Assembly: GCA_963706595.1 (NCBI GenBank)
Contig: OY970166.1
Coordinates: 3,680,001 to 3,744,000 of the forward strand
Reading direction: 5' to 3'
Origin: an uncultured cyanobacterium
Lineage (GTDB): Bacteria > Cyanobacteriota > Cyanobacteriia > Cyanobacteriales > Nostocaceae
Length of the DNA stretch: 64,000 nucleotides
Shown here: one piece after another, positions 1-64,000 of the stretch
Layout: each line of letters opens with the position of its first letter
Numbering within the stretch: position 1 is the first letter of the stretch
Notes under the pieces: generated by a model
Databases searched by the model: none
The model's input: only the letters and a program-made list of their open reading frames with translations
Told to the model about the DNA's origin: nothing
Made by a program: the position numbers and the translations under genes

Positions 1-1745
1 TAAAATTTAAACTTGAGCAGGCTTTGGTGGCTGCTTTTGGCGATGAGTACGCCGGAGTAGATCCGATTTTGGTGACTGCGAGTAATCCTAAATTTGGTGA
101 TTATCAGGCGAATGTGGCTTTATCGCTGAGTAAAAGGTTGGGACAGCAACCAAGGGCGATCGCCTCTGCTATTGTTGAGAAATTAGATGTATCTGATTTT
201 TGTGAAACGCCAGAGATAGCTGGGCCTGGTTTTATCAATCTTAAACTCAAAATTTCATATTTAGAAGCACAACTCAACGCTATTCAGGCAGATTCTCGGC
301 TAGGAGTTCCCAAGACGGAAGCGCCAAAACAAGAAATTGTGGATTTCTCTAGTCCGAATATTGCTAAAGAAATGCACGTGGGACATTTGCGTTCTACGAT
401 TATCGGTGATTCTATAGCCCGGATTTTGGAATTTCAAGGACATGATGTTTTACGGTTAAATCATGTTGGTGATTGGGGTACGCAGTTTGGAATGTTAATT
501 ACCTACTTGCGGGAAGTTTACCCAGAAGCTTTAACCACTGCTAATGCTTTAGATATTGGAGATTTAGTCAGTTTCTACCGCAAAGCTAAACAGCGCTTTG
601 ATGAAGATGAGACTTTTCAAGAAACTGCGCGACTGGAAGTAGTGAGATTACAAGCAGGTGCTGAAGATACGCTTCATGCTTGGAAACTTTTATGCGAACA
701 GTCTCGGCGCGAGTTTCAGATAATTTATGACTTGCTAGATGTGCAAGTAATTGAACGCGGAGAATCTTTCTATAATCCCCAACTTCCTTCAGTGGTGGAA
801 GATTTGGCAAAATCTGGGTTACTGGTGGAGAATCAAGGCGCTCAGGTGGTTTTCCTGGAAGGTTTTACCAACCGGGAAGGCGAACCTATGCCTTTGATTG
901 TGCAGAAATCGGATGGTGGTTATAACTACGCGACGACAGATTTAGCAGCTTTGCGTTATCGGGTTCAGCAAGATGAAGCTAAACGGATAATTTATGTAAC
1001 GGATTCTGGACAAAGTAACCATTTTTCTCAATTTTTCCAAGTCGCACGCAAGGCGGGATGGGTTCCTGATGATGTGGAACTGGTTCATGTTCCTTTTGGT
1101 TTGGTATTAGGGGAAGATGGGAAAAAATTTAAAACTCGTTCTGGTGATACTGTCAGGTTGCGGGATTTATTAGATGAGGCTGTGATTCGCGCCCGTGCAG
1201 ATTTAGAAGCTAGATTAAAGGAAGAAGAACGAGAAGAAACTGAAGAATTTATTAGTGAAGTTGCTGAAATAGTTGGTATCAGTGCGGTTAAATATGCTGA
1301 TTTAAGTCAGAATCGTACCAGTGATTATATTTTCAGCTACGATAAAATGCTGGATCTGAAGGGGAATACTGCTCCCTATATGTTGTATGCTTATGCACGG
1401 ATTCAGGGAATTAGCCGCAAGGGTGGAATTAATTTTGCTGAGTTGGGTGAGAATGTGAAGGTGCTTTTACAGCATGAGACGGAGTTGGCTTTGGCTAAGT
1501 ATTTACTGCAATTGGATGGGGTGATTAGTAGTGTTGAGCAAGAGTTGCTACCTAATCGTTTATGTGAATATTTGTATGAGTTGAGTAAGAAGTTTAATCA
1601 GTTTTATGATCGGAATCAGGGGGTACGGGTGCTTGAGGCTGAGGAACCTTTGCGGACTTCTCGTTTGGTTTTGTGTGATTTGACTGCTAGAACTTTGCGG
1701 TTGGGTTTGGATTTGCTGGGGATTCGGGTTTTGGAGAGGATGTAG
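1..1745 (+). CDS. argS: Arginine--tRNA ligase, 5' end lies before the window
   Basis: [20 protein letters not shown] (HIGH-type) and KFKTRSG motifs; frame is open back to base 3 (KFKLEQALV). Confidence 0.97.
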
Positions 1746-1877
1746 GAGGAGAAGATTTTAACGCAAAGGGACGCGGAGGTAACGCAGAGGTACGCGGAGA
1801 GTTTTTGGCTGGGTTTCGATGGGGGTGACGTTTCCTTTTATTATGGGTAGTAATACTAATCTGAATGTGCGATCGCT

Positions 1878-2159
1878 ATGACTGATAAGGAAATTAAACA
1901 GTTAATGGAGAGTAATGCTAAGACTGTTCAGGCGATGTTGGATGAAATTGCTGATGCTCGTCAGGAACGTCAAGAATTGCGGGAGGGTATGGTACAACTC
2001 CAGAATGCTGTGGCAAAGTTGACTAATATACAGGAGTCTATCGCTAATTTGTTGGTTTCTTTGGATGGCGATCGCCCCACTATTTTGAAGAAACTCACGG
2101 CTATTGAGTGTAAGCTGGATCAGTTATTGCCAGAAGAATTAACAGATGAAGCTGAATAA
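1878..2159 (+). CDS. Small coiled-coil hypothetical protein
   Basis: 93-aa ORF with heptad-like pattern, contains a HIP1 site. Confidence 0.7.
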   Translation: MTDKEIKQLMESNAKTVQAMLDEIADARQERQELREGMVQLQNAVAKLTNIQESIANLLVSLDGDRPTILKKLTAIECKLDQLLPEELTDEAE

Positions 2160-2162
2160 TGT

Positions 2163-2186
2163 AACCTCACACGAGTTGGTGAGGCT
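2163..2186. terminator. Hairpin between convergent genes, probable bidirectional terminator
   Basis: CCTCAC...GTGAGG stem between two facing stop codons. Confidence 0.45.
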
Positions 2187-2192
2187 ATCTGC

Positions 2193-2555
2193 TTAATTTT
2201 CAATTAAAACGGTGACAGATGCTACTGCTATCAACATTTCATCATTTTTGTCGTTGAGTGAGGCGATCGCTCTTCCTTGTACTACCATTCCCCCGGATTC
2301 TACGGTTAAGCTTTTACGCCCAAAGGGTAGTACAGCTAGGACTTCTTCTTCTCTGACTTGTTCGGGATAAGGAACGGCGATTTGAACTTCTACAATCATT
2401 TCATTGGGATCGTTCAAACCTGCGACTTCCCAAACACCGGGTAAGGCGTTGTGTGCGATCGCATTACGCACGGCTCTTGCTGCTGCTACGGTGGGTTCTT
2501 GTCCGTGCTGATCTATTCCCATACCCATCTCAATAATTAAGCGTTTACGCGCCAC
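2193..2555 (-). CDS. Lin0512 family protein
   Basis: IIEMGMGIDQHGQEPTVAAARAVRNAI signature; GGAGG RBS before GTG. Confidence 0.85.
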   Translation of the reverse strand: MARKRLIIEMGMGIDQHGQEPTVAAARAVRNAIAHNALPGVWEVAGLNDPNEMIVEVQIAVPYPEQVREEEVLAVLPFGRKSLTVESGGMVVQGRAIASLNDKNDEMLIAVASVTVLIEN

Positions 2556-2765
2556 AGCTACCTCCTAAAGATATTTCATTTCTCACTCTATCGGTCAACA
2601 TTTTATCTATTTTGCCGTTATTTATGTGACAATCTTAGGAGGAATAATTAAATTTAAAGCAAAATATTCACCTAAATAGGCTGCTGCGCTAAAATAGGGG
2701 CATTGGGGTAAAAATCTCTGCGAATAGTTTCAAGAAATGAACAATTTTTACCCAATTCAGTCACA

Positions 2766-3104
2766 ATGTCTCAAGAGCATAACGAATCAATCCAAATTCA
2801 GCAAATAGCTAGTCTGAAACCAAAACATTTTGCTGATTTAATTAGAGCCGCTCAGTTAATTTTTGACCCGGCTGCGGGACTTACAATTAGACAGGTAGAA
2901 GTTAACTGGCAAGATTTTGGCATTCCGAAAGATGTAGAACACAATCTCAAAGACCTGGGTTTGCACTATCAATATGCTTCTCCTCATATTCCTGGCGATG
3001 TTATTTGGAGTCAATTAACTCCTGAAACTAGAGTTTGGTTTCTGAATAATAAAGATGATTTGTGGCGGTTTGAGGAGGCTTTTCCGGCGCTAGATGAGGA
3101 CTAA
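2766..3104 (+). CDS. Conserved cyanobacterial hypothetical protein
   Basis: 112-aa ORF with normal composition. Confidence 0.7.
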   Translation: MSQEHNESIQIQQIASLKPKHFADLIRAAQLIFDPAAGLTIRQVEVNWQDFGIPKDVEHNLKDLGLHYQYASPHIPGDVIWSQLTPETRVWFLNNKDDLWRFEEAFPALDED

Positions 3105-3140
3105 CGCCGCTACGCGGAAATCAAAAGTCAAGCGACAGTT

Positions 3141-3305
3141 TAAGAGGTTGTTTGAAAAGTCAAATTTATTACAGCCCTGGCGACTAGAAGTTGCGGCTAT
3201 ACAAACTAAACCCGCCTGCGCGGGTTAAAAATCCCACTTTTTGATTAGTCCACGCAGGTGGACTTGGCCTGTGTAGTAGCGAATTATATTCGCCCAAAAC
3301 TTTTC
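3141..3305. repeat. Palindromic MITE-like dispersed repeat
   Basis: Core GGCGACTAGAAGTTGCGGCTATACAAAC...AACCCGCCTGCGCGGGTT...GTCCACGCAGGTGGAC; related copy at 26462-26614. Confidence 0.7.
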
Positions 3306-3310
3306 TGTGG

Positions 3311-3425
3311 TGGCGTGATCGAGTTCAAATAGTGCATTAATTTGGATGGAATTAAACGCTGATAAACGCTGATAAACGCCGATAAATTGTTTTTATTGAT
3401 GCACTAGGTTAGTCTGATCACGCCA
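3311..3425. repeat. MITE-like inverted-repeat element with internal 10-mer tandem (TAAACGCTGA)
   Basis: TGGCGTGATC/GATCACGCCA and TAGTGCAT/ATGCACTA inverted pairs. Confidence 0.6.
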
Positions 3426-5080
3426 AGAATTAAATTATAAATTTCGCAGTTTAACTCATTAGCTTTTTGGCTAAAGCGGTGATTTTCGCGGTAGTCTACT
3501 GGACAATCAATGACAGCAGGTACATCTTGGGCGAGGGCTTCTTTAAGTATGGGGATGAAGTCTGTCGCCGATTCAACTCTGTAACCTTTTAAACCCATGC
3601 TTTCGGCTAATTTGACAAAATCAGGATTACCAAAATGGACAAAAGATGAATTACCTTTGCCAAATTGATTTTCTTGTTTCCACTCAATTAACCCATAGCC
3701 ACCATCGTTAAATATTAAGGTGACAAAGGGAGTACCAACTCGCAAGGCTGTTTCTAATTCCTGACAATTCATCATAAAGCCGCCGTCGCCAGTTACTGCT
3801 ACAACTTTGCGGTTAGGAGAAACCAGTTTTGCGGCTAAAGCACCAGGAATCGCAATCCCCATTGCTGCAAAACCATTAGAAATTAAGCAAGTATTTGGAC
3901 TATGGCAATGATAATGTCTGGCAATCCACATTTTATGTGCGCCAACATCAGAAATTACAATATCATCTGGTCCCATTACTTGCCGTAAGTCATAAATTAA
4001 TTTTTGCGGTTTAATGGGAAAACCATCATCATGAGCATACTCTTCGTAATCAGCACGAATATTTTCCCGCAAGCTGATAGCATAGGGATTGGGTTTACTC
4101 TGTCTATCTGCTAATTTTAAAATTTCATTCAGGGAATCGGAAATATCCCCCAATACTTCGACATTAGGAATATAACTGCTGTCAATTTCTGCCGAATTTG
4201 CTGCAATATGAATAATGGGAATATTGCCTTCTGGATTCCATTTTTTCGGGGAAAATTCGATTAAATCATAGCCAATAGCAATTACCAAATCTGTATGATC
4301 AAAACCACAGGTAATGAAATCTCTTTGCTGTAATCCCACTGACCATAAAGCCAAGGGATGAGTATAAGGAATTACGCCTTTACCCATGAATGTATTCACC
4401 ACAGGCATATTCATTTGGGTGGCAAATTGCGTAACTGCATCACTGGCATGAGCGCGAATTGCTCCATTACCTACTAAGATAATGGGGTTAACTGCTTGAG
4501 AAATTGCCGCGGCGGCTGCACGAATACAAGCAAAGGAAGCATAGCTTTTTTCGATGTTATCTTTTCGCAATGGCTTACCTTCTACAGGCATAGCAGCAAT
4601 ATTTTCTGGCAAATCGATGTGAACTGCACCGGGTTTTTCAGTTTGCGATCGCTTGAATGCTTTGCGGACTACTTCTGGTGTAATACTAGGTCTAACAATC
4701 TGTTTATTCCACTTAGTAACTGGGGCAAACATTGCCACCAAATCCAAATATTGATGGGATTCGATGTGCATTCTATCTGTTCCCACTTGACCTGTAATTG
4801 CTACTAATGGCGCACCATCTAGGTTAGCATCTGCTACTCCAGTCATTAAGTTTGTCGCCCCAGGTCCAAGAGTAGAAAGACAGACTCCAGCTTTTCCAGT
4901 CAAACGTCCGTAGACATCCGCCATGAATGCTGCGCCCTGTTCATGACGCGTAGTAATAAATTTAATGGAAGAATGTTTTAGTGCTTCTAAAACGTGTAGG
5001 TTTTCTTCACCAGGAAGACCAAAAACATATTGTACCCCTTCATTTTCCAGACACTGCACCAACAATTCAGCTGTATTCAT
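3404..5080 (-). CDS. ogdA: ThDP-dependent acetolactate-synthase-like enzyme, likely 2-oxoglutarate decarboxylase
   Basis: FGLPGEEN, TRHEQGAAFMA and GDGGF..N ThDP motifs; directly downstream of SSADH as in the cyanobacterial TCA bypass. Confidence 0.8.
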   Translation of the reverse strand: MNTAELLVQCLENEGVQYVFGLPGEENLHVLEALKHSSIKFITTRHEQGAAFMADVYGRLTGKAGVCLSTLGPGATNLMTGVADANLDGAPLVAITGQVGTDRMHIESHQYLDLVAMFAPVTKWNKQIVRPSITPEVVRKAFKRSQTEKPGAVHIDLPENIAAMPVEGKPLRKDNIEKSYASFACIRAAAAAISQAVNPIILVGNGAIRAHASDAVTQFATQMNMPVVNTFMGKGVIPYTHPLALWSVGLQQRDFITCGFDHTDLVIAIGYDLIEFSPKKWNPEGNIPIIHIAANSAEIDSSYIPNVEVLGDISDSLNEILKLADRQSKPNPYAISLRENIRADYEEYAHDDGFPIKPQKLIYDLRQVMGPDDIVISDVGAHKMWIARHYHCHSPNTCLISNGFAAMGIAIPGALAAKLVSPNRKVVAVTGDGGFMMNCQELETALRVGTPFVTLIFNDGGYGLIEWKQENQFGKGNSSFVHFGNPDFVKLAESMGLKGYRVESATDFIPILKEALAQDVPAVIDCPVDYRENHRFSQKANELNCEIYNLILGVIRLT

Positions 5081-5128
5081 TTGATTTCCTCACTGGTTAT
5101 AAATTAAGACGGGAGTGGGGATTGGTTG

Positions 5129-5190
5129 GTCAGGGCGGGTTTACTAATATCGTCGTTGATATTAAATGATATCTATGAACCCGCCCCTAC
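5129..5190. repeat. GTAG-type REP-like hairpin
   Basis: AGGGCGGGTTT...AACCCGCCCCTAC. Confidence 0.6.
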
Positions 5191-5199
5191 TGGGTATTG

Positions 5200-6567
5200 T
5201 CACTGCACCCACACGGTTTTAAGATTGACAAATTCATGTATACCTTGAATACTCAATTCTCTGCCGTATCCAGAACGCTTGATGCCACCAAAGGGTAAGC
5301 GGGGGTCGGATTTAACCATGCTGTTGATAAATACAGCACCTGCTTCGATTTCGGCAATCAGGCGATCGCGTTCTTGGTCGTTAGTTGTCCAAGCACTTGC
5401 ACCCAAGCCAAAAGGTGTAGCATTAGCTAATTGAATCGCGGCGTTAATATCTGGTACACGGAATAATAATGCCACTGGACCAAAGAATTCTTCCTGTGCG
5501 ATCGCACTATCTAGAGGAATATCTGTAATAATCGTCGGCGGGTAAAAGTTGCCGGGACGATCTGCGAAAGGATGTCCACCAGTGAGGACTTTACCGCCAC
5601 TTTTAACGGCTGTTTGTACTTGTTGATGTAAATCTTGGAGAAGATCAGGGGTTGCTAGTCGGCCTAAATCAGTATCTGGTTGCATGGGATCGCCAACTTT
5701 CAGCGCCTGAAATTTATCTAAAAGTAGCTTTTCAAATTCAGGTGCGATCGCCTCTGCAATAATAAACCGTTTCGCTGCTATACATGATTGCCCATTATTC
5801 AACATCCTGGCGGAAGTAGCTGTAGCAACTGCGGTCTCTAAATCAGCGCTTTCTAAAACAATAAACGGGTCACTACCTCCCAATTCCAAAACAGTTTTTT
5901 TAATTTGTTTCCCAGCAACAGAGGCGAGGGATGCACCCGCGGGTTCGCTTCCAGTTAAGGTAGCAGCTTTTACCCGGTCATCAGCCATGATATCGGCAAC
6001 TTTAGCCGCACCGATTAATAGTGTTTGAAAAGCGCCTTCAGGAAAACCAGCCCGGTGAATAATATCTGCAATTGCCAAAGCGCACTGCGGCACATTAGAA
6101 GCGTGTTTAAGTAAGCCGACGTTGCCCGCCATCAGCGTTGGTGCGGCAAAACGAAAGACTTGCCAGAAGGGGAAATTCCACGGCATTACAGCCAAAATTA
6201 CGCCCATAGGATGATAGCGCACAAAGCTTTGGCTGGCATCGGTTTTGATTGTCACATCAGCGAGAAAACTCGGTGCGTGTTCGGCGTAATAGTTACAAAC
6301 CAGGGCGCATTTTTCGACTTCTGCGACCGCGGCTTTATAGGTCTTGCCCATTTCCAGGGTCATGATTTTAGCAAAATCGGCTTTTTCTTGCTGTAAAATT
6401 ATTGCAGCTTTTTCTAGCCATTGCGATCGCGCAGAAAAACTCGTCTTACGGTACTGTTCAAAAGTCTGACCAGCCAAATCCAGTTTAGAGGCAATCTCTG
6501 CATCCTTGAGTGGCTCAAAGATTTTGATCGTCTCCCCAGTGGCGGGATTAATGGTGGCGATAGCCAT
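5200..6567 (-). CDS. gabD: NAD(P)-dependent succinate-semialdehyde dehydrogenase
   Basis: PWNFP, LELGGSDP, NNGQSC, EEFFGP motifs; start set at MAIATINP behind a GGAGG RBS. Confidence 0.92.
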   Translation of the reverse strand: MAIATINPATGETIKIFEPLKDAEIASKLDLAGQTFEQYRKTSFSARSQWLEKAAIILQQEKADFAKIMTLEMGKTYKAAVAEVEKCALVCNYYAEHAPSFLADVTIKTDASQSFVRYHPMGVILAVMPWNFPFWQVFRFAAPTLMAGNVGLLKHASNVPQCALAIADIIHRAGFPEGAFQTLLIGAAKVADIMADDRVKAATLTGSEPAGASLASVAGKQIKKTVLELGGSDPFIVLESADLETAVATATSARMLNNGQSCIAAKRFIIAEAIAPEFEKLLLDKFQALKVGDPMQPDTDLGRLATPDLLQDLHQQVQTAVKSGGKVLTGGHPFADRPGNFYPPTIITDIPLDSAIAQEEFFGPVALLFRVPDINAAIQLANATPFGLGASAWTTNDQERDRLIAEIEAGAVFINSMVKSDPRLPFGGIKRSGYGRELSIQGIHEFVNLKTVWVQ

Positions 6568-7381
6568 TGCCTGACCTCCCGTTAAAATAGCTTGAGGTAG
6601 CTTCCTAGTGTTACACAGATTAATTGCGGAAGCTATACCCAAATTTTAGTCTTTTGCTGAAGTTAAATATTTTTTTACTTAAAAACTGCAATTATTTTTA
6701 TATTTAAATATACTTGGTTTCTCAGTAAATTTTACGTAATTCAATACATTAAAAAACGGCATCTTGGTCTCTCTGGCTTCTCTGGAAAAGGGATAAAACC
6801 TAAAACGCTGTCTTTTCAATAAATCATCATTGATTAATCCCTTAGCACTGGTGAGAGGAGAAACTGTTTTGTCAGAAAAAATTAATAATAACTACTTTAG
6901 GACTCACCCACAAAACCCCTCAAACTCTTATTCCTCAGTGTACTGTGTGCCTCTGTGGTATGCGCTACGCAAACGCTTTAGCGATACGTTTTTTCTAAAT
7001 ATTTCTGGGGCGCAGGTGATTACGCCCTTGAGAATTAAAATATTGAACTTCACCCCCAGCCCCTCTCCTTGGTGAGAAGAGGGGAAACTTTGAGGAGTTA
7101 AATAATCTTAGCGGAACGTAAACCAAACAGTAGACCTACGGCTACGCCCATGAAAATTGCCAAAAAGGCGATATAAGCTATGACTCCAAACATTTCTCTT
7201 TCTCCACAATACTTAACTAATCTATTGAATCACGGGGAATGGGCAATGGGGAATGGGGCTTTGAGCATGGGAGTAGAAAAATATTGCTTCATCTCCCTGA
7301 TTTTTCCCATATTCTTCATCACCCGTAACTCCCCACATTGCGATAGAATACAGCCCACGGGCGCTTATTTGGGTTTAGGCA

Positions 7382-8473
7382 ATGACTTCTGTAATTAATG
7401 TAAATCTACCGCAGCAGTCTTATGAGATTGCGATCGCACCTTCAAGCTTAGACCAATTGGGTCAAAAAATGGCTAGTTTGAATCTAGGCAAAAAGGTTTT
7501 AGTTGTTTCTAATCCCAGTATTTTTAAGCATTACAGCGAAGCAGCGATAGAATCTCTGATATCGGCTGGTTTTGAAGTAGCTAGTTACAACCTCCCACCA
7601 GGGGAACGCTACAAAACCCTCAACTCTATTCAAAAACTCTACGATATTGCTTTAGAAAACCGCCTAGAACGTTCTTCTACAATGGTGGCCTTGGGGGGAG
7701 GCGTAATTGGTGATATGACAGGCTTTGCTGCCGCCACTTGGCTACGAGGCATTAATGTCGTGCAAGTACCTACCACTCTGTTAGCAATGGTAGATTCGGC
7801 AATTGGTGGCAAAACTGGTGTCAATCATCCCCAGGGCAAAAATTTAATTGGGGCTTTTCATCAGCCACGTTTAGTATTAATTAGCCCAGAAACTCTGAAA
7901 ACTCTGCCTATGCGTGAATTCCGCGCCGGAATGGCAGAGGTGATTAAATACGGTGTGATTTGGGATGCTGAATTATTTGCCGAGATGGAAGCAAGTAAAC
8001 ATCTCAATCAACTCCGCTATATAAAACCAGAATTTATAGAATACATATTAACCCGTTCTTGTCAAGCTAAAGCCGATGTCGTGGGGAAAGATGAAAAAGA
8101 AGGCGGACTACGGGCGATTCTCAATTATGGCCACACCATTGGTCACGCCGTAGAAAGCTTAACAGGTTATCGTTTACTCAAGCATGGGGAAGCCGTGGCT
8201 ATTGGCATGGTAGCAGCCGGACAGATTGCGGTGGAACTAGGAATGTGGCAACAGGAAGAAACAGAACGGCAAAATGACCTCATTCAAAAAGCGGGTTTAC
8301 CAACTCAGCTACCACAAGGTATAGATATTGAAGCAATTATTGATGCGTTGCAATTAGATAAGAAAGTCAAAGCAGGTAAAGTCAGGTTTGTTTTACCGAC
8401 ACAAATAGGTGCAGTGACAGTTACCGATGAAGTGCCAACTGAGACTATCCGGCGGGTATTACAGAAAATGTAA
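7382..8473 (+). CDS. aroB: 3-dehydroquinate synthase
   Basis: [26 protein letters not shown]. Confidence 0.97.
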
Positions 8474-8500
8474 TTCGTAATTCACTTTTATTAATTTGAA

Positions 8501-9283
8501 TTACTTAATCTTTTGCCCGACAATAATCAATGAATAGGAACCATCTACATCTTCAACTGTTGGATAAGCAATCAGATAAGAGAGGTGACGAATAATTTCT
8601 GGGAAACTTAAGTAGGAATATTCTCCTAATCGTTGTTGAATTGAGCGATTTCGTAAAAGCTGAGTTTCCCGCTTAAATAAAATGTTTGACCAAGCTTGAC
8701 CAACTCGATAGTTCACTTTCAAACCATTGAATTCAAGTAAGCGAGAAAGGGATTGATAGCTAAAAAACTGTTTATGACAAGAATTTGTGGGTAAGCCGGC
8801 ATCGTCGCGAGGTTCGTATAAAACATTAGGAACCGAGCAAATTAGAAATCCTCCCGGTGACAAAAGTTGAGAAAATTGCTCTAACACACTGCTAGGATTA
8901 ATTAAATGTTCCAATGTTTCAAAACTGACGATAGCATCAATAGTTGGGTGAGTTTTATCGGCTAATAAACCAGATTGATCTAAATTATGTTGAATCAATC
9001 TAGTTTGAGAATTATTACACTGCTGTGCTGCTTGTTTTAGCAGTTCTGAATTTCCATCTACACCGATTACTAAATCAGCAACTCTTTCTAGTTCGTGTAT
9101 TCCATAGCCCACCCCACAAGCAATGTCAGCAATGCAGGTAAGATGAAATTGACGGAGGTAATCGGCGGCAAATAAATAACGTCCTAAATGCTCAATTTTA
9201 ACCCATAAATTCTTGTCTGTTTGATCAAATGGATTTATACAATCTTCTCCAAAATCGAGGTTAGTGTTGATTTTTTCTGGCAA
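8501..9283 (-). CDS. Class I SAM-dependent methyltransferase
   Basis: DIACGVGYG, SFETLEHL, EHLGRY motifs; TTG start. Confidence 0.85.
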   Translation of the reverse strand: MPEKINTNLDFGEDCINPFDQTDKNLWVKIEHLGRYLFAADYLRQFHLTCIADIACGVGYGIHELERVADLVIGVDGNSELLKQAAQQCNNSQTRLIQHNLDQSGLLADKTHPTIDAIVSFETLEHLINPSSVLEQFSQLLSPGGFLICSVPNVLYEPRDDAGLPTNSCHKQFFSYQSLSRLLEFNGLKVNYRVGQAWSNILFKRETQLLRNRSIQQRLGEYSYLSFPEIIRHLSYLIAYPTVEDVDGSYSLIIVGQKIK

Positions 9284-9339
9284 AATGTTTTCTTTGATTT
9301 GAACATCAATGATAGCAATTCAGATAAGTAAAAATGTGA

Positions 9340-9477
9340 TTAATGAGCTATCACGTTAATCAGTTTTTCTGGAACATTCTGCGCGAACGGTTTCGTAAAA
9401 GCATCATCATAGGCAAAGATTTGACGCAATTTCGGTTCAGCTTCTAATTGGTACTCAGATTCAGTTAAAGTTCGCAT
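9340..9477 (-). pseudogene. Short gene fragment (MRTLTESEYQ...), probably truncated
   Basis: 45 protein-like codons ending abruptly upstream of the methyltransferase. Confidence 0.4.
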
Positions 9478-9671
9478 AGAATAAATTTGATCACAGTTGT
9501 TCAAATTTTCTAGTACAGGACAATGTAAATAGCACAACTATTTACATTTCCATCTTACCTTTTATTTACGCAAAAACTTTTCAAACCCTGATTCTTCTGT
9601 GCTTAATGTGGTTCATTTTTATCGGACTTATGCGTAAATTACGTATATTTTGCAACATTTAAAATACGCGT

Positions 9672-10154
9672 TTAGAAAGTAGGACTGTGTTCTGAATCCC
9701 AACATTTGTCTTCATTCCAAATTCGATCAGTTCGTTCGCATTCAAATTGATTATTAATCCAAGGAATCGACGTAGGGTAGGGCGACGAGGTGGGTACGGA
9801 AGAAATTGAGGACAATACTAGTGTAAAGAGAGCAAGACTAGAAACTATAAATATAATTAAAAGTCCTAATAATAATAAGATATTAATAGGGTTACGCAAA
9901 GGATACATACCTTTTTTATAATGCAAACACTGTTTTGAACGACGTTCTTTACCTGCTAATACAACCATATAAAACTTTGATCTGAAAATGGGCAATGAAA
10001 CTCTTATGCTTAAAAAATGACGATTGTGACTATGAGATTCACAAGCAGTTTTTAGGGCTTGTATTTGCTCATGAGTTAAGGTTTTTTTAACTTCCGGAGA
10101 TATTTTATGATAAAATTGCTCAAAGCTAGGATGAAAACACTGTGAGTTTTTCAT
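9672..10154 (-). CDS. Hypothetical membrane protein
   Basis: One TM helix, YMVVLAGKERRS motif, C-terminal PTSIPW..C..W..CW module. Confidence 0.7.
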   Translation of the reverse strand: MKNSQCFHPSFEQFYHKISPEVKKTLTHEQIQALKTACESHSHNRHFLSIRVSLPIFRSKFYMVVLAGKERRSKQCLHYKKGMYPLRNPINILLLLGLLIIFIVSSLALFTLVLSSISSVPTSSPYPTSIPWINNQFECERTDRIWNEDKCWDSEHSPTF

Positions 10155-10488
10155 GTGGACAGTAATTCATTATTATTTAAAAAATGTGTTGGTAAATTCA
10201 CCCCATAAAACAATATTTGTTTTGCAAGTAATTAGCTATTTAATATTAGCATTAAACTAGATTTTTATTTATATTAATAGTGTAAAGTTGATGAAAACTT
10301 AGTATCAATTTGATGAAATTTGTTCTTTAAATTCCAGCAATAACCATTAGTGAGTGAGTCTTTTTGATAATCAAAAACTGTAACTCCTATCTTTAGTCCA
10401 CTAATTTGTTAAAAAATGCCCGCTAAAAAAACTATTATTTCCTAAATTTTGCAGTACAACCCAAACCTTTTGGAGAAGTTGCAAGACG

Positions 10489-10599
10489 CTAGTACCGCAA
10501 GGCGGAAGTCAAAAGTCAAAAGTCAAAAGTCAAAAAGCTTATAAAATGGGCTTTTCATGGATTTTGAATGGTCTGTTTATTTACACCGACTTGTACTAG
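10489..10599. mobile_element. CTAG-bounded MITE with (GTCAAAA)n core
   Basis: CTAGTAC...GTACTAG ends; inverted relative at 46537-46704; end fragment near 36277-36310. Confidence 0.7.
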
Positions 10600-10650
10600 C
10601 TAACGAACTAAGGATTCACAAACTAGTTTACAAATAAGTTACACACCCCG

Positions 10651-11571
10651 TTACAGTCGATTTTCCATGCCGGCATTACCTTGCAACCCGCCTGTATGTA
10701 CTAGTAACAGGCGATCGCCCTTTTGAAAAAATTTAGATTGTATTAAATCCATTACACCATAAAACATCTTTACAGTATATACGTAATCCAGAGATAAATC
10801 GTGTTTCTCACTACATTGCTTGCTGAATATTAGCAGCTTATCAGTAACCTTTGCATAACCACCAAAGTGATAATCACACATTAATTCCCACGGTGCTAGA
10901 TAGTTACTTGGTGCAGGTAGCCCAGAGTCCAGATAATTCTTCAGCAAATTGGCGATTTCCTGGGCGAGGAATTCCCCCCTTTTCAGCACGGGAAAACCAA
11001 TTACTCGTTTTCTGGGATTGAGCGAAAGTGCAATACCAGCTAGTGTCGTACCTGTACCACAAGCCAAGCAGATAGTATCAAATTTCTCTGCATCGCCAAC
11101 TATTTCTGTACAGCCGCGCACGCCATTCAAATTGCTACCACCTTCAGGAATGATGAACACGTCACCGAAACGTTGTCTTAAGTCTTCGTGTAATTCTTGT
11201 GTGTGCTTTTGTCGGTAAGCCTCGCGATTGAGATAGACAAGCTGCATTCCTTGCTGTACAGCAAAACTCAGTGTGGGGTTGAGTGGTAATCTTTCTTCTC
11301 CACGAATCACCCCAATGGTGCGGAAGCCGAAGAGATTGCCGGCGGCGGCTGTAGCAAAGATATGATTAGAATAAGCTCCCCCAAAGGTCAGCAGAGTTGT
11401 CAAATTTTGCTGCTTGGCTGACAAAAGGTTATATTTTAGCTTAAACCACTTGTTACCGTTAACTAGCGGGTGCATAGAATCGAGGCGTAGCACAGACAAT
11501 TCCACACCAGCGCGGTGGGAAATCTCGTTTTCTATGTGCTGGGTAAAAGGCGGAAGAAAGGGTGAATACAT
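10651..11571 (-). CDS. PLP-dependent ACC deaminase/D-cysteine desulfhydrase family protein
   Basis: GNKWFKL, GGAYSNH, CGTGTTLAG, HTGGLQG. Confidence 0.9.
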   Translation of the reverse strand: MYSPFLPPFTQHIENEISHRAGVELSVLRLDSMHPLVNGNKWFKLKYNLLSAKQQNLTTLLTFGGAYSNHIFATAAAGNLFGFRTIGVIRGEERLPLNPTLSFAVQQGMQLVYLNREAYRQKHTQELHEDLRQRFGDVFIIPEGGSNLNGVRGCTEIVGDAEKFDTICLACGTGTTLAGIALSLNPRKRVIGFPVLKRGEFLAQEIANLLKNYLDSGLPAPSNYLAPWELMCDYHFGGYAKVTDKLLIFSKQCSEKHDLSLDYVYTVKMFYGVMDLIQSKFFQKGDRLLLVHTGGLQGNAGMENRL

Positions 11572-11670
11572 AGGGGAAAAATTTACGCACCAGGCGCACC
11601 AGGCGCAGAGGAGAGATAGTTTTATTCTCTAGTCTTGCTTGATTGCCAGCTAAGAAATAGGCTGAGAATA

Positions 11671-11763
11671 TATAGCAGTTTCATGGAGATGAAGTTCGGA
11701 TTTATCTGGGTTCATCTGTGGTTCATTATTCTTTGTACTACACTCACTTGCAAACTGGTGTAG
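11671..11763. repeat. TATAGC-bounded MITE-like repeat
   Basis: TATAGCAGTTT...AAACTGGTGTA imperfect terminal inverted repeats. Confidence 0.5.
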
Positions 11764-11789
11764 ATATTTGCCAAATAATCTCAATGTCT

Positions 11790-12341
11790 ATGGCTAAAGT
11801 TTTTGACTTTATTACTGAAGAACTGCAAAACTTCATTACTAACCAACACATTTTTTTTGTTGGTTCTGCACCCCTGAGTGCTACAGGTCACGTTAATCTT
11901 TCTCCCAAGGGGTTGGAGTGTTTTCGCATCCTTTCGGCTCATCAAGTCGCTTACCTGGATCTTACAGGTAGCGGCAACGAAGTTTCAGCCCATTTGCAAG
12001 AAAATAGGCGCATCACTTTGATGTTCTGTGCCTTCGAGGAACCGCCGTGTATTCTGCGCCTCTACGGTCAGGGATACACAATTCTACCAAATTCGCCAGA
12101 CTGGGAAACTTTGTACTGTTTATTTCCGCAGATCCCAGGAACTCGTCAAATTATTGTAGCTGATATTGAGCGCGTGCAAACTTCCTGTGGTTTGGGTGTA
12201 CCACTTTATGAATATCAAGGTCAGAGGCAATCTTTAGTTAACTGGGCAAGTAAAAAAGGTGAACAGGGAATCCAAGAATATCAACAGCAAAAAAATATTG
12301 TCAGTATTGATGGTTTATCAACTCCATTGAGTAAAAATTGA
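11790..12341 (+). CDS. Pyridoxamine 5'-phosphate oxidase-like FMN-binding protein
   Basis: HVNLSPKG, DLTGSGNE, VQTSCG; start reset to MAKVFD. Confidence 0.85.
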   Translation: MAKVFDFITEELQNFITNQHIFFVGSAPLSATGHVNLSPKGLECFRILSAHQVAYLDLTGSGNEVSAHLQENRRITLMFCAFEEPPCILRLYGQGYTILPNSPDWETLYCLFPQIPGTRQIIVADIERVQTSCGLGVPLYEYQGQRQSLVNWASKKGEQGIQEYQQQKNIVSIDGLSTPLSKN

Positions 12342-12397
12342 GAACATCTGCAATCTTTTCATTACCATCAACATCTAAAATTAATTGGGATAAATTC

Positions 12398-13567
12398 ATG
12401 AAAAATTCGATTAAGCTCCCCCAAAAATTAATGCTATTGGGTTCAGGTGAACTCGGCAAAGAATTTGTGATTGCTGCTCAACGTCTGGGTAATTATGTGA
12501 TTGCCGTTGACCGCTATGCTAATGCTCCAGCGATGCAGGTTGCTGATTGTTCTGAAGTGATTTCGATGCTGAGTGCTGATGAATTAGAAGCTGTTGTCCA
12601 AAAACATCAGCCTGATTTTATCATCCCAGAAATTGAAGCGATTAGAACAGAAAAGTTACTAGAATTTGAACAACGTGGGATTACAGTTATTCCCACGGCG
12701 GCTGCAACTAACTATACGATGAATCGTGATCGAATTAGGGAATTAGCATCTCAAGAATTAGGGATTAGAACTGCTAGATATGGTTATGCTTCTACTCTAG
12801 AAGAATTGCTTGCTGCTTCTGAGCAAATTGGTTTTCCCAATGTTGTTAAACCTGTAATGTCTTCTTCTGGTAAAGGTCAATCTGTTGTCCAGGTTAAGGG
12901 TGAAGTTGAGGAGGCTTGGAATTATGCGATCGCTAACTCTAGAGGTGATAGTCAAAAAGTAATTGTTGAGGAATTTATTCACTTTGAAATTGAGATAACT
13001 TTGCTGACCATTAAACAGTGGAATGCACCAACTATTTTCTGTTCTCCTATTGGTCATCGTCAAAAAAGAGGCGATTATCAAGAGTCTTGGCAACCAGCAG
13101 GTATTGCTGAAGATAAAATATTAGAAGCTCAAGCCATAGCAACAAAAGTTACTGATGCTTTGGGGGGAGCCGGAATATTTGGGGTAGAGTTTTTTATCAC
13201 TAAGGATGAAGTAATTTTTTCGGAACTTTCTCCCCGACCCCATGATACAGGAATGGTAACATTAATCTCGCAAAATTTGAATGAATTTGAATTACATTTA
13301 CGCGCTATTTTAGGTTTACCAATTCCGCATATAGAACAGTTAGGTGCTTCAGCTAGTGCAGTGATTTTAGCTGATAAAAAATCTGATAATGTGGCTTTTA
13401 CAGGTGTGGCTGAGGCTTTGTCTGTTCCGGATGTAGATATCAAACTATTTGGCAAACCTAGCGCTCATCTTTATCGACGGATGGGGGTGGCTTTGGCTAA
13501 GGGTGATCAGATTTCGGAGGCGCGGGAGAAGGCTAAACGGGCAGCTAATCAGGTGAAGATGATTTAA
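12398..13567 (+). CDS. purT: Formate-dependent phosphoribosylglycinamide formyltransferase
   Basis: LLGSGELGKE, KPVMSSSGKGQS, SPRPHDTG, RRMGVALA. Confidence 0.96.
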   Translation: MKNSIKLPQKLMLLGSGELGKEFVIAAQRLGNYVIAVDRYANAPAMQVADCSEVISMLSADELEAVVQKHQPDFIIPEIEAIRTEKLLEFEQRGITVIPTAAATNYTMNRDRIRELASQELGIRTARYGYASTLEELLAASEQIGFPNVVKPVMSSSGKGQSVVQVKGEVEEAWNYAIANSRGDSQKVIVEEFIHFEIEITLLTIKQWNAPTIFCSPIGHRQKRGDYQESWQPAGIAEDKILEAQAIATKVTDALGGAGIFGVEFFITKDEVIFSELSPRPHDTGMVTLISQNLNEFELHLRAILGLPIPHIEQLGASASAVILADKKSDNVAFTGVAEALSVPDVDIKLFGKPSAHLYRRMGVALAKGDQISEAREKAKRAANQVKMI

Positions 13568-13828
13568 TTTTTCAACGCAAAAGAACGCTGAGGAAATCGC
13601 CAAGGGGCGTGGAGGGTTTGGTTTTATGGTTAAAAGTTATGTGGCTTGGCTATGAGATTTACTCAGCTTATTAATTTTCTGGAAAATGTATGTTCCCAAT
13701 TGAGGTAATAATAAAGGGAACTTTTAACTGGAATTGGCAGGTCTTTTTTCTCAAGCCCTGATTAATTAATTGCTTCGATGTGCTGAAATCAGCTTTAAAC
13801 ATAGCCTAAATCACAGAATTTTTATCCC

Positions 13829-14947
13829 ATGCTTACAGCCAAATTTATTTTCCCATTAACAGCTATTCTCGCCTCTACTCTCATGTCCTGTGCATCTGTA
13901 ACAGAGTCTGAATTATCAAAACCTAACTCTGGTAATACTGAAACTTCTGCACAAAGGTTAAAACCTGATAGCCCATCGATTGTTTCTGTTTCTGATCAGA
14001 GTAACCCTAAGTCAGAAACTATTTTGAAGGAGGTGATTAGCCGTCAGAAAAGTTTACAGGTTTGCAATTTTAATTTTGATGCGGAGGCTGCACTGGAATT
14101 TTCGCAAGTCTATACTAATGACAAGGGTCAGCATTTAGTACAACTGCTTTGTTATATGGCTGCTTATCAAGGCGCATTCACTTTTCTACAAGTAGATACC
14201 TCCCAGCCGGAACTCAAAATTGAGCCTCTAGAATTAGAAATTGCGGGATTCCCTGATTTTGATCCCAAGACGAATATTCTGTCTAACGCTTATAAATTAA
14301 TTGGTGCAGGTACTTGTATCGAAGAAACTCAATACTATTGGAATGGTGACGGACTTAGGTTAATTAGTTCTCAGCTAATAGATCAAGTTCCTAATGGTTG
14401 TGAAGAATTAGGCGCGCGATCGCCTTCTGATCAACAGCTGATCACTACTAAGAGTGTTGGAGTGGCTAAACTTGGCATGACTTTAGGAGAACTTAAGCAA
14501 ATATTAGGCAAAGAAGCAACCTTTGAACCAACTCTTCTGGGGGTTGATTTAGGGGAAGGAATTAAAGTCAGTCAGGATGGAAACGTGCAGTATTCGCTGG
14601 GTTTCGCAGAGGGACAACAGCCCATCACAAATAACTCTAAAATTACCATGATCACGGTTGAAAATCCTAACTACAGAACAACTGCTGGGGTAGGGCCAGG
14701 AACACCTCTTAAAGAAGCCGTTGCAGCCTACGGACAAGCAACCTTAGCTTACAACTTGAATAATGAATCAAGAGAGTATATTAAATTTGCGCGGGGACTG
14801 GGTGCAGATGCAGGAGTATGGATAAGATCGAATCAGTGGACAGTTACAGATTTTGCTGGGATCTATCCTAATACTCAAGAATTCAACGAAACCCAAAAGT
14901 ACCATGATCATGCGGCTATTGCTTCAATTACCATTATTGACAGATAG
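13829..14947 (+). CDS. Lipoprotein, DUF1176-like N-terminal domain plus a second domain
   Basis: Lipobox LMSC; C..AAYQG and KxxGxGxC motifs. Confidence 0.65.
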   Translation: MLTAKFIFPLTAILASTLMSCASVTESELSKPNSGNTETSAQRLKPDSPSIVSVSDQSNPKSETILKEVISRQKSLQVCNFNFDAEAALEFSQVYTNDKGQHLVQLLCYMAAYQGAFTFLQVDTSQPELKIEPLELEIAGFPDFDPKTNILSNAYKLIGAGTCIEETQYYWNGDGLRLISSQLIDQVPNGCEELGARSPSDQQLITTKSVGVAKLGMTLGELKQILGKEATFEPTLLGVDLGEGIKVSQDGNVQYSLGFAEGQQPITNNSKITMITVENPNYRTTAGVGPGTPLKEAVAAYGQATLAYNLNNESREYIKFARGLGADAGVWIRSNQWTVTDFAGIYPNTQEFNETQKYHDHAAIASITIIDR

Positions 14948-14951
14948 AAAG

Positions 14952-16460
14952 TCACAACCCTAAATCTACAGCTATACGATGGGCGCAAGCAAAACCCGAA
15001 AATGCTACTGCGTTTAATCCCTGTCCCGGAAAGGTACTGTCCCCCACACAATAAAGTCCGGGAATGGCTGTGCGATTAAATGGCATACTTAATAATCCCT
15101 TTAACTTGCGCCGAGGAATTGGACCATAAGTACCATCTTCACGCCCTAAAAAGCGTTGATGTGTGCGGGGTGTCCCTACTTCTAAATAATCTAAGCCAGC
15201 ATCTAAACCCGGAAAAATCTGTTCTAGTCGGTCAATAATTTGCCAAGCTGCGGCTTCTTTCTGCGCTTCATACTGGCTGGGAGACAATCCTTGCCAATCA
15301 TCAATCCAGTGGGGTGTAAAGGCATGAATGATCTGATATCCCTCTGGTGCTAAATCTGGATCAAGCAATGTGGGAATGGAAACGAAAAGTGTGCCTGCTG
15401 CGGCTGTCATTTGCTGCCAATCTTCCAGAATTATATGATGGCATTCTGTCCCTTTAGGCAATACTGCTGCTGCTACTCCTATATGGAAACTCAGAAAGCT
15501 GGGTGACTTTTGATAGTTTTGTTGCCATTTACTTTCATTATCTGGCATTGTCTCTACAGGTAATAATTTTGTAAAAGTATCCCAACGTGTGGCATTAGAA
15601 ACTATGCGTTTACCAAAATAAACTTTACCATTAGCTAACTGCACACCGACGGCTTTTCCCTGTTCGATGATGATTTTGGTGACTCTGGCTTGGTACTCAA
15701 TCTTACCTCCAGCATTTTCTAAGCCTTCCACCAGTTTTTGGGCAATTTGTCCTACCCCGCCTTTAGGATAGTTAACTCCGCCATAGTGCCGATCAGAAAA
15801 GACCATCCCGGCATTAATCATCGGTGTCATGTCAGCGCTGACTACTGACCAGCAATAACATTCTATGTCAATAAATTTCAATAATTCCGGGTCTTTGATA
15901 TAGTGTCGGGCTACATCGCCGACATTTTGAGGGAGGTATTTGACTAAACCAAGACAGGCGAGAGGATGCTGCAAAAATGTCCGTAGCAAATACCGAGGTT
16001 CTTCTAGTGACAGCAAATCCATGCTGTTGAGGCAATTAAACACCTGCCAACACTCGTGATAAAAGCGACGAATACCTTTCTCTTCATGAGGAAAATAAGC
16101 AATAAGATTTTGCAAAAATTTATCATAAGCTCGCTCAACTTTTAAGTCTAATTGGTTGGGCAAGTGATAGTGAATCTGTACAGGATCAATAATTGTTTCT
16201 TGGCTGACGTTCACAGCGTCTAGAGCGCGGGTAAGTAAGTTGGTTGTACCTTTTTCGCCAAATCCAAAAATCATTGATGCTCCAACGTCAAATCGATAAC
16301 CCTGGCGTTCAAAATAGCCGGAACTACCTCCGGGAATTAAATAGCTTTCCAGTACCAGCACCTGAGCGCCTTTGGCTGTTAACTGGGTTGCTGTCACTAA
16401 ACCGCCAATTCCGGAGCCAATGACAATCACATCAAGTACAGGATTTAGGGATGGAGACAT
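14952..16460 (-). CDS. crtH: Carotenoid isomerase
   Basis: GSGIGGL FAD motif, [27 protein letters not shown]. Confidence 0.95.
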
Positions 16461-16633
16461 AGGGGCAGATGCTCAATAAAATTCACTAATTTAGTATATT
16501 ATATAACTCTGTATTTGGAATAAATATACGTAATTTATGGTTTATTTTTCTAGCGGCATTGATATATATAGCAACCGACAAGGCAGTTAAGACATAAACG
16601 GAGAATCAAACTTAGACACCATCCGGGTTTTAA

Positions 16634-16671
16634 CCCACTCCCTACTCCCCACTCCCTACTCCCTACTCCCC
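16634..16671. repeat. STRR heptamer array (CCC(C/T)ACT)n
   Basis: Direct reading. Confidence 0.85.
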
Positions 16672-16714
16672 AGCTTAATTGTGATGTGACGATTCAGTTT
16701 TAGAGTGGGGAAAT

Positions 16715-16782
16715 AAAAAGAGGGACAAGCCTGCTGCTGCTGGCTAATCCCGTCTGCCGATCCTTAAAGAGAGGAGAACACT
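16715..16782 (-). ncRNA. isaR1: IsaR1-like iron-stress sRNA, about 68 nt
   Basis: 5' AGUGUUCUCCUCUC anti-SD seed, GGGA..AGCC/GGCU..UCCC terminator with U-tract, own promoter, located between crtH and upp as recalled for IsaR1. Confidence 0.8.
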
Positions 16783-16788
16783 AATAGA

Positions 16789-16818
16789 AATATAACCTTG
16801 AATGAGAATATATGTCAA
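16789..16818 (-). promoter_or_regulatory. Sigma70 promoter of the sRNA with overlapping Fur-box-like sequence
   Basis: TTGACA-18 nt-TATATT; imperfect dyad TTGACATATATTCTCAT. Confidence 0.7.
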
Positions 16819-16942
16819 CTAGTAATGCTAAATTTTTTCAATAATTTTCATGGTGATGATTTCATCTGTCGGCGGTAGGCAAAGAAGGAGTATTATGAGG
16901 TTTCAGTTCTGATCTAATCAATAAAGTTGCCCAATTCCGGCT

Positions 16943-17593
16943 ATGACACCACAACTGCGTGTTTATGTTCCACCCCATCCTCTGATCAAGCACTGGCTGG
17001 CAGTCGCCCGTGATGCTGGCACACCTTCAGTATTATTTCGTAGTGCGATCACTGAGTTGGGCAGATGGCTGACTTACGAAGCGGCCAGAGAGTGGCTACC
17101 AACTCTGGAAACAACGGTGCAGAGTCCTTTGGCTTCCTGTCCAGCGACTGTGATTAACCCAGAAGTACCTGTGGCGGTTGTACCGATTCTCCGGGCGGGG
17201 CTAGGGTTACTGGAAGGGGCGCAGTCTTTGTTGCCTTTGGCTTCAATTTACCATTTGGGCTTAGTCCGTAATGAAGAAACTCTGGAACCTTCTTGTTATT
17301 TGAATAAGTTACCCGAAAAATTTGACCCCCAAACCAGAGTTTTAATTACTGATCCGATGTTAGCAACGGGTGGGTCAATTATGTTTGCTATGGCAGAATT
17401 AATACAACGGGGTGTTGATCCAAGTTTGACACGTATCGTTTCTGTAGTGGCTGCACCGCCAGCTTTACAAAAACTCAATGCTGCATATCCTGGTTTAAAT
17501 GTTTACACGGCGACTATTGATGAAATAGTCAATGATCAAGGATATATTCTACCGGGTTTGGGCGATGCAGGCGATCGCATTTTTGGTACATAA
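16943..17593 (+). CDS. upp: Uracil phosphoribosyltransferase
   Basis: PILRAGL, DPMLATGGS, PGLGDAGDR. Confidence 0.97.
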   Translation: MTPQLRVYVPPHPLIKHWLAVARDAGTPSVLFRSAITELGRWLTYEAAREWLPTLETTVQSPLASCPATVINPEVPVAVVPILRAGLGLLEGAQSLLPLASIYHLGLVRNEETLEPSCYLNKLPEKFDPQTRVLITDPMLATGGSIMFAMAELIQRGVDPSLTRIVSVVAAPPALQKLNAAYPGLNVYTATIDEIVNDQGYILPGLGDAGDRIFGT

Positions 17594-17668
17594 GCTAGTA
17601 TGCAGCTAGGGAAGGAAAATAGCTGAACTATATATAAAAGTTGCAAGATTTCTTCAAGGCGGTAATGT

Positions 17669-18019
17669 ATGAGTCAACGTGATGGTTTTGCTAGTGGTTT
17701 TTTAGCAGGGACGATTTTTGGTAGTATAGTTGGTGGTATTGTCGGGGCTGTGATTGTTTCTCGACAGAATGAGGAATTGACAGCAGAAGCAGCCGAACTT
17801 ACTAATGGCCAAACGGGGACGAAAAAAGTATCTCCAAAACGCCGACAGATGTTCGCTTCAGAAAATGACGCTATGGAAATTGAAACGGCCAGGCGATCGC
17901 TCGAAGATAAAATTGCCCAGCTTAATGCCACAATTGATGAAGTCAGACAGGAACTGGGAAATGTCAACGGCAGTTCCAGCCAGTCAGTGAATGACCGCTC
18001 CCTCACCCAAGATTCTTGA
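17669..18019 (+). CDS. Membrane-anchored coiled-coil hypothetical protein (YtxH-like N-terminus)
   Basis: GFLAG..FG..VGG helix; RRSLEDKIAQLN. Confidence 0.75.
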   Translation: MSQRDGFASGFLAGTIFGSIVGGIVGAVIVSRQNEELTAEAAELTNGQTGTKKVSPKRRQMFASENDAMEIETARRSLEDKIAQLNATIDEVRQELGNVNGSSSQSVNDRSLTQDS

Positions 18020-18145
18020 GGTGATTTATATTGAGCCAAGGTGCTAATAGTAGTTAATGCGGCAAACCGCACACTTCGTGGCATGGACTCAACTAAAATC
18101 AATAATAAGACCGTTTTTGACACTTAGCAGGAAACCAACTTATCC

Positions 18146-18424
18146 ATGTATTTACTGTTTACAACTTTAGCTACCTTCGTTCAGTTCTACAGCTACTTGC
18201 TAATTGCGCGAGTTTTGTTAACTTGGTTCCCCACCATCAACTGGTATAATCAGCCATTTGCGGCTTTGGGGCAGATAACCAATCCTTACCTCAATCTTTT
18301 CCGCTCAATCATTCCCCCATTGGGTGGTATGGATTTGTCTCCTATTTTAGCCTTTCTAGCACTGAGTTTAATAGGTGGCTTACTGAGAAGCCTAACTGCT
18401 CTTTCTTTTGGACAGGCTTTTTAG
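18146..18424 (+). CDS. ylmG: YggT/YlmG family membrane protein
   Basis: RVLLTWFP, PYLNLFRSIIPPLGGMDLSP. Confidence 0.9.
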   Translation: MYLLFTTLATFVQFYSYLLIARVLLTWFPTINWYNQPFAALGQITNPYLNLFRSIIPPLGGMDLSPILAFLALSLIGGLLRSLTALSFGQAF

Positions 18425-18452
18425 TTATTAGTTTAACTCAGTATAGGCTTTA

Positions 18453-18822
<370 letters not shown>

Positions 18823-19332
18823 TTATTTCCGGACTTTGCCGCTAAAACCTGCTGCTTTAAACTGTTTCAACTGTAAAGGTTCCGGTTGGTTTGCAGCTAC
18901 AGTAATTCTTAATTCAAAATCACTCACGCCTGGCGGAATTTCGGCAATAGAACCCAGACGGGTGCGGTTTTGCATGACAGGGTTATTGTTGGCATCATAG
19001 ATGCGTCCAAAGATATCTGCGTCATAAACCGTTTTGTAAGTGCCATTTTCTGCCTTACCTGTCACCATAAAACAATTAGCGGCGGCGCTACCACTACTAA
19101 TTACAGATCCTTCTGCCAATTCTGGGGGACAGCCTTTATAGGCAACATCAAATAATTTTATCTGTGTCAGGGCTATTACCTCTGGAGTATACACCCAGGA
19201 CATAACTGTGAGCAAGCAGGAAATAAAGACGACAGTCACTAGTTTCGCATACTGAGTGATGATGCGGGAATATTTTTGCATAACTAAAGTTGGCGAATTT
19301 ACTAAAAATGCTATGTTGTAACGATTTTTCAT
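18823..19332 (-). CDS. Conserved exported/lumenal hypothetical protein (start may be downstream)
   Basis: Signal-like hydrophobic stretch, two Cys, VYDADIFGRIYDA motif. Confidence 0.75.
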   Translation of the reverse strand: MKNRYNIAFLVNSPTLVMQKYSRIITQYAKLVTVVFISCLLTVMSWVYTPEVIALTQIKLFDVAYKGCPPELAEGSVISSGSAAANCFMVTGKAENGTYKTVYDADIFGRIYDANNNPVMQNRTRLGSIAEIPPGVSDFELRITVAANQPEPLQLKQFKAAGFSGKVRK

Positions 19333-19423
19333 ATCTAACTGAATTTAATATCTGGGAGGTTGGAGACTTGATTAAAACTATTGTAATAATTATAAAAATA
19401 AACCCCTCAGTGGCGATCAACTT

Positions 19424-20035
19424 ATGACACCAGATGAGATTGAAACAGCCTTGCAAGCAGCCTTTAATAGTTGTAACGCAGCTAGCTGTCCTCTCACTGA
19501 TATGCAGAAGCAGATATTACTGCGAGTAATTGAGCAAATTCAGGAAGACTCTAACTCGAAGATATCAGATGTAGCCAACCCCTTAGATGAGCTTGACTCT
19601 GAGGAATTGTCAGCGTTTTTAAAGTTTGTCAAAACCAATGAACAACAGAACCGCACTTGGAAGGTGCAATTACTCAATGATTGGTTACATGATCACGATT
19701 CTGGGAATGTCCAATTTATTCGCGATCGCTATGGTTTACCGTGGCTCAATCGTGTAGAATCATATCATTTTGATAAGTATTCTTATATTGAGGATGCACT
19801 GAAGCTGAGAGTTGGCGATCGCATTGAAATCTCTAATGGATTATGGGAATGGGTACAAGAGGACGGCCCTTGTAAGCGTCAATGGTTTCTCTGTATCGTA
19901 CTACAAATTGATCAAGTTCATGATAGCGATGGTTTACCGACTAATTGTGTAGTTCGTTTATACAACGGTTCTGAGTACGAAATTTCAGGTATCTATCAAT
20001 GGAATCGCTATAATTGGCGATGGCCGCCAAAATAA
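19424..20035 (+). CDS. Conserved cyanobacterial hypothetical protein
   Basis: Trp-rich motifs NGLWEWVQ and YQWNRYNWRW. Confidence 0.75.
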   Translation: MTPDEIETALQAAFNSCNAASCPLTDMQKQILLRVIEQIQEDSNSKISDVANPLDELDSEELSAFLKFVKTNEQQNRTWKVQLLNDWLHDHDSGNVQFIRDRYGLPWLNRVESYHFDKYSYIEDALKLRVGDRIEISNGLWEWVQEDGPCKRQWFLCIVLQIDQVHDSDGLPTNCVVRLYNGSEYEISGIYQWNRYNWRWPPK

Positions 20036-23000
20036 GCGGAAAAGGTACAGGGTGCAGATATGACTGCAAAGATTTATCCAAAATTGCCTTTGGTAATGAT
20101 TCATGCTCGACAATTAAGGAGGTACAACCAAAAGTAACTCCGCAAATGTCACAATCAGACCCAGGGATTCCAGGATTACAAGGGAACTTTGAGGAAATTC
20201 TCAATAGCGCGATCGCTACGGCTATTGTCAGTCTTCGCGTCTTCCCAAACTGCGATTGGGTGTGTGATTACCAGTCTCCTGGCTGTGAAGCTATTTTTGG
20301 CTATACTGCACAGGAAATTATGACTAATCAAAATTTGTGGATGTTGGGAATACATCCCGAAGATCGAGAAACGGTGATTATGCCACTATATGAAGATGTC
20401 TTTGCTGGGCGCACCACCAGCGTAGAATACCGATTTAATCATCAAGATGGTTCTCAGCGATGGATATCAGCTACCTATACCTCCCGCTACGTTGAAGATG
20501 CACAATGCTGGATTGTCACGGGGACTAATTTTGACATCAGCGAACGGAAACGGATAGAAGAATCACTCCGCCAAAGTGAAGCCAGATTTCAACACTTAGC
20601 AACTAACTTACCGGGAAATATTTACACTCTGGTTCAGTCTCCAGATGGTCGTATTTACTTTGAGTATATAAATTCCAACGTTGAAAAAATTCATGAAGTC
20701 ACCTCTGAGCAAGTCCTAGAGAATGCTATGCTCTGTATCGGTGCTATACATCCTGATGATCTTCCAGGCTATAACGACGCAGTTAGCCAAAGTTACCAGA
20801 ACTTAGAACCATTTACTCATGAATGGCGAATTATCACTCCTTCGGGAAAACTTAAATGGTTGCATGGTAATTCCATGCCAGAGCGGCGCAATAATGGGGA
20901 TGTAGCTTGGTATGGTTTAGTACAAGATGTGAGCGAACAGCAAGCTGCGCTACGCGATCGCCAGCGCATCGAATCAGCACTGCGACAAAGCGAAGAACGC
21001 TATCGGGCTATTTTCGATCTCACCTTTCAATTTGTGGGGCTACTGACACCTGATGGTATAATCTTAGAAGCCAATCAGACAGCGCTCAATTTTGCTGGAT
21101 TGCAACATTCGGATGTAGTGAATCGACCATTTTGGGAAGCCCGATGGTGGAAAATTTCTCTAGCAAGTCAGGAACAGTTAAAAACTGCGATCGCACAAGC
21201 TGCTGCGGGTGAATTCGTCCGTTATCAGGTCGATGTCTTGGGGGTGGGAGACAACATCGCCACCATTGACTTTTCCCTCAAACCGATTAAAGATGAAACA
21301 GGTCAAGTTGTGCAGTTAATTGCCGAAGGGCGGGACATTACCGAACTCAAACGTGCTGAATTAGAACTTATTCGTAGCCGAGATTTCAAAGAAGCTATCT
21401 TTAACAAATCTAGTGATGCTTTGTTTCTCGTGGATGTAGAAACATACTTAACCACTGACTGTAATGATCGCGCCGTAGAACTGTTTGAAGCTACAAACAA
21501 GGCTGAACTGATTGGGTTTGATGGACAAACTCTACAAAAAGAACCATTCACCCCTGAAGTTGTGGCCGCCATCGTCGAACAAATTAACGACAAAGGATTT
21601 TGGAGTCAAGAAATTGAATATTGTACCAAGCAAGGTAATTTCTTTTGGGGAAACTTAGCAGTTAAAGAAATTAAAGTTGCTGGTGAAATTATACATTTAG
21701 TCAGAGTGACAGATATTAGTGAACGCAAACAAGCAGAACTAGGATTACAAGAACGAGAAGCAATGTTGCGAGGAATAGGGGATAACCTGCACAATGGCTT
21801 GCTGTATCAGGCGATCCGCGAACTGGATGGTAGCTTTGGTTTTTCTTATCTGAGTGCTGGGGTAGAAAAACTGATCGAAGTCTCAGCCGCAGATGTAATC
21901 AAAGATCCCTGTTTGCTGTTTCGCCAATTTTTTCAACCTGACTGTCTCCACCTACACACAGCTATTGAGCAATCTTACTGTAATCTTTCTGTATTAGATA
22001 TCCATATACGAATTCACACCCCCAGTGGGAAGATGAAATGGTTGCATTTTCGTTCTCGCCCACGTCAGATGCATAATGGTCGGGTGGCTTGGGATGGATT
22101 GGCGATAGATATCACAAACCTGAAAAATTATCAAGATCGGCTGGAAGAATCACAGCACGTCGCTCGTCTTGGTAACTGGGAGTATGATTTGGCTACAAGC
22201 GAAATTAGCCATTCAAAAGAACTTTTTAAGGTTTACGGCCGAGATTCAGCACAAATCGAGCCGAACTATCAAGAACATTTAAAATTTTACCACCCCGAAG
22301 ATGCCGCCAAACTCAACCAAGCTGTAGAACGAGCGATCGCCACTGGTCAGTCCTACAAATTAACTCTGCGTTTGCTGGCACAGGATGACTCCTATCGCTA
22401 TGTTGAAGCCATTGGCAAAGTTGGATTCAATCACAAAGGGCAGGTAATTCGTCTTTATGGAACCCTGCAAGACATTACCGAACAGCAGATTGCACAGCGC
22501 GATCGCCAACTTGCAGAAGCCGCCTTAGCTAAAAGTGAAGAACAACTGCGACTGACTTTGGAATTTACCTATATCGGTACTTGGGACTGGAATATTCCCA
22601 CTAATGAAGTTACTTGGAACAAAAACCATTATCACTTATTAGGGTTAGAGCCACAAACAACACTAGAAACATATCAAACCTGGCGAGATGCTATTCATCC
22701 AGAAGATGTGGAACGAGTTGAACAGGCTATATTCAATGCACTGGCAGAACATACCAACTATGACGCAGAGTATCGTGTAATTCATCCCGATGGGACTATT
22801 CACTGGTTGTGCGATCGCGGGCGCGGGATTTATAACGAAGCTGGTGATCCCATCCGAATGCTTGGTATGCTCATGGATATCAGCGATCGCAAACGTGCTG
22901 AACAGATGTTAGAACTGCAAGCAGTCATTACTCGCAACATGGCAGAAGGCATTTGTTTAGTTAGAGCCACCGATGGAGTCATCGTTTATGCTAACCCTAA

Positions 23001-23913
23001 ATTTGAGCAGATGTTTGGTTATGAGTCTGGGGAATTAACATATCAGCACGTGTCAATTGTCAACTATGAAGATGAACATCATACGGCTGAAGATGTTAAT
23101 CAGGCAATTAGGGCTACCGTCATCCAAAATGGTGAGGCAACTTATCAAGTCCAAAATGTCAAGAAAGATGGTACACCGTTTTGGTGTCGTGCAACCACGT
23201 CGATTTTTGGACATCCTGAGTATGGCAAAGTTCTTGTTGCTATTCACCAAGACATCAACGAGCAAAAACAAGCCGATGAAAAAATTAAAGCATCTTTAAA
23301 AGAAAAAGAAGTATTACTTCAAGAGATTCACCATCGTGTTAAAAATAATCTAGGAATTGTCAACGGTCTACTGCAAATGCAGTGCAGACGTATACCAGAT
23401 TCTCAGGACAGGGTAATCTTAAGAGATAGTCAAAACCGAATTGCTTCCATTGCCTTAGTGCATGAAAAACTATATGGTTCTGAAGAACTTGCCGATATTG
23501 ATTTCGCTCAATATATTCCCGATTTAACAACTCATTTATTTGATTCCTATAATGTCAGTTCCAACCGGATTAAATTGAATATTCAAGTTGATCATGCTAG
23601 TTTGGATATCGAAACTGCAATTCCTTGTGGTTTGATTATTAATGAATTAGTGTCTAATTCTTTAAAATATGCTTTTCCTGGTGATCGTTCAGGGGAAATT
23701 TGGGTTAAGTTTTGTCGAGGATCTGAAAGAAATTTAATCCTGATTCTGGGCGATAATGGTGTGGGCTTACCAAATGATTTCCATCAAAAAAGGAAAGAAA
23801 CATTAGGAATTACTTTAGTTAAGGGGTTAGTTCAACAGATCGGGGGAATTCTTAATATTAAATCTCAGCAGGGAACAGAGTTTAAAATCACTTTTAGTAA
23901 CAACTGCACATAA
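20014..23913 (+). CDS. Cytoplasmic multi-PAS sensor histidine kinase (HisKA_2 type); true start likely near 20145
   Basis: About eight PAS/PAC repeats (IHPED, DITERK), EIHHRVKNNL H-box, NELVSNSLKYAF, DNGVG. Confidence 0.92.
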   Translation: MAMAAKISGKGTGCRYDCKDLSKIAFGNDSCSTIKEVQPKVTPQMSQSDPGIPGLQGNFEEILNSAIATAIVSLRVFPNCDWVCDYQSPGCEAIFGYTAQEIMTNQNLWMLGIHPEDRETVIMPLYEDVFAGRTTSVEYRFNHQDGSQRWISATYTSRYVEDAQCWIVTGTNFDISERKRIEESLRQSEARFQHLATNLPGNIYTLVQSPDGRIYFEYINSNVEKIHEVTSEQVLENAMLCIGAIHPDDLPGYNDAVSQSYQNLEPFTHEWRIITPSGKLKWLHGNSMPERRNNGDVAWYGLVQDVSEQQAALRDRQRIESALRQSEERYRAIFDLTFQFVGLLTPDGIILEANQTALNFAGLQHSDVVNRPFWEARWWKISLASQEQLKTAIAQAAAGEFVRYQVDVLGVGDNIATIDFSLKPIKDETGQVVQLIAEGRDITELKRAELELIRSRDFKEAIFNKSSDALFLVDVETYLTTDCNDRAVELFEATNKAELIGFDGQTLQKEPFTPEVVAAIVEQINDKGFWSQEIEYCTKQGNFFWGNLAVKEIKVAGEIIHLVRVTDISERKQAELGLQEREAMLRGIGDNLHNGLLYQAIRELDGSFGFSYLSAGVEKLIEVSAADVIKDPCLLFRQFFQPDCLHLHTAIEQSYCNLSVLDIHIRIHTPSGKMKWLHFRSRPRQMHNGRVAWDGLAIDITNLKNYQDRLEESQHVARLGNWEYDLATSEISHSKELFKVYGRDSAQIEPNYQEHLKFYHPEDAAKLNQAVERAIATGQSYKLTLRLLAQDDSYRYVEAIGKVGFNHKGQVIRLYGTLQDITEQQIAQRDRQLAEAALAKSEEQLRLTLEFTYIGTWDWNIPTNEVTWNKNHYHLLGLEPQTTLETYQTWRDAIHPEDVERVEQAIFNALAEHTNYDAEYRVIHPDGTIHWLCDRGRGIYNEAGDPIRMLGMLMDISDRKRAEQMLELQAVITRNMAEGICLVRATDGVIVYANPKFEQMFGYESGELTYQHVSIVNYEDEHHTAEDVNQAIRATVIQNGEATYQVQNVKKDGTPFWCRATTSIFGHPEYGKVLVAIHQDINEQKQADEKIKASLKEKEVLLQEIHHRVKNNLGIVNGLLQMQCRRIPDSQDRVILRDSQNRIASIALVHEKLYGSEELADIDFAQYIPDLTTHLFDSYNVSSNRIKLNIQVDHASLDIETAIPCGLIINELVSNSLKYAFPGDRSGEIWVKFCRGSERNLILILGDNGVGLPNDFHQKRKETLGITLVKGLVQQIGGILNIKSQQGTEFKITFSNNCT

Positions 23914-23915
23914 CC

Positions 23916-25499
23916 ATGGTCAACATCCAACACCATAGCCAAACTATAAAAACCGTTAAAATTCTTGTTGTTGAAGATGAATTTATCCTGGCTATCAACT
24001 TACAAGAAACTTTAGAATCCCTGGGATACACTGTTGTAGATATCACAGATTCCGCAGTATCTGCAATTACCAAAGCCAAAGAATTACGCCCAAACTTGAT
24101 TCTGATGGATATCCGTCTGCGAGGAAAACAGGATGGCATCCAGGCGGCAGAGCAAATATGGAACACTCAACAAATTCCTGTAATTTACGTTACTGGACAC
24201 TCTGATAGAATAACTGTAGAACGAGCAACCTTAACATCACCTTTTGGGTATATTCTCAAACCCATTAAAGAGCAAGAACTTTATGTTGCTATTCAAACAG
24301 CACTCAACCGCTATGAACGCGAGCAGTTTTTAAGTTCTGTCCTCCGGGGGATGGGGGATGGGGTAATTGTGGTTGATCCTCAACGGCGGATTAAATACAT
24401 GAATCAAGTGGCTGAAACACTCACACAGTGGCCATGGAATCAAGCTAAAGAACATTTATTAACTGAAGTTGTCCAACTGATTGATGAACAAACTCAGCTA
24501 CCCGCAGAAAATCCGATCATCTTTGCCCTCGAACAAGAAACTACTATTTATCTAGACAGTCTTGTACTACTGGTTGCTAAAGATGGCAGAACTATTCCCA
24601 TAACTCATAGTGCTACACCTTTAAGAGACAATAACGGTGTAATTACAGGTGCTGTTTTAGTCTTTCGAGATGACACCCAACGCAAACTCACCGCAGAACG
24701 TAATCTTGCCGATGAAAGTGCCAGACAACTAGGAATTCAACTGCTAGAAATGCAAAAATTAACCCAGTTGAAAGAAGATTTTTTGGCAACCACATCTCAT
24801 GAAATGCGAACGCCATTATCAAATATCAAAATGGCCATCTGTATGTTAGAACATATTCTGGATCAACAAGGAGTTTTGCAGTCAACAGCGCCTGCTGCAT
24901 CTTGGTCGATCAACCGTTATTTAAATATTATCCGTGAGCAATGTGAGCAAGAGCTAGACTTAGTTGACGATTTGCTATATATGCAGATAATTGATGCAGA
25001 GTTTTATTCCTTGGAATTAACTTCTATTCAGATTCAAAATTGGCTACCTCACGTTATTGAAACTTTCCAAAAACGTTCTGATAGTAGCCAACAGAATTTA
25101 CAGGTTAGCGTTGCCCCAGATTTACCACCTGTGCTTTCAGATATGTCTATTCTGAACAAGATTGTATCAGAGTTACTCAACAATGCTTGTAAATATACTC
25201 CTGTTCAGGAAGAAATTATCATAAATTCCCAACTCGTGACTAATACAGATGCTGAAATTCCTTTGTTTGAAATTATAGTCAGCAATTCTGGGATCACAAT
25301 TCCCCTAGAAGAACAATCTCGGATTTTTGAAGCATTTTACCGCATTCCTCAAAGCGATCGCTGGCAATACGGCGGCACAGGATTGGGTTTAGCATTGGTG
25401 AAAAAGTTAGTGCAGTATCTCCAAGGTACAATTACTGTCACCAGCACTCAAGGCTGGACAAGTTTCACAGTTCAATTACCTTTGAAACTATCAACCTAA
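23916..25499 (+). CDS. Hybrid receiver-PAS-histidine kinase
   Basis: ILVVEDE, LMDIRL, SHEMRTPL, NACKYT, GGTGLGL. Confidence 0.92.
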   Translation: MVNIQHHSQTIKTVKILVVEDEFILAINLQETLESLGYTVVDITDSAVSAITKAKELRPNLILMDIRLRGKQDGIQAAEQIWNTQQIPVIYVTGHSDRITVERATLTSPFGYILKPIKEQELYVAIQTALNRYEREQFLSSVLRGMGDGVIVVDPQRRIKYMNQVAETLTQWPWNQAKEHLLTEVVQLIDEQTQLPAENPIIFALEQETTIYLDSLVLLVAKDGRTIPITHSATPLRDNNGVITGAVLVFRDDTQRKLTAERNLADESARQLGIQLLEMQKLTQLKEDFLATTSHEMRTPLSNIKMAICMLEHILDQQGVLQSTAPAASWSINRYLNIIREQCEQELDLVDDLLYMQIIDAEFYSLELTSIQIQNWLPHVIETFQKRSDSSQQNLQVSVAPDLPPVLSDMSILNKIVSELLNNACKYTPVQEEIIINSQLVTNTDAEIPLFEIIVSNSGITIPLEEQSRIFEAFYRIPQSDRWQYGGTGLGLALVKKLVQYLQGTITVTSTQGWTSFTVQLPLKLST

Positions 25500-25532
25500 A
25501 TTCCCTACTCCCCACTCCCTACTCCCCACTCC

Positions 25533-26414
25533 CTACTCCCCACTCCCCAGATGATCTCGCAATGCTTCACGCATCACCTCTATCGGTAGAGTTTCCCTTT
25601 GTAACCAGATTTTTAATGCGGCTACACCTTGCTGAACGAGCATTTCTAAGCCATTGATAGCGATCGCACCTTGCTTTTGGGCTTGTTGCAGAAATTGTGT
25701 AGCGTTAGGAGTATATATTAAATCATAGGCGATCGCACCTGGGGATAATTTCTGCATATCTTCCACACTCACAGGCGAATCATCAATGTGAGGATACATA
25801 CCTACAGGGGTGGTATTTACTAGCAAGTTAGCTTGGGGAATCAGTTGTGCTAAATCATCCCATAGATGAATTTGTAATTTTGCAGCTATCGGTGTATTTT
25901 CCCAACTATTACGAAACTCTAGTAATCTCTGCATATTACGCCCCACAACATGAATTTGGGACAAACCTAGCTGCTGACAACCTGCAACAACTGCCCTAGC
26001 TGCGCCACCATGTCCTAAAATTACCGCTACCTTTTGACTCCAGTCCTGCTGATATGTTGTCTGCAAGGGAGCAATAAAACCTTCTATATCCGTATTTGTG
26101 CCTACCCATTGATTATTCTGGCGGCTCACGGTATTGACTGCGCCGATACTCTGTGCTATTGGGGTAATTTCTGATAATAATGGCATAATTGCCTGTTTAT
26201 GCGGAATAGTGACACTAAAACCCACAACATTTATAGCTGCGAAGCCTGCGATCGCCACCTCTAAATTCTCTGGTTTAATCGGAAAAGGTAGATAAATATA
26301 ATCTAATCCTAATTGAGCCAAAGCCGCATTATGCATCACTGGCGATAGCGAATGTTCTACTGGATGCCCAATTACGCCCAAAAGTTGAGTTTTACCTGTA
26401 ATTAATTTAGTCAT
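25533..26414 (-). CDS. aroE: Shikimate dehydrogenase
   Basis: HSLSPVMHN, VTIPHK, GAVNT, NTD, NTTPVGM. Confidence 0.96.
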   Translation of the reverse strand: MTKLITGKTQLLGVIGHPVEHSLSPVMHNAALAQLGLDYIYLPFPIKPENLEVAIAGFAAINVVGFSVTIPHKQAIMPLLSEITPIAQSIGAVNTVSRQNNQWVGTNTDIEGFIAPLQTTYQQDWSQKVAVILGHGGAARAVVAGCQQLGLSQIHVVGRNMQRLLEFRNSWENTPIAAKLQIHLWDDLAQLIPQANLLVNTTPVGMYPHIDDSPVSVEDMQKLSPGAIAYDLIYTPNATQFLQQAQKQGAIAINGLEMLVQQGVAALKIWLQRETLPIEVMREALRDHLGSGE

Positions 26415-26461
26415 TAGTCATTGGTCATTAGTCATTGGTCATTTGGTCACCAGATGTCCAT

Positions 26462-26614
26462 TCACATATCTTGCACCAGGCGACTGGAAGTCACGGCTAC
26501 ACAGGCGAAACCCGCCTACGCGGGTTGAAAACCTTAATTTTAGTTAGTCCGCGCAGGCGGACTTTGTTTGTATAGCCGCGACTTCCAGTCGCCAGGGCTA
26601 GGTGCAAGATGTGA
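26462..26614. mobile_element. Palindromic MITE inserted within a (TTAGTCA/TTGGTCA)n STRR array
   Basis: TIR TCACAT..CTTGCACC/GGTGCAAGATGTGA; inner GGCGACTGGAAGTC/GACTTCCAGTCGCC. Confidence 0.75.
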
Positions 26615-26694
26615 GTATTAGTCATTGGTCATTGGTCTTAACTGCAAGGGGATACAATTACAATTATTAGAGTCACTTAATATTTCTTTATATC

Positions 26695-27633
26695 ATGCAA
26701 GTAACCACAGCTAACGCCACAACTCCAATTCCTGGTCAATATTGGCAGTGGCGGGGTCATAATATCTACTACGTCCATGCGGGAGAAAAACAACCGCAAC
26801 GTCCACCCCTGCTGTTAGTGCATGGTTTTGGCGCATCCACAGACCACTGGCGCAAGAATATCACAGGACTGTGCCAAGATTTTGAAGTATTTGCCATCGA
26901 CCTTTTAGGATTTGGCCGTTCAGCAAAACCTAAATTACAATATGGCGGTGATTTGTGGCGTGACCAACTTTCTGAGTTTATCAGTGAAGTTATTGGTCAA
27001 AAAGCCGTCTTAGCTGGTAATTCTCTCGGTGGCTATGCTTGTTTGTGTGTCGCCGCACAGTGTCCCGATGCTGCGGCTGGTTTAGTCTTACTCAATAGTG
27101 CTGGACCCTTTAGCCAAAACCAATCTACCCCGGAACCAGAAGCTTTACAAGCACAAATTCAAACCCCCAAACAACCCTCGGCGTTACAAAAACTTTTGGG
27201 TGATTCTGTAAAGTGGATTTTTCAACAACCTGTCAGCCAATTTCTGTTATTTCAATATATGCGTCAACGTTGGGTAATTCGCCAAACCCTAGAAAAAGTT
27301 TATCTTGATAAAAGTGCCATTACAGAGCAATTAATCGTAGAAATCGCTCGACCGGCTGATGATCCTGGGGCTTTAGATGTATTTGTTTCCGTTTTCAGCA
27401 CTCCCCAAGGAGAAAAAGTTGATGTGTTGTTAAAGCAATTAACCTGTGCTGTGTTGTTATTATGGGGTGAAGCTGATCCTTGGATGAATGCCAGAGACCG
27501 TTCCCAAAAGTTTCGTCAATACTATCCTGAACTGACAGAACATTTTCTGCGTGCTGGTCATTGTCCTCATGATGAAGTCCCAGAACAAGTGAACCCACTT
27601 TTACGCGATTGGGTGTTATCAATTGCTCAATAA
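26695..27633 (+). CDS. Alpha/beta hydrolase
   Basis: HGFGAS, GNSLGG, GHCPHDE. Confidence 0.92.
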   Translation: MQVTTANATTPIPGQYWQWRGHNIYYVHAGEKQPQRPPLLLVHGFGASTDHWRKNITGLCQDFEVFAIDLLGFGRSAKPKLQYGGDLWRDQLSEFISEVIGQKAVLAGNSLGGYACLCVAAQCPDAAAGLVLLNSAGPFSQNQSTPEPEALQAQIQTPKQPSALQKLLGDSVKWIFQQPVSQFLLFQYMRQRWVIRQTLEKVYLDKSAITEQLIVEIARPADDPGALDVFVSVFSTPQGEKVDVLLKQLTCAVLLLWGEADPWMNARDRSQKFRQYYPELTEHFLRAGHCPHDEVPEQVNPLLRDWVLSIAQ

Positions 27634-27661
27634 AATTTAATTGAAAAACCACTACAAAACC

Positions 27662-27692
27662 AAAAAACCTGGTACGGGTTGACCAGGTTTTT
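27662..27692. terminator. Bidirectional intrinsic terminator
   Basis: AAAAACCTGGT-loop-ACCAGGTTTTT. Confidence 0.8.
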
Positions 27693-27928
27693 ATAGGTTC
27701 ACGATTTTGCAATTGTTAAACTTGTTAATTATGGGAAAGTTCAAAACTAGGGTTTACAGAGCATCTCACAACACCAGCACTCTCACTCTTTCCGTTTCAG
27801 GATTTGGCTTTGACCAGAAAATTAGGTTTTTTGCCACTTGTTGATATGCTGATAATTGCTTGGGTTGATGACAGGGGACACTCGGTCATTCACCCATTGG
27901 GGTTTGGTTTTTTATTTTGCGTCCTACT
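27662..27928 (-). ncRNA. Candidate sRNA of unknown family
   Basis: TGnTAACTT extended -10 at 27933-27941, internal hairpins, terminator, no convincing ORF. Confidence 0.4.
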
Positions 27929-28010
27929 ATTTAAGTTATCACTAACTTTGTAATATTTGAGATGTAATTTACTAAAGTTGATGTTTTGTTTCAGTTTGTA
28001 ATCAAGTAAA

Positions 28011-28052
28011 TAACCTCACCCCCAACCCCTCTCCTTAGTAAGGAGAGGGGAG
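28011..28052. repeat. REP-like hairpin repeat CCCCTCTCCTTAGTAAGGAGAGGGG
   Basis: Exact 42-nt reverse complement at 48724-48765; variants near 7051-7085 and 32036-32075. Confidence 0.85.
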
Positions 28053-28076
28053 AATTTAACGCAAGTCCAAGCCTGG

Positions 28077-28799
28077 CTAAATTTTAACTGTATTTGCGGA
28101 CTGGTTAAATAACAAATCCCGTGCTTTTTCGATATCAAGTTCTTGATGTTTGAATGCTTCTGCTTTGGCGTAAGCGCGAATAGTCGCCGGACGCGCCTGA
28201 ATTGTTTCAAACCACCGCTTTAAGTGGGGAAAATCCTCTAGCTTCTGGCTTTGGCTGTCATGGGGGACAATCCAAGGATAAGCGGCTATATCTGCTATGG
28301 AATAATCGCCAGCTACAAATTCTCTATCTGCTAGGCGCTTATTTAAGACTGCATATAAGCGTCCCGTTTCTTTGACATAGCGATTAATGGCGTAATCAAT
28401 TTTTTCGGGCGCATATTTGTTAAAGTGATGATTTTGCCCCGCCATTGGTCCTAAACCCCCCATTTGCCAGAATAACCACTGGAGGACTTCAACGCGATCG
28501 CCGGAGGCGGGGCTTTGCCCATCGCGCACATTTTCAGGAAGCAACTTTTTGGTTTTTTCGGCTAAATACAGCAAAATTGCCCCAGATTCAAACACGGAAA
28601 TCGCGCCATCCTGAGTAACAGGTTCATGGTCAACAATTGCTGGAATGCGATTATTAGGAGAAATCTTCAGAAATTCTGGACTAAATTGTTCTCCAGCCCC
28701 AATATTCACCGGAATAATTGTGTATGGTAGCCCAACTTCTTCCAGAAATATGGTAATTTTATGTCCATTGGGGGTTGTCCAATAGTAAAGTTCAATCAT
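28077..28799 (-). CDS. Glutathione S-transferase, YfcG-like
   Basis: TPNGHK, SPNNRIP, FESGAIL, WQMGGLGPMAGQ. Confidence 0.93.
   Translation of the reverse strand: MIELYYWTTPNGHKITIFLEEVGLPYTIIPVNIGAGEQFSPEFLKISPNNRIPAIVDHEPVTQDGAISVFESGAILLYLAEKTKKLLPENVRDGQSPASGDRVEVLQWLFWQMGGLGPMAGQNHHFNKYAPEKIDYAINRYVKETGRLYAVLNKRLADREFVAGDYSIADIAAYPWIVPHDSQSQKLEDFPHLKRWFETIQARPATIRAYAKAEAFKHQELDIEKARDLLFNQSANTVKI
28502..28525. mobile_element. 24-nt small dispersed repeat inserted in frame at a HIP1 site
   Basis: GCGATCGC-CGGAGGCGGGGCTTTGCCC-ATCGC; adds 8 residues (DGQSPASG). Confidence 0.7.
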
Positions 28800-28826
28800 C
28801 GGTTTATGAATTACGAATTAGTGAAT

Positions 28827-29489
28827 TTAACCTTGATATGAATTTCCTATTTTACCGAGAAACACGTTATCAGATAATGGCAAACGACCTGGGTTTAAGC
28901 GTGGTTCGGCTGCATAGCCTACAGGTACTAAAACAGCGATCGCCAAATCAGGATCATCTGCACCAATAATTTCCTTAACTTGTGACTCAATCCAGCCATT
29001 CATAAAGCAAGTGGACAACCCTAAACTTTCTGCGGCTAATACTAAATGGGTAGCAGCAATAATCGCATTTTTGATGGCATATTCCCGGCGTTTGTCTCCC
29101 AGCCCGGCTTGAAATTGGGGAATAGCGCTTTTAAAGTAGTTTACCGTACCTTCATTCCAAGCATTAGTGGCGATCGCCTGTTCATAAACTGGGGTCAAAT
29201 CTCCCTCTCCGGCGTTGGGATCGGCTGCAAAAACAAAAGTCACAGGCGCTTGAATAATTTGCTGTTGATTCCAGGCTGCTGCTGCTAATGCTGCCTTTTG
29301 CGCCTCATCTTGGACAAGCACAATTTGCCAGTCCTGGATATTGAAACTACTGGGTGCAGCTACAGTTAACTCTACCAGTTGCTTGAGCAATTCCGGGGCA
29401 ATGGGGTCTGTTTTAAAAGTTTTGATAGAACGACGCTGGATAATAGCGTTAGGTACATCTAAAGGTTTCATTTGGATGGTAGGATTCAC
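28827..29489 (-). CDS. Nitroreductase family protein, DrgA-like
   Basis: RRSIKTF, APSSFNIQDW, LAAESLGLSTC. Confidence 0.9.
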   Translation of the reverse strand: MNPTIQMKPLDVPNAIIQRRSIKTFKTDPIAPELLKQLVELTVAAPSSFNIQDWQIVLVQDEAQKAALAAAAWNQQQIIQAPVTFVFAADPNAGEGDLTPVYEQAIATNAWNEGTVNYFKSAIPQFQAGLGDKRREYAIKNAIIAATHLVLAAESLGLSTCFMNGWIESQVKEIIGADDPDLAIAVLVPVGYAAEPRLNPGRLPLSDNVFLGKIGNSYQG

Positions 29490-29610
29490 GAGATTTTCCT
29501 GATAATTACGATATTAGCCTTCAATAGACTGACCTCTCGGTGTACACAGTCAACACTTATTCGTGTCCAGACACTGATAGATCCCGGCTATTGACATCAG
29601 TCTAAGGCTA

Positions 29611-29940
29611 TTATTGTTGAATGTGCTGCCCTAAAGTTTGAGCTAAGGTAGTTTTTAGTACTGCACCCACGACTATATCCACTTGTCGTCCCCCCTTAAA
29701 TACCATCAGCGTGGGAATGCTACGAATTCCGTAATGGCTAGCAACAGTGGGGTTTTGATCTGTGTTCAGTTTTACTACTTTGATCTGTCCTGCATATTCC
29801 CCCGCAACTTCATCTACAACTGGAGTCACCATCCGACAAGGACCACACCAAGGGGCCCAAAAGTCTACTAATACTGGAATTTCACTTTCCAAAACTTCTT
29901 GTTTAAATGTGGCTTCTGTGACATTCGTAACGGATGACAT
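29611..29940 (-). CDS. trxA: Thioredoxin (trxA2-like)
   Basis: [14 protein letters not shown]; divergent from rexT. Confidence 0.95.
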
Positions 29941-29957
29941 AATTGCCTCCAGATTTA

Positions 29958-29982
29958 ATTCAATTGTTCGATTTTATCGAAT
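29958..29982. promoter_or_regulatory. Putative RexT operator
   Basis: ATTCA-N15-CGAAT, one mismatch to the ATTCG-N15-CGAAT site as recalled from Anabaena work. Confidence 0.6.
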
Positions 29983-30022
29983 AAACAAAATATACGGCAT
30001 TTGAAGAGAGAATGCAATGATA

Positions 30023-30361
30023 ATGAAATTCTTATATCATCCAGACCGAAAAAATATTACTTTAGCAGGAGTGCTGTATGCTTTGGGCGATCCCGTGCGG
30101 CTAGAGATTGTGCGGTTGCTGGCCACTCAGGGAGAGCAGTGTTGTGCGGGGTTTGATTTTGCGATCGCCAAGTCAACTATGTCAAATCATTTTAAAATTT
30201 TACGAGAGTCGGGAGTTGTGTTAACTCATAAAGAAGGCACACAACATATAAATAGGTTACGACAAGAAGATTTAGAGGCACTATTTCCAGGGTTACTGGA
30301 TGCGGTGTTAAAGTCAGCACAACCATTGTTGCTTTATCAACAGTCAGTAGTAAGCCAATAA
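30023..30361 (+). CDS. rexT: ArsR/SmtB-family redox-sensing repressor
   Basis: ALGDPVRLEIV, Cys40-Cys41, STMSNHFKILRESG; divergent from thioredoxin. Confidence 0.85.
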   Translation: MKFLYHPDRKNITLAGVLYALGDPVRLEIVRLLATQGEQCCAGFDFAIAKSTMSNHFKILRESGVVLTHKEGTQHINRLRQEDLEALFPGLLDAVLKSAQPLLLYQQSVVSQ

Positions 30362-30366
30362 AGTCT

Positions 30367-31989
30367 ATGACTCGAAAACCTATTCAACGACCATCAAAGC
30401 TCATTCGTTCATGGATTACCAAATTTTTAATTCCCGCCCTCTTCAGTTTGTTGTTAATAGTTACACCTGCTTTAGCCACAGAACAATCACCTGTTAGCAT
30501 TGATGGTCGCTTAGTATTTCAAGTCGGTAGAACTGAGGAATTTACAGCCAAAGAACGAGCAGATTGGATTAACTTGCGGCTGCGTCAGATTGTCTTATCT
30601 CAAGAACCAGTGGAGGTAGTAATTCAAGAACGTAACCAATCGCCAACAATTATTGTCAATCAACAATATCTGCTGACTGTAACTCAAGCAGATGTGGTGG
30701 ATAATAACACACCGCAAGCACAAGCACAAGCTTGGATTATGCAATTGGATACAGTATTACAGCAAGCTCAAAAAGAGCGCGGTGGTGACTTTATTCGTAA
30801 TGCGTTGCTGCTGAGTGCTGGCGTTTTGATCGTAGCATTTGCCTGTCACAATCTCTTAGGATGGCTATGGAAGCGTTCCCGACAAGAAGTTTTGCACCGC
30901 TTACCTCCATCTCCTGATGAAGCAGAAGTAGATTCTAGTTCATCCACAGCTTTGAATTTGTTATTTAATTTTACCCTGCTGGCGGCGCGGATGTGGGTTT
31001 GGGTGAGCGTAATTCTCTACATTACTAACTTATTACCTTTTAGTCGGATTTGGAGCTACCGTCTTGCTAATCAATTGATTCAAAGTTTAACATCTCCCAT
31101 ATTAACTTTAGGTCAAAGTCAATATTCAGTTATTTATTTGTTGGTCTTAATAGTGTTGTTATTGGGACTAATGATTTTAGCTGGTGCAGCCACAAACCTT
31201 TTGAGAACTCGAATTTTACAATTCACAGGAATAGATAGAGGCGCTCAAGAAGCTGTTGCAGTGATCACTAAATATACAATTATTATCGTGGGCGCAATTG
31301 TATTATTACAGGTCTGGGGACTAGATTTAAGTTCACTCACAATTCTGGCAAGTGCTTTGGGGGTGGGGATTGGTTTTGGCTTCCAAGATATCGCTAAAAA
31401 TTTCGGTAGTGGTGTAATTTTATTGTTTGAGCGCCCAATTCAGGTAGGCGATTTTGTCGAAGTTGGTGACATAGAAGGTACGGTAGAACGCATTGGTGGT
31501 CGTAGTACCCTATTACGAACTTTAGATCAAATTTCCATTATTGTTCCCAATTCCCGGTTTCTGGAAGATAAGGTGATTAATTGGAGCTATAAAAATCCGG
31601 TTTCACGGCTGCGAATTCCAGTTGGTGTTGCCTATGGTTCTAATATTAGTGCAGTCAAGAAGGCACTGTTAGAAGCAGTTCACGAGCAGTCTGGAATTTT
31701 GCTAATTCCTACCCCGACCATCTTATTCATTGGGTTTGGGGATAGTTCCCTGAATTTCGTCCTGCTGGTTTGGACTGCTAAACCTAGTGAACAATATTTA
31801 ATTAAAAGTAATTTGTACTTCCGAATTGAAGAACTTTTCAGGAAGCATCATATACAAATTCCATTTCCGCAGAGGGATTTACACATCCGTTCTGGAAATT
31901 TACCGCTAGAATTATCACCGGAGTTGGAAGCAACTCTGCGGGAATTATCTCAAAAACCTAGAAGTAGTAAAAAAGATCATAATCTATAA
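30367..31989 (+). CDS. MscS-family mechanosensitive channel
   Basis: LGVGIGFGFQD, ERPIQVGD, IVPNS, IPFPQRD. Confidence 0.92.
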   Translation: MTRKPIQRPSKLIRSWITKFLIPALFSLLLIVTPALATEQSPVSIDGRLVFQVGRTEEFTAKERADWINLRLRQIVLSQEPVEVVIQERNQSPTIIVNQQYLLTVTQADVVDNNTPQAQAQAWIMQLDTVLQQAQKERGGDFIRNALLLSAGVLIVAFACHNLLGWLWKRSRQEVLHRLPPSPDEAEVDSSSSTALNLLFNFTLLAARMWVWVSVILYITNLLPFSRIWSYRLANQLIQSLTSPILTLGQSQYSVIYLLVLIVLLLGLMILAGAATNLLRTRILQFTGIDRGAQEAVAVITKYTIIIVGAIVLLQVWGLDLSSLTILASALGVGIGFGFQDIAKNFGSGVILLFERPIQVGDFVEVGDIEGTVERIGGRSTLLRTLDQISIIVPNSRFLEDKVINWSYKNPVSRLRIPVGVAYGSNISAVKKALLEAVHEQSGILLIPTPTILFIGFGDSSLNFVLLVWTAKPSEQYLIKSNLYFRIEELFRKHHIQIPFPQRDLHIRSGNLPLELSPELEATLRELSQKPRSSKKDHNL

Positions 31990-32003
31990 GAATCAATTTA
32001 TTG

Positions 32004-32109
32004 TATAGCGGTTATCAGTTAAGTGAGATACAAGAACCCCACCCCCAACCCCCTCCCCGCAAGCGAGGAGGGGGCTATGATGTACTTCATTGAAGTGGAT
32101 ACCGCTATA
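32004..32109. mobile_element. TATAGC-bounded MITE carrying a REP-like hairpin
   Basis: TATAGCGGT...ACCGCTATA perfect 9-nt TIR. Confidence 0.7.
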
Positions 32110-32338
32110 AATAGGTAAAATTAAGTAAATCACCAGGGCGGAGGAAATTACTCAGATAATTTCACAAGTTAATTAAACTTGTTAGGGTAATTCCCTATCG
32201 CTCTGGTGCTTCTTTAGCGGAGATATCCGCCATAAGGGTATAAGTAAAGGGTTTTCAAAGCCTATAACAGTTATTTGAAAAATATTGTATCAGCCCACAC
32301 ATTTTTATGCTGTTTTCACAATGTGAGACGATCAATAT

Positions 32339-33112
32339 TTATGTTTGTCGATGAACGAGGGTGGCGCTGGCTTGGTCAACTGGCATGAGGATGATTTCGT
32401 TAATATTGACATGAGGCGATCGCGTGACGCAGAAAAATATCACATCAGCGATATCATCGGCTATGAGGGGAGTAACTCCTTGATAAACTTTGTCAGCCCG
32501 TGCAGTATCACCATGAAAGCGCACACTGCTAAATTCCGTTTCTACCATCCCAGGGTCAACGGAAGTCACCCTGATAGGAGTTCCCAACAAGTCTTGTTTT
32601 AAACCTTCAGAAATTGCCTTGACAGCAGCTTTAGTAGCACAGTAAACGCCACCACCGGGATAGGTTTGATGTCCAGCAATGGAACCTAAATTCACAATAT
32701 GACCGCGATCGCGTTTCACCATTCCAGGCACTACATAACGGGTCAGGTAAAGCAACCCCTTAAGATTAGTATCAATCATTTCATCCCAGTCTTGAACGTC
32801 GCCTTGATGCAGCTTATCTAAACCGCGACTCAAACCAGCATTATTAATCAGAATATCGATATCAGACCAAGCCGGAGGTAAACTGGAAATTGCAGATTCA
32901 ACCGCCGAGCGATCGCGTACATCTAACTGTAACAAATGAGTCTCCACACCAAACTCTTTGTTAAGTGTATCTGCTAATTCCTGCAAGCGTTCCCACCGTC
33001 GCGCCGCCAAAATTAATTTTGCCCCCGCACCAGCAAAAATTCTGGCGCAAGCAGTACCGATACCACTACTCGCACCAGTAATAAGAATGATTTGATTTTG
33101 GACAGAAATCAT
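32339..33112 (-). CDS. Short-chain dehydrogenase, YdfG-like
   Basis: TGASSGIG, NNAG, YCATK, PGMVETEFS. Confidence 0.92.
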   Translation of the reverse strand: MISVQNQIILITGASSGIGTACARIFAGAGAKLILAARRWERLQELADTLNKEFGVETHLLQLDVRDRSAVESAISSLPPAWSDIDILINNAGLSRGLDKLHQGDVQDWDEMIDTNLKGLLYLTRYVVPGMVKRDRGHIVNLGSIAGHQTYPGGGVYCATKAAVKAISEGLKQDLLGTPIRVTSVDPGMVETEFSSVRFHGDTARADKVYQGVTPLIADDIADVIFFCVTRSPHVNINEIILMPVDQASATLVHRQT

Positions 33113-33323
33113 GATTAATTAAGAGCTAATCTGCAAAAATACTGTAGATACAAAAGGGACAAGAGAACAAGAACTACTCCCCAGAAGAAGCAGGGGCGCA
33201 CCGGAGCAGGGAGCAAGGGGGAGTGAGAAATTACTTTAAACTTCCGGTTACTTAACAACCGTTCCTCTTCTCCCCTGCCCCCTGCACCCTGCACCCGTTC
33301 CTCTTCTCCCCATTCCCCACTCC

Positions 33324-34256
33324 CTACCTAACCACTTGCAGACGCTGAGTCACCATAGTCATTCCACCACCTCGCAGAATGACCGCAGAAACCCAACGGT
33401 TCCCAGGAGTAGCTGGTGCGCGTCCCACTTTAAAAAGTCCACCAGATGTCAACAATTCCAAATCTACAGATGTGGGATTGAGATATTTACTGACTTGAAC
33501 TGGTTCTTCAATTGCGGTTCCCAACAAAAAATCCTCGCCCAGTGGTTCTTGGACAATGGCATCAAAACTATATTGCTGTCCTACTCTGACTTGCTGTGGT
33601 AAATTAACATCAATTTGGGGTGGCTTGTTACCAGAGGTAAGTAGGCTCCGTTCGGATAAAATCTCTTGATGAACTATTTTTGCGCCTTGCATCCGTTGGC
33701 GGGAAATAATCGTAGCATTGAGAGCTAAATTGTTACTGTTAGCAGAAGGTAAGCCAGTTATATTAGTTATCGTTTCGGCGACAATGGCATTGCCTTCAGC
33801 TTTCCAAGATTGCAACTGTGTATTGTATCGCAACTGCGGATATCGTTTCCAGAGTGCTATCAAGGATTGTTCTAGAGATTGGGCGTTTAATCCATCTCCA
33901 TGTGTGAAGGTGGGGCTGTATAATTGCATTACTCCTTTAATATCGCCTTGGCTTGCTGCTGCATCCATTTGCGTTAAGAGATTTCTCAACTCAGTGGGTG
34001 TACTGCTGGGAACAGTTTCCGCAGTTTGTATTCTTTGAGCAAAACCGTTGGCTGTGCGAGATTCGCGTAGCCTGATTCTTAAAGACATCTGAGATTCTTT
34101 GACAGCAGCAGAGACGGGCTGCGCTTGTCCTGGAGTTTTGGCTTGAACGAGTTGCCCATTACTCGTGAAACTAAGTATCAGCAGAGACAAAGTTAACCAA
34201 ATACTATGAGGAAATTTCTGTTGGTGTTTCAGTAATAAGGCAGTAATGTTAGTCAT
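33324..34256 (-). CDS. Exported NTF2/SnoaL-like domain protein
   Basis: Signal peptide, F.HGDGL motif, GGLFKVGRAP. Confidence 0.7.
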   Translation of the reverse strand: MTNITALLLKHQQKFPHSIWLTLSLLILSFTSNGQLVQAKTPGQAQPVSAAVKESQMSLRIRLRESRTANGFAQRIQTAETVPSSTPTELRNLLTQMDAAASQGDIKGVMQLYSPTFTHGDGLNAQSLEQSLIALWKRYPQLRYNTQLQSWKAEGNAIVAETITNITGLPSANSNNLALNATIISRQRMQGAKIVHQEILSERSLLTSGNKPPQIDVNLPQQVRVGQQYSFDAIVQEPLGEDFLLGTAIEEPVQVSKYLNPTSVDLELLTSGGLFKVGRAPATPGNRWVSAVILRGGGMTMVTQRLQVVR

Positions 34257-34341
34257 TTGGTAAGAGTTGACTGATTTGAGTAAAGAACGTCAGGAAATTG
34301 TTTTATCTTAGATAACCTAAGCGCTAAACGGTAGAGTTTTG

Positions 34342-35421
34342 ATGGCAAACGCACCGATAAAATTATTAATAGCTGCGAGTGGGACTGGTGGACATTTGTT
34401 TCCCGCGATCGCACTGGCTCAAAAGCTGCCAGACTATGAAATTGAATGGCTGGGTGTCCCCAATCGTTTAGAAACTCAACTGGTTCCCACGCAGTACCCT
34501 TTGAATACTATTGCAGTTGAAGGGTTTCAGCAAGGATTTGGATTGTCCACACTCCGGATCTTGGGTCAGCTGATGGCGGCGATTCTGGAAGTGCGGCGAA
34601 TCCTTAAACAAGGTAAGTTTCAAGGTGTTGTCACCACTGGGGGTTATATCGCCGGACCAAGCGTGATTGCGGCGCGTTCTCTGGGTTTACCTGTAGTTTT
34701 TCATGAATCTAACGCCTTACCTGGTAAAGTCACCCGATTTTTTGGTCCTTGGTGCAGTGTTGTAGCTTTAGGATTTGCCGAGGCTAGTCAGTATTTACCT
34801 CGGTCTAAAAATGTCTGTGTGGGGACTCCGGTACGTTCGCAATTTTTGGATGAAGGTCTGGAGACAACACTAGATTTACCCATTCCTGACGGTGTTCCTT
34901 TAATTGTAGTCTTTGGCGGCAGTCAGGGTGCGGTGGCGGTGAATCAATTAGTGCGCCAGTCAGCTGCGGCTTGGTTTGATGCGGGTGCTTATGTGGTACA
35001 TTTAACAGGCGATCGCGATCCCGAAGCCGAGAGCCTCAAACATTCACAATATATCGCATTACCCTTTTACGACAATATGGCCGCATTATTAAGACGAGCC
35101 AATTTAGCCATTAGTCGGGCTGGTGCTGGTAGTTTGACAGAATTAGGAGTATGTGGAACGCCAGCGATCTTAATTCCTTACCCCTTTGCTGCCGAAGACC
35201 ATCAAGCATACAATGCAGATGTATTTACTAAAGCTGGCGCAGCGTTAACTTTTAAACAATCTGAGTTAACAACCAAGATATTGCAAACTCAGATTTTAAA
35301 TTTATTACAATCACCAACAGAGTTAACCAAAATGGCAGAAAATGCCAAGGCGATCGCAATTCCTGATAGTGCCGAAAAGTTAGCTTCTTTAGTCCGTGAG
35401 ATAGTTGAAATTTTTCAATAA
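34342..35421 (+). CDS. murG: Undecaprenyl-PP-MurNAc-pentapeptide GlcNAc transferase
   Basis: SGTGGHLFP, HESNALPG, GGSQGA, SRAGAG. Confidence 0.96.
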   Translation: MANAPIKLLIAASGTGGHLFPAIALAQKLPDYEIEWLGVPNRLETQLVPTQYPLNTIAVEGFQQGFGLSTLRILGQLMAAILEVRRILKQGKFQGVVTTGGYIAGPSVIAARSLGLPVVFHESNALPGKVTRFFGPWCSVVALGFAEASQYLPRSKNVCVGTPVRSQFLDEGLETTLDLPIPDGVPLIVVFGGSQGAVAVNQLVRQSAAAWFDAGAYVVHLTGDRDPEAESLKHSQYIALPFYDNMAALLRRANLAISRAGAGSLTELGVCGTPAILIPYPFAAEDHQAYNADVFTKAGAALTFKQSELTTKILQTQILNLLQSPTELTKMAENAKAIAIPDSAEKLASLVREIVEIFQ

Positions 35422-36179
35422 TTAAAAACTACTCGACCACCAGAACGCCAATCGCAATGAATAAAGCCTCTATGCATTCCTCTTCCCAATCCAGTACAAT
35501 CAGAGGCGCGACAAATTTCCATTAGCCGTCCAAAGTTGCGATCTAATGGGTAAATATCAATTGCTAATCCTTGGATATGTTGAGAACGGATCGCACCTTT
35601 GATTTTGCGATTAACTGCGGGTGTGCGATAACCAGAAGTTACACCAATACTACTGCCATATTTATCCCGAATTTTGCCAAAACCTTGCGCTGTTTTCACA
35701 ATATTATCGATAATCCTTTTTGACTCTGGCGCTCTTTCAGGATCACAACCTTTGGTCATTTCTCCCCAAGTCAAAGGAATACCAGGAACAATCAATTCAT
35801 GTTGATAAACTGTCACACCAGTTACAAGCTTCATAGTGCGACCACTTTTAGTCCCCAGAGTTATTGTAGGTAAAGGTGTTAGTTGCTGGGTTTGTTCTTC
35901 AAGTACCTGATGATTTTCTGCAATTTCCAGCAATGCAGCCGCAGTGCTTGGTCCTAACAACTCCGGAGAATTTAGCCAAACACTTTCTTTGAATTCTGCA
36001 AATGCTTTTTCGGTTAAATTACCCACAATGCCATCAACTTTACCTGTATAAAATTCTTTTTTACTCAGCAAAGTTTGAATTTCTTTAACAGTCGCAACAT
36101 CAGCTTCATTGAGTTTAACTGTAGTATTAGAACTCTGAATCGTTTCTAAATTAATAAATTCCTCGACAACATTTGTCAT
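35415..36179 (-). CDS. Peptidoglycan-binding domain plus peptidase M15 (Zn D-Ala-D-Ala type)
   Basis: DGIVGNLT PG-binding motif; TSGYRT, SQHIQGLAID, FIHCD. Confidence 0.85.
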   Translation of the reverse strand: MTNVVEEFINLETIQSSNTTVKLNEADVATVKEIQTLLSKKEFYTGKVDGIVGNLTEKAFAEFKESVWLNSPELLGPSTAAALLEIAENHQVLEEQTQQLTPLPTITLGTKSGRTMKLVTGVTVYQHELIVPGIPLTWGEMTKGCDPERAPESKRIIDNIVKTAQGFGKIRDKYGSSIGVTSGYRTPAVNRKIKGAIRSQHIQGLAIDIYPLDRNFGRLMEICRASDCTGLGRGMHRGFIHCDWRSGGRVVFNY

Positions 36180-36766
36180 ATATATCTCTCCTTAAATTAG
36201 GTGGTGAATGACTCAGGAAGACGCTATTGCAATACGTCCGGACAAAAGCTAATTAAATAAGCTTCTCATTGATTATCAATGATCTGTTTATTTAAGACCA
36301 CTTGTACTAGCCAGCACAAATTCAATTACCATAAATGAACCCCTATGATTTGTTTTTCTGCTTTCAATGAAATTATCCTTCAAGAAAATCAGAAATTCTA
36401 ATTAAGAATTCGATAGGCAAAACCAATAACCAAAAACAGGAAACAAAGAATATGTACCTGTATTAAATAGATTTTTTACCAGAATTAAATATAATTTATG
36501 TTCTCACATTTATTTCGTGTTTTGAGTGATATAACATTCATTTTAATAATTTAACATAACTGTGTAATTAATATACATAATAATTAAATTATAAGTAATA
36601 GGTAAAAATAAATTTTAATAAAATTTATCATCTGCGATATTTAGTATAAAGATATACGAAGTATTCTTAAGTTTGGCAGCCCCTCTTCAGACACTCCTTT
36701 ATCTGTGCCTGATTGTATTGTACAATTTAGAACCAGTAAATCTTCCGAATTTGCGACACACCATTC

Positions 36767-37255
36767 ATGCTGAGGGTTAGCCTTATGACAAAATTAATCT
36801 GGTTTCCGGTTGTGGCTTCTGCTGTAATCATAGGATATGCAGATCAATTAGCCATTAGCCGAAAACCCAAAAACTATATGCAGATGTCGCTAAACTCTTC
36901 AGAAACAGTTGCGGAGTTAGACAAGCCTACGCCGATCAAATTTTCTCCAGCTACGAGCAAAATTGATCAAAAAGCAGCCTTTGACTTAGTTTGGCAACTA
37001 CCATTAGTACAACGCAAAGCACGAGAAATTCAATACCTCTCTAAGGGGACGATAAAGGTTGCAGCAATTGTTTATGATTATCCTACGCCAAATGACCCCT
37101 ACTACAAAGTTAGAGTATTTGACGGTGAACCAAAACACGATACAACAATTTATTGGTTCCGTGTCTTGAATACAGGAGATGTGATTGAAGTCCTAGATGT
37201 TATAGACAACAAATATATCTCCTTGGAAAAATGGCGGGAACAATTAAAACCCTAG
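36767..37255 (+). CDS. Hypothetical exported protein
   Basis: N-terminal hydrophobic segment, 162-aa ORF. Confidence 0.6.
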   Translation: MLRVSLMTKLIWFPVVASAVIIGYADQLAISRKPKNYMQMSLNSSETVAELDKPTPIKFSPATSKIDQKAAFDLVWQLPLVQRKAREIQYLSKGTIKVAAIVYDYPTPNDPYYKVRVFDGEPKHDTTIYWFRVLNTGDVIEVLDVIDNKYISLEKWREQLKP

Positions 37256-37313
37256 CAAGAATTAATTGTGCCATTCCGGGCTACAGTTGGGATAGTTTTG
37301 AATCAGTAAATCC

Positions 37314-37559
37314 ATGTCTGAACACAAACCTCTAAGTCCTTGGCACTACAAACCTTGGTGGTGTCAGCCCTGGTCTATCATGCTTACAGGCACAACACTG
37401 ATTAGCGGTAGTTGGTTAGTATTTAAAATTCTTTGGCTAACGGTTCTTGTTTCCATCCCTGTCTTCACATGGATGGGATTTTTTATCTTAATTTGGCCAC
37501 AACTAATGATTCGCAATGGTGGTTTGGAGTCACATCAAAGTCAGGGTAAGCTCATGTAA
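37314..37559 (+). CDS. Small membrane protein (DUF6737-like)
   Basis: W.YKPWWCQPWSI.LTG signature and two TM helices. Confidence 0.8.
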   Translation: MSEHKPLSPWHYKPWWCQPWSIMLTGTTLISGSWLVFKILWLTVLVSIPVFTWMGFFILIWPQLMIRNGGLESHQSQGKLM

Positions 37560-37585
37560 GCTGGCGCTCTCCCGCCAAGCCTAAC

Positions 37586-38310
37586 GTGTACACACAAGTC
37601 TAAAAACCTTTATTTGGGTAGGGTGTGTTATGGACGTTAGTCCTAACGCACCGAAAATTTAGCTTAAACAGCAAGAAGCCTCTCACTTAACACGATAGCG
37701 GAAGTGATGAGATGAATTGCGCGTGAATTGACGACAGTCTCCCGACCAATGCGACAGCGAGGAAGGGAGACACGGAGGAAACGAGCAAAATATTTTAAAT
37801 TTGGTATAATCGATTTGGTTGACTTCACCCATATTGGTGTCTGATAAGCCTCTGTCCAATAGCATTACGATTATTGGTAAGCGACTCCGTTGCACAGCAT
37901 AGAAGCAAGTAGGCACATCTTGATTAATACAGATCACCTCCGGGTTTGTCCTATAGCGCGAATAAGCCAGCATTTCATCCAGGACAGTAAAATTTGTAGG
38001 GTACAAGGTAAGAAATTGCATAGTCTGCGGAGGGGCTTCTCGTGGACTTAAAACAAAGCTCAGTCAATGTCTTCATAGAAGAGTCGCTGAGAAGCCTACA
38101 CTGTATGCTTGCATCAGTGTAGGAGTATGTCACGATGCAATACCTTTCGGTTAAGGGATGTAGAGACGTTCCATGGAACGTCTCTACAAGGGTTTTCGGC
38201 TCACGAATTTGCTTAACCAAACAGTATTGATTTAGGATGGTGCGTTGCGCTACGCGACAACACACCCTACAAAAAAAGATTTGGAGTAATTTAATGATTT
38301 GTGTGTACAC
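37586..38310. mobile_element. Outer MITE enclosing REP hairpins and an IS605 remnant
   Basis: TIR GTGTACACACAAGTC / GATTTGTGTGTACAC (14 of 15 match). Confidence 0.7.
37672..38133 (+). mobile_element. Non-autonomous IS200/IS605-family derivative without transposase ORF
   Basis: Left end CAAGAAGCCTCTCACTT...AAGTGATGAGATGAATTG; right end AGAAGCCTACACTG...CAGTGTAGGAGTATGTCAC. Confidence 0.7.
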
Positions 38311-38649
38311 CGTCGCCTGCCACGCTGAAGCTATGACGGGAGATTTTTGTATAAAAGTCTGAACCTATCTCTAAGCTCCAACGGTGAACTAGTAGCACAA
38401 ATTTGTCTCCATGCACATCGTATCAGTTTTTTGACTAGACTCAATATAAATACAGATGCTAAAAGGCATAACATATTGTGTTACACAGATAAATTGTCCG
38501 CCAGTCTGAGGGTTAAACTATATTGATAGAGCCTGCTGCGGATAAACCCAGAAAAAGGCTTAATTTTTATGATTTTATTTGGCAACTCTGGTTTTTACTC
38601 GTAAAATCGAAGACAAAGTAAAAAGCAATAGCATAAATACTCTAAATTA

Positions 38650-39582
38650 ATGAGTCAGTTAATAAGTCAGGGTGCGAGAGTTTTCACTAATTCTCAAATG
38701 GTAGATCGGATAAATGATATCGCTTGGCAGGCTCACCAAGGTAGTGTAGCCGCCATTATTCAACTATTGAACGAAAAACTAGCTCATTCGGGGGTGAGAA
38801 CCAGGGCTATTTTTGTCGCTGGTGTTTTACAACTTTTGTGTGAGGCGGCTAGAGAAGAACAACTTGACCAATCTACTCTAGTAGAACAAATTCAGCAAAT
38901 CCTGAATTCCATTACACCCCGTAATATTCGTAGAGTTAATATCAACAGTCGAATTGTTCGGGAACAGCAACTACTTTGGCTGACAGAAATTCACCGCAAC
39001 CATCAATTACTCTGGTCACAGGAAATTACATTAACTCAGCCCCATATCTTCCAACAGCTAGTCGCAGATTTAAAAGAAGCTCGAACTCAAGTAAAAATAA
39101 ATTTACCTAAGACCAAATTTTCTCGCTCTTCGGTGATTACGAAAAAGGCATCCAAGAAACGGCTACTAGCAGCCACTGGGTTATGTTCACTGTTATTGCT
39201 GGCTTGGGTTGTTTATGCCCAGTTGGGTGATAAATTGACAAATTTCGGACAAATAAATAGGACTAACTCTTTAGTTACAGCAAATGGTGATCAGACTCAA
39301 GCGGTATCTTTACCCCTTGCTGCTAATTATGGTATTTCTGCTCCTGTTGAAGAACCATTTTCAGACGCGGTGCGAATTGCTAACCAAGCTTCTGCTGCTG
39401 GTAAAATGGCCGTAACACCAACAGAGTGGTTAGAATTAGCTGCTCAGTGGCAACGAGCTTCAGATTTAATGGGTATGGTACCACCGAACCACAACCGCTA
39501 TCAGGAAGCAAAAATTCGGACTCGGTTGTACCAAAAATATAGTGAGGTGGCACAAGAAGAAGCTCGGAGAAGTTCAATATAA
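38650..39582 (+). CDS. Conserved membrane-anchored hypothetical protein
   Basis: AHQGSVAAIIQ.LN N-terminus, one TM helix, helical C-terminal domain. Confidence 0.75.
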   Translation: MSQLISQGARVFTNSQMVDRINDIAWQAHQGSVAAIIQLLNEKLAHSGVRTRAIFVAGVLQLLCEAAREEQLDQSTLVEQIQQILNSITPRNIRRVNINSRIVREQQLLWLTEIHRNHQLLWSQEITLTQPHIFQQLVADLKEARTQVKINLPKTKFSRSSVITKKASKKRLLAATGLCSLLLLAWVVYAQLGDKLTNFGQINRTNSLVTANGDQTQAVSLPLAANYGISAPVEEPFSDAVRIANQASAAGKMAVTPTEWLELAAQWQRASDLMGMVPPNHNRYQEAKIRTRLYQKYSEVAQEEARRSSI

Positions 39583-39634
39583 TTTTGACGGGGACATCAA
39601 AAGCTAGATATCCCCACAGATAAAAATATTCAGA

Positions 39635-40609
39635 TTAACTGCTCATCTCCAGCATCCGTTGCATTGGTTGCAGCGCCGCTAGGCGGATATCTTCTGACAT
39701 GGTGATTTCAGGAGTGCGATTTTTCATGGCTAAATATAGTTTTTCCAACGTGTTTAATCGCATAAATGGACACTCGTTACAATTACAGTTATTTAATGGT
39801 GGGGCAGGAATAAAGTGTTTGTCAGGAGCCAGTTTTTGCATTTGGTGAATGATGCCTGGCTCTGTAGCTATGATGAATTCTTTTGTAGGGCTGTTTTGAC
39901 AATATTTGAGTAAGGCGGCTGTTGACCCGATAAAACTGGCATGGCGTAATACACTACTTTCACATTCTGGGTGAGCGATCGCCTCTGCTTGGGGGTGTGT
40001 AATTTTTAACTGCACAATTTTCTTTTCAGAAAAGGTTTCATGAACAATACAGCTACCTTGCCATAGCAACAAATCTCGTCCAGTTTGTTCCATGACATAC
40101 CTTCCCAAGTTCCGATCTGGGGCAAAAATAATCGGCTGTGTGGGTGGGATTTGTTGGACAATCTTGACAGCGTTGGAACTGGTGCAGATAATGTCGCTCA
40201 TGGCTTTAATCTGGGCCGAGCAGTTGATGTATGAAATTACCAGATGATCTGGATGCGCGGCTTTAAAAGCTGCAAACGCTTCTGGTGGACAACTGTCGGC
40301 TAAAGAACAACCAGCATCTAAATCTGGTAAAAGCACCAATTTATCAGGATTCAAAATCTTGGCTGTCTCTGCCATGAAGTGAACACCAGCAAAGACAATT
40401 ACATCTGCATTGGTCTGGGCTGCGGCTTTGGCCAGTTGTAATGAATCCCCAATAAAGTCGGCGATATCTTGAATATCCGGTTCTTGATAGTAATGCGCCA
40501 AAATTACTGCGTTGAGTTCTTTTTTGAGAGTCTCAATGGCAGTAAATAAATCTAGCGGTAGTCCACCCGGTGGGGTGAGGTTTTGTTGAGGTAGTGCAGT
40601 GGTAAACAC
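39635..40609 (-). CDS. nadA: Quinolinate synthase
   Basis: [28 protein letters not shown]; start reset to GTG at 40609. Confidence 0.96.
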
Positions 40610-40758
40610 AATTAGGGGTGCTTTAAGTTGCAAGTTTTTCTCCTGTGGATTCAATTATAGTAGTTTTTACCAAAAATAGGAGAGGGTGGATGTCCCCTCA
40701 TTTGTATGCAAATCCGGCGGAGTTTCATATCCTGGAGATAGACGGCAAGGAAAGTGGC

Positions 40759-41691
40759 ATGACCAGTCAAAAAACGAAATCAATAACCCTGAAAATTGCT
40801 GTGGTTGGAGATGTTCACGACCAATGGGAATTAGAAGATGGCATGGCACTCAAGCATCTGGGTGTGGACTTAGTGCTGTTTGTGGGCGATTTTGGCAATG
40901 AATCGGTGGATGTGGTCAGAGCGATCGCCTCCCTGGACATTCCCAAAGCAGCAGTAATGGGAAACCACGATGCCTGGTACACCGCCACGGAATGGGGACG
41001 CAGGAAATGTCCTTATGACCGTTCTAAGTCAGATTGGGTACAGGAACAACTCGATTTATTGGGATCTAGCCATGTCGGTTACAGTAAGCTGGATTTTCCC
41101 GCGTGGAATTTAACTGTGGTGGGGGGTCGTCCCTTTACCTGGGGCGGTCCAGAGTGGAAATTTGCGGACATCGTGCGAGAACGGTATGGTGTGACGAGTT
41201 TGGAAGAATCCGCCGACCTGATTGTTAAAGCCGTAAACAGCGCTGCTCATGAAACGATTATTTTTCTCGGTCACAATGGCCCTAGTGGTTTAGGCGATCG
41301 CCCCGAAGATCCCTGCGGTAAGGACTGGCATCCCATCGGTGGTGACTTTGGCGACCCCGACTTTGGGGCGGCAATTTCTCAGGCTCTCACGGCTGGTAAA
41401 ACCATTCCTCTGGTGACATTTGGTCACATGCACCGCACCCTCAGACATACCAAAAAAGTGCAGCGCCAAGCTGTATTTAAAAGTCCAGAGGGAACAATTT
41501 ACTTGAATGCGGCAACTGTACCCAGAATTTTGGAAAATCAGGGTGAGAAACTGCGTAGTTTTTCCATTGTTTCTCTAGACGCGGGTGCGGTTTCCCAAGT
41601 CTCCCAAGTTTGGATAGGCAATGATTTCCAGGTGACTTTAGAGGAAATTTTGTATGAGCGATCGCGTAGTGTGCCGGAGGCTTTCGCTTAG
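40759..41691 (+). CDS. devT: Metallophosphoesterase of TIGR04168 type, DevT-like
   Basis: GDVHD, GDFGNE, GNHD, GHMH motifs; divergent from nadA as recalled for Anabaena devT. Confidence 0.75.
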   Translation: MTSQKTKSITLKIAVVGDVHDQWELEDGMALKHLGVDLVLFVGDFGNESVDVVRAIASLDIPKAAVMGNHDAWYTATEWGRRKCPYDRSKSDWVQEQLDLLGSSHVGYSKLDFPAWNLTVVGGRPFTWGGPEWKFADIVRERYGVTSLEESADLIVKAVNSAAHETIIFLGHNGPSGLGDRPEDPCGKDWHPIGGDFGDPDFGAAISQALTAGKTIPLVTFGHMHRTLRHTKKVQRQAVFKSPEGTIYLNAATVPRILENQGEKLRSFSIVSLDAGAVSQVSQVWIGNDFQVTLEEILYERSRSVPEAFA

Positions 41692-41831
41692 TGCGTCCTA
41701 GATATTTGCCTTCTGTAGTGCAATCTGCGTAGATGATGAGATATAGTATGATCTGTCAGCTTGTTAATTTTCGACAAAGGCGCTATACTGCTGTATTGTC
41801 GTAGGTTAACGAAAAGCTCGACAGTTTTATT

Positions 41832-41916
41832 GGAGAGGTGGCAGAGTGGTCGATTGCGTCCGACTTGAAATCGGATGAGGCTAAAACCTCCGGGAGTTCG
41901 AATCTCCCCCTCTCCG
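41832..41916 (+). tRNA. trnS: tRNA-Ser(TGA)
   Basis: GGAGAGG/CCTCTCC acceptor stem, TCCGA-cTTGAaa-TCGGA anticodon arm, long variable arm, GTTCGAATC. Confidence 0.97.
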
Positions 41917-42255
41917 TTGAATAAATTATCTATCGTATCAGTTTTCTAGAATCAATTTAAAATTGTTAAGTAAAAAAAAACTGCTAGTAGATTGCTTGTA
42001 TTATTTTAGAGAGTGATTTTGCGAATATAGAGTGACTATAGTTTCTTCATTAAATTTGAGTTTATATTTAAATTGCAAAACAAAAATCACAAAGTAAAGC
42101 ATTTAAGGAATTATCTTATTAGTTATTAAATTCTTTCAAGGTAGTTTAAAGTTAAAACTACAACACTAATTTTATGGCGGGAAGTTCTTTGAGAATTTAC
42201 GTGGGCATTTAGTCTACTTAAAATCTAAATATATTAGTGAATCTGTAGTTACGAA

Positions 42256-44847
42256 CTATGTAGATTTAGAAGGGAAGTTAGCACCTTTTTTTCTATTTGC
42301 ATCTGCGTGAGTTGCCTGAATATTATCAATTGTATCAGAACCACCAATTGCGAGTGGTTTGATGTGATCGTAATGCAAATCATCGCTATAGTATATTTCT
42401 GCACCTGTCAAGGCACAGCGATTTTCCTGAATTTTAATCAATAACCTTTTTTCTTCCTCTGTCAAACGAAGTCTTCTATCCTCTCTTTTGAAATCACTTT
42501 TAATAACTTCTAGTCTTTCCTCAAAGCCTTTGATAATTATTTCAAAATCAGCATTAATAGGATTTTTCATGTATACAAAAATCTCTTTTAATCTCTTCTT
42601 TATTTCCTGTCTATGAAACTTAGCCATTTGGTAATTTAAATCAGCTAAGATATGCCAAAGCATATAAAAATCCTGAAACCTTCTTACAAGAACTGGTAAA
42701 TTCCTACCAGCATCAAAGATAGAATTTAACTCCTCCCTTAAGAAATCATTAACATCACCATCCTCAATATCTTTATCAAGAAGAATTAATCGTAAGTTTT
42801 TGATAAAGCTTTCTACATATTTAATACTGTCTCGAAATGAACGCAAAGAATCGACATCTGTAGATGCTTGATGAAGTAGTTTTGTCACATCCCTTTTATC
42901 TTTAATTCTCGCATTTACGGAATTATTTTTTATATGTATATTAAGTACACCAGTCGATTTACCTTTACCACTTATCTTATGGTAGAACAAGTAAACTAAT
43001 AATGTGTATAATTCTTCATTTTGCATCCTATCACCATAATCATTTTTATTGCGGGCGACAGTGATGTAGAACCAGTTTTTATGTTTTTCAGCATTCTTTT
43101 TAATATCATCAATTAATTCCTTCTTAACCCAAGCATTCCACATCTCAAATGAATTCTCTAGGATTGGGAATGGTTTATTGTTGAGTCTAATAAATAAATC
43201 GACAGGTAAAAACTGAGTATTGATTCTCTCTTCAATTTCAACTACTAGCAGCGGAAAATCATAAATTTTATCTTGTAGGTTTATATCAAAACTATCAAAT
43301 TTGCTTTTTTCTAAATCTCTAAGTATTCTTAACTGTCTTAAGGCAAATTTATCATTCTTTGATTTCTGTTCGTTACCTTCTTCATCAATATAAGTTCCCC
43401 CAGTAAATGCAAGAATTGAAAGTAGTCTTTGTTGTCCATCAATCACTTCCCATACACCATCATTACGACTAAAGATAAATATTGGTGGTAGTTGAATACC
43501 AAGTAAAATACTCTCGATTAAGGCAGATGCTTTGGGAATACTAATAACTTCAGACCTCTGATAAGGTGGGCGTAAAAGTAGTCTTTTTTTTCTAATTCTT
43601 GATAAAAAATCATCAATAGTTACTCTTTGAGGATCTGGCTTGGTTGTTCTTAACGTTTCCAATTGGCTTACCTTTACTAAGGTATCATCTTGACTAGAAA
43701 CATTAATTTTGGGTTTACCACCACCTAAATAGTTATTGAAATTAGTATTTAGTTTTTCACTGAAGAAATTCGCTATAGTTTGATACCTTTCCAGGGTAGG
43801 AGCATAAAAATGTGAGCCTTCTTGAGCGAAAATAGCTATATTTTTTGCTATGTAACTTGAAAATTCAATAGATAAAGATACATTTTCAAAATTGCATCTG
43901 GGAACATTTTCTTTTTCTAACACTGAAAATGCCCATAAAAGACATTCACAAACTAGTCTATTAGACCTTATTGCCCTTGAGTATAAAGTTGAGTTTACTT
44001 TATCAACTAACTCAAATCTCTTGATTAGTTTATTGCATAATTCTTGAGGATCAGAATTTGAAACTATTAATTCATAGAGCTTATCAATAGTTTCAGTTCT
44101 TGATTGGCTAGATGCATAACTTCTAATCGGAAGCATACTAAGGATTAACTGTTTACGCACAAAAGTTAAAATTTTCTGAATTTTAAATTTAATATTATCT
44201 TCTGTTTTAGTATGTTTTAAAAAAAGTTGATATGTTTTTTCAGCTAGCTGTGAGTCATTAGTTAGTAAATCCTTAAAACACTTACTTACAGGATCATTTA
44301 GATATGCAGCATTATCAATCTCAGCCTTCTTCAAAGGTGTAATTCCAGAATTATACCTTGAAAATATTTCTTTCTTAATCTTATCTTCTAAATCACTATC
44401 CAGTTTAGGTTCATTTACTACTGCAAATTCAAATACTCTAAGCTTAGAATCAAGAAAGAGATCTTGAATTTGATTACTCAAATCTTGAAATGATTTTTTC
44501 CTTAGTTCTTTTAACTCATACAAACCTTTTTCAGTGAGCTTTAAGTCTTTTTTTAGAAGACGCAAAATCGTCTCAAATCTCTGTCTGCCATCAATTACTT
44601 CTTTTGTATTTCCGCTATCGAACAGTATTATTGGTGGTATTTCTGTTCCAAGCAATATACTTTCTATAAAAAACGTTGCTTTCTCAGGAGTCCAGACATA
44701 ATTTCTCTGGTAGTAGGGATCATATTTAATTTTATTTAAATTTCTTTCTCTGAACAAACTCTCTATACTTTGTGAGTATGTACTAATTTTTAGATGAGAT
44801 GAAAAAATTCTTTCAAAATCATCTTGCTTCAAAAATATGTCATCCAT
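42256..44847 (-). CDS. Tandem DUF262 (GmrS/ParB-like) protein with C-terminal HNH nuclease
   Basis: Two sets of YQR / ESILLG..P / EVIDG.QR / F.R.N motifs; YDHIKPLAIGGSDTIDNIQATHADANRKKG. Confidence 0.85.
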   Translation of the reverse strand: MDDIFLKQDDFERIFSSHLKISTYSQSIESLFRERNLNKIKYDPYYQRNYVWTPEKATFFIESILLGTEIPPIILFDSGNTKEVIDGRQRFETILRLLKKDLKLTEKGLYELKELRKKSFQDLSNQIQDLFLDSKLRVFEFAVVNEPKLDSDLEDKIKKEIFSRYNSGITPLKKAEIDNAAYLNDPVSKCFKDLLTNDSQLAEKTYQLFLKHTKTEDNIKFKIQKILTFVRKQLILSMLPIRSYASSQSRTETIDKLYELIVSNSDPQELCNKLIKRFELVDKVNSTLYSRAIRSNRLVCECLLWAFSVLEKENVPRCNFENVSLSIEFSSYIAKNIAIFAQEGSHFYAPTLERYQTIANFFSEKLNTNFNNYLGGGKPKINVSSQDDTLVKVSQLETLRTTKPDPQRVTIDDFLSRIRKKRLLLRPPYQRSEVISIPKASALIESILLGIQLPPIFIFSRNDGVWEVIDGQQRLLSILAFTGGTYIDEEGNEQKSKNDKFALRQLRILRDLEKSKFDSFDINLQDKIYDFPLLVVEIEERINTQFLPVDLFIRLNNKPFPILENSFEMWNAWVKKELIDDIKKNAEKHKNWFYITVARNKNDYGDRMQNEELYTLLVYLFYHKISGKGKSTGVLNIHIKNNSVNARIKDKRDVTKLLHQASTDVDSLRSFRDSIKYVESFIKNLRLILLDKDIEDGDVNDFLREELNSIFDAGRNLPVLVRRFQDFYMLWHILADLNYQMAKFHRQEIKKRLKEIFVYMKNPINADFEIIIKGFEERLEVIKSDFKREDRRLRLTEEEKRLLIKIQENRCALTGAEIYYSDDLHYDHIKPLAIGGSDTIDNIQATHADANRKKGANFPSKST

Positions 44848-45459
44848 AAATTCTAGTAATTACCTCGTCAAAACTTTTTCAATTCAACATAAAGAGCCAA
44901 TTTTACTCTTTATTGATATCTTGGATAAAACTTGCTCGATTTAAAAATTATCATGCTGTAGATTAACGTAAACAGTTTGTTTCAGGCTTTTGTGAATCAT
45001 CATTTGATTAAGCGGCACACACTAAAAAATAGTTAAAAAAGCATATTGAATGCCTGAGAATCATACTTGACGTTGGTAGTTTCTATCAATGCGTAAGTGA
45101 TATTGTAATATTAATATTTGCATAATATCTAAGATAGTGTATCATTCTTTAATTAAAAAGTACGACAAATAGTAAGATTTCTTAGTTATATCTAGAAGCT
45201 AGAAGCGATTTCTCCTTAATTTTTACTTGCAGAACGCCGTAAAGACAAAAACATAGACAAAAGGTGAAAAAACGTCCCAAAAGTTCTATAGGAAAGCCGT
45301 CTTCGTCGTGAGAACCTTCGGACTAATGTAGAACTGCCTGATAGTAAGGCATCCAGTGGAGGCTACAAATGTCAAAAAAAATAATGTTTCACGCCAAGAC
45401 GCATTCGCAGGAGGCGTTCCCGCCGGATAGGCGCAAAGAATTGGCGTGAAACTGTGCTT

Positions 45460-46362
45460 TTATTCAGCAGGTTTGTTACTAGCTCGATTAGCACGCGCCT
45501 CGGCTGAAGCCATGACTTCATCGAAATTCTCTAGTATTTCACCAGGGAAGTTTTCCAAAACCCTGGTAGAAATAGCCACACGGCCTTTACCTTCATCTAA
45601 GTCAATAATTACAGCTTTAATTGTTTGACCAATTTGAAAGACTTTTTCCAGAGATTCAATGTATTTTTGGCTGACTTGTTTAATATGTAGTAAGGCACTC
45701 AGACCCTCTAAATCTACAAATACTCCAAAAGGTTTAATTCCAGTAACTTTACCTTCTACAAGCTGATTGAGTGCTAATAAACTGAAGCTGCTAGAACGAG
45801 TTGCCAATCGCTGGGAAAGTATCAGTTTGTTGGTATTACGATTAATTTCTAAAAACGCTACAGTCAAATTTTGACCTTTAAGTGCTTCTAAGTTATCACG
45901 CTCTGCTAAATGCGATCGCGGAATAAATCCTCGCAAAGACAGCAAATCAACAGTCACACCACCTTTATTCACACCCGTTACCCTGACTTGCACCGTCTGG
46001 CCACCTTCGTTCATTTGGACCAGTCGTTCCCAGATTTGCTGAATTTCCAACTGCTTGCGCGAAAGGGTGACTTGACCTTCTGCATCCTGATCTCGGATGA
46101 TTACAAACTCCAGTTCCTCTTGCAATGGCAGCACCTCCGATAAATCGGTAACAGCTCTCAAAGAAGCCTCATCACGGGGGAGAAAAGCGGATGACTTGCC
46201 ACCAATATCTACATAAGCTCCATTGGGGTCAAGTTGAAATACTTTCCCACGTACAACTTGTCCCTTTTGAAACTGGTAGTCGTGTACTTCTAGTGCTTTG
46301 GCAAAATCGTCCATCGTAAAAGACGAATTGGCAGATTGAGAAAGTTTCGATTCGGAGTTCAT
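45460..46362 (-). CDS. S1 RNA-binding domain protein (Rps1b-like)
   Basis: Three S1 repeats: GAYVDIGGKS, RGFIPRSH, FGVFVDL. Confidence 0.9.
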   Translation of the reverse strand: MNSESKLSQSANSSFTMDDFAKALEVHDYQFQKGQVVRGKVFQLDPNGAYVDIGGKSSAFLPRDEASLRAVTDLSEVLPLQEELEFVIIRDQDAEGQVTLSRKQLEIQQIWERLVQMNEGGQTVQVRVTGVNKGGVTVDLLSLRGFIPRSHLAERDNLEALKGQNLTVAFLEINRNTNKLILSQRLATRSSSFSLLALNQLVEGKVTGIKPFGVFVDLEGLSALLHIKQVSQKYIESLEKVFQIGQTIKAVIIDLDEGKGRVAISTRVLENFPGEILENFDEVMASAEARANRASNKPAE

Positions 46363-46536
46363 GACAATTGAAGATAAATTATTATTTGATGTGATGCCAC
46401 TGGAGTTTTACTAAACACCTAACAAATTCCGACCCAGTAGGAGTGTTAGGAAATTATGGCATGATTATTTGTTAGGCAAACAACCTAAAATAGCTTGAAT
46501 AGTCCCCAATATGGGAACTTCACAGTATTTTTCTTT

Positions 46537-46704
46537 TCAGTACAGCACGGCGTAAATCAACCAACCATTCCAAGTCAATGAAAATCCTATAGAATAATCT
46601 CTTTGACTTTTGACCCCTTCGGGGTTCGCCAGTCGCTCATGGGGGAAACCCCCAAGACCGCGCTGGCTCACTTTTGACTTTTGACGAACGCCCTGCGGCA
46701 CTAG
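46537..46704. mobile_element. CTAG-family MITE (inverted relative to 10489-10599) with a nested ~56-nt palindromic insert
   Basis: (TTTTGAC)n core interrupted at about 46615-46670 by CCCTTCGGGGTTCGCCAGTCG...CGCTGGCTCA. Confidence 0.7.
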
Positions 46705-47450
46705 GCTCCTAACACACTGCCAAAAAGTTGTTTCACCTGCTCCCAAGCATCAGCTGCGGCTTTAGGATTATAGCTGGCGCGATGGTCACAGAAAAATCCG
46801 TGTTCAGATCCATCGTAACGAAACACACGATGAGAAATTTGGTATTTTTCTAATTCTGCGGCAATTTGATCTACCTGTTCGGCGGGAATACTGGCATCTT
46901 CCACGCCAAAGAAAGTATAGATGTGTCCTTTTATATCTGAAGTATGGGTGATAGTGGGAGCGCCACCTCCTGGTGTACGAGTAGTAATACCAGCACCGTA
47001 GAAGGAAGCAGTAGCTTTGATATCTGGTAAGGTAGCAGCAAAATAAGCTACATGGCCACCAAAACAAAAGCCAATACAGCCAAAGCTATCTGGTTTTACT
47101 TGGGGGAGACTTTTGAGATAATCGATTGCCGATTGAATATCATTCAATAACTCTGATGCTTGAGTTTGCTGCCAAGCATATTTTCTGCCAATTTCCATAT
47201 CTTCGGGGGTGTAGCCGGTGGCAAAATCAGGGGCTTGACGTTGAAAAAGTGCCGGTGCGATCGCCACATATCCTTGTTGAGCAATTCGTTCTGTCACTTC
47301 TTGAATGTGTACATTAACACCAAAAATCTCCTGTAATACTACAACTCCTGGATAAACACCGGGTGCTTGTGGTTGCGCCAAATAAGCCGATATTTGGAGA
47401 TTATCTTGCGAAATCTTCACCGTTGTGGTATCTATTATTTGCTCTGTCAT
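46701..47450 (-). CDS. Dienelactone hydrolase family protein
   Basis: QEIFGVN, GFCFGG, HGFFCD. Confidence 0.92.
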   Translation of the reverse strand: MTEQIIDTTTVKISQDNLQISAYLAQPQAPGVYPGVVVLQEIFGVNVHIQEVTERIAQQGYVAIAPALFQRQAPDFATGYTPEDMEIGRKYAWQQTQASELLNDIQSAIDYLKSLPQVKPDSFGCIGFCFGGHVAYFAATLPDIKATASFYGAGITTRTPGGGAPTITHTSDIKGHIYTFFGVEDASIPAEQVDQIAAELEKYQISHRVFRYDGSEHGFFCDHRASYNPKAAADAWEQVKQLFGSVLGA

Positions 47451-47542
47451 AAAAATTTTGCCTAAAAAATTCCATCTGTATATAAGATATCTAATATGTC
47501 ATAAATGCACCTAGTTACTTACATCTACTCATATCAATAGGT

Positions 47543-48535
47543 TTGGTAATGATTCAATTCCGTATTCAGCCAGACAGTGAAATTCCTGCTTCCAACCAGC
47601 TATTTAATCAAATTCGGTTTGCGATCGCTTGCCGACAATATCCACCTGGATACAAACTGCCCAGCACCAGGGCGTTAGCCATGCAAACAGGCTTACACCG
47701 CAATACCATTAGCAAAGTTTACCGCCAGTTGGAAGAAGATGGGTTTGTGGAAAGTCTAGCTGGTTCAGGAATTTATGTGCGGAGTCAAGGGCATGAAGGC
47801 GGTGGCAAGCTAAAATCCTCTATCGCCAAAAAACCAGCCGAAGATGCCTATAAACTGGTGCAAAAAGCCCTGGATGAGATGCTAGCTCAAGGTTATTCAC
47901 TCAATGAAGCGCGAGAGCTATTTTTAGGTGAAATTGATTGGCGTTTACGTTGTAGCGCCCAAGTGCTGGTTGCAGTTCCCTCTCAGGATATGGGTGCGGG
48001 TGAATTAATGGTGTATGAGTTAGAAATGTCTCTCAATATACCTGTACAGTTGGTAGCGATGGAAGAATTAACTGCCGTGTTAGATAAAACTAATTCGGCA
48101 ACGGTGGTTACAAGTCGTTATTTCATTAGTGATGTGGAAGCGATCGCTGGACCGAAATCTGTACGTGTCATTCCTCTAGATATCTACGACTACAGCAAAG
48201 AACTCGACCTCCTGAAAACCCTACCAAAGCAGAATTGTGTCGGCATAGTTAGTCTCAGTTCGGGAATTGCTCGTGCCGCCGAAGTGATTCTTCACGGTTT
48301 ACGAGGAGATGAACTATTGATTATGACTTCACAACCAAAAGACGCGTACAAAATTCAGGCGATCGCCAAGCGGGCAGAAGTCATTATCAGCGATCAAGCC
48401 AGTTTTCCCACTGTACACGCAGCAGTACAAGCATCACTTGAAGATATTATTCGTCCACCTAAACTGATTAAGGTGGAAAATTACATTGGGGCTAATTCGA
48501 TCAACTTGTTAAAACGCGAACTGGGTTTGGGTTAG
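47543..48535 (+). CDS. plmA: GntR-family regulator PlmA
   Basis: IQFRIQPDSEIPAS N-terminus, LPSTRALA..TGLHRNTISKVY HTH, about 330 aa. Confidence 0.88.
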   Translation: MVMIQFRIQPDSEIPASNQLFNQIRFAIACRQYPPGYKLPSTRALAMQTGLHRNTISKVYRQLEEDGFVESLAGSGIYVRSQGHEGGGKLKSSIAKKPAEDAYKLVQKALDEMLAQGYSLNEARELFLGEIDWRLRCSAQVLVAVPSQDMGAGELMVYELEMSLNIPVQLVAMEELTAVLDKTNSATVVTSRYFISDVEAIAGPKSVRVIPLDIYDYSKELDLLKTLPKQNCVGIVSLSSGIARAAEVILHGLRGDELLIMTSQPKDAYKIQAIAKRAEVIISDQASFPTVHAAVQASLEDIIRPPKLIKVENYIGANSINLLKRELGLG

Positions 48536-48579
48536 GTAATTCCCCAAAAAATCACTTATCCAAATAAACAAACCACAAC

Positions 48580-48722
48580 ACATACACCGAACACGTGGAA
48601 TGAGGAAAACAAAGGTTTATATTCTTGACACGAACGTCGAGGGATGGTAAGACTATTTCGATAGCACAACCCAATGAAGCGTTAAGGAATCCTCTCTCCT
48701 TCAGGAAGAGGAGGTATGTCAA
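48580..48722 (+). mobile_element. IS200/IS605 right-end remnant with omegaRNA-like scaffold
   Basis: AACGTCGAGGGATGGTAAGAC...GCACAACCCAATGAAGCGTT then GAATCCTCTCTCCTTCAGGAAGAGGAGGTATGTCAA. Confidence 0.6.
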
Positions 48723-48801
48723 ACTCCCCTCTCCTTACTAAGGAGAGGGGTTGGGGGTGAGGTTAGTGTATTTTCTTAAATCCGCATTCATCAGCTTTAA
48801 A

Positions 48802-49723
48802 TTAACCAGCTTGTGGTTCCGGTGCATTAGCCTGCAAAAACTCTCGCACCCGCATTAGGTAAGTTGAGGCATCTTCCAACATCGGAAAATGGGATGTATT
48901 GGCAATCATGGCAAACTCAATTTTGTCACTCTTTGCAGCCGCTTGACGACCCATCTCGGCAGGAATAATTTGGTCATACTCACCAGCTACCAGCAAAGTT
49001 GGTACTGTCAGCTTGGCAAACTCGTGAGGCATTAATTCTGCTTGAGCTTTACTTACAGAAGTATAAATTGTACCCAATGCTGCATCATAGTCTGCTTCGA
49101 GAAAATCTTGCCAAAAAAGCCTGACGCTCGGAACTAGGAATGGGGCTATGCAAAAATCTCGCCATAAATATTCTGTCAACGAACGGTATTTTCCCTAACC
49201 ACTTGGGACGAAATTTGACTACATAGCCACCAAATTTATGAAAAGCAGTAAAGGCTTTTTCGTCGTACTCAAAAATACCGCTACAAGTTAAAATCCCTCG
49301 TTCTACTCGTTGGGGATAACTGTTGATAAATAATGTCGCAATAGATGCACCCATTGAATGAGCATTAATATAAATGCGCTGGAGTTGTAATTCATCTAGC
49401 AAAACTGCTAAATCTTCAACATACTCTTCTAATTCATAGGTTAACTCTTTGATTGCGGCTGATTTTTCAGGTGTTGATTGTGACTCCACAACAGATGCAC
49501 TGGCGGCGGCTATGTTAGGTTTTCCACGAGAACGCCCAAAACCCCGCAAATCGTAGAGTAAACAATCAAATTCGTCTACTAAAGCATCAGCCGTACTTTT
49601 CCAGTACCTAGCTGAACCAGCCCAACCATGAATAAACAGCATTACTGGCTTGACCAAAGAACCAGATGGTTTTTTCACCCATTCATAATAATGCTCAACA
49701 CCACGAACACAAATATAAGGCAT
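48802..49723 (-). pseudogene. Alpha/beta hydrolase split by a one-base insertion near 49110-49118
   Basis: HGWAGS and AHSMG in one frame; GEYDQII and SHFPMLE in the next; junction ERQAFL / QDFLEADY. Confidence 0.8.
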
Positions 49724-49724
49724 T

Positions 49725-49827
49725 TTTCAAAAGTCAAAAATCAAAAATCAAAAATCAAAAGTCAATGACCAATGACTAATGACCAATGACTAATGACCAA
49801 TAACCAATGACCAATGACTAATGACCA
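49725..49827. repeat. STRR arrays (TCAAAAA)n and (AATGAC(C/T))n
   Basis: Direct reading. Confidence 0.85.
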
Positions 49828-51162
49828 CTAAGCTGATTCTGGCTTAGGTAGGGAAGACGGATGCACTATTAATTCAGCTGTGGAACGCTTCTCTACCATT
49901 TCCTTCGTAACCATGCAGCGACTAACATCCTTGCGGGATGGTAACTCGTACATGACATCCAGCATCAATTCTTCCACGATCCCCCGCAATGCTCTAGCGC
50001 CTGTTTTCCGACGGTAGGCCTCTTGAGCGATCGCCCGTAAAGCATCCGGTTTAAAATCTAACTGGACATTATCCATGTTGAGCAGCTTTTGGTACTGTTT
50101 CACCAAAGCACTGCGTGGTTGGGTCAAAATCGCCATTAGCGCTTCTTCATCCAACGGCTCAACCACCGCTACCATTGGTACGCGGCCGATAAATTCGGGA
50201 ATCATGCCAAACTTCACGAGGTCATCTGGTTCTAGATAGCGCAGAGTATCGGCCGTCCGCTGCTCTTTGGATTGCAGGTCTCCGGGCTGTACAAAACCCA
50301 TTGACTTTTTGCCTGCTCTCTGCTCTACTACCTTATCCAAACCCACGAAAGCACCGCCACAGACAAACAGAATATTACTTGTATCAATCTGGATACAGTC
50401 TTGATAAGGATGCTTACGTCCTCCTTGAGGTGGCACATTAGCGATTGTCCCTTCTAACATTTTCAGCAAAGCTTGCTGTACGCCTTCGCCAGAAACATCG
50501 CGGGTAATCGAAGGGTTTTCACTCTTGCGAGCTACTTTGTCTATTTCGTCAATGTAGATAATTCCGCGCTGGGCTTCCTCGACATCCAAATCTGCCACTT
50601 GTAACAGTCGCAGCAGGATATTTTCCACATCTTCACCCACATACCCTGCTTCTGTCAGTGTAGTGGCATCAGCCACAGCAAAGGGTACATCCAAGATGGT
50701 GGCTAAGGTTTGCGCCAAGAGGGTTTTACCGCAACCAGTCGGGCCAATTAACAAAATATTGGACTTTTGCAGTTCTACAGCATCATCTGCCTCATTTTTG
50801 CCTTTCGACTGAATGACGGCTAGTCGCTTGTAGTGATTATAAACCGCTACTGACAATACTTTCTTGGCTTCGTCTTGACCGATAACGTGTTCATCCAGAT
50901 AATTTTTAATCTCTCTGGGCTTAGGAATTTGGTTAAGTGAGAGATTAGAAGAGCGCGCACGACGTTTTTGAGGTGGTTCTGACCTTGGTGCTGGTTGTGA
51001 CGCAGCAGTATTCGTGTCGAGTAGCTCTTCATCTAGGATTTCATTACACAAGTCAACGCATTCATCGCAGATGTAGACTCCCGGCCCTGCGATTAATTTA
51101 CGCACCTGCTCTTGAGACTTGCCACAAAATGAACATTTTAAATGGGAGTCGTACTTAGACAT
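49828..51162 (-). CDS. clpX: ATP-dependent Clp protease ATPase subunit
   Basis: CSFCGK zinc finger, [18 protein letters not shown]. Confidence 0.98.
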
Positions 51163-51171
51163 ACCAGCCTC

Positions 51172-51870
51172 TTATTTCAGAATGGTGACGTTTTCCCCGA
51201 CGGTGGGAATGTTTTGTCTGGAGATGACTTGATCAATCAAACCGTAATTTTTTGCCTCTTCTGCCGACATAAAAAAGTCACGTTCGGTATCTGCCTCAAG
51301 TCTGTCCAGGGGTTGACCAGTATGATGGCCTAGTAACTGATTTAACTTAGCCTTAACGTAAAGGATTTCTCTGGCTTGAATCTCAATATCAATGGCTTGA
51401 CCTTGAGCGCCACCTAGTGGTTGGTGAATCATGATCCGAGAGTCAGGCAGAGACATTCGTTTACCAGCAGAACCTGCGGCTAACAGAAATGCTCCCATGC
51501 TGGCGGCTAATCCAAAACATATAGTAACCACATCAGGGCGGATTTGCTGCATTGTATCATAAATGGCCATCCCTGCGTAGACGGAACCGCCAGGAGAATT
51601 GATATAGATTTGAATATCTTTTTCTGAGTCTTCCGCGTCTAGGAACAGCAATTGAGCCACAATGGAATTGGCCACAGCATCATCTATGGGAGTACCCAAA
51701 AAGATAATCCGCTCTCGCAGCAGGCGGGAGTAAATGTCAAAAGCTCTTTCTCCCATGCCAGACTGTTCTACCACCATCGGTACAATGTTGGTAGGTTGGC
51801 TCAGATGGGAGCTAAATTGGATTCTACTTAAACTATTGATGGGGTCATTTCCCGACTGCGATAGAAGCAT
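51172..51870 (-). CDS. clpP: Clp protease proteolytic subunit
   Basis: [21 protein letters not shown]. Confidence 0.97.
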
Positions 51871-52109
51871 ATAAGAACTATAGAGAATTAAGTTAGGACA
51901 GGTTTGGTAGCACTTATTGCTGCCTTTTGCACGGATGCAATTTTATTTGAGCTATTTATTCACCATTATGCCTCATATATATTCCTCTCGGTGAAACGGA
52001 TCAAGCTAAAGCAATCACATATACCCTATTTCTTGACGATTCCTGAAATATTTCCTCGAAATTTGGTGTAATAACGCGATTAATCAATCCTCTATCGGAC
52101 TGAAGCAAA

Positions 52110-52345
52110 AAACCGTACCCTTCGGGAAGCTTCGCTAACGGCTGACGCTCACGGCGAAGCCTCTCAAACTCTCATAACTCGGTATGCGCTGCGCGTTAGC
52201 GACAGATTTTTTCCTTACTTAAGCCTAAGTCTTGTGTTCAAAGGAAGTGCCGAGTCGGAAAAATTTTGACTCAGCACTTTCTTGTAGAGACGCGATTTAT
52301 CGCTTGTAGAGACGCGATTTATCGCGTCTAGGATTTATCGCATCT
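52110..52345. repeat. Cluster of small palindromic repeats and degenerate GTAGAGACGCGATTTATCGC REP copies
   Basis: Four GATTTATCGC units at about 52284-52343; short hairpins at 52115-52203. Confidence 0.65.
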
Positions 52346-52370
52346 AGGATTTATCGCATCTAGGTAAAGA

Positions 52371-53792
52371 TTATATTGATTCTGTACTAGCTGCGACGCT
52401 TTCTTCCTCGGTCTGAGGTTCAATTGTCTCAGACTCGTCTGCTGTTTCTTCGGCGGGAGTCAGAGAACCTTCGGGGACAAGTTCCACAGATGAATGTTCT
52501 AACAGCCAATCGATGATTTTTTCAGTTAACAGTTCGTTTTCCACCACTGAGCGCATTCTATCAGCGTCAATGTCTTGGTCTGCGTACTGTTCCATCAATT
52601 CGGCAACTCTGGCTGCAACTTCTTCCGGTGTAACCTCGATGGACTCACGTTTGCTGACTTCCAATAATCCCAAAGAGCGTTTGAGGCGTTCAATGGCCTC
52701 ATCGCGCGATCGCTCCCGCAATTGAGGAATAATATCTTCAGTAAACAGCTTTCTCACGTCCAAACCTTGCTGAGACAGCCGCATCGCTGTTTGGTTCAGC
52801 ATCGCGTCTATTTCTCTGTCAATCAAGGTTTCTGGTAAATCAACTTCCACATACTTGAGCAGTTCTGCTAACAAAGCTTCCTGCTGGTTCGATTTGGTTT
52901 TTTCCTCAGCCTCTTTTTGGTGGCGTTCGGCTAAAGAAGCACGCAGTTCTTCCAAGGTGTCAAAATCGCTAACTTCCTGAGCGAAGTCGTCGTTCAATTC
53001 TGGTAGTTCTTTTTCCTTCAGTTCTTTGAGTGTAACTGTGAAAATTGCCGCTTTTCCAGCTAACTCTTCGTTGGCATAAGGATCTGGAAACTGAGCCGGA
53101 ATTTCTCTAGTTTCTTCAGGATTCATCCCTACCATGCCAGATACAAAGCCAGGAATAAACTTGTCTTCTTCCAATTCTAGTTTAAAGTCTGTAGCTTCGG
53201 CTCCTGGAATTGCTTTTGGCTCGGCTGTTTCGTCTTCGCCTTCACCTTTTGCCAGCACACCTTTAAAATCAACTACAGCCACATCACCAATTTGGGCTGC
53301 ACGTCCTTCTACAGGAATCAGCGTCGCTAATTCTTGCCTTTCCTTTTCTAAGACTTCATCAACTCGATTGGTGTCGTGTTTGATTTCCTCGGCTTGGGCG
53401 GATAAACCTGTGTACTGCACCAGATTAACTTCTGGTTGCACATCTACAGCCGCTAAAAAAGTCAGGGGTTTTCCTGGTTCATAATTACTAATCAATTCCT
53501 CAAAGGAAGTCCGCAGTTGTGGTTGTCCAATTGCCGAAATTTCTTCTTGTTTGAGGGCTTTTTCTACGCCATCTTGAACTATTTCTTCCAGCGCTGCTGC
53601 TTTGATTCGAGCTACGCCAAGGCGCTGTAGCAATATCGGCCGAGGTACCTTGCCTTTACGAAACCCAGGAATAGTTGTAGTACTAGCTAAGTTTTTAATT
53701 ACCTGTTCGTAAGTTTTCTGGGTAATTTCTGGCGTAATCTCGATTTCCAAACCAATTTGGCTGGCGGGAAGTTTTTCCTGGGTAACTTTCAT
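52371..53792 (-). CDS. tig: Trigger factor
   Basis: IPGFRKGKVP, FIPGF, FKBP domain. Confidence 0.97.
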   Translation of the reverse strand: MKVTQEKLPASQIGLEIEITPEITQKTYEQVIKNLASTTTIPGFRKGKVPRPILLQRLGVARIKAAALEEIVQDGVEKALKQEEISAIGQPQLRTSFEELISNYEPGKPLTFLAAVDVQPEVNLVQYTGLSAQAEEIKHDTNRVDEVLEKERQELATLIPVEGRAAQIGDVAVVDFKGVLAKGEGEDETAEPKAIPGAEATDFKLELEEDKFIPGFVSGMVGMNPEETREIPAQFPDPYANEELAGKAAIFTVTLKELKEKELPELNDDFAQEVSDFDTLEELRASLAERHQKEAEEKTKSNQQEALLAELLKYVEVDLPETLIDREIDAMLNQTAMRLSQQGLDVRKLFTEDIIPQLRERSRDEAIERLKRSLGLLEVSKRESIEVTPEEVAARVAELMEQYADQDIDADRMRSVVENELLTEKIIDWLLEHSSVELVPEGSLTPAEETADESETIEPQTEEESVAASTESI

Positions 53793-54527
53793 GCTTCGTC
53801 TCTAATATTTATTTCTGGTTTTTTTTGGCTCCAAGTACGCACAAGACGCGATTTACCGCTTCTGTGGGTTGATTTCTCTTGGTTTAGGAATGGGAGGGAC
53901 CCACAAGTTATCTGTCAAAATCCCATATTATATGGATAAGTACCTTCAGTAGATATCCAGTTTATCGTCAATGCCAAAGGACTTGACAATTAACCGCAAT
54001 AACTTTACCTATGGAAACTCGCAGTTATTACAATCACTTAAGCAAGCCATTTTTCTAAATTCAAAGGTCTAACACCGTGATATTCTGGTTCTTAAGGAGC
54101 ATTTTATGCTATAAATTGTGGAACTGTCGGGTTTTTCTGCCTTGGGTGACTACTTTTAACTTTACTGATTACAGTCCATCTGGATCATAGTACATCCATC
54201 CTAATTGGCAACCCACTTAACCAGAGTGATATTTGTTTACCTATCCTGAAGTGTGTGTACTGCATTTTTCTCTAAGACTGAGTTTGTTGTATAATAATAA
54301 TATTTAGATATTTTGATAAATCGGTGGAAAATTCTAGCAGCAAGACAAGTAAATTTCAACATTGTCTAACTTAAAATGTAATCTAGAAAATAAACGTCCT
54401 ATTTTTAGAAAAGTCGCGTAGAATTAAAAAAAATTTTATTAAAAATCTGCGATCGCTATTTAGATAAGTAAGTATAAATTGTAAATTGTTCAGAAAAATT
54501 ACTCACCTCTTAAAGGAGAAAGCCAGT

Positions 54528-55577
54528 TTGTCGAAATCCTATCGTGTCGCTATTTTGGGAGCTACGGGTGCTGTTGGCACAGAGTTACTGGAATTACTAG
54601 AAAGCCGTAATTTTCCGGTGGCGGAGTTGAAGCTATTGGCATCAGCACGGAGTGTAGGGCGATCGCTCCGGTTTAAAGGCGAAGATTTACCAGTAGAATT
54701 AGTCAGCGATCGCACCCTAGAAAATGTAGACTTAGTTCTAGCTAGTGCAGGCGGTTCCACCTCCAAGACTTGGGCAGCTATTGCCGTAGAAAAAGGTGCT
54801 GTAGTCATAGACAATTCCAGCGCCTTTCGGATGAACCCCGAAGTTCCCTTAGTCGTACCAGAGGTAAACCCCTTAGCTGCTGCTAAACACCAAGGTATTA
54901 TCGCTAACCCCAACTGCACCACAATTTTGATGAGCGTGGCAATTTGGCCTCTGCATCAAATCAGTCCCATCAAACGCATTGTAGTTTCCACCTATCAATC
55001 AGCCAGTGGCGCAGGTGCCAAAGCAATGGCAGAAGTTCAAACCCAAGCCAGTGCTATCTTACAAGGACAGGAACCAGTAGCCGAAATTTTGCCTTATCCC
55101 TTGGCGTTTAACTTATTCCCACATAACTCTGCCTTAAACGATTTGGGTTACTGTGAAGAAGAAATGAAAATGGTCAACGAAACCCGCAAAATTTTTGACG
55201 ACCAACAAATTAGAATTACTGCTACTTGTATACGGGTTCCCGTACTTCGCGCCCATTCCGAAGCCATTAATCTAGAATTTGCTCATCCATTTAGTGCAGA
55301 TGCAGCTAGAGAAATTTTAAGTCACTCTCCTGGAGTAAAATTAATCGAAGATTGGGAAAAGAATTACTTTCCCATGCCGATGGAAGCCACAGGTCAGGAC
55401 GACGTGTTAGTGGGAAGAATTCGTCAAGATATTTCTCATCCATGCGGCTTGGAACTTTGGCTTTCTGGTGACCAAATCCGTAAAGGTGCGGCCTTGAATG
55501 CAGTCCAAATTGCCGAGTTATTGGTAGAAAAAAATCTCCTCCAACCAGCAAAAACATACGTCTCTAGTGAGAAATAA
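54528..55577 (+). CDS. asd: Aspartate-semialdehyde dehydrogenase
   Basis: GATGAVG, NPNCTT, SASGAG, RKGAALN; TTG start after AAGGAG. Confidence 0.96.
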   Translation: MSKSYRVAILGATGAVGTELLELLESRNFPVAELKLLASARSVGRSLRFKGEDLPVELVSDRTLENVDLVLASAGGSTSKTWAAIAVEKGAVVIDNSSAFRMNPEVPLVVPEVNPLAAAKHQGIIANPNCTTILMSVAIWPLHQISPIKRIVVSTYQSASGAGAKAMAEVQTQASAILQGQEPVAEILPYPLAFNLFPHNSALNDLGYCEEEMKMVNETRKIFDDQQIRITATCIRVPVLRAHSEAINLEFAHPFSADAAREILSHSPGVKLIEDWEKNYFPMPMEATGQDDVLVGRIRQDISHPCGLELWLSGDQIRKGAALNAVQIAELLVEKNLLQPAKTYVSSEK

Positions 55578-55614
55578 TCACCAATTAGATATCAGGTATT
55601 TTTCCCTAGTAAGA

Positions 55615-55719
55615 TATATAGCCATCCTATTTGATATATGAATTATCGAACCGCCAAGTCGCCAAGGTCGCCAAGAGAGGAAGTAAAGAGGTTCACAATT
55701 GATTTAGGACTTCTATATA
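55615..55719. repeat. TATAGC-family MITE-like repeat
   Basis: TATATAGCCATCCTA...TAGGACTTCTATATA ends with internal CGCCAAG repeats. Confidence 0.55.
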
Positions 55720-55891
55720 AAAAACAATATCTTTGAAGTACCTTTCAAACAGTTATCAGTAAACAGTGAACAGTTATCAAGCCGAGTTGCTTAACAACGA
55801 TTGTAATCCAATTATGTCTCGTAACTGATAACTGATAACTGATAACTGATAACTGTAAAAAACCAAGAGGCTAATTAGGAGTAAAAACAGG

Positions 55892-56776
55892 GTGGGAGAA
55901 TTTGGCAGAGTTTTAACCGCTATGATTACGCCGTTTAAAGCAGACGGTAGTGTTAACTATGATGTAGCGGCAGAATTAGCAGCACATCTAGTTAACAACG
56001 GTACAGATACATTAGTCGTATGTGGGACAACAGGTGAGTCTCCTACCCTAACTTGGGACGAGGAATACCAGTTGTTTGTGGAAGTATTGCAAGCCGTGGC
56101 CGGAAAAGCCAAGGTAATTGCCGGATGTGGTTCTAATTCCACCAAAGAAGCGATCGCAGCTACCCAAAAAGCTGCTAGAATAGGAGTACATGGTTCATTA
56201 CAAGTTGTACCCTATTACAACAAACCGCCACAAGCAGGTCTATACCAGCACTTTCAAGCGATCGCCCAAGCTTGTCCAGAACTACCATTACTGTTATATA
56301 ATGTCCCTGGACGTACCGGACAAAACCTCAGTCCAGAAACTGCTGCCAGGTTAGCGGAAATTGACAATATTGTTGGCATCAAGGAAGCAACTGGAAATTT
56401 AGACCAAGCAAGTGAAATTCGCCGCTTGACACCAAAAGAATTTCAGATTTACTCTGGAGATGATTCCTTAACCTTGCCCTTGTTAGCAATTGGGGCAACA
56501 GGAGTTGTGAGTGTCGCTTCTCATCTGGTAGGTAATCAACTACAGCAGATGATTCAAGCTTTTAGTGCGGGAGAAATCGCTACGGCTACCGAAATTCATC
56601 TACAACTATTTCCATTGTTTAAAGCTTTATTTTTAACTACAAATCCCATTCCAGTTAAACAAGCGCTGAAACTTCAAGGTTGGGAGGTCGGTTCAACTCG
56701 TCTACCGCTATGCGAAGTTGACTCAGATGTTAGTGATAAGTTAAAGGTGGTGTTAGATAAACTCGATTTAATTTAA
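55892..56776 (+). CDS. dapA: 4-hydroxy-tetrahydrodipicolinate synthase
   Basis: [24 protein letters not shown]. Confidence 0.97.
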
Positions 56777-57081
56777 ATGCCAATTTCTGGAATATCGACC
56801 AGTTATCACTTGACATTTTTATGCTGAGACTGTTGGCGATATCTGATTTTGTAGTTGAGTAAAGTATGGCATTGAAAAAATCACAGATAAGATAATTTTG
56901 TATTTGATTAATATCAGAAGAGTTATATATGTGAAATCGTTTTATTCAAGGCATAACTGAACATCTCAAACATCATTTAGCTGCTTTTACATAGAAAGCT
57001 AGTATTTTCTTTCATACATAACCAAGATAGATAATTGTGAATTTATTAAAGCTGAAAAACCAACAACCATCAAAGGACAAA

Positions 57082-58854
57082 ATGGTAAACAACGAAACTA
57101 AATCCGCCCTGAAAATTATTCCCTTGGGCGGTTTGCACGAAATTGGCAAAAATACCTGTGTTTTTGAGTACGAAGACGAAATTGTGCTTCTCGATGCCGG
57201 ATTAGCCTTTCCTACAAAAGGAATGTTAGGGGTAAATATTGTCCTGCCTGATACAACATATCTACGGGAAAATCGCCATAAGATTAAAGGCATGATCGTG
57301 ACTCACGGTCATGAAGACCATATCGGCGGTATCGCTTTTCACCTCAAGCAATTTGACATCCCGATCATTCATGGCCCTAGATTAGCAATGGCGATGCTAG
57401 AGGGTAAATTGGAAGAAGCCGGAGTACGCGATCGCACTGAGTTAAGATCAGTTAAACCCCGTGATGTAGTCCGCATTGGTCAACATTTCTTTGCAGAATT
57501 TATCCGCAATACCCACTCCATTGCCGATAGTTTTACAGTGGCTATTCATACGCCTCTAGGTGTAGTTATCCACACAGGAGACTTTAAAATTGATCATACA
57601 CCTGTAGATGGCGAACACTATGACTTACAACGGTTAGCAGAACACGGCGAACGAGGTGTACTGTGCTTGTTGAGTGATTCAACTAACGCCGAAGTCCCAG
57701 GATTTACCCCTTCAGAACGTGCTGTTTTCCCCAACTTAGACAGGGAATTTGGTAAAGCTACCGGACGCTTATTTGTCACCACATTTTCATCCAGTGTGCA
57801 TCGCATCAACATGATTTTGCAGTTGGCGCAGAAGCATAACCGGGTGGTGTCGGTGGTGGGTCGTTCCATGCTGAATTTGATTGCTCATGCCCGCAATTTG
57901 GGTTACATCAAGTGTGATGATAGTATCTTCCATCCATTGCACGCAGTCCGGAATATGCCAGATGAAAAAGTACTGATTTTAACTACTGGCTCTCAGGGTG
58001 AAACAATGGCAGCCATGACCCGCATTGCCAACAAAGAACACTCCCAAATCAAAATTCGTCCAGGAGATACGGTACTCTTCTCTGCAAACCCAATTCCTGG
58101 CAATACTATCGCTGTGGTTAACACCATCGATAAATTGATGATTCAGGGCGCAAATGTAGTCTATGGGAAAGACAAAGGCATTCACGTTTCTGGTCACGGC
58201 TGTCAGGAAGACCAAAAACTGATGATTGCTTTAACTCGTCCTAAGTTCTTTGTGCCATTCCACGGTGAACATCGAATGCTAGTGAAGCACTCCCAAACTG
58301 CTCAGAGTATGGGTATTCCTGCCGAAAATATGGTAATTATCGAAAACGGCAACATCGTAGAATTAACTGAAGAATCTATCCGTGTTGCTGGTAAAGTCGC
58401 ATCTGGTATCGAACTCGTAGATACTACCAGCGCTGGTATGGTAAGCGATAAAGTCTTGCTAGAACGACAACGGATGTCAGAAGAAGGACTTGTTACCATT
58501 GCTGCTGCTATTGATTGGAATGGCAAACTGATGGCTAGAGTAGAAACTCATTTGCGCGGTGTCGTTACCAGTGTAGAGCAATCGCTAGTACAAAAATGGG
58601 TACAACAGCGCATTGAAGAAATGCTTACTGTGCGTTGGTCAGAATTTGCCCAGATTCGTGAAGGCGAAAAACCAGAAGTAGACTGGGGTGGATTGCAAGG
58701 GATGTTAGAGCGTGAATTACAACGCTCCATCCGCCGAGAATTGCAATGTCAACCAACTGTGACATTATTGATGCAAATTGCTGAAGAACCACCTGCGAAA
58801 GTTTCCGATGGTAGAAGACGACGGACTCGCACGACAGCGCAAGTAGCATCTTAA
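57082..58854 (+). CDS. rnj: Ribonuclease J
   Basis: PLGGLHEIGKN, THGHEDHIGG, HVSGHG; start reset to ATG 57082. Confidence 0.97.
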   Translation: MVNNETKSALKIIPLGGLHEIGKNTCVFEYEDEIVLLDAGLAFPTKGMLGVNIVLPDTTYLRENRHKIKGMIVTHGHEDHIGGIAFHLKQFDIPIIHGPRLAMAMLEGKLEEAGVRDRTELRSVKPRDVVRIGQHFFAEFIRNTHSIADSFTVAIHTPLGVVIHTGDFKIDHTPVDGEHYDLQRLAEHGERGVLCLLSDSTNAEVPGFTPSERAVFPNLDREFGKATGRLFVTTFSSSVHRINMILQLAQKHNRVVSVVGRSMLNLIAHARNLGYIKCDDSIFHPLHAVRNMPDEKVLILTTGSQGETMAAMTRIANKEHSQIKIRPGDTVLFSANPIPGNTIAVVNTIDKLMIQGANVVYGKDKGIHVSGHGCQEDQKLMIALTRPKFFVPFHGEHRMLVKHSQTAQSMGIPAENMVIIENGNIVELTEESIRVAGKVASGIELVDTTSAGMVSDKVLLERQRMSEEGLVTIAAAIDWNGKLMARVETHLRGVVTSVEQSLVQKWVQQRIEEMLTVRWSEFAQIREGEKPEVDWGGLQGMLERELQRSIRRELQCQPTVTLLMQIAEEPPAKVSDGRRRRTRTTAQVAS

Positions 58855-58865
58855 TCAAGGTGCTG

Positions 58866-59061
58866 AGTTAAGTTGGTAGTGGGTTACGGAATAGACCGAC
58901 ACGCTTAAAATAGTTAAGTTGGTGGTGGGTTACGGACTACCGTCCTAACCCACCCTACTGGCGTGGCAAGGCTAAAATGTTGCAATAGATTTTTGAGAAA
59001 ATTGAGATAAATCAATGTTTTCGGCTTTTTCCTAATGCACTATTTTAAGCTTGCCACGCCA
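58866..59061. repeat. Duplicated REP-like unit followed by a MITE
   Basis: AGTTAAGTTGGT(A/G)GTGGGTTACGGA twice; TGGCGTGGCAAG...CTTGCCACGCCA TIR at 58959-59061. Confidence 0.7.
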
Positions 59062-59079
59062 CTACGAATATAATTTATT

Positions 59080-59110
59080 ACCCTGGTTTCTTGAATAAAT
59101 CGGGGTTTTT
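59080..59110 (+). terminator. Intrinsic terminator after rnj
   Basis: ACCCTGGTTT...AAATCGGGGT plus T-tract. Confidence 0.55.
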
Positions 59111-59170
59111 GATTTTCATCAATAATTGTTGATTCTCAAAAAGACATATCTTATAGTAGTTGTTGTAAAA

Positions 59171-59236
59171 GTAGTCACGTATACAAAATTAGTTTTACTA
59201 ATATACTTTATTTTAAGTATAAAATTTTGCTATAAT
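59171..59236 (+). promoter_or_regulatory. NtcA-like box and extended -10 promoter upstream of the Rieske gene
   Basis: GTA-GTCACGTA-TAC at 59171-59184; TGCTATAAT at 59228-59236. Confidence 0.5.
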
Positions 59237-59409
59237 AAATAGGGGAACAAGAAAAGTATTGCAAACCTTTAAAGTCCCTTCTAAGGTTACTGCACCAAGG
59301 TTTTTGCAATCCATTTCACACTGCAAATTGCCATTTTGATCCTCTCAGGTCTAAGGATACTGAGATCAATTTCAATGGGTTTACGCATCAATTTTTCAGG
59401 AGGTCCTTT

Positions 59410-59946
59410 ATGGACACCAATCTTCATCTCGAAAGTCCATCCCTATCAAGACGACAACTCCTCAACTTTCTGACCGGAGCAACCGTTGCTGCTACTGCTG
59501 GGGCTGCACTCTATCCTGTTGGCAAATTCTTCATTGCTCCAGCCGAAAAAACGGGAGCAGGGGGTGCTATTCTTGCTAAAGATATTTTGGGGAAACAAAT
59601 ACCAGCCGCGCAAATTCTGGCAGAACCGCCTGGAACCCGCGCCTTGGTTGCAGGTTTGGCAGGAGAACCCACTTACCTAATTGTCAAAGAAGATAATACA
59701 CTAGATCATATTGGGCTGGTAGATAACTGCACTCACCTTGGTTGTACCTTCCCCTGGAACCCTCTGGATGAGGAGTTTCAGTGTCCTTGTCATGGTTCCC
59801 GCTATGCTCCAGATGGGACGGTGGTACGTGGTCCGGCTCCTCTGCCTCTCAAAATTGTCCAAGTTGAAGTGATCAATAATAGTATTTTGATTTCGCCCTG
59901 GACAAAAACTGATCCTCGCACTGGAAAAAACCCCTGGTGGGTCTGA
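59410..59946 (+). CDS. petC: Cytochrome b6f-type Rieske iron-sulfur protein, paralog
   Basis: Tat motif SRRQLL, CTHLGC and CPCHGS boxes, GPAPLPL; no petA downstream. Confidence 0.9.
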   Translation: MDTNLHLESPSLSRRQLLNFLTGATVAATAGAALYPVGKFFIAPAEKTGAGGAILAKDILGKQIPAAQILAEPPGTRALVAGLAGEPTYLIVKEDNTLDHIGLVDNCTHLGCTFPWNPLDEEFQCPCHGSRYAPDGTVVRGPAPLPLKIVQVEVINNSILISPWTKTDPRTGKNPWWV

Positions 59947-59958
59947 AGATGAAATAAT

Positions 59959-60636
59959 ATGAAACCGATTCGTATTTTTTACTTTTCCGATATTCTCTGC
60001 ATTTGGGCTTATATTGCTCAAATTCGGCTAGATGAGTTAAAAATAACCTTTGAAGACAAGATTGCCATAGAACACCACTTTGTCCCCGTCTTTGGTGCTG
60101 CTGGTGAAAAACTGGAGAACCGATGGCGAGAAAGAGGGGGATTGCAAGGATACAGTGATCATGTTCAGGGGGTTGCCAAAAAGTTTGATCACATCAGCCT
60201 TCATCCTGATATTTGGACTAAGGTGACACCAGCTTCATCTACATCTTGTCATCTGTTTCTCCATGCGATTCAATTATTAGCAGCGAAAGGTTTGGTTGAC
60301 CCAGATCAACAGGTATTTGAAAAAGCAACTAAGGCTTTTCGAGAAGCGTTTTTTACCAAATTGGCAAACGTTTCTGAGCGTAATGTGCAATTTGAAATTG
60401 CGGAGGAGTTAAAACTCCCAATTGCAGCTATCCAAGCTGAGATTGATAGTGGTGAGGCTTATGCTCAACTATCTAAGGATTTTGAATTAGTCAAAGAGCT
60501 TATGGTTACGGTCAGCCCTACCCTAATTTTTAATGAAGGACGGCAGAGACTCAATGGTAATGTGGGCTACCGAGTTATGGAAGCCAATATTCGGGAGTTA
60601 CTACACAATCCTCCGGGGGAACAATCTTGGTGTTAG
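59959..60636 (+). CDS. DsbA/FrnE-like thioredoxin-fold protein
   Basis: YFSDILCIWAY, VSPTLIFNEGRQRLNGNVGY, C-terminal SWC. Confidence 0.8.
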   Translation: MKPIRIFYFSDILCIWAYIAQIRLDELKITFEDKIAIEHHFVPVFGAAGEKLENRWRERGGLQGYSDHVQGVAKKFDHISLHPDIWTKVTPASSTSCHLFLHAIQLLAAKGLVDPDQQVFEKATKAFREAFFTKLANVSERNVQFEIAEELKLPIAAIQAEIDSGEAYAQLSKDFELVKELMVTVSPTLIFNEGRQRLNGNVGYRVMEANIRELLHNPPGEQSWC

Positions 60637-60677
60637 GTGGCAAAATATTAAATTTATATGCCTGTCAGCTTAAGTTT

Positions 60678-61223
60678 ATGAGAATTTTTATGATGACCTC
60701 TATCTGCTTTAACGGGTCTATAATTCGCTCAATGCGCTGGCTGCTGGCTGCTTGGCTCTGCATTTCACTGTTTGTTTGCAGTCCATTACCCGCTTTTGCT
60801 ACTGTGACGCAAATCGAAGAGTCCCCAGGGCAGATGCTCTACCAATCCCGGCAAAGTCTGCGGGATCAGAACGGAAATTCTTGGCAGGCGATCGCCTTCA
60901 ATCGCATCTATCCCGATGGTAGTAATATGATTTCTGTGAGGCTAGTGGGCTTTCCTGGTGCGGTGGAAATAGATCACAGTCAACCACTGACTCTAACAAC
61001 ATCTATGGGAAAAACTCTCACTGCTAAGGATATTTCTAGCAAAATTTCTTCAGACACACCAACCCTAACGAATGTCGGAGAATATGACATTAAGCCTGTT
61101 TTACCACAGTTGCAGGCGGAAATCCCCCTTCAGTTAACATTACCGATACTGAATGGCTCTGCGGTCGAGTTGCAAATTCCTTCCACAGCAGTTCAAGAAT
61201 GGCAAACATTTTCTGCTCATTGA
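60678..61223 (+). CDS. Exported protein, DUF3122-like
   Basis: Signal peptide PAFA; SRQSLRD, WQAIAF, RLVGFPG. Confidence 0.75.
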   Translation: MRIFMMTSICFNGSIIRSMRWLLAAWLCISLFVCSPLPAFATVTQIEESPGQMLYQSRQSLRDQNGNSWQAIAFNRIYPDGSNMISVRLVGFPGAVEIDHSQPLTLTTSMGKTLTAKDISSKISSDTPTLTNVGEYDIKPVLPQLQAEIPLQLTLPILNGSAVELQIPSTAVQEWQTFSAH

Positions 61224-61227
61224 TTTT

Positions 61228-61328
61228 GACATTCTCATTCAAGTGAGGTACAAGCAGTAATAATTAAACGCAGATGGACGCAGATAAACGCAGATAATTG
61301 TGTACTTTATTAGACTGGGAAATGCTAT
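61228..61328. repeat. MITE-like repeat with (ACGCAGAT) units just upstream of merR
   Basis: CATTCTCA...TGGGAAATG imperfect TIR, three ACGCAGAT copies. Confidence 0.5.
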
Positions 61329-61342
61329 GTGGAGTCGGATCA

Positions 61343-61744
61343 ATGTTCAAAATGGGCGAAGTTTCTCGTAATTTAGGAATCAATCCCCAAACGCTGTATT
61401 TTTACGAGCGCATTGGGCTAATTCCACCTCCCCAGCGTACTGAAGCGGGATATCGACTTTTTAGCCAGTTAGATGTAGATCGACTGGCTTTTATTACCCG
61501 TGCTAAGTCTTTGGGGCTGAGTTTGGATGATATTAAGGAGATTCTATCTTTAAAGGAAGGGAAATTACTCTCCTGTAAAGCTGTTTATGAACGACTCAGC
61601 CAAAAAGTTAAGGATATTGAGGAAAATATATCTCAATTGCGATCGCTCCATGATGAGCTAGTACCTTTGGTTGAGCAATGCAAAACCAACTTAGACCATC
61701 CTGATCCAGCTTATCAATGTATTATTCTTGACGCAGAACTCTAA
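61343..61744 (+). CDS. MerR-family heavy-metal-responsive activator
   Basis: TLYFYERIGLIP, RTEAGYRLF, LGLSLDDIKEIL; three Cys (LSC, EQC, YQC). Confidence 0.9.
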   Translation: MFKMGEVSRNLGINPQTLYFYERIGLIPPPQRTEAGYRLFSQLDVDRLAFITRAKSLGLSLDDIKEILSLKEGKLLSCKAVYERLSQKVKDIEENISQLRSLHDELVPLVEQCKTNLDHPDPAYQCIILDAEL

Positions 61745-61769
61745 AAAACTAAATATTTTCCGAAACCCC

Positions 61770-61801
61770 TTGACCTTATACATGGGTATAGAGTTTATAG
61801 T
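61770..61801 (+). promoter_or_regulatory. MerR-type long-spacer promoter/operator
   Basis: TTGACC-20 nt-TATAGT with dyad ACCTTATAC-ATGG-GTATAGAGT. Confidence 0.8.
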
Positions 61802-61839
61802 GAAATCTATCAAGATTATTCTCTATTGAGTAGGTCATT

Positions 61840-62286
61840 ATGTTCCAAACCATCACGAATACTCTAGCCATTGGTTCTGTTGCTGAAACTGAAGCGTTGC
61901 AAGAAGTTGCTCAAAACGGCTACAAGACTGTGATTGATTTGTGTCCTGCGGCGGAAGGAAATCAGCTTAATGCGTCAACTGTGAAAGAACTGGCTTTGGA
62001 ATATGTCAGTGTTCCGGTTTCAGCCAAAAACTTGACCGTCGAAACACTAGAAGCCTTTAAACAAGCGGTGAAAGCATCCCCCCAACCGATTTATACTCGC
62101 TGTGCTTCTGGATTAAGGGCGGGAGTATTTACCTTATTGATATTAGCAGAAGAACAAGGTTGGACAGAGGCGCAATATCTTGAGAAATTTCAGGCTTTAG
62201 GAATTGCTCAGAAGCCAAACTGTCCTTTAGGAAGTTTTGCTCATACTTACTTTCAGGCAAAGGAAACAGAGAATGTGGCAGTTTAG
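61840..62286 (+). CDS. DUF442 / phosphatase-fold protein (CX5R), possible sulfurtransferase
   Basis: GYKTVIDL, LEYVSVPV, CASGLRA. Confidence 0.75.
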   Translation: MFQTITNTLAIGSVAETEALQEVAQNGYKTVIDLCPAAEGNQLNASTVKELALEYVSVPVSAKNLTVETLEAFKQAVKASPQPIYTRCASGLRAGVFTLLILAEEQGWTEAQYLEKFQALGIAQKPNCPLGSFAHTYFQAKETENVAV

Positions 62287-62323
62287 TGAACCGAATTAGA
62301 TCACACCAAAAAGGAAATATATC

Positions 62324-62566
62324 ATGAATGCGATCAAGATTGAAATTCTGGGTACAGGCTGCAAAAAGTGCCAACAGCTAGAAGCAAATGCTCAAGAAGC
62401 TGTGGCAAATCTTAACTTAACGGCGGAAGTTCTGCACATTACCGATCCTGTGGAAATTGCGATGCGTGGGGTAATGTCTACGCCTGCAATGGCGGTAAAT
62501 GGCAAAGTTGTCACCAAGGGGAAAGTGATCAGCGCCGAGCAAATCCAACCCCTATTACAGGGTTAA
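62324..62566 (+). CDS. Small redox-active disulfide protein (MTH895-like)
   Basis: ILGTGCKKC, GVMSTPA. Confidence 0.88.
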   Translation: MNAIKIEILGTGCKKCQQLEANAQEAVANLNLTAEVLHITDPVEIAMRGVMSTPAMAVNGKVVTKGKVISAEQIQPLLQG

Positions 62567-62578
62567 ATCAGCAAATTA

Positions 62579-63571
62579 ATGGTTGATCTATTTTATCCTT
62601 TTGATTGGCTGGCGACCCAAATTGTAACTGGACTCTTAGGATTATCTATAGAATCTCAACTAGGGTCTAGTTTACATTTCTTTTTCTATGATGTGCCAAA
62701 AGTTTTAACGTTGCTGCTGGTAATTAGCTTTGTAATTGGTGTTTTACAAAGTTTCCTATCACCAGATCAAGTCCGGCACTTTCTTGCAGGAAAACGCACT
62801 TTTTCAGGGAATATTTTAGCAGGAATGTTGGGGGCAATTACTCCCTTTTGTTCCTGTTCCGCCGTACCATTATTTATTGGCTTTTTAAAAGCAGGTGTTC
62901 CCCTGGGGGTAACATTCTCCTACCTGATTTCTGCACCGATGGTAGATGCGATCGCAGTATTTTTACTGTGGAGTTTATTTGGGCTGCAAGCAACTATCCT
63001 GTATGTTGTCTTTGGAGTCAGTTTGGCGATCGCCTCTGGATATATCATCGGATTACTAAAACTAGAAAAATGGGTTGAGCCATTCATCCTCAAGTCACGG
63101 GATGACTATCTTCCTGATGACAATGAGTCAGACTTAAGTTCATCTGCGTTAACCTGGAAGCAGCGATTGCAAGAAGCTCAATTTCAAGCTCTGGAAATTC
63201 TCAAATCGGTTTGGATTTATGTGGTAATTGGGATTGCTATTGGTGCTGGTATTCATGGCTATGCACCAACTGATTTGATTAGTCAGTGGGCGGGAAGAAG
63301 CAATCCATTTGCTGTCATCGTTGCAGTTTTGATGGGAGTACCCCTATATACCAATGTTGCTGGAGTTTTACCCATTGCGGAAGCTTTGGTAAATAAAGGT
63401 ATGCCTTTAGGAACTGTTTTATCATTCACAATGGCGGTGACAGCACTATCTCTACCACAAATGATTATTCTCAAAAGGGTGCTACGCCCTCAACTTTTAG
63501 CTGTGTTCATCGGTTTGACAACTCTAGGGATTATCAGCGTTGGCTACATATTCAACTCCATGATTATTTAA
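62579..63571 (+). CDS. DUF318/ArsP-family permease
   Basis: TPFCSCSAVPLFIG, GAGIHGY, TALSLP. Confidence 0.9.
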   Translation: MVDLFYPFDWLATQIVTGLLGLSIESQLGSSLHFFFYDVPKVLTLLLVISFVIGVLQSFLSPDQVRHFLAGKRTFSGNILAGMLGAITPFCSCSAVPLFIGFLKAGVPLGVTFSYLISAPMVDAIAVFLLWSLFGLQATILYVVFGVSLAIASGYIIGLLKLEKWVEPFILKSRDDYLPDDNESDLSSSALTWKQRLQEAQFQALEILKSVWIYVVIGIAIGAGIHGYAPTDLISQWAGRSNPFAVIVAVLMGVPLYTNVAGVLPIAEALVNKGMPLGTVLSFTMAVTALSLPQMIILKRVLRPQLLAVFIGLTTLGIISVGYIFNSMII

Positions 63572-63601
63572 CTTACTTCCTGAAAATTGTGAAATCATAT
63601 C

Positions 63602-64000
63602 ATGTTTAAAAAACCAATTCAGACCATATTACTGGCATTTGCGATCTGCTTTTGCCTCTTGTTTGGTATTGGGCAAAATCCGACTATAGCAGCAACTCTC
63701 ACAGAGGCTGAATTGATATCTCCAGAAAGAATGCAAACTCTGCCTGAAACTAATTTAGAATCAGGAGTTGATAGCTTTCTGAAATCGATTCCAGCAGGCT
63801 ATTACACAATTGCCAATGTCGAAGAGTTGAAAAGCTTTTTAAAGAACCATCAAACCGTGTTGGTGGATGTGCGAGAAGCCTCTGAGTATCGGTCTGGACA
63901 TATACCTAACGCCATTAACATTCCCTTGCGAACCCTATCACACAATCTCAATCAGATTCCGCGCGATCGCCCTGTGGTGTTGTACTGTTCCTCTGGTTAT
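63602..64000 (+). CDS. Rhodanese-domain protein with signal peptide, runs off the window
   Basis: Manual translation: hydrophobic N-terminus, LVDVREASEYRSGHIPNAINIP, VVLYCSSGY. Confidence 0.88.
   Translation, partial: MFKKPIQTILLAFAICFCLLFGIGQNPTIAATLTEAELISPERMQTLPETNLESGVDSFLKSIPAGYYTIANVEELKSFLKNHQTVLVDVREASEYRSGHIPNAINIPLRTLSHNLNQIPRDRPVVLYCSSGY

Follow-up and report, generated by a model that had tools for sequence, protein, structure and literature searches.

As presented in the available parts of their reports, the closest described systems use DUF262 in several ways. BrxU forms an interlocked dimer, cycling with NTP; cleavage needs both its DGQQR motif (Q101/R102) and its DH pair (D474/H475) (PMC8565348). 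In SspE, the HNH is licensed by an asymmetric switch that is coupled to GTP hydrolysis, and phosphorothioate (PT) is sensed by a patch formed by PxYQ (P61/Y63/Q64) (PMC13251355). TgvAB and GrwAB, both from Vibrio cholerae, are GmrSD-like type IV restriction systems encoded by two genes each (PMC11411939, PMC12137116); each needs two DUF262 NTPase motifs (DGQQR) and one His-Me nuclease, and they stop phages with modified DNA (PMC11411939, PMC11014532, PMC12137116). The logic of two DUF262 domains serving one nuclease had thus already been published for a two-gene arrangement, a precedent that an earlier note on this DNA had missed. The Menshen protein NsnA acts as a sensor for swappable effectors, and a second DUF262 is not among the 33 N-terminal add-on families described in the available part of that paper (PMC12065111). 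Finally, EcoSlfn7, a DUF262-Schlafen (Slfn) fusion, is a proven anti-phage defence gene (PMC13056530).

The window, that is, the whole 64-kb stretch of DNA that was analysed, holds a gene whose 863-aa product carries two DUF262 repeats and a terminal HNH domain (Table 1). Judged from its sequence and context, this gene is real and mobile, and very likely serves in defence. Its twin-sensor core is likely to represent an uncharacterised modular anti-phage system, as suggested by a lone gene beside a tRNA whose relatives combine the same core with other toxic partners. The kind of protein, a DUF262 sensor-nuclease, is known; the modularity of the twin-DUF262 core and the exchange of its effectors are new.

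Table 1. Features of the tRNA-Ser slot and of the gene it holds (positions in the window; residue limits of domains are approximate)
Feature	Position	Strand	Basis or remark
tRNA-Ser(TGA)	41831..41917	+	left edge of variable slot; ARAGORN; adjoins the gene in L013-L015 too
AT-rich variable islet	41918..45280	no strand	GC and homology break points; missing or replaced in congeners
Tandem DUF262-HNH gene, 863 aa	42256..44847	-	ORF, Pfam; model pLDDT 83.1, pTM 0.76
Compact HNH nuclease domain, ~residues 790-858	42274..42480	-	Pfam HNH; D827, H828, N842, N851
Helical domain 2, ~residues 575-786	42490..43125	-	BrxU/SspE structural alignments
DUF262 repeat 2, ~residues 400-574	43126..43650	-	RPxYQRxE, DGQQR, FxRxN
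Helical domain 1, ~residues 183-376	43720..44301	-	all-helical in model
DUF262 repeat 1, ~residues 15-182	44302..44805	-	PxYQRxYVW, DGRQR, FxRYN
S1-domain gene	45460-46362		next gene past the islet

Between tRNA-Ser(TGA) and the S1-domain gene, the 863-aa frame is the single ORF of at least 70 aa, and the islet is flanked by genes for a metallophosphoesterase and an S1 protein (Pfam). The DNA turns AT-rich right after the tRNA, as the earlier note had claimed: GC is 29.9% over 41918-45200 versus 41.3% genome-wide, and values this low occur in just 0.05% of 11,133 equal-sized genome windows. The absence of HIP1 from about 3.3 kb, claimed in the same place, is real, the motif (GCGATCGC) being missing across 41658-45912, but as a sign of foreign origin it was set aside as weak, because 1,209 of the 11,133 genome windows of 3.3 kb (10.9%) lack it as well and the 64-kb window itself has a longer HIP1 gap (35350-39975). 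No integrase, tRNA-end duplication or att repeat was seen at the islet, no transposase was found at the locus of the gene, and scans for promoters and terminators gave results at or below chance level (13 promoter-like sites versus 16.3 expected). Public sequencing runs yielded two entries with a share of 0.05, which do not indicate expression.

When the tRNA-Ser slot was compared with that of congeners, homology was found to end at about 41918-41930 and to restart at 45279-45431. Among 10 congeners, the slot is empty in two, while two hold a NACHT protein, two a TPR protein (one of these slots sits at a contig end), one a KAP-like block of three genes, and three show another context. The slot is therefore variable, as had been suspected from its position at a tRNA, with congeners holding other conflict-type genes or nothing there. 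Three named Nostoc/Anabaena genomes (L013-L015) carry the gene beside the same tRNA at 86-94% identity, the L013 copy having an internal deletion. Together, these data support the view that the 863-aa gene was horizontally acquired and stands alone in a variable tRNA slot.

Regarding the protein itself, GmrSD_N (DUF262) matches two of its stretches (E 4.9e-33, Pfam). The profiles of the two repeats align with each other at 99.5% probability, and profile alignment of the two helical domains fails (probability 4%). HNH (PF01844) matches residues 810-856 (E 7.6e-7, Pfam), in line with the compact terminal HNH that had been proposed, and DUF1524/GmrSD_C (PF07510) gives no match in the protein at E≤0.1 (Pfam). 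The four catalytic residues of the HNH are intact; D827, H828, N842 and N851 do not vary in any of the 118 HNH-type homologues aligned (the query with 117 of the 120 homologues listed, three shorter ones being omitted), and this set agrees with the D-H..N..N residue set of HNH/GmrD sites (PMC4619093, available part).

An AlphaFold2 model built from 118 sequences places, in this order, DUF262, a helical domain, a short flexible linker (380-386), DUF262, a helical domain and the HNH, in agreement with the DUF262-DUF262-HNH order that had been put forward. Residues 404-784 of the model align with BrxU 1-419 (Z 8.1, rmsd 10.7, 284 aligned) and residues 395-776 with SspE 1-525 (Z 7.3, rmsd 10.5, 302 aligned), both Z values being middling on the scale of the tool. 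The best fold matches of the HNH are Cas9 HNH domains (Z 8.1, rmsd 2.2, 70 aligned). A Foldseek search with the model gave no match at E≤0.001, and PDB sequence searches with the protein and the family profile returned matches at the level of the HNH, with no DUF262 structure. Helical domain 1 is likely a DNA-binding domain of the ParBDB/GmrSD-M type, by analogy with the available description of Menshen (PMC12065111) and from the NsnA profile matches of homologues.

The two repeats had been described as complete motif sets with asymmetric sites. All the motifs quoted are there and both domains are real DUF262, but the second set is non-canonical, with QRxE replacing QRxxxW and no Trp. The Glu (E433) is conserved in 118 of 118 HNH-type homologues and in 137 of 141 cores, and DGQQR of repeat 2 is present in all 141, as is W52 of the QRxxxW patch of repeat 1. 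In 77 representatives (near full length, 50% identity, and found by profile rather than by motif), the NTP motif of repeat 1 reads DGRQR in 66, DGKQR in three, and is decayed in the eight that make up the most distant clade. The asymmetry between repeat 1 (QRxxxW/DG[RK]QR) and repeat 2 (QRxE/DGQQR) is fixed family-wide. DGRQR does not on its own indicate an inactive site, because it still falls within DGxQR, the consensus of the DUF262 motif (PMC12065111, available part).

Among the PADLOC models, the best match of the protein is NsnA (188 bits, E 7.4e-56, two stretches), followed by PD-T4-2_A (65 bits, E 1e-18), which covers the DUF262 part only and whose partner gene is lacking here. GmrSD, BrxU and SspE stay in the range of 14-24 bits (HEC-05/BrxU 24, SspE 14-17), and the Dazbog models do not match at E≤0.1. 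By these scores the DUF262 units resemble NsnA and not GmrSD, an affinity that had been overlooked. An end-to-end model for the protein exists in neither PADLOC nor NCBIfam, as the earlier note had anticipated for a system of its own. A full-text search of the literature, mostly without subscription papers, returned no description of a tandem or double DUF262 or of DUF262 with putAbiC, the available parts of PMC10853773 and PMC12284385 containing nothing on a twin-DUF262 architecture; this negative is limited by the mention, in the Menshen paper, of DUF262 systems beyond those it names (PMC12065111, available part).

With respect to distribution, 1,825 matching proteins were found among 8,000 candidates scored, and a genome scan confirmed 255 relatives, the best 80 of which were analysed as loci. 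These 80 come from cyanobacteria, Bacteroidota, Bacillota, Pseudomonadota, other bacteria and one methanogen (archaeon). That the tandem-DUF262 family is not specific to cyanobacteria is a further point missing from the earlier note. Carriage is patchy: of the 11 genomes of the genus, one has the full gene, and in the order (401 genomes) a match to its second helical region is present in 12 (3%), with frames longer than 860 aa in 8 of the 11 other carriers. Phage collections gave no match, plasmid collections a single partial one, and a full core was present in one of nine viral-contig loci, which indicates that carriage is mainly chromosomal in the collections searched.

Among the best 80 of 255 loci, 46 hold intact HNH-bearing cores, 11 are broken or cut, and 23 were scored as HNH-less by script; two of the latter (L019 and L053) are frameshifted HNH copies and were dropped, leaving 21 intact HNH-less cores. 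Twenty of the 21 lie just behind a putAbiC (14), Schlafen (4) or methyltransferase-like (2) gene, and one lies 5' of Septu PtuA/PtuB at a spacing of 149 nt. A same-strand upstream gene within 40 nt is found for 18 of the 21 intact HNH-less cores versus 3 of the 46 HNH-bearing ones, and within 80 nt for 20 of the 21, in counts that include kin (and are to that extent not independent), cover the best 80 of 255 loci and contain some contigs that end near the gene. The three exceptions among HNH-bearing genes all belong to related Planococcus-type genomes. Beside the 46 HNH-bearing copies, no neighbour, partner, antitoxin or methylase is conserved, in agreement with the proposed lack of a cognate methylase.

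The putAbiC genes precede their cores at a spacing of -35 to 12 nt, and their identity was supported by a Pfam match in each of the 11 run, out of 15 cluster members. The model of this partner (pLDDT 79) starts with hydrophobic helices and has a long coil, and a fold search with it returned generic helix matches only (best Z 7.5). The Schlafen/AlbA_2 genes stand at -4 to 18 nt, and no domain is common to the putAbiC and Schlafen partners. The third type of partner, a protein of 470-540 aa, has methyltransferase-like look-alikes in the Atlas, to be taken as a lead. Among 23 metagenome or viral loci examined, putAbiC is the partner in three, one of them adjoining a phage replication gene, and the methyltransferase-like protein in two; PIN_8 genes are partners in two metagenome or viral loci (L115 and L117) and also in L088.

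Other outputs are fused to the core. A TaqI_C-like specificity domain is attached to it in 12 of the 77 representatives, with a Pfam match that is clear only in P0218 and weak in L112, and in the three loci with context a gene for an ABC ATPase lies 3' of the fusion. The tail of this ATPase carries motifs that we take to be HEPN-like. HNH and Schlafen are fused together in cis to the twin core in P0130 and L123, and P0128 has three N-terminal zinc fingers. The C-terminal extension of L121 was left out of the count as a probable assembly chimera. Read from these gene arrangements, the HNH would be one of several interchangeable outputs of the twin-DUF262 core. This exchange of effectors across the family is not mentioned in the earlier note.

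In a tree of 141 cores, outputs track clades, HNH presence changing at least 13 times versus a mean of 41.7 after shuffling, and the methyltransferase-like partner occupies two separate clades; being rooted at its midpoint, this tree does not tell in which order the changes occurred. In L132 the core occurs naturally as two genes: a 418-aa DGRQR protein is followed, after one base, by a QRxE/DGQQR protein. The latter groups with repeat 2 (support 0.996), the former falls outside the repeat-1 group, and a second, different 418-aa sequence has the same end point. Stand-alone repeat-2 proteins were not counted as split genes because their start points vary within the linker and they look like fragments, so that L132 alone was retained. 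In a tree of 154 columns with weak deep nodes, repeats 1 and 2 form separate, non-sister clades, which argues against a simple recent duplication; this tree fits both a fusion of two lineages and an old duplication, two possible origins that it does not tell apart.

By analogy with BrxU, SspE, TgvAB and GrwAB, the two DUF262-plus-helical units would pair with each other within the single chain, as in the pseudo-dimer that the earlier note proposed, a contact on which the pTM of 0.76 bears only indirectly, and would recognise abnormal phage DNA, most likely chemically modified, after which NTP hydrolysis would license the HNH to cut it. The fixed asymmetry likely splits the labour, with repeat 2, which keeps DGQQR in every core, carrying the nuclease, and repeat 1, whose NTP motif is degenerate in the most distant clade, retaining the QRxxxW patch. 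The gene would therefore encode an unequal DUF262 pair built into one chain that cuts modified phage DNA as a stand-alone anti-phage restriction enzyme, a reading that we hold to be somewhat more probable than its negation. It is supported by the invariant DUF262 and HNH catalytic residues, the match of the repeat-2 fold to the N-terminal and middle domains of BrxU and SspE, the patchy carriage, the conflict-type genes in the same slot, the complementarity between HNH and partners, and the two-gene form of L132. Modification sensing is in this case borrowed from a distant branch, because NsnA and PD-T4-2_A score best and HEC-05/BrxU and SspE poorly. Where relatives lack the HNH, the core likely activates a toxic partner encoded by another gene, and such systems would be abortive. 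More broadly, with the chances about evenly balanced, the fused asymmetric twin-DUF262 NTPase may serve generally as a platform that senses infection and has not been described as a system; it would have been connected time and again with at least seven outputs, either in cis (HNH, HNH plus Schlafen) or in trans (putAbiC, Schlafen, PIN, methyltransferase-like, Septu, and an ABC ATPase together with a specificity domain of the restriction type).

The main rival is that the HNH protein itself acts by abortive infection, the twin core responding not to a base modification but to a phage protein, a DNA structure or altered nucleotide pools, and the HNH degrading both host and phage DNA. Coupling of the same core to membrane, tRNase-type and RNase-type partners, which are unable to cut the DNA sensed, speaks in its favour, together with a compact HNH that is Cas9/McrA-like and not DUF1524, and with a closest profile, NsnA, that is a sensor for separate effectors (PMC12065111, available part). 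However, the characterised DUF262-nucleases compared all respond to DNA modification, according to the available parts of their reports (PMC10952713, PMC11411939, PMC12137116, PMC13251355), and the HNH-bearing copies have neither an antitoxin nor a partner conserved next to them, so that a trigger of this other kind is possible but doubtful. It is quite improbable that the gene is not for defence at all and encodes a selfish or housekeeping DNA-processing protein: the ordinary neighbours at many HNH-bearing loci and the retention of the gene at the same tRNA site in close Nostoc/Anabaena relatives would suit such a role, but not its 3% prevalence in the order, its frequent breakage (11 broken or partial among the best 80 of 255 loci, besides the internal deletion of L013), the lack of transposase or att features, and the exchange with known defence effectors. 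SspE-like self-sensing, with host phosphorothioate marks stimulating the NTPase and the HNH nicking unmarked DNA, is highly improbable, and phosphorothioate dependence unlikely, since the PxYQ kept in both repeats (compare SspE P61/Y63/Q64; PMC13251355, available part) and the presence of DndC in 11 of 11 other cyanobacterial carriers are set against DndC in 311 of 401 genomes of the order regardless, in 0 of 6 non-cyanobacterial carriers checked, and no recurrent dnd/ssp genes among the neighbours.

If the restriction reading is correct, the protein would offer a single-gene, single-chain model for the need of TgvAB and GrwAB for two DUF262 domains, in which each of the two sites could be mutated on its own. 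The family would also provide a set of natural variants whose common sensor controls outputs of different kinds (DNase, RNase-type, membrane or methyltransferase-like), and part swaps would make NsnA-type DUF262 sensing and signalling testable. Should the platform reading hold, DUF262 pairs would be signal transducers for abortive effectors, beyond switching an attached DNase. Several candidate defence systems without a dedicated PADLOC 2.0 model are involved, one of them in filamentous cyanobacteria.

Compared with known systems, the protein shares with GmrSD, BrxU and SspE the succession of DUF262, helical middle domain and C-terminal HNH-fold nuclease, as well as the structural match of repeat 2. 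Of the features of the GmrSD family, the N-terminal QR/DGQQR/FxxxN motifs of DUF262 are present, twice, and the DUF1524 (GmrD) domain is absent; moreover, those proteins have one DUF262 per chain and form homo-oligomers, whereas this one has two. Menshen NsnA resembles it in its unit of DUF262 plus ParBDB, the best profile match, but consists of one unit and requires NsnB and NsnC, while the 863-aa protein joins two units to an HNH and its islet lacks an ATPase gene; with no other ORF of at least 70 aa in the islet, neither an NsnB ABC ATPase gene nor an NsnC effector gene adjoins it. Neither the full-length match nor the partner gene expected of PD-T4-2 or Dazbog was found. EcoSlfn7 likewise ties DUF262 to an effector that is not a DNase, although as a single DUF262-Slfn fusion, and in the twin-core family Schlafen is encoded separately upstream (four loci) or follows the HNH (P0130, L123). 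The nearest functional parallel, compared by description only, is that with TgvAB and GrwAB, which also combine two DUF262 domains with one His-Me nuclease. Those systems are made of two genes with DUF1524 in one subunit, whereas the present gene has no type I RM operon around it and encodes one chain with asymmetric motifs and a compact Cas9-like HNH instead of DUF1524. By this analogy, it likely works like TgvAB or GrwAB fused into a single chain.

The core of the window protein, two DUF262 repeats in tandem, is also found fused to a restriction-type specificity domain in three loci (see the table), in each of which the fused gene is overlapped by one encoding an ABC ATPase whose C-terminal domain has no match in Pfam. 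In three Planococcus-type genomes, a gene for a Schlafen group 3 helicase precedes the HNH-bearing homologue by 12-30 nt. A frameshifted homologue lies ~3 kb downstream of an array of 11 tRNA genes (L020:3594-4914).

More distant relatives include a clade in which the NTP motif of repeat 1 has been lost and that of repeat 2 is intact (representatives P0246, P0247, P0250, P0251, P0252, P0255, P0266 and P0269). Proteins of 370-450 aa, holding one DUF262 and a compact C-terminal HNH (loci L153, L159, L165, L167, L174, L189 and L191), represent a shorter relative of the window protein's architecture. Viral clusters also appear among the Atlas look-alikes of the window protein.

Features of homologue loci and of the tRNA-Ser(TGA) slot in the genus
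Feature	Size	Location
Twin core fused to restriction-type specificity domain		L112:5989-10991; L113:595-5465; L116:3010-7886
Candidate methyltransferase-like partner	470-540 aa	L090:6293-7921; L087:60-1475; L129:4436-5956; L128:2470-3988
HNH-less twin core, Septu-linked		L073:6979-12740
Schlafen group 3 helicase/HNH-bearing gene neighbourhood		L037, L063, L077, about 6070-7990
Slot: NACHT-NCH2 proteins	786, 797 aa	L093-L102 comparison
Slot: TPR proteins		L093-L102 comparison
Slot: KAP-like block, three genes, two Pfam-less	679, 151 aa (Pfam-less)	
Slot: PIN gene		L093-L102 comparison

Within the genus, the slot that separates the S1-domain gene from tRNA-Ser(TGA) constitutes a small hotspot (window 41918-45430 and L093-L102). 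Immediately beyond the end of the S1-domain gene, a 24-nt inverted repeat (window 45374-45464), possibly the terminator of this gene, coincides with the point where congener homology picks up again. Elsewhere in the host genome, a dndC match (G000:C1:4763199-4764535) is spread across two reading frames, which may reflect either a frameshift in the gene or an error in the assembly.

HNH-less twin cores have partners of their own. In two separate clades, the gene immediately upstream encodes a protein with no match in Pfam, PADLOC or NCBIfam, for which Atlas look-alikes provide a lead towards methyltransferases. Another HNH-less core is flanked by a divergent trypsin-like protease and the PtuA/PtuB pair of Septu.
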